Below, piece by piece: positions 1 to 31,761 of a stretch of 31,761 bases of DNA. Position numbers and translations under genes: made by a program. The notes beneath the pieces were generated by a model that saw only the letters and a program-made list of their open reading frames with translations, ran no database searches and had not been told where the DNA came from. This DNA is from Pseudomonadota bacterium (GTDB taxonomy: Bacteria > Pseudomonadota > Alphaproteobacteria > UBA1280 > UBA12223). Numbering within the stretch: the stretch's first letter is position 1; the number at the start of each line of letters is the position of its first letter. The stretch is from positions 1 to 31,761 of the forward strand of contig PTJW01000001.1 in assembly GCA_002937495.1 (NCBI GenBank), given 5' to 3'.

Positions 1-40
1 GATATTATCCTCGCAGGTTCAAATCCTGTCTGTTCCGCCA
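1..40 (+). tRNA. 3' part of tRNA, probably tRNA-Ser (truncated by window start)
   Basis: T-arm GCAGG-TTCAAAT-CCTGT followed by acceptor strand CTGTTCC, discriminator G and encoded CCA (38-40). Discriminator G and the preceding variable-arm-like sequence fit Ser. The anticodon is outside the window. Confidence 0.8.
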
Positions 41-58
41 TTTTATTTGGGAGGCTTT

Positions 59-555
59 ATGAAAGTTATACAAATATACCCTAGTTTAAACCAAGGCGGT
101 ATTGAAAGATGCGTTATTAACCTTGCAAACTATATTACACAACAAAATATTGAAAACAAAATTTGTTCTAATGGTGGTATATTAATTTCTGATTTAACAA
201 ATACTCAGCATTTAACTTTACCAGCACATAAAAAAAGCTTTATTCATAACCTATTCGTTCAGGCAAAAAAGTAGCAGTTATATCTAATTATATTAAACAA
301 CACTTAATTGATGTTTATAATATGAATGAAAATAAAATGGTAACTGCTTATAGAAGTTTTAATGATACAAAATTTAATATTGATAATTTAGATGACTGGG
401 CTGAAAAAATAAGGTATGCTATTAACCTAGATAAATCTAAAAGAGATGCTATGGGTAAATTAGCAAAAAAATGGGTTTATGATAACTTTACACTAGAAAA
501 AATGTGTAATGCAGAAATTAACATGTACAAACAAGCTTTAAACAAGGATAAATAA
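59..555 (+). pseudogene. Decayed paralog of the adjacent GT4 glycosyltransferase (two large internal deletions, a frameshift and a nonsense codon)
   Basis: The pieces align collinearly with 562..1674. N-terminus MKVIQIYPSLNQGGIER matches MKILQTCPKLNQGGVER. Shifted frame YS*PIRSGKKVAVISNYIKQHLIDVYN (TAA at 247-249) matches YSWPMRAGKKIGVISEYIRQHLIDVYN. C-terminus NLDDWAEKIRYAINLD matches NLDDWAEKIKQAINLD. GGAGG RBS before ATG 59. Confidence 0.88.
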
Positions 556-561
556 ACAATT

Positions 562-1674
562 ATGAAAATACTTCAAACTTGCCCTAAACTAAACCAAGGC
601 GGTGTAGAACGCGGTACAATTGAGTTTGCAAACTATTTAGCTGATAATAAAATTGATAACTACATTTGTTCTAATGGTGGTATTTTAGTTAAGGAGTTAA
701 CTAATACTACTCACTTTACACTTCCAGTACATAAAAAAAACCCTGTAAACATTATTAAATGTGCTTTTAAATTAGCTAAATATGTAAAAAATAATGATAT
801 TGATATTATTTATGCTCGTTCAAGAGCTCCTGCTTGGGTTGGTTACTTTGCAGCTAAATTAGCAAAAGTAGAATATGTTACTACATACCACGGTGCTTAC
901 TCTCATGAAAATATCTTTAAAAAAGCTTACTCATGGCCTATGAGAGCTGGTAAAAAAATTGGTGTAATTTCAGAATATATCCGTCAACACTTAATTGATG
1001 TTTATAATACACCTGAAGATAAAATGATGACAGCATACAGATGCTTTAATCAAGATAGATTTAACCTAGATGATCTAAATACAAAAGAACTTGAAGCTAT
1101 TAAGGAGAAATATAACCTTGATAGTGGCGAAGTTATTTTATGCTTAGTTGGTCGTTTTAGTAAAACTAAAGGCCAAGTTGAACTTGTAAGAGCGTTAAGC
1201 AAAATTAAAAATGAAAACTGGAAACTACTACTTGTTGGTTCTGGTGACAAAAGAGTTTCTAAAAAGGTTAAAGACATTATTAAAGAACAAAAACTTGAAG
1301 ATAAAATTATTTTAACTGGTAACCAAACAAAACCAGAATACTTTTATGCAGTTGCAGATATTTGTTTTTCTGTAAGAGTAACTCCAGAAGCATTTGGTAG
1401 AACACCCCTTGAAGCACAAGCTTTAGAAAAAATTGTTATTGCTACAAATAAAGGTGGCCACCTTGAAACTGTAAAAGACGGTGAAACAGGATTTTTAGTA
1501 CAGACAGAAAACCTAGATGACTGGGCTGAAAAAATTAAGCAGGCTATTAACTTAGATGCTGAAACTAGAACTAACATGGGTAAACAAGCTAAGGTTTGGG
1601 TTAACTCTAAATACACATTAGAAGAAATGTGCAAATCAGAGCTAGCTATCTGTAAGGAAGTTCTAAAAAAATAA
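562..1674 (+). CDS. Glycosyltransferase family 4 (GT-B), probably LPS core/envelope biosynthesis
   Basis: GGVERGT N-terminal motif, IIYARSRAPAW, VGRFSKTKGQ, EAFGRTPLEAQA (E-x7-E), ETVKDGETGFLV. Confidence 0.92.
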   Translation: MKILQTCPKLNQGGVERGTIEFANYLADNKIDNYICSNGGILVKELTNTTHFTLPVHKKNPVNIIKCAFKLAKYVKNNDIDIIYARSRAPAWVGYFAAKLAKVEYVTTYHGAYSHENIFKKAYSWPMRAGKKIGVISEYIRQHLIDVYNTPEDKMMTAYRCFNQDRFNLDDLNTKELEAIKEKYNLDSGEVILCLVGRFSKTKGQVELVRALSKIKNENWKLLLVGSGDKRVSKKVKDIIKEQKLEDKIILTGNQTKPEYFYAVADICFSVRVTPEAFGRTPLEAQALEKIVIATNKGGHLETVKDGETGFLVQTENLDDWAEKIKQAINLDAETRTNMGKQAKVWVNSKYTLEEMCKSELAICKEVLKK

Positions 1675-1697
1675 ATATATTAAATAGATAAGCCAAA

Positions 1698-1730
1698 CCC
1701 CTGCAAGCTTATCTTGTAGGGGGTTAATTT
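1698..1730 (+). terminator. Probable intrinsic terminator after the GT4 gene
   Basis: CCCCTGCAAG-cttat-CTTGTAGGGG hairpin followed by gttaattt (imperfect U-tract). Confidence 0.6.
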
Positions 1731-1756
1731 TAACAATAAAATAAAGGAAGAATACT

Positions 1757-2974
1757 ATGTATCAACCAAAATTAGATTTAGCACAGAATATTATACAGCA
1801 ATTTTCAACACCAACAGCTGTAATTTCAAAACCAATGCTTGAAGAAAAAATCAAAGCAATGAAGTCAGCTTTTTCTAAAAATACTAAAATATTCTATGCT
1901 ATTAAAGCTAATAATAACCCGCATATTGTTAAAATATTAAAAAATGCTGGCCTAGATGGTATTGATACTGTTTCTATTAATGAAGTTAAGCTTGCTAAAA
2001 AATTAGGCTTTACTCCACAGCAAATTATTTATACAGGATCAAGCTGCTCAGATGAAGAAATGGCTGAGGTTCATAACCAAGGAGTTATGTTAAACATTGG
2101 TTCAACATCTGAATTAGCTAGGTTTGGTAAAATGTTCCCTAATACAAAAGTTTCTATTAGGTTTAACCCTGAAGTTGGCGATGGTGAAACAGCTGCTGTT
2201 ATTACAGCTGGCGATTCAACAAAGTTTGGTATTAAAGCAAGTAAGCTAGATGAAGTTAAGCAAATTGTAGCAGAATATAACCTAACTATTGCAGGTATTC
2301 ACTGTCATATTGGTTCTGGTTTTTATTCTACTGATCAATTTGAAAAAGCTGTTGTTAGAATTTTAGATCAAGCTAAAGATTTTGCAAATCTTGAATTTGT
2401 AGATTTTGGTGGTGGCTTTGGTGTTCAATATAAAAAAGAACAAACTCCTATTGATTTAAATGATTTTGCAAAAAGTATTCAAACTCATGTAGATGAATTT
2501 AACAAGCATAACAAAAAAGAAATTGAAATTAGATTAGAGCCTGGTAAATACTTAGTTATGCAAGCTTGTGCAACATTAACAAAAGTTACTACTATTAAAG
2601 ATGAATACGCTATTCCATTTATAGGAACAGATACAGGCATGAACCACATAATTCGCCCTGCATTATATGGATCATACCATCATGTAGAAAACTTAACTAA
2701 TGCAAATGCAGAAAAGCAAAAAGTTAATATTGTTGGTAATATTTGTGAATCTGATGACTTTATTGCTGAAGAAATTGAAATTCAAACTCCTAGGGAAAAT
2801 GACATTTTAGCAGTATTAACAACTGGTGCTTACTGCCCTACTATGCAAAGTTTTTATAATTTAAGACCTTTCTTAGCTGAAGTTTTAGTTGATGAAGACA
2901 ATAATTTAAAATTAATCCGTAAGCGTTCAACATTTGACGAACTTCTTGCTCAGCAAGGCTTTACAGACTTTTAA
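1757..2974 (+). CDS. lysA: Diaminopimelate decarboxylase
   Basis: FYAIKAN (PLP lysine), SKFG-like TKFGI, HCHIGSG, DFGGGFG, EPGKYLV, HIIRPALYG, GNICESDD, GAY; AAGGA RBS. Confidence 0.93.
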   Translation: MYQPKLDLAQNIIQQFSTPTAVISKPMLEEKIKAMKSAFSKNTKIFYAIKANNNPHIVKILKNAGLDGIDTVSINEVKLAKKLGFTPQQIIYTGSSCSDEEMAEVHNQGVMLNIGSTSELARFGKMFPNTKVSIRFNPEVGDGETAAVITAGDSTKFGIKASKLDEVKQIVAEYNLTIAGIHCHIGSGFYSTDQFEKAVVRILDQAKDFANLEFVDFGGGFGVQYKKEQTPIDLNDFAKSIQTHVDEFNKHNKKEIEIRLEPGKYLVMQACATLTKVTTIKDEYAIPFIGTDTGMNHIIRPALYGSYHHVENLTNANAEKQKVNIVGNICESDDFIAEEIEIQTPRENDILAVLTTGAYCPTMQSFYNLRPFLAEVLVDEDNNLKLIRKRSTFDELLAQQGFTDF

Positions 2975-2989
2975 GTACATTTATAAAAT

Positions 2990-3010
2990 GCTCTCTTTTG
3001 AGAGCTTTTT
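2990..3010 (+). terminator. Intrinsic terminator after lysA
   Basis: GCTCTC-tttt-GAGAGC-TTTTT. Confidence 0.75.
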
Positions 3011-3050
3011 CTTATATTTCAATAATAACCACAAAAAAAATAATATTTTC

Positions 3051-3080
3051 TTTACAAATAAGTAATCACAGGTATATAAT
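3051..3080 (+). promoter_or_regulatory. Sigma70-like promoter of the 142-aa orphan
   Basis: TTTACA (3051-3056), 18 nt, TATAAT (3075-3080); GAGGT RBS before ATG 3119. Confidence 0.55.
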
Positions 3081-3118
3081 TAAAATCAGACATAAACTTT
3101 TGCTCATGAGGTACTATT

Positions 3119-3547
3119 ATGAGATACTTCAAAGATATGCGAAATCAGATTGATGAATTAGCTTTTAGTTTTGATAATCACCATTACACTGATTATTATA
3201 AAGCCCAAAGCGAGCTATATTGCAAAACAGATGCGTACCATGAATTACAAGCACGCAGACTTATTCGCTTAGCAGGCAAAAAACGCATAGAACTACTATA
3301 CAATTTAGCAGTTGAAAGACGCTTTCAGCACGCAGAAGATTTGCGCCAAGCCAGAATTTACATACATACCCTTAAATTAAATTTAAAAACATCCACCTTT
3401 AATGTTAATTCTAGCCAAACTAACCAAATTGTCCGAAAACTAAAAATTTATAAGCATCTGCTAAAAAAAGGATTTAATTCCTTTTATGCTTATCAAGTTA
3501 CTAGTTTAGAAAAGGCCCTTGAATTAGTTGCAACTCAATCCGCATGA
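3119..3547 (+). CDS. Hypothetical protein, 142 aa, basic and probably helical
   Basis: ORF with its own promoter, RBS and downstream terminator; no family recognised. Confidence 0.7.
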   Translation: MRYFKDMRNQIDELAFSFDNHHYTDYYKAQSELYCKTDAYHELQARRLIRLAGKKRIELLYNLAVERRFQHAEDLRQARIYIHTLKLNLKTSTFNVNSSQTNQIVRKLKIYKHLLKKGFNSFYAYQVTSLEKALELVATQSA

Positions 3548-3565
3548 CTATTAGCGTACTTTCAG

Positions 3566-3601
3566 AAAAAATCCCCTAGTTTTAAACTGGGGGATTTTTT
3601 T
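3566..3601. terminator. Bidirectional terminator between the orphan and GST
   Basis: AAAAAATCCCCTAGTTT-t-AAACTGGGGGATTTTTTT inverted repeat with A- and T-tracts. Confidence 0.85.
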
Positions 3602-4211
3602 ATGCTTTAATATCTGGATTATTAAATAATGGTTGCTTTGGCATTACATTTTTGAAAATATTATTATTAACCATTGTTTCTAGCCAAATGGCAGTTTGGG
3701 GGAATGTATTTTCAAAATATGTTTTATCTGGCATTGTGAACTGACGAATAAATGGAAATATTGCAAAGTCTGCTAATGAAGGCTCATTTTTTAATAAATA
3801 TGTATTTTCAGCAAGCAAATATTCAAGCTGCTTTACAAACTTGCTAGCCTCAAGTTGCCAATCTGTTGGATCATCCTTATACCTTGTTGGATATTTATAC
3901 CTATCAAGCGCCATTTTAAAGCTTGTATCGTTTATTTTAATTAATTCTAATGACTTATCAATATTATCTAGTAAACTTAACGGATCATGCTGTTTTAAAG
4001 CCCAAAGCATAATATCAAAGCTTTCATCTATAACTTTATCTGTTAAAACTAATACAGGAACTGTCCCCTTGCTAGATGCTTGCAACATTTCTACAGGTTT
4101 ATCTCGTAATAAAATGTTTCGTAACTCATAATCTATATCTGCGATTTTTAAAGCCATTCTTGCACGAATAGCATATGGGCATCTTCTAAAAGAGTATAAA
4201 ATTGGTTTCAT
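3600..4211 (-). CDS. Glutathione S-transferase family protein
   Basis: LYSFRRCPYAIRARMAL, KGTVPVL, IDESFDIMLWAL, SLADFAIFPFIRQF. Confidence 0.92.
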   Translation of the reverse strand: MKPILYSFRRCPYAIRARMALKIADIDYELRNILLRDKPVEMLQASSKGTVPVLVLTDKVIDESFDIMLWALKQHDPLSLLDNIDKSLELIKINDTSFKMALDRYKYPTRYKDDPTDWQLEASKFVKQLEYLLAENTYLLKNEPSLADFAIFPFIRQFTMPDKTYFENTFPQTAIWLETMVNNNIFKNVMPKQPLFNNPDIKA

Positions 4212-4220
4212 AAGTTTTCC

Positions 4221-4898
4221 TTATAATGTTAATAATGCAGAATTAGCCTTTAAATATTGTTCTGCTAATTTATAATCAGGCATGAAAGATTCTACAAAAT
4301 TCCAAAATCGTGCAGAATGGTTTGGATGAATTAAATGGGCAAGTTCATGAATTACAATGTATTCTTGAACCCAATCTTCTAACATTGCATTACGAATAGT
4401 AAAGTTTAAAGTTTTTGTTGAGTAATTACAGCTGCCCCAGCGTTTTTCAGCCTTATTTAGTTTTACTTTAGCAGGGAATAGTTCCATATTTTTCGACCAC
4501 TTTAAAACTAGTCTTTTAATATCAGTTTGGGCAATGCGTGTATAGTACTTTTCTATTAATGCTTTTTTTAAGTCATAATTATCATGCTTAACATATAAAT
4601 TAATTATTCCATTTTCTGCAATAACTTCATTAATATTGCTAATAACAATATTAAGCTTAAATACCTGCCCTGCTATTAAGAATTCTTCATTTTGGATATA
4701 CTCGCGTTGAGCAAATGTAGCGTTATTTATTTTTTGTAAAATAAGGTCATAGTTTTTTTCTAGAAACTTTTCAATTGTTCTTTTACTTGTATTTTTAGGG
4801 ACCCTAATTTCAGCATGACTAGACAGAAAAACCATCGCAATTGAGTTTTTCCTAGTTGTTTGTTTTATGTTGTATGATATTTGCTTATAATTTTCCAT
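4221..4898 (-). CDS. M48-like/YgjP (DUF45, SprT-like) zinc metallohydrolase
   Basis: KRWGSCN, YIVIHELAHL (HExxH), NHSARFW. Start re-assigned from the track's 4934 to ATG 4898, because 4899-4934 is promoter sequence. Confidence 0.85.
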   Translation of the reverse strand: MENYKQISYNIKQTTRKNSIAMVFLSSHAEIRVPKNTSKRTIEKFLEKNYDLILQKINNATFAQREYIQNEEFLIAGQVFKLNIVISNINEVIAENGIINLYVKHDNYDLKKALIEKYYTRIAQTDIKRLVLKWSKNMELFPAKVKLNKAEKRWGSCNYSTKTLNFTIRNAMLEDWVQEYIVIHELAHLIHPNHSARFWNFVESFMPDYKLAEQYLKANSALLTL

Positions 4899-4934
4899 TG
4901 ATTTTATTGTATAAAAGATATATATTAAAGTCAA
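4898..4934. promoter_or_regulatory. Overlapping divergent sigma70 promoters for rnpB (+) and the M48 gene (-)
   Basis: Plus strand: TTGATT 4898-4903, 17 nt, TATATT 4921-4926. Minus strand: TTGACT 4934-4929, 17 nt, TACAAT 4911-4906, then 7 nt to ATG 4898. Confidence 0.75.
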
Positions 4935-5318
4935 GAAAAGGCACTGGGCTACTGCTGGTTTTTGCTATTTTTTTAGACAAAAACGAGAGGAAAGTCCGGG
5001 CACCGTAGAAGAGGATTCCAGGTAACTCCTGGCGGTATCACACGATATTAGGGAAAGTGCAGCAGAAAATAACCGCCTATTTTCAATAGGTAAGGGTGAA
5101 AAGGTAAGGTAAGAGCTTACCGCTGCTTTTAGTAATAAAAGTGGGTCAATGTAAACCCAATCCGGTGCAAGACCAAAAGCGCTGTTAAAAGCTTGTTCTT
5201 CGCAAGCTAGCGAGAATGGTGGGTTGCTCTGACCTTATTAGCAATAATAAGGCTAGATGAATAGTAGCACAGCAAGTTTTTACTTGTGGACATAACTCGG
5301 CTTATAGGTGCCTTTTCT
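4934..5318 (+). ncRNA. rnpB: RNase P RNA, bacterial type A
   Basis: GAGGAAAGTCCGGGC, GGAAAGTGCAGCAGAAA, GGTAAGAGC, TAAACCC...GGTGCAAGACCAAA, CTAGATGAAT, ACATAACTCGGCTTA; P1 ends AGAAAAGGCAC/GTGCCTTTTCT. Confidence 0.97.
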
Positions 5319-5320
5319 AT

Positions 5321-5352
5321 AAAAAAACGACTCTTTTAAGAGTCGTTTTTTT
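5321..5352. terminator. Bidirectional terminator shared by rnpB and the fumC-kinase operon
   Basis: AAAAAAACGACTCT-ttta-AGAGTCGTTTTTTT. Confidence 0.88.
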
Positions 5353-6793
5353 GTTGAGTAATTTTACTTATTGATGCTCTTTCTGCCATTAAACTAACAA
5401 TAACTGTTGTTCCATGGTTTTCTATAGAGTGTAATGAAATTTCACCTTTTAAATTACTTAAAATAAGTTTTGAAATAATTAAACCTAAACCAAAACCTTT
5501 TGTATTTAATTCTTTATCGCTAAGTTTTAAGCTTGAATTAATAGATTCTAACCTTGATTTACTCATACCTAAGCCAGTATCTTCAATACAAACTTGGTAT
5601 TTTATATATTTAGAGTCAATTTTAGAAGCTGAAAAATCAACTTTAACATAACCTTGTTTTGTAAAAGCAATAGCATTATCAATAATATTTTTTAATGCTA
5701 CTTTTAACTTTACAACATCTGTTTTTACATAAATTTTTTCTTCTAAGTCATTATTATCATAACTCATTTTAATATTAGTACTATCAGGTAATGCCATTTT
5801 TGATTCTTTATAAGCCAGGTATACTACATCTGATAATATACATGGAGAATAGTTAATTGGCGTACTTGATTCTTTAAGCTCTAAATAAATTAAAACATTA
5901 ATAATTTGATTTAATAATATATTTGAAGACTTTTCAATAAAAGAAAGTTCAGAATTGTTAGATGCTTCAGGATTTTTAATTTTAATTAAATCAATAGCCC
6001 CCATAATACCATTTAATGGAGTTAAAATACTATTTGTAATATTTGTTAAAAGTTGACTTTTTTGAATATTCTGAATTTGGCTATTTTTATGTTCATTTAA
6101 AACTTTACTACTTGTATCTTTTATTATGTTAATTAACTTAGCCAACTCATCAGGTTGATTTGAAGTTTTAATTTCTAAACTATCTATATCACCATTTTCA
6201 ATATGATTAACAATATTATATAAATCATCTACTCTTTGTAATAAAACTTTTAATACAAAGTGGTAAACCACGATAATACATAAGAAAATAATAAACCATA
6301 CTGCTAAAATATACCTAGTAATACTAATTGATGTATTAAGCAAATCTCTGTTTGAAATAGTAATTTCAAGCTCGCCTACTTTATGGTTATCATATACTAT
6401 TTCATAAATTTTAGTTCGGTAATAATCACCTAAAAATATTCTTGCTAAAGAAGGTATTGGTCCGTAACGCTCTGGTCTTAAGTCTTTAAAAATTTTTTCT
6501 GTTAAAGGCTCAGAGTATTGATCTTTAACTACTATTTTTTGAATAACATTTGTTCTTGCTACATCTAAATGTTTTGAGAAGTTTTCTAAATATTCTTCTA
6601 AGCCCAAGATATCATTAATCATAAGCATAGGCATAATTTCTTCTTGTAAATATAGGCTTGTATTGTCTGTATATTGTAAGTTTGACTCTACATATCTTGT
6701 ATTTATTTTATGAAATGCAATAACTGCAAAAAGTAACATTAAAACAGTTTGTATAGTTACAAGTAATATAAAAATTTTATTTCTTAATTTCAT
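5336..6793 (-). CDS. Membrane-bound sensor histidine kinase-like protein lacking the phosphoacceptor His (pseudokinase)
   Basis: Two TM segments around a periplasmic domain, then a HAMP-like linker. H-box reads LLTNITNSILTPLNGIMG, against canonical FLANMSHEIRTPLNGIIG. N-box LKNIIDNAIAFT, G1 IEDTGLGM, G2 GFGLGLIIS. No receiver domain. Confidence 0.85.
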   Translation of the reverse strand: MKLRNKIFILLVTIQTVLMLLFAVIAFHKINTRYVESNLQYTDNTSLYLQEEIMPMLMINDILGLEEYLENFSKHLDVARTNVIQKIVVKDQYSEPLTEKIFKDLRPERYGPIPSLARIFLGDYYRTKIYEIVYDNHKVGELEITISNRDLLNTSISITRYILAVWFIIFLCIIVVYHFVLKVLLQRVDDLYNIVNHIENGDIDSLEIKTSNQPDELAKLINIIKDTSSKVLNEHKNSQIQNIQKSQLLTNITNSILTPLNGIMGAIDLIKIKNPEASNNSELSFIEKSSNILLNQIINVLIYLELKESSTPINYSPCILSDVVYLAYKESKMALPDSTNIKMSYDNNDLEEKIYVKTDVVKLKVALKNIIDNAIAFTKQGYVKVDFSASKIDSKYIKYQVCIEDTGLGMSKSRLESINSSLKLSDKELNTKGFGLGLIISKLILSNLKGEISLHSIENHGTTVIVSLMAERASISKITQQKNDS

Positions 6794-7289
6794 CTAAATT
6801 ACTACTCATTTGATTCTTTAATTCTAATTTTTTAGCTTTTACTAAATTATTAATATTATCTTTAAATTTATTTAGGTGATCTCCTGAAATATTTTTTCTA
6901 TTTATAATATAGTAAATATCTTTTGTATTTACTATACCATTAATAAGCCTTTGCTGAACAGCTTCGTGTAATGGAAAAATTTCATACTCTTGTTTATCTA
7001 CTATATTATCATACTGGAATTTACTTACTACTGCAAAGTCATATAAATCAAGTTTAATGAAATCTTCATATTCTGAAATTGTTTTTGTAGTTGCCATTTT
7101 AAATTTAAATGACTCGTTTTTTGTCATATCTTGTAAAAATGGAGTCCAAGTTTCAAATGTATATTGTTTACTAAAAATTGGTAGAACTCCAATTGAATAC
7201 ACTGTGTTTTCTTTATAAGCTATTACATCATCAGCAACTGCAAATGATGTAGAAAATAAAGCATATAAACACACAATAAGTTTTTTCAT
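6777..7289 (-). CDS. Exported, truncated PhnD-like periplasmic substrate-binding protein (170 aa)
   Basis: Signal peptide MKKLIVCLYALFSTSFAVA; IGVLP...WTPFLQDM...YEDFI...YDFAVV resembles the first lobe of phosphonate-type binding proteins; overlaps the kinase start by 17 nt. Confidence 0.62.
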   Translation of the reverse strand: MKKLIVCLYALFSTSFAVADDVIAYKENTVYSIGVLPIFSKQYTFETWTPFLQDMTKNESFKFKMATTKTISEYEDFIKLDLYDFAVVSKFQYDNIVDKQEYEIFPLHEAVQQRLINGIVNTKDIYYIINRKNISGDHLNKFKDNINNLVKAKKLELKNQMSSNLDEIKK

Positions 7290-7290
7290 T

Positions 7291-7956
7291 TCAACCTCTA
7301 TTAATCTTTGAATCTTGTATAAATTGTTTTGTATTATTATCTAATTCGCCTGATATATTATCAGATAAGAATCTTCTTTGAAAGGCTTTTATAACATTTT
7401 TTTCTCCATATGTTATATTATATCCAAAATCAGTTAAATTAGATATATAATCAGTGGTATTACTCAACTTAGAAAAGTCTACAGCTAAATTATTTTCTAC
7501 TAAAACAGACCAATTAAACCTTGCTCCAGGGTCTGTTTTTCTATCACAAGAAATATCCGAATGCGCTATAATATTTTCTGCTTTAATTTTATATCTACCT
7601 TGTAAGTCTTTTAGTAATTCAATTAAAGAATCATACTGCTGTTTAGTGTATCCACTTTCATTACCTAAAGTTCCTGTATTACCTAACTCTATGCCAATAG
7701 AATTAGTATTAAGCATTTCATCATTTTTCCATTTTGAAACACCTGCATGCCAGGCTTTTTTATTATCAGGCACTAAGTTGTATATCTGTCCATCTCTAGC
7801 TATAAAATAATGCGCAGAAACCCCATTGGCTTCTGCACATAAAAATTCTAAAGATGTTTTATCATCAAAGCACATACAATGCAGAACAATATATTTTGGA
7901 TCTATAGTTTCATCTGCAAAGTTTGGGCTTTGATATTTAGTATTTATTTTTACCAT
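7291..7956 (-). CDS. N-acetylmuramoyl-L-alanine amidase (Amidase_2, AmpD/AmiD-like) with C-terminal peptidoglycan-binding remnant
   Basis: YIVLH, VSAHYFI, AWHAGVSKW, NTNSIGIELGN, AHSDI...RKTDPG, AFQRRF. Confidence 0.92.
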   Translation of the reverse strand: MVKINTKYQSPNFADETIDPKYIVLHCMCFDDKTSLEFLCAEANGVSAHYFIARDGQIYNLVPDNKKAWHAGVSKWKNDEMLNTNSIGIELGNTGTLGNESGYTKQQYDSLIELLKDLQGRYKIKAENIIAHSDISCDRKTDPGARFNWSVLVENNLAVDFSKLSNTTDYISNLTDFGYNITYGEKNVIKAFQRRFLSDNISGELDNNTKQFIQDSKINRG

Positions 7957-7967
7957 TCAAAAATCTT

Positions 7968-8984
7968 TTATTTATCTAATGATTTTGTTCTTGCTATTTT
8001 TTGATTAAATAAGTATAAAGAACCTCTTTCAAGTTTACCACTTAATCTAATAAACTTAGCATCATTTTTAGATATAAGCCTTTTTAACATTGGTAAGCTC
8101 TTAATATCTAAATCATCACTACCTGAAAATGTTGAAATAATTTTTTCTGCTGTTTCAACATCACTTGCAATAACATCTAGTGGTCCTACAACCCTATGCC
8201 TTTTATCAATCTTAAACTTATTAACTAGTTCAAACCATTTTTCTTCATCTACTAGTTTCATATTTTCAATATTAATAATTGCATTAGATTTATTTAAAAA
8301 TTCTAAGTTTTTAGTAAAGTACTGTTTAAACTCGTCACCTTCTAAAATAGCCATGTTTAATAAAATAGCATAAACATCTGTTTGGCTAATATTTTCTAGT
8401 TTAGCTTTAAGTAAAATAGAATCAATCATGTAGTCTCTAATTTTTAAGTTCTTAAAGTTAACTTCAAACTTTGATGAATCTGACAAGCTGCCTTTGTAAT
8501 AAAACTTATCTGCTTTTAAAATTAGTTTATTTGCATCTACATCAAAAATCTTTAGTTCTGTTAAATCAAAAGTTACAGTATCATCTAAAAAGTTTAAATT
8601 AACTATTTTAGCCTGTACTTTAAATTTCTTTAATTCGCCATTGTAATTAAATGTAAACATTTGTGATGTTGGAACACTAATATCAGCTTGTTGTTGTAAA
8701 ACAAATGGGTAAATATCAAAAACTACATCACCAACTTTATAGTGAATTTCATTATTTGAATTTTTACTGTCAAATCTTAAATTTTCAACTTTAATATTAA
8801 TATTATTAGGATAACCTGAAGTAATAATATTATCATATTCAAAGTTAAACTTACTTGATTCTTTTAATGTTGTTTCAATAGCTATAACTCTTTTTTTGGC
8901 CATAAAGTCCCAAATAAAACCGTAGCCTAGTAAAATAATACCTACTGATACTGATACTGAAAATAAGAATTTTAAAAATCTCAT
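7968..8984 (-). CDS. Membrane-anchored periplasmic protein, DUF2125-like
   Basis: N-terminal TM followed by ITSGYPNNINIKVENL (sGfP-type motif) and a beta-rich body. Confidence 0.55.
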   Translation of the reverse strand: MRFLKFLFSVSVSVGIILLGYGFIWDFMAKKRVIAIETTLKESSKFNFEYDNIITSGYPNNINIKVENLRFDSKNSNNEIHYKVGDVVFDIYPFVLQQQADISVPTSQMFTFNYNGELKKFKVQAKIVNLNFLDDTVTFDLTELKIFDVDANKLILKADKFYYKGSLSDSSKFEVNFKNLKIRDYMIDSILLKAKLENISQTDVYAILLNMAILEGDEFKQYFTKNLEFLNKSNAIINIENMKLVDEEKWFELVNKFKIDKRHRVVGPLDVIASDVETAEKIISTFSGSDDLDIKSLPMLKRLISKNDAKFIRLSGKLERGSLYLFNQKIARTKSLDK

Positions 8985-9014
8985 ATACTCTTCCCTATTC
9001 TGTTTTTTGCTTGT

Positions 9015-10427
9015 TTATTTTTTTATATTTAACATATCTTCTACCCTTACTAAGCGATCAAAGTCTTTTTCACTTAATAGGTTTAAATCAACACATGCTT
9101 GTTTTAATGTTAAGTTGTTTTCATAAGCATATTTAGCAATTTTTGCTGAGTTATCGTAGCCAATATGTGGTGTTAATGAAGTAACTAACATTAATGAATT
9201 ACTTAAATTATCTTTAATATTATCCAAGTTTGGCTCAATACCATCTAAGCATTTTGTTCTAAAGCTTGCTAATGAATCTGATAGAATATTAATTGACTCT
9301 AAAACCTTATAAATAATAACTGGTTTAAAAACATTTAACTGAAAATGCCCGTTTGAACCTGCAATACCTACAGTAACATCATTACCCATAACTTCTGCAG
9401 CAACCATGCTTAAAGCTTCGGCTTGTGTTGGATTTACTTTACCTGGCATAATTGAACTACCTGGTTCGTTTGATGGTAATACTATTTCACCAATACCACA
9501 CCTTGGTCCTGATGCTAACATTCTAATGTTATTGGCAATAGTCATACAGCTAACTGCTAAAGTTTTTAAAATTGATGAGATATTAACTAATACATCATGT
9601 GCTGCCATTTGCGAAAATTTATTTTCTGCTGCAATAAACTTAGTATCCAAGCTTAATGATAGCTCTTGGCAAACTCTAATATCAAATTCTTCATGAGTAT
9701 TTAAGCCTGTACCTACTGCTGTACCTCCAATAGCTAAGCACCTTAATTCTTTTAATGCATACTCTAAACGCTCAATATTATCTTTAATTTGATATGCATA
9801 AGTTGAAAATTCTTGCCCTAAAGTAATTGGTGTAGCATCTTGTAAATGTGTTCTACCAATTTTAATAATATCTTCAAAATCATCTTCTTTTTTAGCTAAT
9901 GATTCGTAAAACTCTTTCATTTCTGGAAGTAGTTTATTTTCAATAGTTACTAATGCAGCAATGTGCATAGCTGTTGGGTATGTATCGTTTGATGATTGAC
10001 CTTTGTTAACATCATCATTTGGATGAACAGGAGTTTTTGAACCTAGCTCACCACCTAAAATTTCAATAGATTTATTAGCAATAACTTCATTTAAGTTCAT
10101 ATTTGTTTGAGTACCACTACCTGTTTGCCATACTGACAATGGGAAGTTATCATCTAACTTACCTTTAATAATTAAATTGCATGATTGGACAATTGAATCT
10201 GCCACTTCTCTACTTAGTAAACCTAAGTCTGCATTTGCTAATGCTGCTGCTCTTTTTAAATGAGCAAATGCATAAATTACTTCTTTTGGCTGCTTTTGTT
10301 CACCAATTGCGAAATTTTCAATACTTCTTTGTGTTTGAGCTCCCCAATACTTATTAGACTCAACCTTAATTTCGCCCATAGAATCTGTTTCTATACGATA
10401 AAAACTTTCTACATTATTTTCATACAT
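9015..10427 (-). CDS. fumC: Fumarate hydratase class II
   Basis: RIETDSMG, WGAQTQRS, WQTGSGTQTNMNLNEVIAN, HPNDDVNKGQSSND, GRTHLQDATP, GSSIMPGKVNPTQ. Confidence 0.97.
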   Translation of the reverse strand: MYENNVESFYRIETDSMGEIKVESNKYWGAQTQRSIENFAIGEQKQPKEVIYAFAHLKRAAALANADLGLLSREVADSIVQSCNLIIKGKLDDNFPLSVWQTGSGTQTNMNLNEVIANKSIEILGGELGSKTPVHPNDDVNKGQSSNDTYPTAMHIAALVTIENKLLPEMKEFYESLAKKEDDFEDIIKIGRTHLQDATPITLGQEFSTYAYQIKDNIERLEYALKELRCLAIGGTAVGTGLNTHEEFDIRVCQELSLSLDTKFIAAENKFSQMAAHDVLVNISSILKTLAVSCMTIANNIRMLASGPRCGIGEIVLPSNEPGSSIMPGKVNPTQAEALSMVAAEVMGNDVTVGIAGSNGHFQLNVFKPVIIYKVLESINILSDSLASFRTKCLDGIEPNLDNIKDNLSNSLMLVTSLTPHIGYDNSAKIAKYAYENNLTLKQACVDLNLLSEKDFDRLVRVEDMLNIKK

Positions 10428-10536
10428 ACTAATATATACCTTTTTATTTTTTTAACTGCCTATTATTATAAATTATTAATATGTTTTTAACAAGATATTT
10501 ATACTCAAAAAACATAAAAATAAAAACAATTAAAAG

Positions 10537-10565
10537 TTGATTAACAACTATTAAAGTGCTAATAT
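10537..10565 (+). promoter_or_regulatory. Extended sigma70 promoter of the orphan Zn-finger-like gene
   Basis: TTGATT 10537-10542, 17 nt, TAATAT 10560-10565, preceded by TGn. Confidence 0.6.
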
Positions 10566-10599
10566 ACAACCTATAGATTAACAATAAATGAGAAACATT

Positions 10600-11472
10600 A
10601 TGAAAGTTGCACTTTATAAAAACTATGAACACCCAATATCTGTTCAAGATGCATATGAAATATATAAAAAAAATAATGAATTTTATAAAGGAATATATAA
10701 ATGCCCTGACCCAAACTGTGGCATTAGTTTAAATATGGCAAATAAAAATAATCACTTACCTGAAAATCAGCTAAAAAAAGCTCGCCATTTCACACCATAT
10801 TCTACATCTACTATGAAACATAATAAGTTTTGCAAGTATTCTAATAAAATTATTGAAAAACTAGAAAATAAAACTTCTAGGTTAACACTACACTCCGGTA
10901 AGCCTCCAATAACAAACAAAGATGATGATTATATTCCTGAAAGAACAGCCAATACTAGTTATAGTAACCGCAAATCTAACCCGTCTGTATCATCTATGAA
11001 ATTCTTTTTTGAAATGCACGCATATACTTATCATAATATGATTGAATTTATTAGAGGATGTAATTATATAATAAAAGACTATGACTCTGATAAAACATTT
11101 GAAATAGAAGACTTCTTTAAACTATTATCAGATAACTATGATATTTTATCTAATTTACCTTACTTTTCAATGTTCCACTCAAGATGCTCTATATGGGATA
11201 ACTCTAAAGATGAAAAACCTAACTTTAGAATACAAATAGAAGCTCCCCACGGATATAATAAAAATATATCTTTAAAAATAACACCTGACTTTGATGATAA
11301 AACTTTTAATATGCTTAAAGAATATTTTGAAATTAAGCCTCCGATAACACCTAAAACTCCTAAAAGAATGGGAGTTTTTGTAAAAGCTATTTTAAAAAAT
11401 ATAAACTCAGAGAGATTTTATTTTTCTAATATTAAATTTATACATATATCACATTTAGAAAAACAAAAATAA
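10600..11472 (+). CDS. Orphan protein with an N-terminal Cys/His putative zinc-binding module
   Basis: CPDPNC...HF...HNKFC pattern. Start is probably ATG 10600 (GAGA upstream) rather than 10588. ATA-rich codon usage, unlike the neighbouring core genes. Confidence 0.7.
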   Translation: MKVALYKNYEHPISVQDAYEIYKKNNEFYKGIYKCPDPNCGISLNMANKNNHLPENQLKKARHFTPYSTSTMKHNKFCKYSNKIIEKLENKTSRLTLHSGKPPITNKDDDYIPERTANTSYSNRKSNPSVSSMKFFFEMHAYTYHNMIEFIRGCNYIIKDYDSDKTFEIEDFFKLLSDNYDILSNLPYFSMFHSRCSIWDNSKDEKPNFRIQIEAPHGYNKNISLKITPDFDDKTFNMLKEYFEIKPPITPKTPKRMGVFVKAILKNINSERFYFSNIKFIHISHLEKQK

Positions 11473-11498
11473 AAAAGCCCCTAATAAAGGGCTTTTTT
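11471..11498. terminator. Bidirectional terminator between the orphan and yebC
   Basis: AAAAAAGCCC-ctaataaa-GGGCTTTTTT. Confidence 0.8.
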
Positions 11499-11526
11499 AT
11501 TTTTTTGCAATTAAATAACTAAAATA

Positions 11527-12273
11527 CTATAGTTGTGCTGCGATTTCGTCTGAAATTTCCATGTTTGTTGTTACAGACTGGATATCATCATCTTCTTCAA
11601 CTGCTTCTACTAAAGCTAAAACTTTACGAGCTGTTTCTACATCTGTAACTGGAGCTGGTGTTTTAACAATGTAGCCTAGGTCTGCATCTTCTGCTTTACC
11701 AAACTGCTCTGCTAAAGCATCTCTAACAACTGCAAAGTCTGATACTTCAGTGATGATTCTGTATGAATCTTCGTTTACTTCAACATCATCTGCACCTGCT
11801 TCAATTGCTGCTTCCATAACTGCATCTTCTTCACCAATTTCTGAAGTATATTCAATTAAACCTTTTTCTTCAAACATCCAAGCAACTGAACCGTTGTTAC
11901 CTAGGTTACCACCGTTTTTAGTGAAAGCAAATCTTACATTTGCTACAGTTCTTGTTTTGTTATCTGTTAGTGATTTACAAATTAATGCTACGCCTGAAGG
12001 ACCATGACCTTCATAAACTGCTTCAACATAATCAGCACCGTCAATTTCACCAGTACCACGCTTAATAGCTCTGTCGATTGTATCTTTTGTCATGTTTTCT
12101 GCTTTAGCGTTATCTAATGCTAGTCTTAGAAGAGGGTTAGAGTTAGGATCGCCACCACCTTGTTTAGCCGCTACCATAAGTTCACGGATTAATCTTGTGA
12201 AAATTTTACCTCTTTTTTTATCTTGAGCTGCTTTTCTGTGCTTAATGTTAGCCCATTTACTGTGACCTGCCAT
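11527..12273 (-). CDS. yebC: YebC/PmpR family protein
   Basis: MAGHSKWANIKHRKAAQDKKRGKIFT, YEGHGPSGVA, TDNKTRT, DDDIQSVTTN. Confidence 0.97.
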   Translation of the reverse strand: MAGHSKWANIKHRKAAQDKKRGKIFTRLIRELMVAAKQGGGDPNSNPLLRLALDNAKAENMTKDTIDRAIKRGTGEIDGADYVEAVYEGHGPSGVALICKSLTDNKTRTVANVRFAFTKNGGNLGNNGSVAWMFEEKGLIEYTSEIGEEDAVMEAAIEAGADDVEVNEDSYRIITEVSDFAVVRDALAEQFGKAEDADLGYIVKTPAPVTDVETARKVLALVEAVEEDDDIQSVTTNMEISDEIAAQL

Positions 12274-12370
12274 ATTCTAATACCTTTATTTAATATGTTA
12301 AAATTACTTCGAATAAACTAAATATACAAAAATATTGATGACTTTTCAAGTTTTATGTTATATTAAGCGT

Positions 12371-13081
12371 ATGAAAAAGCAAGATATTATAAAAAATAAC
12401 ACAATTAATAACGAATCTGACTTTAACTTAAAGTTAGAAGATGAAACTTTATACTTAGTTAAAGAGTCTGAAAACTCATCTATTTGTGTTGACTTTACAT
12501 CTTCAAAAGCTTTAAAAAGAATTAATGAACCAGGCATTTTAAAACAAGATATCTGCAAAGCTATTGGTTTTAATAAATCTAAAGATTTAACAATACTTGA
12601 TGCAACAGCTGGACTTGGCCGCGATAGCTTAATTTTTGCAAGTATTACAACAAAAAGCGTTACAATGCTTGAACGCAACCCCACATCATTCGCATTGCTT
12701 GAAAATGGCCTAGTAAGATTAGTAAAAGCAGATGATAACTCTCAATTACAAGAAATTTCAAAGAAGCTATCATTAAACAATATTGATGCTGCTGAATTTT
12801 TAGCTAGCACTACTGATAAGTTTGATGTTATTTATCTAGACCCTATGTTCTCGCAAGAAGGTCAGAAAAAAAGTGCTAAAGTAAAAAAAGAAATGGCATT
12901 TTTCCATCAAACAGTCGGCAATGATGAAGATAGTGATAAATTAATAGATTTAGCCCTAAATAAAGCAAATAAACGCGTTGTAGTTAAACGACATATCAAA
13001 GCTCCATATTTAAATGATAAAAAACCTAGCCTTGAATTTAAAGGTAAAACCAATAGATTTGATGTTTATATCATAAACTAG
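12371..13081 (+). CDS. rsmJ: 16S rRNA m2G1516 methyltransferase (RsmJ/YhiQ family)
   Basis: LDATAGLGRDS, MLERN, DVIYLDPMF, KKEMAFF, KRVVVKR, RFDVY. Start re-assigned to ATG 12371; upstream sequence is TTGATG...TGtTATATT promoter. Confidence 0.88.
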   Translation: MKKQDIIKNNTINNESDFNLKLEDETLYLVKESENSSICVDFTSSKALKRINEPGILKQDICKAIGFNKSKDLTILDATAGLGRDSLIFASITTKSVTMLERNPTSFALLENGLVRLVKADDNSQLQEISKKLSLNNIDAAEFLASTTDKFDVIYLDPMFSQEGQKKSAKVKKEMAFFHQTVGNDEDSDKLIDLALNKANKRVVVKRHIKAPYLNDKKPSLEFKGKTNRFDVYIIN

Positions 13082-13117
13082 AGCTACAATCCTGATCTAA
13101 ATAAATTGAACCATAAG

Positions 13118-13142
13118 AAAAAGCCTCATTACGAGGCTTTTT
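13118..13142. terminator. Bidirectional terminator between rsmJ and the globin sensor
   Basis: AAAAAGCCTC-attac-GAGGCTTTTT. Confidence 0.82.
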
Positions 13143-13158
13143 TAATTTTATCATAAAA

Positions 13159-14253
13159 CTACATGCTTTCACGAGCTATAGAATCTAAACTTTGCATAGT
13201 TGCTGTAATTTCTTCAATAGCAGTAGATTGCGATGAAATCATATCATTAACAACCATATTACTTTTAACAATTTGTGACGTTACTTCATCAACTACCACA
13301 ATACCATCTGATATTTGCAGTGAGCCAGATAAGATTTTTTTTAATGAATATTCAATTTCATTTACTGAGCTACTTGTTTGATCTGCCAGCTTTTTAACTT
13401 CATTTGCTACAACTGCAAATCCTTTACCTGCATCACCTGCTCTTGCTGCTTCAATTGATGCATTAAGTGATAATAAGTTTGTTTTTGTCGAAATATCCTG
13501 AATTAAAATTAAAATATTTTTAATAGAATCAATATCTGTATTAAATGATTGTGCAGCTTTATTTAATAAACTTAATGACTTTTTAGAGTCAGCAATTAAA
13601 CTCTGGCAACTGTTATTTTCTGATAAAATAGTATTAACTGCAATACTAACATCTGATGTTGCTTGAGTTGATTCTGCAATACCTAGTGTTAACTGACCTT
13701 TAATTGCTGTCTGGTGAGCTAATAACTCATCATGTTTCTGGTTAGATAACTCAATATAAACATTAACTGAAATGGCAATATCAATATTACTTAGCTTTAA
13801 AAACTGTCTGTAAATATTATCTAAAAATTCATTACTATATTTTTGATATTTAGGAAATAATTTATTTTTACTATTTATTTTGCACTTTTGAATTTCTTCA
13901 AATAAAGTTTGTTGAACTTTTGAATAACCACCAATGTACCAATCTGGTGTTAAGTTAATTTTAACATGCGACATGCCAACTCGTTTAACTCGTTGCTCAT
14001 AGCCTTCATCAAAACCATTTTTAAATAGATACTCCCAGTAAGACTTTTGTGCTGCTTTAATTTCTTCTAAAGTTCTACTAGATTTATTAAGAACCACCAC
14101 TAAATCGTCAAATTGTACTATATATTCATAAAAACTATCCATTAGAATATCCATAGTACCCGTTTCATCTAAAAATAGTTTTAGATTTTCAAAATTTGTA
14201 TTAGGCTCTAGCTGATAGAAATTAAGTAAATCCGCAATATTTCTCTTTTTCAT
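13159..14253 (-). CDS. Globin-coupled sensor: protoglobin domain plus MCP signalling domain (HemAT-like soluble aerotaxis receptor)
   Basis: SFYEYI (B10 Tyr), [17 protein letters not shown] (proximal His), WYIGGY; [33 protein letters not shown]; no TM segment. Confidence 0.9.
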
Positions 14254-14505
14254 AAAAAAACGCCCCTTATCATTTTTTATTTTGTCCCTAGATTATTTTA
14301 GGCTATCACTTAATGGTTGCAATTACAAAGATTTATGCATTTAAATACATAAAATCATATTTTTTTTATTTTTTCATATAAAAAACTATATACATAAAAA
14401 CCATAGGTTGCTATAATTTAATTATAATTTATCAAAAAATTTCCGAGTAATTCAATGGGTTATTCAACTATTCAATCCACTAAACTATTATAAAAAAGAC
14501 ACAAA

Positions 14506-14532
14506 AAAGCTCAACCATAAAGGTTGAGCTTT
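14506..14532 (-). terminator. rpsD terminator
   Basis: AAAGCTCAACC-ataaa-GGTTGAGCTTT with an A-tract on the plus-strand 5' side (U-tract on the minus strand). Confidence 0.82.
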
Positions 14533-14549
14533 CAAGTATATGAACCTTA

Positions 14550-15161
14550 TTATCTTGAGTAGAACTCGATAATTAAGTGTGGGTTCATTTGTACTGGGTA
14601 AGGAACTTCGTCAAACTCAGGAAGTCTGTTGAATGTACCTTTAAACTTATCAGCAGTGATGTAGTCAGGGATTTCTCTTGCGCCTTTTTCTACAGCTTCT
14701 TTAACCATAGGAATTGCTTGAGATTTTTCTCTAACTTCAATAACGTCACCAATTTTACACATGTAAGAAGCAATGTTAACTACTTTACCGTTTACTAGAA
14801 CGTGTTTGTGGTTAATTAACTGTCTTGCAGCGAATACTGTTGGTACGAAGTTTAGTCTGTAAACAATAGCGTCTAGACGTGATTCTAAAATCTTGATTAA
14901 GTTTTCAGATTTATCGCCTTTTCTTCTTGAAGCTTCTTTGTAAACTGCTACAAATTGCTTTTCTGAAATGTTACCATAGTAACCTTTTAGCTTTTGCTTT
15001 TCTCTGAACTGAACACCATAGTCAGTTAGTCTACCTCTTCTAGCACCGTGCATACCTGGAGCTGAAGTTCTAGTGTTTGTAGGGCACTTATCGCTACCCC
15101 AAAGGTTTTCACCTAATCTACGAGCGATCTTGTATTTAGGTGTAAGTCTTCTGTTTGCCAT
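14550..15161 (-). CDS. rpsD: 30S ribosomal protein S4 (alphaproteobacterial type, no Zn ribbon)
   Basis: [59 protein letters not shown]...IEFYSR. Confidence 0.98.
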
Positions 15162-15313
15162 TTTAAGTTATTTCCTTATTTATTTCACGAACCATCCTAA
15201 GCAGTTAAATAGGTATTATATTTCAAACACTTATCTTCGTGAACGCTATAGCTAAACTATAGTGTACTGCTTGGCTTTTATCAGAATATGTAAGAAATTT
15301 ACACATTCAACTA
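15162..15313 (-). promoter_or_regulatory. Structured ~150-nt 5' leader of rpsD (candidate ribosomal-protein leader)
   Basis: Four sets of complementary segments, two of them crossing (see findings); lies between the promoter and the AAGGA SD. Confidence 0.55.
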
Positions 15314-15319
15314 AAATTC

Positions 15320-15347
15320 ATTATAATTATTTTTACTTTATAGTCAA
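15320..15347 (-). promoter_or_regulatory. rpsD sigma70 promoter
   Basis: Minus strand TTGACT (15347-15342), 16 nt, TATAAT (15325-15320). Confidence 0.7.
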
Positions 15348-15368
15348 GTATTTTCAACGATTTATAAT

Positions 15369-15401
15369 AAAAAAAGAAGTTTGAATAACAAACTTCTTTT
15401 T
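15369..15401. terminator. Terminator of MCP-1
   Basis: AAAAAGAAGTTTG-aataa-CAAACTTCTTTTT. Confidence 0.82.
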
Positions 15402-15404
15402 AAA

Positions 15405-16874
15405 CTACTTTCTAATTTCTTGAATTTTATCTGAAACCTCTCTGGCACTATTTGATGCCTGTCCCATTCTTTCTGAAATATCATTTGTTGCACTTCTTTG
15501 TTCTGACATTGAAACTACAAGCACTTGAGTAAACTCATTAATAGAATTAATTTTAGTAACAATATTTTCTATTGACTTTACAGAGTTATCACTATTATTC
15601 TGTATTTTATTAACTTGCTCTGTAATATCTTTTGTAGCTGAAGATGTTTGTTGCGCTAGCTTTTTAACTTCTTCTGCTACTACAGCAAAACCTCTACCTT
15701 CCTCACCAGCTCTTGCTGCTTCAATTGATGCATTAAGTGCTAATAAGTTTGTTTTTTCTGCAATCTCTTGAATTAATTTTACAACTTCTCCAATTTTTTC
15801 TGCACTAATATTAAGTTCATGAATAGTTTCTCGACCTTCTGTAGCCTCTTCTTTAGCTAACATTGTCATATTACTTGTTTCATCTACTTTAATACCAATA
15901 TCTTCTAATGTAGCTGAAAGTTGGGCTGCTGCTGTTGAAATTCCTACAACATTTTCTTCTACAATTGATGAAGCATTTGCAACATCTGATGTAATAGTTT
16001 GAATTTTTTCTTTATTTTCTAACTCTAGTCTTTCTTTTTCTGCTTCTGTTGACATTTCTAAAGCTTGTTTTTCAGCTGCGCTTTCTTGAAAAACTTTAAC
16101 ACACTGTGCCATCATACCTATTTCATCTTTTCTTGTCATATCAATTTTAATATCAATATTATCATTAGCTAAGTCTGTCATATTACCTTGTAAGTTTAAT
16201 AATGCTCTCTTAAAATCAATAAATATAATCATAAAGATAATTAGAACAGCTAAAATAATTAGAGCTAACTCAATAACAATAACTGTAGTAAAGTGTTTTT
16301 GTTCTGCATGCATGTTACCAAAATAAACACCTGTACCAATCATCATATCTAAAGGCTTAAAGTACTTAATATAAGCCACTTTAGTTTCTATTAATTTTGT
16401 TTTTGGATTCTCAAATTCATACTCTATAACACCTTGGCCTTTTGTTTTAGCTAAGTTAGCAAACTCTTGAATAAAGTATTTGCCTGTGCTGTCTTTTAAG
16501 TTATATAGAGACTTACCTTCTAAAGCAGGTTTAGCTGCATGATTTTGCACAATACCTTTTGTATCAATAATAAAAATATAACCCTGACCATCATCAAAAA
16601 TCATATCATCAATTTCATTATAATATTGCTCAAGCATTATATCTAATGACATTTGGTTATTTTCAACTTGCTTATAAAGTTTTTCAACTCTATTATAAGC
16701 TAAAGTAATTACAGTTTCTAACTCTTCGATTTTACCAATTTCAAAAGTTGAGTTCTTTTGATAAATCATATAAAAACTTGAACTTACCATTACACAAAAA
16801 ATACCTGCAATAAGTAAAATTAATTTTGTACGAATAGTCATAGTTCTTAGTAAATATTTTATAAGTCTGATCAC
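15405..16874 (-). CDS. Methyl-accepting chemotaxis protein 1 (TM, sCache_2, TM, HAMP, MCP signal)
   Basis: GYIFIID..G...H....LEG.....KD..GK, K.AY, GTGVY; RKDEIGMMA (HAMP); [33 protein letters not shown]; GTG start with AAGGA SD. Confidence 0.95.
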
Positions 16875-16924
16875 CTTAAACAGTCCTTTATTTTTTTTAT
16901 TATAAAAATACTAATAGCATAAAT

Positions 16925-16954
16925 ATAGTATCAGAGAATTTCTATATAATGCAA
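16925..16954 (-). promoter_or_regulatory. MCP-1 promoter
   Basis: TTGCAT, 18 nt ending TTCTCTGa, TACTAT. Confidence 0.55.
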
Positions 16955-16970
16955 TAGCTACTTATATATA

Positions 16971-17008
16971 AAAAAAAATGAGTGGCAGATTTACTACTCA
17001 TTTTTTTT
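16971..17008. terminator. Terminator of MCP-2
   Basis: AAAAAAAATGAGTGG-cagattta-CTACTCATTTTTTTT. Confidence 0.75.
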
Positions 17009-17024
17009 ATGGGTTTATTTATTA

Positions 17025-18479
17025 CTATGATCTAATTTCTTGAATTTTACATGAAACCTGCCTTGCTCCTTCTGAAGCCTGCTCCATTCTTTCTGAAATA
17101 TCATTTGTTGCACTTCTTTGTTCTGTCATTGACACTACAAGAATTTGAGTAACTTCATTAATTGCATTAATTTGTTTACCAATATTTTTAATAGCTTTTA
17201 CTGAGTTATCACTATTTGATTGAATCATTCCTACTTGTGAATTAATTTCACTAGTAGCTGTTGAAGTTTGCTGAGCTAGTTTTTTAACTTCTTCTGCTAC
17301 AACTGCAAAACCCCTTCCTTCTTCACCTGCTCTTGCAGCTTCAATTGATGCATTAAGAGCTAGCAAGTTTGTTTTTTCTGCAATCTCTTGAATTAATTTT
17401 ACAACTTCTCCAATTTTTTCCGCTCTTGAATTTAACTCGTGAATTGTAGAGTTACCTTTCTCAGCCTCTTCTTGCGCTAGCATTGTCATGTTACTTGTTT
17501 CATCTACTTTAGTACCAATATCTTCTAATGTTGATGACAACTCTGCTGCTGCTGTTGAAATTCCTCCAATATGCTCCTCTACAACTGTTGATGCATTAGC
17601 TACATCTGTTGTAATTTGATAAATCTTACTTCTATTTTCTTCTTCAAGTCTTAATTTTTCACTTTCTGCTTCTGATTCTAAACGCATTCTTTCAATTGTG
17701 TTGGCTTTAAATACTTCTACGCATTTAGCCATCATACCAATTTCATCTTTTCTCTCAGTATCAATTTCAACATCAACATTACCATCTGCTAATATTGTCA
17801 TATTATTTGTTAGTTTTTTTAATGATTTATTAAAATCTACCATAATTAAAATAAATAAAAATAATACAATTACAAATACTGGAGCAATATGTATAACACT
17901 TTGCTGTATAAGATCATTTTCTTTAGCATAAATTTTATCTAAATAAATACCTGATGCAATAATAATATCTAATGGAGCATAATATTTAAAATAAGCTGCT
18001 TTATTTGTAACTTCTGTTGAATTTGGTTTTTTGTATGAATACTCAACTAAACCTTCACCTTTAATTTTTGAGATTTCTGTCATCTCTTTAATATAAGCAC
18101 GTCCCTGGCTATCTTTTTTACCAATTCTATTTGTGCCTTCTAGTTTTTGATTTATAGCATTTTTTAATACTGTACCATTAGAGTTATATAAGAACATATA
18201 GCCTAAATCACCATTATATCTCATTGAGCTAATTTCACTGTAGAATAAATTTCTTATATATTCTTCAGATAAATTTCTTATTTTCATTTTTTCATCAAGA
18301 TCTTTTAACCTAGAATGTGCCGCCTCTACAACTGAAATTGATCTATTGATTTCACCTTGTTTAAAAGTTTTAATTTCATCAATTAATAAAATTGCATTAG
18401 ATGCCAGCATAGAAGTAAGCATAATAAACAATAGAATTAATAACTTAGCCTTAATTGAAATAAGTCTGAAAATAGTCAT
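17025..18479 (-). CDS. Methyl-accepting chemotaxis protein 2 (sCache_2)
   Basis: Same architecture as MCP-1; start is probably ATG 18479 (the AAGGTG SD overlaps the track's GTG at 18488). Confidence 0.95.
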
Positions 18480-18560
18480 AATATACACCTTTTTATTTTT
18501 ATTTAATCCGCATTTTTTGATTGTAGTTATATTTAATAGATAAAAAATATAACATTTTAT

Positions 18561-18589
18561 ATATTACAATATATTCATATAAAATGCAA
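18561..18589 (-). promoter_or_regulatory. MCP-2 promoter
   Basis: TTGCAT, 17 nt, TAATAT; shares AGCTATTGCAT context with the MCP-1 promoter. Confidence 0.55.
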
Positions 18590-18617
18590 TAGCTTATATG
18601 AGTCAATATAATAAAGT

Positions 18618-18645
18618 AAAGGACCCTAAATAATTAGGGTCCTTT
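18618..18645. terminator. Terminator of MCP-3
   Basis: AAAGGACCCTAA-ataa-TTAGGGTCCTTT. Confidence 0.82.
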
Positions 18646-18660
18646 ATATTAAATTAAAAT

Positions 18661-20121
18661 CTATGATCTAATTTCTTTAATTTTGTATGAAACTTCTTTA
18701 GCACCATCTGCTGCCTGAGCCATTCTCTCTGAAATATCATTTGTTGCAGTTCTTTGTTCTGTCATTGATACTACAAGATGTTGAGTAAACTCATTAATAG
18801 AATTAATTTGCTTAGCAATGTTTTCAATTGCAGTTACTGAATCATCACTGTTTGATTGAATCATATTAACTTGTGAGTAAATATCACTTGTTGCTGCTGA
18901 TGTTTGTAAAGCTAACTTCTTAACTTCTTCGGCTACAACTGCAAAACCTCTTCCTTCTTCACCTGCTCTTGCTGCCTCTATTGATGCGTTAAGTGCTAAT
19001 AGATTTGTTTTTTCTGCAATTTCTTGAATTAGCTTAACTACTTCTCCAATTTTAACTGCACTTGCATTTAATTCTTGAATTGTAGAGTTTCCTTTTTCTG
19101 CTTCTTCTTGAGCTAGCATTGTCATATTGCTTGTTTCATCTACCTTGGCACCAATATCCTCTAATGTTGATGATAACTCTGATGCAGCTGTTGAAATACC
19201 TGTAATATGCTCTTCTACAATATTTGAGCTTGATGCAACATCTGTTGTAATTTGGTGAATTTTAGCTCTATTTTCCTCTTCCATTCTTTGTTTATCAGCT
19301 TCTTGCTCACTTTCAAGACGGATTCGTTCTATTGTATTTTCTTTAAAGATTTCTACACATTGTGCCATTTCACCAACTTCATCTTTTCTTGTTAAATCAA
19401 TATCAACAGAAACATTATTATCAGCTAATTCAATCATATCTTTTTTAAGTTTTTTAAGAGCATTGTTAAAGTCAATAAATACTAAAATAAAGAATACTAG
19501 TACAAATAAAGCTACAATGCTTAATTCAACCATAATCTGTTGCTTAATTACTGCTTCTTGTTTACTAATATCATCCATGTAAACACCAGTACCAACAATT
19601 AAGTCAAATGGAGCAAAGTATTTTACATAAGCCATTTTATCTACAATTTCCATTGAAGGTGGTTTCTTATATGCATAATCAACATAGCCACCGCCTTCGT
19701 TTACTGCAACTCTTGTAATTTCACGAGCCATGTATTTACCGTTTGGATCTTGCCAATCCCAGTCATTAGTCCCATTAATAGATGCATCAGGCGGGAAAAG
19801 AACATTATCGCCAGCTTTATTCATTAAGAAAATATAACCTGTTCCATTATCATACCACATTGAATTAATTTCACTATAGTATAAGTTTCTTACATATTCT
19901 TCAGATAAACCTCTTTCGTTCATTTTCTTATGTAGGTCTTCAAGCCTTGTATAAGCAACATCAACGATTGACTTAATTTTATCTAGCTTACCTTCTTCTA
20001 ATACTTTAAGATTTCCATTCATATGAGAAACGCTAAGACCAAACATGATGCTAAGCATTAAAATTATTAGAAAAATAAGCTTTGTTCTGATTGTAATAAA
20101 TTTTAGAAAATTCATTTTCAT
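18661..20121 (-). CDS. Methyl-accepting chemotaxis protein 3 (sCache_2)
   Basis: Same architecture; AAGGAG SD. Confidence 0.95.
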
Positions 20122-20162
20122 AACTCCTTATTTATTATTTTTATTATGATTGTATAATTAAA

Positions 20163-20191
20163 ACCTTACCAGAGAACTCAAGTTTTTACAA
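20163..20191 (-). promoter_or_regulatory. MCP-3 promoter
   Basis: TTGTAA, 17 nt ending TTCTCTGg, TAAGGT. Confidence 0.45.
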
Positions 20192-20226
20192 TGATTTTTT
20201 TAATGACTATAATCATTTTTTACAAT

Positions 20227-20258
20227 AAAAAAAACAACACCACCAAGGGTGTTGTTTT
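20227..20258. terminator. Terminator of MCP-4
   Basis: AAAACAACACC-accaag-GGTGTTGTTTT. Confidence 0.8.
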
Positions 20259-20283
20259 CTTATATTTTTACTACTATTTTAAA

Positions 20284-21738
20284 CTAATCTCTAATTTCAT
20301 TAATTCTTACAGAAACTGCCTTAGCACCGTCTGCTGCCTGAGCCATTCTTTCTGAAATATCATTTGTTGCAGTTCTTTGCTCTGTCATTGATACTACAAG
20401 GTGTTGAGTAAACTCGTTAATTGAGTTAATTTGTTTACCAATATTTTCAATTGAAGTTACTGAGTTATCACTATTTGCTTGAATCATATTAACTTGTGAG
20501 TAAATATCGCTTGTTGCTGCTGATGTTTGAAGAGCTAACTTTTTAACTTCTTCAGCTACAACTGCAAAACCTCTTCCTTCTTCACCTGCTCTTGCTGCCT
20601 CAATAGATGCATTAAGCGCTAGTAAGTTTGTTTTTTCTGCAATTTCTTGAATTAACTTAACTACTTCTCCAATTTTAATTGCACTTACATTTAACTCTTG
20701 AATTGTTGCATTACCTTTTTCTGCTTCTTCTTGAGCTAGCATTGTCATATTGCTTGTTTCATCTACTTTAGAACCAATATCTTCTAATGTTGATGATAAT
20801 TCTGATGCAGCTGTTGAAATACCTGAGATATGCTCTTCTACTAAGCTAGAGCTTGAAGCAACATCTGTTGTAATTTCATGAATTTTAGCTTGGCTTTCTG
20901 CTTCAATTCTTTGTTTTTCTGCTTCAGCTTCTTGCTCTAAACGCATTCTTTCAATAGTATTGAACTTAAATACATTAACACATTCTGCCATTTCACCGAT
21001 TTCATCTTTTCTTGTCAGGTCAAGTTCTACTGATGTATCGTTGTTAGCTAAATCAACCATGTTTGTTTTAATGCGTTTTAAAGCATTGTTAAAGTCAATA
21101 AAAATTAAGAAGAATAATGCTAAAACAAAAGCAGATAATATTAAAATTTTTAAAATAATTAAATCAGTCATTTCCTTTTTTTGTAAATCAACATCATCCA
21201 TATAAACACCTGATCCTAAAACTAAATCGAATGGTTCAAAATATTTAATAAATGCCATTTTTCTTGCTGGCTCTGTAATACCTGGCTTAGCATAGTGGTA
21301 AAATGTTAAACCTTCGCCTTTTGTTTTCGCAATAGAAACCATATCTCTAACGATATATTTACCTGTTACATCAACATCATCCCATTCACTGATACCTTCA
21401 ATTGATGGATCTGTTGGCTGTAGCATATTAATACCTTTACTATCATAGGCAAAAACATAACCTTTACCATCATCATACCACATTGAGTGCATTTCACTTT
21501 TAAATAAGTTTCTTACATACTCTTCAGATAATCCCCTTGTATCCATTTTTTGCTTAAGATCCACTAATCTTGTATACGCCATATCAACAGCAGATTCTAT
21601 TTTTTCTATTTTACCATTCTCAAGGTGCTTGAAATTCTCTTGTAATGCAGAAATGCTGAAACCTACAAAAATTACAAGAATTAAAGAAATTAGACAAATC
21701 AATTTTGTTCTAATTTTAATATATTTTAAGACATTCAC
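20284..21738 (-). CDS. Methyl-accepting chemotaxis protein 4 (sCache_2)
   Basis: Same architecture; GTG start with GAGG SD; closest in sequence to MCP-3. Confidence 0.95.
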
Positions 21739-21781
21739 TTTAATAACCTCTTTTTTTTTATTATTATTTATACATTTATAA

Positions 21782-21810
21782 AATGTAACAGAGAATACAT
21801 ATTATTTCAA
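21782..21810 (-). promoter_or_regulatory. MCP-4 promoter
   Basis: TTGAAA, 17 nt ending TTCTCTGt, TACATT. Confidence 0.55.
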
Positions 21811-21976
21811 TAATTTTTTATTTTCTTAAATTAAAATTTAAAATATTTGTTAAAACTTACAACCGCATAGGGTTTTTCTCATTTTTAGAGTCAAAAAAAT
21901 CAACTTATAGTGTAGACAAAAAAAATAGTACTATTCAAAAAACAATACTATTTTTTTATTTTATTTTCTAAAAATA

Positions 21977-22639
21977 CTATTTGTTAACCAAGCTATGCAT
22001 AATATCAATAGTTTGAAATACCTGACCTTTTCTAAATATTGCAGAACCCATAACAAATACATCAGCACCTAAACTTGCTAATAATTGAATATTATTTGGA
22101 TTAACTCCTCCATCAACACTAATAGTAAAGTTTAAGTTATTTTCTTCTCTGTACTTAACAATCTTCTTTAATCTATCAATTGACTCAGTTAAAAACTCTT
22201 GTCCATCAAAACCTGCTTGTACAGACATTAACTGAACATGATCAACACAATCAAAATATTCTGCAACATCTTCAATTTTTGTAGTTGGATTAAATGTTAT
22301 ACCTGATTTTTTACCATAAGATCTAATTTTTTGTAATGTAGTTCTTAAATGATCACAAGCCTCATAATGAATTGAGATTTGATCTGCACCAGAATTTGCA
22401 ATTTGCTCTAATAATCTAGATGGATTTTTTACCATCATATGAACATCAAAGAATAAATCTGACTTTGCCCTAATATTAGATATAACCTTAGCACCAAACG
22501 ATAAGTTAGGCACAAAGTGTCCGTCCATAACATCTAAATGAAGCCACGCAGCTTTAGATGAATTAATTTGATTCATAAAATCTTCTAAGTTATTAAAATT
22601 AGCTGAGATTAGTGATGGTGCAATAATTTTTTCGCTCAT
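21977..22639 (-). CDS. rpe: Ribulose-phosphate 3-epimerase family protein
   Basis: IAPSLISANF, HLDVMDGHFVPNLSFG, DVHMMV, SIHYE, VDGGVN, GSAIF. Confidence 0.9.
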   Translation of the reverse strand: MSEKIIAPSLISANFNNLEDFMNQINSSKAAWLHLDVMDGHFVPNLSFGAKVISNIRAKSDLFFDVHMMVKNPSRLLEQIANSGADQISIHYEACDHLRTTLQKIRSYGKKSGITFNPTTKIEDVAEYFDCVDHVQLMSVQAGFDGQEFLTESIDRLKKIVKYREENNLNFTISVDGGVNPNNIQLLASLGADVFVMGSAIFRKGQVFQTIDIMHSLVNK

Positions 22640-22725
22640 ATGTAAAATCCTTTTTATTTTAATAAATCATTATATTTATTTGATCTATAAACATATATAT
22701 ATATCAGTATAAATTTTTTATTGAC

Positions 22726-24060
22726 CTATCGCAAGTTCCTATTTTTTTGAATTAGCGCCATAAAGAAGCCGTCAATATTTTCAGTTGGGAAAGTCCTTAA
22801 GAAACCTTCTTTTGTAATTTTACCAAACTCGTGGTAAACATCTTCAATATTGATAATTGTTGCCTTGTCGTTGTTTTTTAGAAATTCATTTACTTGGTGT
22901 TCACCTTCATCTTTTAATAATGAACATGTTGAATACATCATAACACCACCCGGCTTTAATAAATTAAATGCCTTTGGTAAAATTTGTTTTTGTAATTCTA
23001 CTACTGATTTAACCTCTTCTGGTGTTCTTAGGTGTAAAACATCAATGTGCTTTCTGCTAATACCTAAGCCAGAGCATGGTGCATCTAGTAAAATATAATC
23101 AAAAGATTGTTCTTTAAAGTCTGGTTTTGTTGCATCATTTAATACAATGTTAAGCCTAGCTTGATCATCTGGACATGCATTTTGTAAGTTTGACTCTAAA
23201 GTTTTTAATCTATTAGCGTTATTATCACAAGCTGTAATATTGGCATATGGTAGCATATCAACTAACTGAATAGTTTTACCTCCTGGTGCTGCACACATAT
23301 CTAATACATCAAGTTTATCTTCTAACTTGCCGTCTTGTTCAATTTTTGCTGCTAATGTGTAACCTACTAGTTGAGACGCAATATCTTGAACATATACGCT
23401 AAACTCTTCTAGCTTTGGAATTGTATTTACATCTACACCTTGCTTAAGCTCCCATGCACCTGTTAAAGGTTTTACCATAAATGCATTCTTTTTAAGGAAT
23501 TCTTGTGCAGGGCGTGCTCTTAAACGAACATACACCTTACCTTGTTTTAGCATTGCAGATTTAATAGATGCTGCTTTTTGTGGGTAGTCTCTTGTTAGTA
23601 CTTCATCTAACCATGCAGGAACTTGATACATCAATTCGTCGTTTTCTTCTAAAAAGTCAAATGCTTTTTCTTGAGCTGTTCTTAATACTGCATTAATTAC
23701 TTTAAATGATGACTTTGCTCTAATCTTAGCAAGCTCTACAGTTGTATGAATACATGCAAACTCTTCTACAGAATCCATAAAGAATAACTGAGCTAAACCA
23801 ATTCTTAAAATTTGTCTTTCAATACTGTTTGGTTTAAATGGCTTATCCATGTACTGGCAAATAACAGCATCAATTGCTGCAGTGTGTCTTAATACAAAGT
23901 TAAGTAATGCAAAGCTAAACTTTTTATCTTGTGCTGATAAGTCTTTACTTTTTGCATCAAAGCTTGTATCTAAAGCTTGTTTTTGTTTAAAAATGTCTAG
24001 TAGTACATCTAGAGCTACTAATCTTGCCTGTAAAATTTGTTTGTTTGTTTTAGAATTCAT
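22726..24060 (-). CDS. rsmB: 16S rRNA m5C967 methyltransferase RsmB/Sun (NusB-like N-terminus)
   Basis: AR..A...L, LRIGLAQL, VQDIASQ, DMCAAPGGKT, LLDAPCSGLG, YSTCSL, DGFF; start ATG 24060 overlaps the lolA end. Confidence 0.92.
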   Translation of the reverse strand: MNSKTNKQILQARLVALDVLLDIFKQKQALDTSFDAKSKDLSAQDKKFSFALLNFVLRHTAAIDAVICQYMDKPFKPNSIERQILRIGLAQLFFMDSVEEFACIHTTVELAKIRAKSSFKVINAVLRTAQEKAFDFLEENDELMYQVPAWLDEVLTRDYPQKAASIKSAMLKQGKVYVRLRARPAQEFLKKNAFMVKPLTGAWELKQGVDVNTIPKLEEFSVYVQDIASQLVGYTLAAKIEQDGKLEDKLDVLDMCAAPGGKTIQLVDMLPYANITACDNNANRLKTLESNLQNACPDDQARLNIVLNDATKPDFKEQSFDYILLDAPCSGLGISRKHIDVLHLRTPEEVKSVVELQKQILPKAFNLLKPGGVMMYSTCSLLKDEGEHQVNEFLKNNDKATIINIEDVYHEFGKITKEGFLRTFPTENIDGFFMALIQKNRNLR

Positions 24061-24652
24061 CTTCAATATCTACTTTAAATATATCGTTATTAATTGTTGC
24101 GTTTGAGTCGTGGCCAAATAAGCTTACCACTACCATTTGATCTAATTGGTTTTGTGAGATAATTTTCATTAAGCTTAAATTAGCTCCACCAGTTTTTCTA
24201 AATATTAGCGTTACAGGAACTTCATTATCATCTACTGTAGCTACTAAGTCTAAGTTTACTCTTCTATTTGTTTGAGTTAAGTTTTGTAGTTTTAAATATT
24301 TTGTATTAAAGCTTACATCTTCTTTACTTAAAATCGAGAATAATATACCAGTATTTGGAACTTGTGTTACCTGATCAGTCTCTTCATCTACAAAATAAAC
24401 TAAACCACCATTTGAAACAATTTTAACCGGAGTTGGTACTTTATACTTCCATAAAAACTTACCTGGCTTTTTAATGTATAATTTACCTTTAGAAAATTCT
24501 TCGCCTGGTACTATTTGCTCAAAGTCTGCAGAAAAGCTTTTCAAGCTACTCATATAGTCTTCAACTTCTTTTAATGTAAACTGTTTATCTGATATTGCTT
24601 GAGCATTTACACTAAGCATAATAGCAAATAATGACAATACTAATTTTTTCAT
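24050..24652 (-). CDS. lolA: Outer-membrane lipoprotein carrier LolA
   Basis: Signal peptide; SFSADFEQ, GKLYIKKPGKFLWKY, IVSNG, DQVTQ. Confidence 0.9.
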   Translation of the reverse strand: MKKLVLSLFAIMLSVNAQAISDKQFTLKEVEDYMSSLKSFSADFEQIVPGEEFSKGKLYIKKPGKFLWKYKVPTPVKIVSNGGLVYFVDEETDQVTQVPNTGILFSILSKEDVSFNTKYLKLQNLTQTNRRVNLDLVATVDDNEVPVTLIFRKTGGANLSLMKIISQNQLDQMVVVSLFGHDSNATINNDIFKVDIEDEF

Positions 24653-24737
24653 TAAATACCTTCATATTTTTTAATTAACTGATTTGCAAAAAAGTATACC
24701 TTTTTTACCTAAAAATGGCAACTTATTATTTATAATC

Positions 24738-24766
24738 TTGAAACAAAGTAAAGAAAGTGGCATACT
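24738..24766 (+). promoter_or_regulatory. Promoter of the 75-aa orphan
   Basis: TTGAAA, 17 nt, CATACT preceded by TGG. Confidence 0.5.
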
Positions 24767-24799
24767 AAGTATACATTTTCTTAATATTTAAGGCTTAAT

Positions 24800-25027
24800 A
24801 TGAGCAACCCTATAAACTTAGACTCTGTCGCACTGCAAGGCTGTGCACTAAATCGCTTTCATGCTTTAGTAAATGAAGTTGAAAAGCTTGAAAAAGAAAT
24901 TAACCAAAATATTCAAATTAATTCATTCATCCTTGATTCTGGCGAATTATTAATTGAAGCTGAGTATAAAGGATTTTCAAAAAAAATCACCATTCCTAAA
25001 GACTTTTGGTATAACTGCAGTTCTTAA
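24800..25027 (+). CDS. Small hypothetical protein, 75 aa
   Basis: ORF with promoter-like upstream element and a downstream hairpin; no family recognised. Confidence 0.55.
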   Translation: MSNPINLDSVALQGCALNRFHALVNEVEKLEKEINQNIQINSFILDSGELLIEAEYKGFSKKITIPKDFWYNCSS

Positions 25028-25098
25028 TAAACTAGTGATTTAAACTAAAAGGTAGATGAAGTGTCCTTTCTTTTAATTTAAAACTCTAACGACATTTT

Positions 25099-25125
25099 AA
25101 AGGCTGACTATTCGGCCTTTTCTTT
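25099..25125 (+). terminator. Probable terminator of the small-ORF transcript
   Basis: AAAGGCTGA-ctat-TCGGCCTTT followed by TCTTT. Confidence 0.6.
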
Positions 25126-25148
25126 ATAACACAAACCACCAGTATTAC

Positions 25149-25177
25149 TTGATAGTAAGTAAAGCAGTTACTATAAT
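25149..25177 (+). promoter_or_regulatory. Near-consensus sigma70 promoter of the 203-aa orphan
   Basis: TTGATA, 17 nt, TATAAT; AAGGAAG SD at about 25200. Confidence 0.7.
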
Positions 25178-25210
25178 TACTTTACATTTATTACTTAATA
25201 AGGAAGTTTT

Positions 25211-25822
25211 ATGAAATATGCGTCAATTTTTGGAGAAATTCTGCTGATCATTCGACCAGCAAACAAACTAGAAATTACAGAACTAGCTGAGGGATGTGCT
25301 ATTGCTGTGATTGACGAAGAAAACAACATTACAGTAAAACCCGAGTTATCAGATTTAACCGAGCAAGCTGCACAAGTTTGCCAGAGTGCATTATCTGATA
25401 TTTCTAAAGGATTTGCAATTTATGAAAGTTTATCCACTCGTAACGGCTTATACGAACTTACAATTCCAGAAGCTCGCTGGCACAGAACTGTGTTACACCA
25501 AGGCTTATTTACAGATGATAAAGAAACAATGATTCATCTATTTAAAGCTGGAGCTCGCTGCGAAAACATGGTTCGACTAGAACAAACTTTAGAAGAAGGT
25601 GAACTTTTTATTGAAAACCCTTACTCTGAAGAAGCCGAAAAGTACGCGGAGAATTTACTAGAAAACCACTTTGGTGCGCCAGAAGGTAATTTAGAAAAAG
25701 CCGGGCAACAGTGTTTTATCTCTCTTAGTACGAAAACAAAATTTGAAGGACGACCAAGCCGAATTTTTGTTGAATCAATTCTTAATATGAAGCATCGCCT
25801 ACTAGCTGGCGAACCTGCTTAA
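25211..25822 (+). CDS. Hypothetical protein, 203 aa, acidic
   Basis: ORF with own promoter, SD and terminator; no family recognised. Confidence 0.75.
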   Translation: MKYASIFGEILLIIRPANKLEITELAEGCAIAVIDEENNITVKPELSDLTEQAAQVCQSALSDISKGFAIYESLSTRNGLYELTIPEARWHRTVLHQGLFTDDKETMIHLFKAGARCENMVRLEQTLEEGELFIENPYSEEAEKYAENLLENHFGAPEGNLEKAGQQCFISLSTKTKFEGRPSRIFVESILNMKHRLLAGEPA

Positions 25823-25836
25823 GCAACGACTAAAAC

Positions 25837-25867
25837 AAAAAAGCCTGCAAACATGCAGGCTTTTTTA
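25837..25867. terminator. Bidirectional terminator between the orphan and obgE
   Basis: AAAAAAGCCTGCA-aaca-TGCAGGCTTTTTTT. Confidence 0.88.
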
Positions 25868-25884
25868 TTATTTAAATATATTGT

Positions 25885-27018
<1,134 letters not shown>

Positions 27019-27064
27019 TTATATACTAAACTGTTTAGTATGTCTGTTAAAACTTCGTAGTTAA

Positions 27065-27139
27065 TTTATACATTAAATACAGTATTTTTGCAAGAATTTT
27101 AATTTTATGGTTGCTTTTTAAGGCCAATAATAATAAATT
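27065..27139. promoter_or_regulatory. Divergent promoters for obgE (-) and the heparinase-like gene (+)
   Basis: Minus: TTGCAA 27093-27088, 17 nt, TATAAA 27070-27065. Plus: TTGCTT 27111-27116, 17 nt, TAAATT 27134-27139. Confidence 0.55.
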
Positions 27140-27147
27140 ATATAATT

Positions 27148-28815
27148 ATGAAAAACATTAGTAAATTAGAAACATTAAACAATTATTTATATACACGAAA
27201 GCACTTTTCGTGTAATCAAATTGTCGGCTACGCATCTAACTATTTCTCAAAACTTTATTACAATACTCCAATTTATGACTTTATCGAGTATGATGATTAT
27301 GTTCCGAGTAACTTAAATATTACTCCTAAAAACTGCTTAGCTGGTGATGCTTTAATTGGTAAACAAATTGCTAATGGAACAATTACATTATGTGGCCAAA
27401 CATTAGATATTGGCAATAACATTAACTGGAGAAGCCCTTTAGTTGACGTTAACTTTTTAAAGAAATTACACGAATTTGGTTATTTAAACGATTTAGAAGC
27501 AGTAAGCCGTAACCAAGGTCGTCCAACAGCAATTAGAATGATTAGATCATGGATGGATGAAGAAGCATTTGTTGATTCTAACTTTTGGCACTCTACAGTT
27601 TTAAGCAAAAGGCTTGTTAACTTAATTACACATGCTAACTGGTTATTTAAAGAGTGTGACTCTAGCTTTAAAAAAGATTTAATGGCTGTTATTTTAAAAC
27701 AATCTAAGCATTTATCAAAAACTATTCCTTGGCACAAATCAGGTTATGATGTAATCACAAGTATTAAAGGTATTATTTATGCTGGTTTAGCATTACCTCA
27801 AAACCAAAGTGCATTTTTAGAAGGATTAGATGTTTTAAAAGAAGAGCTAAATAAACAAATTTTAGAAGACTCTACTCATATTCAAAAAAATCCAAGTTTA
27901 CAATTTAACTTACTTAAAGATTTGGTGGAAATTCAGGCAACAATGCAAATTGCTAACCAGCAAGTACCTGCTATTATTAGCCAAACTATTTCATCAATGG
28001 CTGAAAGTTTAGCATTCTTTAGACACTCTGATGGTTCGTTAGCAATGTTCAACTCATCATTTATTGGTGATAGCGATAAAATTAGTGAACTATTAAAACT
28101 TTGTAACCAAAGTTTTCAAACAGACTTTTTACCAAGAGCTGGCTTTAGAAAACTATCAAGAAGTGATACAAGCTTAATTATTGACTGTGGTGAATTTACT
28201 GTTGCAAATATTTTAAACTCATCAACTGCTAGCACATTAGGTTTTGAACTATCGTATAAAGGTTCAAGAATTTTTGTAAACAGTGGTACATTTAAAGATG
28301 CTAAAAATGATTATAGAAGAACATGTAACTTTAACGCTGTTGAAGTTGATGGATACTCTAGTTCATCAATGCTAAAAGGTGGTTTAACTGGTAAACATGT
28401 TGAAAAAGTTGAAAGTTTCTTCCAAGAAGAAAAAACTTTAGGTATTGGCTTTGAGGGTTCATTCTACGGATTTAAAAATAACAAAGTAAAACATACTAGA
28501 AGAGTATTTTTAGCTGAAAATGGCGATGAAATTAGAGGTGAAGATGCAATTATTAATGCAGAAAATGATGTTAAGTCATTCTTCCATATTAACCCAAGAT
28601 ATGATGTAAGAATTTTAGACTCTTACAATGCTGAAATTTTATTAGATGATAAAAAAGTTGCTGAACTAAAAACTGCAGGAGGCATTTTAAGAAAGCAACA
28701 AACTACTATATGTGAAAAACTAGGTGAATTAAGGAAAAAGAACACTTTAGTTTTATCATGTAAAGTTAACAAAAAGGAAACTGTGTTAAGATGGGCAATA
28801 AGTTTTGTGGATTAA
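27148..28815 (+). CDS. Heparinase II/III-like protein (alphaproteobacterial conserved family), divergent
   Basis: LHEFGYLNDL, W...VLSKRLVNLI, LEDSTHIQKNPS, FFRHSDGSLAMFN, LIIDCG, LGFELS...RIFVNSG, HTRRVFL, FFHINP. Confidence 0.75.
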   Translation: MKNISKLETLNNYLYTRKHFSCNQIVGYASNYFSKLYYNTPIYDFIEYDDYVPSNLNITPKNCLAGDALIGKQIANGTITLCGQTLDIGNNINWRSPLVDVNFLKKLHEFGYLNDLEAVSRNQGRPTAIRMIRSWMDEEAFVDSNFWHSTVLSKRLVNLITHANWLFKECDSSFKKDLMAVILKQSKHLSKTIPWHKSGYDVITSIKGIIYAGLALPQNQSAFLEGLDVLKEELNKQILEDSTHIQKNPSLQFNLLKDLVEIQATMQIANQQVPAIISQTISSMAESLAFFRHSDGSLAMFNSSFIGDSDKISELLKLCNQSFQTDFLPRAGFRKLSRSDTSLIIDCGEFTVANILNSSTASTLGFELSYKGSRIFVNSGTFKDAKNDYRRTCNFNAVEVDGYSSSSMLKGGLTGKHVEKVESFFQEEKTLGIGFEGSFYGFKNNKVKHTRRVFLAENGDEIRGEDAIINAENDVKSFFHINPRYDVRILDSYNAEILLDDKKVAELKTAGGILRKQQTTICEKLGELRKKNTLVLSCKVNKKETVLRWAISFVD

Positions 28816-29879
28816 AAAATAAAGTTAAAAACTTTATTGAAAAAAAAGGTTTAGATGTAAAAGCTAAAAAAGCTGTAGAATCTACTATTGCACAAGGTAA
28901 AAAAATTAAAGAAAACGGTTTTACATTAAAACAAACTGTTATTATTTCATCTATTTTAGTGCTTTGTTTAGTTATTGTTTTATGGCCTACTAGCAGGGTA
29001 GAATCTCCTTTACAAGCAGTTAGCAAGCTAGAGCAAGCAGTTTTACAAGGCAATAAAGATGAAGTAGTTAAGTTTATGCAAGTTAGAACTATTGCTAAGC
29101 AAGTATCTACATCTATTTTAAAGCAAATGAACAACCAAAAAGTAACAGCTGATTTATTAAGCTACATGCATGCAGAGCTTGAAAATAAAGCAATTAACGA
29201 CTTTTACAGAATTGTTGAAAACAAAGGTAGCTTTTATAAAAACCTTGAAAGACCTGATGCTATTATTAGTAAAACTCTAAACTTTTTAGTAGATAAATCA
29301 GGTGAAGTTTTATCAAGAAAAGTTATCTCTCAGGATGAAACAACAGCTCTTATTCGTTTAACAGTATTTAGACCAGACTTAGATGTTGAAATTCCGGTTG
29401 ATTTAGAATTTAACTATAAAGAGCCTAACTGGATATTAGCAAAAATTGCTAACCTAGATGCCCTACTGGCTCAACTAGAAGAAGTTGAACAAACTAGAAT
29501 TAACAAACTAAACGCACAAATTAGAGAAAACTTTAATAATGTGTTAGTATTAAAAGAATTCCAAAAGTCTCAACTAAATGTTAAAGAAAACTCATTCTTA
29601 ATGCGTCTATCTTTAGAAAATATCTCTAAAGAAAACATTAAAGAAGTTGAAGGTACTTTAAAATTAATTTACTTAAACCAATTAATTGGTACAGTTGATA
29701 TTAAAATTCCAGAAACTATTTATGCTCAAAACTTTTATGAAAAAGCTTGGAGTATTAAGTTAAATGACTATAAATCTTTACAGCGTTTAGCGCAGGCTAA
29801 ATCTGAAAATATTAGAGCAGTTTTAGACATTGAAAAAATAGTTTTTGAAAAAGGCAATGTTATTAAGCTATTAAAATAA
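28791..29879 (+). CDS. Single-TM membrane-anchored protein, possibly DUF2939-like
   Basis: Lys-rich N-terminus, TM (VIISSILVLCLVIVLWP), then SP...L..AV..G....V...  segment; overlaps the heparinase-like gene end. Confidence 0.55.
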   Translation: MGNKFCGLKNKVKNFIEKKGLDVKAKKAVESTIAQGKKIKENGFTLKQTVIISSILVLCLVIVLWPTSRVESPLQAVSKLEQAVLQGNKDEVVKFMQVRTIAKQVSTSILKQMNNQKVTADLLSYMHAELENKAINDFYRIVENKGSFYKNLERPDAIISKTLNFLVDKSGEVLSRKVISQDETTALIRLTVFRPDLDVEIPVDLEFNYKEPNWILAKIANLDALLAQLEEVEQTRINKLNAQIRENFNNVLVLKEFQKSQLNVKENSFLMRLSLENISKENIKEVEGTLKLIYLNQLIGTVDIKIPETIYAQNFYEKAWSIKLNDYKSLQRLAQAKSENIRAVLDIEKIVFEKGNVIKLLK

Positions 29880-29925
29880 AACTTAAATTTTTAATCTAAG
29901 CAAAATAAAAAAAAGAGGATTAATC

Positions 29926-31188
29926 ATGAAAATTTGGGTGGTAACACAATACTTTAAACCAGAGTACGGGTCTGTACAGTCTCGTATTTTCGGATTTGCT
30001 AAAATCTGGCAAAAAGATGGACATGATGTAACAATTTTTACAGCAACTCCACACCACAGACCACAAAATAATGTAAAAAGCTCTGCATACAGAAAAGCTC
30101 CTACTATTTTTAAAGAAAAATACGAAGGCTTAGATGTATACAGACATAAAACAAGACAAATCCAAAACAGAAAATTTGGCTCTAAGTTTAGAAGCCAATA
30201 CTCTTTTGCATGGAAAATGTTTTTACACTACTTTAAAGCAGAACATCAAACAAACAGACCTGATGTAGTTATTGCTACTTCTCCGTCATTACCATGCTGC
30301 TTAAGTGCATACTTTGTTGCAAGAAAGCTTGGTGCTAAGTTTGTATTTGAAGTAAGAAACTTAATGCCTGACACTCACATTTCATCAAGAACTATTAAGC
30401 GTGATGGATTATATGCAAAACTATTAACTTATATTTCAAACTATCTATATAAAAATGCTGATGCTGTTACAGTATTAAGCGTAAGTATGGCTAAGGCATT
30501 ATTCTACAGAGGCGTACCTAAAGATAAAATCTTTTTAGTTCATGATGGTATCCCTGATGACTTTTTAGATAATGCAGATAGAACTAAACACTCATTAAAA
30601 GCTACATCTATTAGAAACAGCCTGCAAATCCACCCTATGACAAAAATTGTTATGTTTTTAGGTGTGCATTCATCAAAGCAAGGTTTAGGTCAAATTTTAG
30701 AATCTGCTAAAATGTTATTAAGCAGAAACGATGTTATCTTTTTAATGGTTGGCGATGGTGAAGATAAACCAAGGCTAATGAATATGGCTAAAGGTATGCC
30801 AAATATTAAGTTTTTACCTTCAGTAGAAGATGATGAAGTATTTGGTTATTATGCATGTGCTGATATTTTATTAGTACCACACCGTGATGCTACAGATATT
30901 AGCTTACACATCCCTATTAAAGTATTTGAAATTTTAGCTACTAGAACTCCATCTATTGCTTGTGTAAGTGGTGAAGCCAAGTCATTATTAGAAACTGCTG
31001 AAGCTGCTACAGTTGTTGAGCCAGAAAAACCTCAAGAGCTTGCTTCTGCAATTGTTAAAACATTTGAAAACTATGAAACTGCAAAACTTAAAGCGCATAA
31101 AGGCCCTGAGTTTGTAGCTTCTAAATTTAGACAAAGTACTTTAGCAAGACAATACATTGCTATTGCTAACAAGCTAACAAAATCTTAA
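29926..31188 (+). CDS. Glycosyltransferase family 4, WbuB-like
   Basis: VVTQYFKPEYG, GHDVTIFT, DVVIATSPS, FVFEVRNLMP, ADAVTVLS, VGDGEDK, PIKVFEILA; GAGGA SD. Confidence 0.9.
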   Translation: MKIWVVTQYFKPEYGSVQSRIFGFAKIWQKDGHDVTIFTATPHHRPQNNVKSSAYRKAPTIFKEKYEGLDVYRHKTRQIQNRKFGSKFRSQYSFAWKMFLHYFKAEHQTNRPDVVIATSPSLPCCLSAYFVARKLGAKFVFEVRNLMPDTHISSRTIKRDGLYAKLLTYISNYLYKNADAVTVLSVSMAKALFYRGVPKDKIFLVHDGIPDDFLDNADRTKHSLKATSIRNSLQIHPMTKIVMFLGVHSSKQGLGQILESAKMLLSRNDVIFLMVGDGEDKPRLMNMAKGMPNIKFLPSVEDDEVFGYYACADILLVPHRDATDISLHIPIKVFEILATRTPSIACVSGEAKSLLETAEAATVVEPEKPQELASAIVKTFENYETAKLKAHKGPEFVASKFRQSTLARQYIAIANKLTKS

Positions 31189-31207
31189 GACGAAAGGTTA
31201 ATTAACT

Positions 31208-31761
31208 ATGGGAATTTTTATTGCTATTCCGTTTATTCTAAGTTCATTTTTTGTAGGACTAGTTGCTAAAAAATCTCCTAAGCCTGAATCTTTAAATAGA
31301 TATTTATTTGTTTCATTATCATTAGCAGTTTGTGTAATATCTTTAGTTACATCTTCATTTACTTTAATGCAGGCTAGCTTTATTTTTGCACTTGCTGCTT
31401 TTTACTTTGCTACAATGTTTGAAAATAAGTATGTTAAGTACTTATTAGATTCATTAGCTATTTTAATTGCTACTGCATATGCTTATATTGCAGGCGTTGA
31501 TATTACTTATTTAATAATAGTTTTAGCTTTATTAAACTTTGTGCATATTTTTGCTAAACAAAACTTAACAAGCATTTCTGTTGTTTCTATACAGTTTGCT
31601 CCTATTGCATTAGTTGGACTATACTTAGCACAAGAAAATGTTTTATTTGCTTTAACAATGATGACATTTTTAGGATCTATAAGGTTTTTCATCGAAGCTA
31701 AAACAAAACAAACAACAATGATGTTTGTTAATAGCTATATTTTAATTTTATTCTTTTTACT
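31208..31761 (+). CDS. Polytopic membrane protein, truncated at the window end (absent from the ORF track)
   Basis: Open frame from ATG 31208 to the window end (184 codons: MGIFIAIPFILSSFFVGLVAKK...), about six hydrophobic segments, AAAGG SD. Confidence 0.75.
   Translation, partial: MGIFIAIPFILSSFFVGLVAKKSPKPESLNRYLFVSLSLAVCVISLVTSSFTLMQASFIFALAAFYFATMFENKYVKYLLDSLAILIATAYAYIAGVDITYLIIVLALLNFVHIFAKQNLTSISVVSIQFAPIALVGLYLAQENVLFALTMMTFLGSIRFFIEAKTKQTTMMFVNSYILILFFL

Follow-up and report, generated by a model that had tools for sequence, protein, structure and literature searches.

The gene considered here lies on the minus strand of the window, that is, of the whole 31.8-kb contig stretch that was analysed (31,761 nucleotides), and encodes a sensor-kinase homologue without the phospho-acceptor histidine. 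Its parts and the features that flank it are the following.

5336..6793, minus strand: pseudokinase gene (P0001), 485 aa, encoding TM1, periplasmic domain, TM2, HAMP-like linker, His-less DHp and CA
6713..6775, minus strand: TM1, residues about 7-27 (Kyte-Doolittle 19-residue window, peak 2.8)
6317..6712, minus strand: periplasmic sensor domain, residues about 28-159 (~130 aa), between TM1 and TM2
6242..6316, minus strand: TM2, residues about 160-184 (hydropathy peak 2.85)
6065..6241, minus strand: HAMP-like linker, residues 185-243 (profile alignment to hybrid kinases)
5864..6064, minus strand: DHp without a phospho-acceptor, residues 244-310 (HisKA match at 244-301, E 2.8e-4)
6008..6046, minus strand: degenerate H-box, residues 250-262 (Asn254 codon AAT at 6032-6034)
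5378..5776, minus strand: CA (HATPase_c), residues about 340-472 (Pfam match at residues 359-469)
6777..7289, minus strand: coupled upstream gene (P0002) for a putative 170-aa secreted, PhnD-like (Phosphonate-bd) half-size binding protein (weak Pfam profile match)
5321..5352, minus strand: terminator hairpin whose loop contains the stop codon of the pseudokinase gene, then a T-run (fold -16.1 kcal/mol, z-score -6.3)

The sequence-only reading of this DNA had described an intact ORF of 485 aa that keeps both TM segments and the periplasmic domain, and our reading of the ORF and its hydropathy bears this out. TM1 is 48-89% identical among orthologues. The periplasmic domain and the linker matched no Pfam family at E values up to 10 in any of the five family members, and the language-model neighbours of the periplasmic domain (CHASE8, LapD_MoxY_N or sCache_4 sensors with HAMP) are a lead only. 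Pfam did not call HAMP in the linker of the pseudokinase; from residue ~130 on, the profile aligns to hybrid kinases whose own Pfam HAMP falls at the equivalent of residues 170-220. The HMM comparison that had been proposed as a check on the kinase core gave 57.3 bits for HATPase_c (Pfam cut-off 26.4) and 21.3 bits for HisKA, the latter under its Pfam cut-off of 26.9. Each of the five members gave a weak HisKA match (E 7.4e-6 for the best), the window's copy being below the gathering score, and a homologous DHp and CA fold is present, with 7z8n aligning gap-free over residues 243-469 (E 3e-20). AlphaFold2 modelling of the whole pseudokinase from a 3-row alignment gave a mean pLDDT of 52 (low confidence), which was too poor for a fold search, and hence the order of secondary structures alone was used.

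The stop codon of the upstream gene overlaps the pseudokinase start by 17 nt, an overlap of the same length also being found in P0004, and, to judge from these reading frames, the pseudokinase gene is translationally coupled to the PhnD-like gene. The product of the latter matches profile positions 1-73 of 242 of Phosphonate-bd (E 7.5e-6, under the Pfam cut-off) and has a signal-peptide-like N-terminus, and its orthologue at locus L044 carries a precomputed Pfam call of PF12974. The gene pair is conserved in three lineages, that of L044 included, and at another locus (L046) the binding-protein gene and the sensor half have been lost together; the protein encoded there (P0123) retains just the soluble DHp-CA half, with the Asn, a +4 Ser and the +5 Pro. 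Both the partner gene and this natural DHp-CA-only version had been missed by the sequence-only reading. The AlphaFold2 model of the PhnD-like protein is of low confidence (pLDDT 59, pTM 0.62), and a Foldseek search of it against the PDB returned no match at E < 1, with a few binding-protein chains amid the noise. Co-folding of periplasmic residues 28-160 with the mature PhnD-like protein scored 0.30 (mark 0.32), which speaks neither for nor against binding. TorS and LuxQ receive their input from separately encoded periplasmic binding proteins, TorT and LuxP, respectively, and the overlapping PhnD-like gene that adjoins the pseudokinase may parallel this arrangement, with the reservation that its half-size product shows only a weak similarity and that the binding is putative. 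That is, in the manner of TorT-TorS and LuxP-LuxQ, the co-translated PhnD-like protein might bind a small ligand and then the periplasmic domain, and the HAMP-like linker would switch the DHp on or off in response to this periplasmic input.

Three sister-family genomes within the same taxonomic order lack the pair at the syntenic site, and the pseudokinase was not found outside its own genus among the 60 relatives' genomes searched; the gene pair is a lineage-specific insertion. A functional link to the adjoining AmpD-like amidase was considered and rejected, since the block of fumC, a gene of unknown function and the amidase is kept in sister-family genomes without the pair and, therefore, the adjacency is positional. 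At the other end of the gene, RNase P RNA ends at 5320 and rnpB is convergent with the pseudokinase gene; the hairpin is palindromic and thus probably terminates rnpB too. A promoter scan gave 30 matches vs. 36.7 in shuffled sequence and was uninformative in this AT-rich DNA.

The central claim of the sequence-only reading was that the H-box aligns without gaps to that of hybrid kinases with His replaced by Asn, Glu by Ser and Arg by Leu. The best solved relative, 7z8n, puts FLANMSHEIRTPLNG opposite LLTNITNSILTPLNG with no gaps, which confirms these assignments: the His position is Asn254, the Glu position is Ser255 and the Arg position is Leu257. All five members have Asn at the His position, the codon always being AAT, one transversion from CAT. 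Among the aligned homologous kinase cores, His was present in 369 of 377, and Asn was confined to the pseudokinase family; the +1 position is S or N across this family and Glu or Asp in all 369 canonical cores, and the +3 position is Leu in the family. The DHp of the five-member family has no conserved alternative His anywhere. Contigs from two independent marine metagenome studies (X1 record 4, 5666-6551, and X3 record 27, 6023-6246) carry the identical Asn codon with zero differences. A sequencing error at this codon was accordingly rejected, given the Asn in all members (always AAT) and in the matching contigs of both studies.

An exhaustive search of 1.84 billion representative proteins recovered only five family members. 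Their sources are without exception marine or sediment relatives, one of them entered as Alphaproteobacteria bacterium UBA12223. All members have intact ORFs at identities of 42-46%. For the two closer orthologues, dN/dS was 0.16 overall (0.12 in the sensor, 0.22 in the DHp and 0.14 in the CA) and, with the Asn held by five out of five members down to 42% identity, the loss of the His is conserved under a dN/dS below 1, as the sequence-only reading had suggested checking. In deep pairs, the DHp is the most conserved domain (55-63% identity) and the periplasmic domain the least (28-43%), the CA lying at 42-51%; such DHp conservation is as expected if the DHp surface is the working part of the protein. 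Alternatively, the gene might be an inactive remnant en route to a pseudogene, and the tiny family, its small, AT-rich, streamlined genomes and its one truncated member are what such decay might leave behind. We consider this extremely improbable. Five intact members at the above identities with an invariant Asn, the highly conserved DHp, the preserved translational coupling and the RNA-library contigs that cover the gene all argue against decay, and the selection data essentially refute it. The other observations named beforehand as capable of overturning the pseudokinase call were likewise absent: orthologues and independent contigs all show Asn, and selection is not relaxed.

Against the 369 canonical cores used as reference, the family has lost the His (100% of canonical cores), the +1 Glu/Asp (100%), the +3 Arg/Lys (97%) and the N-box Lys (98%). 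The F-box is also gone, i.e., position 419, Phe in 91% of canonical cores, is K, N, Q or T here, and position 422, Phe in 90%, is Leu. Retained are the +4 Thr/Ser (Thr in 98% of canonical cores; T, T, T, T and S in the five members), the +5 Pro (100%, and present in five out of five), the +7 Asn and the +11 Gly. In the CA, N369, N373, D405, G407, G409, G435, G437 and G461 are invariant; these include the Mg-binding N-box Asn (N373), the G1 residues (D405, G407 and G409) and the G2 core (G435 and G437), whereas G433 is variable and partly lost. Measured against active kinases, the CA is thus incomplete, having the N-box Asn, G1 and the G2 core but neither the N-box Lys nor either F-box Phe; its nucleotide pocket is retained, and the residues that have gone are those that contact phosphate and those of the lid. 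The sequence-only reading had recognised the N, G1 and G2 boxes and the missing F-box correctly, and the loss of the N-box Lys had gone unnoticed. The H+12 specificity position is an invariant Ala, which is atypical (canonical cores have F, M, L or I). As read from the alignment, the losses are selective: residues needed only by a kinase are gone and the +4 Thr/+5 Pro phosphatase and receiver-docking motif is kept.

It is possible, in principle, that the protein still uses ATP with another acceptor, either as a Ser/Thr/Tyr kinase, like the GHKL kinases of the anti-sigma or BCK/PDK type, or by its CA phosphorylating the His of a CA-dead partner in a mixed dimer. The strong purifying selection on the CA (dN/dS 0.14) and its invariant Mg-Asn, G1 Asp and Gly, and G2 core are consistent with such activity, and complementary half-dead kinase pairs exist (FasB/FasC, as a lead only). 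However, the CA lacks the N-box Lys and both F-box Phe, G433 is variable and the +1 general-base Glu/Asp is gone. Further, every other HisKA kinase found in the genome has its own HATPase_c and, therefore, no CA-dead partner was seen in this MAG, which is 73% complete. We regard continued use of ATP in phosphotransfer as improbable.

The closest canonical relatives of the family are hybrid kinases with identical domain spacing. The best NCBIfam matches were TorS (100.8 bits), LuxQ (97.6) and BarA (88.0), all far under their cut-offs. With TorS, LuxQ and BarA-GacS, the nearest sequence relatives (PDB 7z8n), the pseudokinase shares the order and spacing of TM, sensor, TM, HAMP, DHp and CA, and their H-box flank (...N-x-S-H-E-I-R-T-P-L-N-G-I...) is recognisable in it residue by residue. 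It differs from them in having no His, +1 Glu/Asp, +3 Arg, N-box Lys, F-box, receiver or Hpt, and in a periplasmic domain that is unrelated in sequence. A degenerate BarA/GacS serving the REC-GerE protein on contig C65 was considered and dropped, since only the kinase core is similar (BarA model 88 bits, cut-off 890) and there is no receiver or Hpt. Hence, we conclude that the gene very probably encodes a functional pseudokinase, derived from a TM/short periplasmic sensor/TM/HAMP/HisKA/HATPase/REC hybrid kinase, that lost its receiver, its His and other autophosphorylation residues and is maintained by purifying selection. The pseudokinase call of the sequence-only reading thereby stands, for an intact, selected, His-less kinase homologue, while its suggestion of a separate pseudokinase class was generous; with its five members, all in one lineage, the family is a side branch of ordinary TM-HAMP-HisKA-HATPase-REC hybrid kinases.

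The absence of a receiver domain and of an adjacent response regulator held up, with no Response_reg match on the 31.8-kb contig and no response regulator adjoining the pseudokinase in any orthologous locus examined. The genome carries receivers without an adjacent kinase (REC-GerE and REC-SpoIIE), a hybrid kinase and an Hpt, and thus phosphorelay targets exist; single-domain receivers lie on contigs C80 and C130, and NtrX, CheY and CheB are among its other receivers. Its kinases include NtrY, a REC-HisKA-HATPase-REC hybrid (C69) and a PAS kinase (C80), the C69 hybrid being of the pseudokinase's HisKA subtype (H-box ...SHEIRTPL...). At 73% completeness, this inventory of two-component proteins is partial.

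Signalling by heterodimerisation or by sequestering a phosphorylated regulator, as the sequence-only reading had proposed, is possible and, given the selective losses with the +4/+5 motif kept, a phosphatase-only reading is at least as likely. Among the activities of HisKA kinases, only the kinase activity depends on the +1 acidic residue and only the phosphatase activity on the +4 Thr/Asn, and the +5 Pro matters too (PMC3510030). CrdS H371A retains most of its phosphatase activity, with a CrdA~P half-life of 2.6 min vs. 0.7 min for the wild type and 53 min for CrdA~P alone (PMC3510030). How far phosphatase activity requires the His differs between kinases, PleC H610A having lost this activity according to work cited in the same article (PMC3510030). 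In P. aeruginosa PA14, PvrS and RcsC split the kinase and phosphatase roles; the H502A substitution in RcsC changes little and T506A eliminates its phosphatase phenotype (PMC3842833).

Our tentative account, to which we give somewhat less than an even chance, is that the protein is a kinase-dead, phosphatase-competent transmitter; a receiver that gets its phosphate from another kinase would have this protein as its ligand-gated transmitter phosphatase or as a phosphate sink. The homodimeric DHp would still dock a receiver domain phosphorylated by another kinase or phosphorelay, the +4 Thr and +5 Pro that it retains would accelerate aspartyl-phosphate hydrolysis or, at the least, keep the receiver bound, and the invariant Asn amide at the former His position may contribute too. 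For the CA, bound nucleotide would be a structural or allosteric cofactor rather than a phosphodonor. Counted against the phosphatase or sink mechanism are the +1 and +3 substitutions, which could also disturb receiver docking, the H+12 Ala, the non-adjacent response regulators and the weak similarity of the binding protein. By analogy, RcsC of PA14 would be a functional likeness, as a hybrid-type sensor acting as a dedicated phosphatase, with its His dispensable and its +4 Thr essential; it differs in keeping the His, the receiver and the relay function, all of which the pseudokinase lost. If this likeness holds, the pseudokinase would be an evolutionary end point of the PvrS/RcsC division of labour.

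The main alternative, which is not exclusive of the phosphatase or sink reading, is modulation of the kind known for RetS and RocA. That is, the His-less DHp-CA would form a heteromer with a true kinase (NtrY, the C69 hybrid or the C80 PAS kinase) and tune its autophosphorylation or phosphatase activity by the periplasmic signal, with no action of its own on a receiver. RetS blocks GacS via catalytic-core contacts (PMC5992135, PMC8498467) and RocA is a membrane pseudokinase that binds CovS (PMC7028121). Consistent with this alternative, the DHp is the most conserved domain, RetS chains 6dk7 and 6dk8 are among the PDB sequence matches, and the C69 hybrid shares the HisKA subtype. No co-occurring partner was found, however; the genus-mate G001 carries the pseudokinase and has no close orthologue of the C69 hybrid, which makes inference of a partner from co-occurrence uninformative. 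Moreover, modulation of this kind does not require the selective retention of the +4 Thr, the +5 Pro and the nucleotide pocket, and we consider it unlikely, short of improbable. RetS of Pseudomonas aeruginosa is a membrane sensor-kinase relative unable to autophosphorylate (PMC5992135, PMC8498467), as the pseudokinase is predicted to be, and acts on another kinase's pathway, partly as a trans phosphatase via its +4 Thr on the GacS receiver (PMC5992135). The two are, nonetheless, mirror images: RetS has an intact H-box (HExxT) and a degenerate CA, together with a 7TMR-DISMED2 sensor and two receiver domains, and Pfam finds neither kind of domain in the pseudokinase.

DivL of Caulobacter suggests yet another role, in which the DHp-CA would bind a phosphorylated single-domain receiver without hydrolysis and report its state to another protein. 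DivL is likewise an alphaproteobacterial, selected, His-less HisKA/HATPase protein (PMC4211667) and uses its kinase core to detect DivK~P (PMC4211667; preprint 10.1101/812529), and the receivers on C80 and C130 could serve such signalling. However, the site is Tyr in DivL, which also possesses several PAS domains, while the pseudokinase has Asn and no PAS effector domains (Pfam, E up to 10), a difference in architecture that the sequence-only reading had rightly stressed. DivL is also a conserved cell-cycle factor without a periplasmic sensor or binding-protein partner, whereas the N-terminal half of the pseudokinase, a periplasmic sensor with a coupled binding protein, speaks for ordinary outside-in signalling, and its family arose by a recent lineage-specific insertion and does not belong to the core cell-cycle genes. 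Reversed signalling is therefore, in our judgement, improbable.

Other kinase-derived regulators shown or argued to be non-phosphorylating are PsmA of Streptomyces (PMC12963549), RocA of group A Streptococcus (PMC7028121) and RcsD of E. coli, cited as a His-less transmitter in PMC3842833. RocA differs in keeping a dispensable His and in having six TM segments and a degenerate CA, and RcsD in carrying an Hpt domain that relays phosphate. None of the three has the architecture of the pseudokinase or its pattern of Asn with retained Thr-Pro.

His-less kinases are thus already known (DivL, PsmA, RocA and RcsD), and the architecture found here is undescribed. The family offers a clean natural experiment, in which the kinase-only residues defined by mutagenesis have been removed, the phosphatase-only, receiver-docking and nucleotide-pocket residues kept and the Asn frozen, and in which a natural DHp-CA-only truncation exists beside the full-length sensor. 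A practical limit is that there are five members, all in uncultured marine bacteria. To our knowledge, histidine pseudokinases come from just a handful of studied cases (the four above and, in a different sense, RetS), and what becomes of a kinase core once the His is gone has so far had to be worked out separately for each. For an Asn that orients water or phosphate, an analogy lies in the amide residues of CheX, CheZ and NarX. A more specific form of the phosphatase reading, which we consider doubtful, is that the protein is a natural, ligand-gated, His-less dedicated transmitter phosphatase with input from a one-lobe PhnD-like periplasmic protein, in which the invariant Asn amide would replace the His as the water- or phosphate-orienting group, and which would be the end point of a kinase/phosphatase split between two sensors. 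If the phosphatase reading is true, a split of kinase and phosphatase activity such as that between the sensors PvrS and RcsC can become hard-wired, and the family would provide a minimal model for His-free transmitter-phosphatase chemistry. Finally, the members sit in small, AT-rich, streamlined genomes, and the contigs from RNA libraries, whose strains are ~92% identical, run across the gene junctions in addition to covering the pseudokinase gene.

The pseudokinase gene is intact, as the sequence-only reading had stated, and hydropathy predicts two membrane segments in its product (residues about 7-27 and 160-184) with a periplasmic stretch of ~130 aa between them.

5336-6793, minus strand: pseudokinase, intact ORF of 485 aa

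In Pfam comparisons, HATPase_c scored well above its cut-off (residues 359-469; 57.3 vs. 26.4 bits) while HisKA fell below it (residues 244-301; 21.3 vs. 26.9 bits). The top PDB sequence match, the kinase core of 7z8n (E 3e-20), aligns ungapped over residues 243-469 and pairs its FLANMSHEIRTPLNG with LLTNITNSILTPLNG of the pseudokinase; therefore, the phosphoacceptor His is replaced by Asn254, the +1 Glu by Ser and the +3 Arg by Leu. These are the substitutions that had been read from the sequence alone, and that description turned out to be accurate on every checkable point, including the missing F-box (Phe is absent at 419 and 422 in the family), the recognisable N, G1 and G2 boxes (N369, N373, D405, G407, G409, G435 and G437 are kept) and the missing receiver domain, none being found on the entire 31.8-kb contig.

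Among 5.8 billion protein clusters, a word-indexed search returned a sole full-length orthologue (P0004, 46% identity), and a further one is encoded in a genus-mate genome. Scanning 1.84 billion representatives exhaustively with HMMER brought in two more members, P0122 (479 aa, from a marine metagenome) and the short P0123 (233 aa); after these, scores dropped from 223 to 161 bits, the level at which giant hybrid kinases of a generic kind set in. The family consists of only five sequences, and all five carry Asn at the His position, encoded each time by AAT (window 6032-6034 in the pseudokinase), one transversion from His; two separate studies of marine metagenomes supply contigs over this codon, which show no differences there. 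That is, no contigs or orthologues with His were found, and for the nearby alternative His that had been named as a second possible objection no conserved candidate is seen, as no DHp His is conserved among the five members: P0122 has two private ones (residues 274 and 288), and the sole His common to the four full-length members lies in the G3 region and is Gln in P0123. Across 377 homologous kinase cores aligned at the H-box column, 369 have His and the remainder five Asn, two Tyr and one Gln, with the Asn cores belonging exclusively to this family (among them a fragment of the pseudokinase itself).

The loss of His could in principle reflect gene decay, which we consider very improbable given a dN/dS of 0.131/0.825 = 0.16 between the two closer orthologues (Nei-Gojobori; sensor 0.12, DHp 0.22, CA 0.14); the higher values of deeper pairs are overestimates because synonymous sites are saturated there. 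Further, at the protein level no other domain is as well conserved as the His-less DHp (identity in deep pairs: DHp 55-63%, CA 42-51%, periplasmic domain 28-43%, linker 26-45%). The conservation of the His loss under a dN/dS below 1, proposed as a check by the earlier reading, is thus borne out, and the pseudokinase is not an incipient pseudogene. The canonical His is not available to it, no conserved residue stands in for that His, and in evolutionary terms the protein is functional.

Every motif position was compared between the family and the 369 canonical cores.

Motif positions lost in the family (position; share of canonical cores; family residue; status)
His; 100%; Asn; lost
+1 Glu/Asp; 100%; Ser/Asn; lost
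+3 Arg/Lys; 97%; Leu; lost
N-box Lys; 98%; G/A/D/I; lost
F-box Phe, position 419; 91%; K/N/Q/T; lost
F-box Phe, position 422; 90%; Leu; lost
First Gly of G2 (G433); 98%; G/G/I/L; partly lost

Invariant or nearly so are, in the DHp, the +4 Thr (Ser in one member), +5 Pro, +7 Asn and +11 Gly and, in the CA, N369, the Mg-binding N373, D405/G407/G409 of G1, G435, G437 and the G3 Gly. In HisKA kinases, saturating mutagenesis found that the +1 acidic residue serves kinase activity only and the +4 Thr/Asn phosphatase activity only, and that the +5 Pro also matters to the latter (PMC3510030); the same source describes the contribution of His to phosphatase activity as modest in CrdS and EnvZ and essential in PleC. 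With kinase-only residues lost and phosphatase-only residues kept, the family resembles a kinase-minus, phosphatase-plus allele that arose naturally and went to fixation. The nucleotide pocket looks as if adenine and Mg contacts were kept and phosphate and lid contacts lost; a re-targeted kinase that still uses ATP is improbable, the N-box Lys and the F-box both being gone.

Hence, we tentatively favor, at somewhat less than an even chance, the hypothesis that the pseudokinase may be a transmitter phosphatase under the control of a signal or, at the least, a sink that binds a receiver: another kinase would load the receiver with phosphate, and the pseudokinase would dephosphorylate or bind it. 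Precedents support such a reading, i.e., the +4 Thr of RetS acts in trans on the GacS receiver (PMC5992135); the PA14 sensors PvrS/RcsC divide the kinase and phosphatase roles between them, and the phosphatase has a dispensable His and an essential +4 Thr (PMC3842833); and lone DHp domains have phosphatase activity that CA enhances (reviewed in PMC3510030). Modulation of a true kinase through core-to-core contact, as in RetS and RocA, is the main rival, less likely but compatible with the phosphatase hypothesis. The residue at the His position is Tyr in DivL (PMC4211667) and variable in PsmA (PMC12963549); the strict invariance of Asn here hints, speculatively, at a role for the amide. Amide side chains are used by the dedicated phosphatases CheX and CheZ and by NarX (mentioned in PMC3510030). 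We give little credence to DivL-like sensing of a phospho-receiver.

The phosphatase or sink hypothesis calls for receivers loaded elsewhere. The source MAG (1.0 Mb, 31% GC, 73% complete) encodes NtrY/NtrX, a PAS kinase with a single-domain receiver, a REC-HisKA-HATPase-REC hybrid interrupted at a contig end (C69), CheA, CheY, CheB, two Hpt matches and a REC-GerE regulator (C65) with no adjacent kinase; thus, phosphorelay receivers predicted to be loadable by another kinase exist. A REC-SpoIIE (PP2C phosphatase) regulator, likewise without an adjacent kinase, lies at C129:1720-2901, and this and the REC-GerE protein are candidate downstream targets in a small signalling network. For the C69 hybrid no clear orthologue turned up in the genome of the genus-mate, which made co-occurrence uninformative. 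A complementary split-kinase arrangement is made less likely by the other HisKA kinases found in this 73% complete MAG, each of which carries a HATPase_c domain of its own.

The top curated-model matches (TorS, LuxQ and BarA) are far under cut-offs and cover the kinase core only. The canonical proteins whose alignment extends to the linker and TM2 belong to the hybrid kinases, with a short N-terminal sensor, HAMP at ~170-220, HisKA at ~240-305, HATPase, REC and with or without Hpt. This spacing matches the pseudokinase and identifies it as a former hybrid kinase from which the receiver and the kinase chemistry have been lost. By this transitive alignment the linker appears HAMP-like, with no HAMP call by Pfam. 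His-less kinase relatives as a kind are already established, i.e., DivL (PMC4211667), PsmA (PMC12963549), RocA (PMC7028121) and RcsD (cited in PMC3842833), but these four have no architecture or ancestry in common with the family, which lacks the defining features of each in turn. What is new here is the selective loss pattern, the fixed Asn, a gene coupled to that of a PhnD-like periplasmic protein of half the usual size, and a natural truncated form.

On the minus strand the gene order is fumC, a membrane-anchored 338-aa unknown protein, an AmpD-like Amidase_2 protein without signal peptide, a 170-aa secreted protein and the pseudokinase, with gaps of 30, 11 and 1 nt and a 17-nt overlap of the final pair.

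6777-7289, minus strand: 170-aa secreted PhnD-like protein, matching the start of the PhnD/Phosphonate-bd profile below its cut-off (E 7.5e-6)
5321-5352: strong hairpin with the pseudokinase stop codon in its loop (-16.1 kcal/mol, z -6.3)
4936-5320, plus strand: bacterial class A RNase P RNA (rnpB), full-length model match (253 bits), convergent with the pseudokinase
L046:411-1112 (a relative's locus): P0123, soluble DHp-CA-only member of 233 aa, starting exactly at the DHp

The profile match covers the first 70 mature residues of the secreted protein and profile positions 1-73 of 242 only; the protein has ~60% of normal binding-protein length (orthologues, 172-187 aa). Its AF2 model gave no usable fold match in Foldseek, and both this model and that of the pseudokinase were of low confidence. 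The hairpin adjoins rnpB, and the two convergent genes appear to share it as one palindromic terminator; rnpB keeps its downstream position in orthologous loci. The whole gene order recurs around P0004, with the identical 17-nt overlap, and around P0122. Three genomes from sister families within the same taxonomic order keep the fumC/unknown/amidase block with nothing similar to the binding-protein/pseudokinase pair after the amidase; the pair is thus a lineage-specific insertion, and the amidase adjacency is positional. A functional link of the amidase to the pair was rejected on this basis.

In L046, P0123 follows the amidase gene by 158 nt, and the binding-protein gene and the sensor/TM/linker half are missing together. 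This joint loss is the strongest indication that the small periplasmic protein may work with the sensor domain, and it shows that the DHp-CA module is useful alone; P0123 is a ready-made minimal DHp-CA construct. Contigs in two metatranscriptome libraries (strains ~92% identical) cross the amidase/binding-protein and binding-protein/pseudokinase junctions, which is suggestive of co-transcription, with DNA carry-over possible.

Seawater and estuary metatranscriptome contigs (RNA libraries X14 and X20) match the operon at ~92% identity (window 4900-8000), with rnpB at very high depth; coastal waters therefore contain close relatives of this lineage, which are probably active there. The 338-aa unknown (7968-8984, minus strand) has an N-terminal membrane anchor and no Pfam/NCBIfam match, and always lies between fumC and the amidase in no fewer than three of the order's families (syntenic in relatives' loci L047, L048 and L050). 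Finally, a protoglobin-MCP (HemAT-like) gene (13159-14253, minus strand) and four tandem sCache_2/dCache_2-HAMP-MCP paralogues of 484-489 aa (15405-21738, minus strand) flank rpsD, a large chemoreceptor share for a ~1.4 Mb genome.

Follow-up and report, generated by a model that had tools for sequence, protein, structure and literature searches.

A candidate pseudoknotted S4 leader upstream of rpsD in a small order of marine Alphaproteobacteria

Ribosomal protein S4 is the nucleator of 30S assembly and a classic autorepressor. Its autorepression is established in E. coli and in Bacillus, where it acts on leader RNAs (PMC10931766, PMC3849166). The gene for S4, rpsD, is separate in Alphaproteobacteria, and the reason for this is an open question according to a 2024 review (PMC10931766). 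The S4 leaders in a survey of r-leaders come from Gammaproteobacteria, Firmicutes, Bacteroidia, Flavobacteria, Clostridia and Fusobacteriales only (PMC7247131), and an alphaproteobacterial S4 leader is absent from this survey, from a study of Bacilli and from the 2024 review (PMC7247131, PMC3849166, PMC10931766). The stand-alone rpsD of an uncultured marine alphaproteobacterium raises the question of whether S4 may limit its own synthesis in this class as well, and through what kind of RNA. A reading made from the letters of this locus (the sequence-only reading) had proposed a pseudoknotted S4 autoregulatory leader. Our analysis supports the proposal, since three helices and their compensatory changes are found in all six genomes of the order, with S4 binding suggested by the gene context.

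The rpsD transcript and the helices of its leader

The window (the whole stretch of DNA that was analysed, 31,761 nucleotides) belongs to a 1.0-Mb, 73%-complete MAG. Homologues of its rpsD product in a protein search are named 30S ribosomal protein S4 and bear the S4 Pfam domains (Table 1). The upstream neighbour of rpsD is a chemoreceptor gene that ends at 15405. Since rpsD has its own promoter and flanking terminators, it is monocistronic, and since it is the sole gene on the transcript, S4 is the only encoded candidate ligand. The transcript is predicted to start near position 15313, and the predicted 5' UTR is about 150 nt long. Elsewhere in the window, positions 4936-5320 of the plus strand hold a full-length bacterial RNase P RNA of class A (253 bits).

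Table 1. Features of the rpsD locus in window coordinates and, in the last twelve rows, leaders of a second type in the coordinates of their own loci
Feature	Position	Strand	Description
rpsD, ribosomal protein S4, 203 aa, monocistronic	14550..15161	minus	homologues: PF00163 and PF01479
Promoter, sigma-70-type (predicted)	15320..15347	minus	TTGACT 15347-15342, 16-nt spacer, TATAAT 15325-15320; 11/12 matches
Terminator of upstream chemoreceptor gene	15401-15371		terminator prediction
Intrinsic terminator 3' of rpsD	14505..14533	minus	12-bp stem, then T run
Shine-Dalgarno (SD) AAGGA	15173..15177	minus	11 nt before AUG (15161-15159); sequence reading
Hairpin a	15284..15308	minus	10 bp, 5-nt loop; window's genus only
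Helix b, 5' strand AAGCAGU	15266..15272	minus	pairs with ACUGCUU; followed by invariant AC (15265-15264)
Helix b, 3' strand ACUGCUU	15199..15205	minus	pairs with AAGCAGU
Hairpin c, CUAUAG(U)/(G)CUAUAG	15246..15262	minus	closed by invariant pairs C15264-G15244 and A15265-U15243
Pseudoknot helix d, 5' strand UUCACGAA	15236..15243	minus	pairs with d3'
Pseudoknot helix d, 3' strand UUCGUGAA	15184..15191	minus	pairs with d5'; ends 6 nt before SD
Hairpin e, variable insert	15207..15235	minus	in the loop between d5' and b3'; RNAfold MFE
Second leader type, L010	2132-2200	minus	
Second leader type, L013	1397-1476		
Second leader type, L015	1403-1473		
Second leader type, L018	1400-1474		
Second leader type, L024	1409-1473		
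Second leader type, L036	1364-1453		
Second leader type, L101	1080-1168		
Second leader type, L118	1098-1176		
Second leader type, L171	648-726		
Second leader type, L187	2136-2232	minus	
Second leader type, L190	2139-2230	minus	
Second leader type, L180	775-852		

The sequence-only reading had set out four helices, and b, c and d are present at the coordinates it gave. Helix b (15272-15266 with 15205-15199) is 7 bp long; helix c (15262-15257 with 15251-15246) has an additional U-G pair (15256/15252); and helix d (15243-15236 with 15191-15184) forms 8 perfect base pairs and crosses b. The fourth element, hairpin a, pairs GAAUGUGUAA (15308-15299) with UUACAUAUUC (15293-15284); its coordinates and its 10 bp stand, but it contains one G-U pair (15304-15288) rather than the two that had been counted. 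A 27-codon uORF in hairpin a was discarded because it is missing in the sister species. The RNAfold MFE structure of the leader contains a, b and c together with the extra hairpin e, and d appears in the centroid.

Architecture and covariation across the order

The GTDB order comprises six species genomes in four families, all with a stand-alone rpsD. In each of them the leader is located between a conserved promoter (a TTGAC[TG] box and a TA-rich -10 box, 16-17 nt apart, at the equivalent position) and rpsD, and the elements follow one another in the same order: b5'-AC-c-GU-d5'-[e]-b3'-[f]-d3'-SD. The b5' strand ends in GU and is followed by an invariant AC; hairpin c comes at the equivalent place with unrelated sequences and lengths, and is closed by the invariant AC...GU pair step; d5' comes directly after hairpin c and its GU, and pairs with d3' across helix b; and d3' itself lies 1-8 nt before the SD and 15-22 nt before the AUG. 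The remaining elements vary. Hairpin e is present in four of the six leaders, with a 6-7-nt linker in its place in L003 and L006; hairpin f, between b3' and d3', is optional and otherwise represented by a 7-8-nt linker; and hairpin a is kept in the sister species and missing from the other four genomes. The motif is present in a single copy in each genome. Both the SD and the AUG are located downstream of helix d, unpaired in the pseudoknot model. When the core leaders of L003, L004 and L005 are folded without constraint, d3' pairs with the start-codon region in the MFE structure (for example, GCGUG with CAUGC) and the SD falls in a hairpin loop; this pairing, which is absent from the unconstrained MFE structure of the window's own leader, could be the alternative conformer of a switch or a chance product of short A/U-rich sequence.

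Covariation in relatives, which the sequence-only reading had named as a test, is positive: helices b, c and d occur in 6/6 genomes and compensatory changes are found in both crossing helices, in a sample of six sequences and about four independent lineages that lies below the reach of formal significance. For helix b, counted on an alignment with both strands in register, 95% of cells pair as compared with 27-67% when the partner is slid, and two-sided changes are seen at three pairs (AU/CG/UA, UA/AU and GC/AU). MAFFT misaligns the six whole leaders because the hairpin inserts vary, and only the ends of the b-to-b segment align in register; helix d was therefore counted by script on hand-anchored columns. 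In this count 38 of 39 cells pair, as compared with 28-49% when slid, and three positions show two-sided changes (d4 is CG or UA; d6, CG or GC; d8, AU, UA or CG). In L006 the two strands read UUUAGGU/ACCUAAG instead of (U)UCACG/CGUGA(A), and a swap matrix indicates that they pair solely with each other. In each of the six leaders d5' can pair with the 16 nt upstream of the SD better than shuffles can (p = 0.0007-0.04), and the same duplex test is weaker over the whole 50-nt tail (p up to 0.37). In addition, hairpin c shows two double compensatory changes within the window's genus, and hairpin a shows one (UA to CG) in the sister species.

Covariance models built from the window and its sister species (R1) and from three other genomes of the order (R2) matched only those two genomes and only those three, respectively. 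Since neither model detects the other families, the case for homology among the six leaders comes from their shared architecture and from short conserved strings. Across the six genomes, which represent four families, the fold is encoded and is maintained through compensatory changes, always before rpsD and as a single copy.

S4 as the candidate ligand

It is reasonably likely, judging from the fold and its place, that the rpsD 5' UTR, about 150 nt long, serves as a cis-regulatory ribosomal leader, with a pseudoknot through which S4 would limit its own synthesis. We infer S4 as the ligand, and initiation as the step that would be repressed, from the gene context. In the proposed mechanism, helix b would stack on hairpin c via the invariant GUAC...GU junction, and d5', on leaving hairpin c, would pair with d3' just upstream of the SD to give the pseudoknot. 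Free S4 in excess of 16S rRNA may then bind and stabilise the fold, and the bulky RNA-protein complex against the ribosome-binding site would either block initiation on rpsD or trap the 30S subunit. This mode would be analogous to, and not homologous with, that of the E. coli alpha operator. The repression step itself is not evident from the sequence, the SD and AUG being outside the pseudoknot.

The same fold could be real and conserved and yet have a ligand other than S4, serving to stabilise the 5' end against RNases, to enhance translation or offer a standby platform, or to bind some other factor or metabolite. Structure and covariation are silent on the ligand, and the unpaired SD and AUG of the model and the absence of clear 16S mimicry fit such roles. 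We nevertheless regard them as unlikely, since the motif occurs once per genome and solely before a monocistronic rpsD, since the encoded r-protein is the expected ligand by the gene-context logic of r-leaders (PMC7247131), and since no riboswitch family in Rfam 15 matches the leader.

Mimicry of the S4 site on 16S rRNA was considered and is unsupported, the leader bearing no convincing resemblance to that site. Within the 5' domain of 16S rRNA in this order, GGUAC occurs just once, in AUGACGGUACCUGA, which we take to be the distal part of h17 in E. coli numbering. Deleting distal h17 leaves S4 binding unaffected (PMC2665224). In one genus (L004:1350-1435 and L005:2178-2264, the latter on the minus strand) hairpin c has a 7-nt loop with the sequence UUACUCC or UAACUCC, and UAACUCC is identical to a stretch of 16S helix 18 in the same genomes (GGCUAACUCCGUGCC). 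This likeness was set aside; the other families of the order are without a UAACUCC loop, and it may be due to chance.

A very unlikely account is that the pairings reflect chance complementarity in an AT-rich spacer, or that transcription starts at an internal site, so that b5', c and d5' would not be part of the mRNA. A promoter-like site does occur within the leader (TTCACG-17-TATAAT, window 15215-15243, minus strand), where it coincides in part with d5' and with the hairpin e loop and scores 10/12, and the MFE of the leader, -33.8 kcal/mol as compared with -25.5 +/- 3.3 for dinucleotide shuffles, corresponds to a z-score of just -2.5. However, the -10 box of the internal site is not conserved in the sister species, whereas all six leaders retain the upstream promoter, and compensatory changes in b, c and d over four families would not be expected from chance.

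The proposed S4 leader can also be compared with those already described. The E. coli alpha-operon operator (Alpha_RBS in Rfam) is a nested pseudoknot that is restricted to Gammaproteobacteria and located before rpsM of a five-gene operon (PMC3616713). Like the present leader, for which S4 is the putative ligand, it is a leader pseudoknot by the ribosome-binding site, and it is bound by S4 in translational autorepression by entrapment (PMC10931766); its knot, however, includes the ribosome-binding site and precedes rpsM, whereas here rpsD stands alone and the SD and AUG are outside the knot. The Firmicutes rpsD leader (Bacillus subtilis; Grundy and Henkin) is similar in its monocistronic, stand-alone rpsD, its long structured 5' UTR and an SD close after the last helix (PMC3849166). 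It consists of two hairpins and bears a conserved GUAA bulge, a mimic of 16S rRNA, and the pseudoknots proposed for it are unsupported (PMC3849166); in contrast, the present leader has two covarying crossing helices, and what is conserved across the six leaders is not GUAA but the string GUAC, hairpin c and GU. The S4 candidates of Bacteroidia, Flavobacteria, Clostridia and Fusobacteriales (Eckert and Weinberg 2020, PMC7247131) are likewise lineage-restricted motifs before rpsD-containing transcripts, predicted from covariation and gene context, but they come from other phyla, have other folds that are mutually unrelated, and have no match here in the Rfam scans.

An Infernal comparison with the Rfam r-leader models, suggested as a check by the sequence-only reading, was run, and no r-leader model matches the leader. 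In a cmscan of window positions 14900-15500 against all 4227 Rfam 15 models the leader is unmatched at E <= 10; the whole window has no Alpha_RBS match at the Rfam 15 gathering score; and the leaders of the five relatives have no Rfam 15 match at E <= 1. That the leader is a diverged form of one of the described types, with which it would share the presumed ligand and, in the case of E. coli, a pseudoknot (PMC10931766), is scarcely credible in view of these searches, of the E. coli site lying before rpsM and including the ribosome-binding site, and of the Firmicutes GUAA bulge, which occurs there without a supported pseudoknot (PMC3849166) and was not found here. The rpsD leader of this small marine order is, credibly, a lineage-specific and previously undescribed structural type of S4 leader.

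Other rpsD leader types in the class

The distribution of the pseudoknot was followed in a class sample that takes in about 210 families, each with at most three genomes. A loose descriptor run over 195 loci fits the six members of the order and a few G-U-rich chance matches, and about 54 class-level rpsD upstream regions, read by eye, contain no other convincing instance. Among the matches listed in a metagenome scan, S4 relatives have at most 63% identity, and some 50 S4 proteins in the protein search, at 70-93% identity, come from relatives outside the leader sample. In the class sample, only one further family has an S4 as close as those of order members (82-84% identity to L003).

The family with the closest S4 (L181, L182 and L183, from genomes G385, G268 and G105) carries a leader of another, third type. 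The outer helix of this leader, CUGCAAU/AUUGCAG, surrounds a CCAC-YUUG-GUGG hairpin together with the conserved string UUUCGAYAAGGCGGUACA, and L183 has a compensatory variant of the helix, GUUGUGGU/ACCACAAC. The string CGGUAC is common to this type and the pseudoknot leader. No conserved pairing to the pre-SD region is seen in the three loci, and the type has no Rfam match.

A second leader type occurs in many other alphaproteobacterial families, at about 12 of the 81 loci sampled (Table 1). It has UUCCGAGAA at its 5' end, followed by one to three variable hairpins and by CUAUCGGGACAACAA about 30 nt before the AUG. Its 6-bp outer helix covaries (CG/UA, GC/AU, AU/GC), and no Rfam 15 family matches it. 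This is probably another undescribed S4 leader, and one distributed more widely than the pseudoknot leader.

Taken as a whole, these leaders allow a tentative scenario, which may well need revision, in which the Alphaproteobacteria, after rpsD left the alpha operon, evolved at least three unrelated and undescribed S4 operators: the pseudoknot of the order, in which the GUAC...GU junction would provide a new fold for S4 binding, convergent with the E. coli pseudoknot; the CGGUAC type of the sister family; and the widespread, three-way-junction-like UUCCGAGAA...CUAUCGGGACAACAA type. Judging from the two additional leader types, surveying rpsD leaders systematically across the Alphaproteobacteria would be worthwhile. 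The new covarying pseudoknot provides a concrete RNA for studying how S4 recognizes non-ribosomal targets, and would add another independent example of unrelated RNA folds being selected by a single protein.
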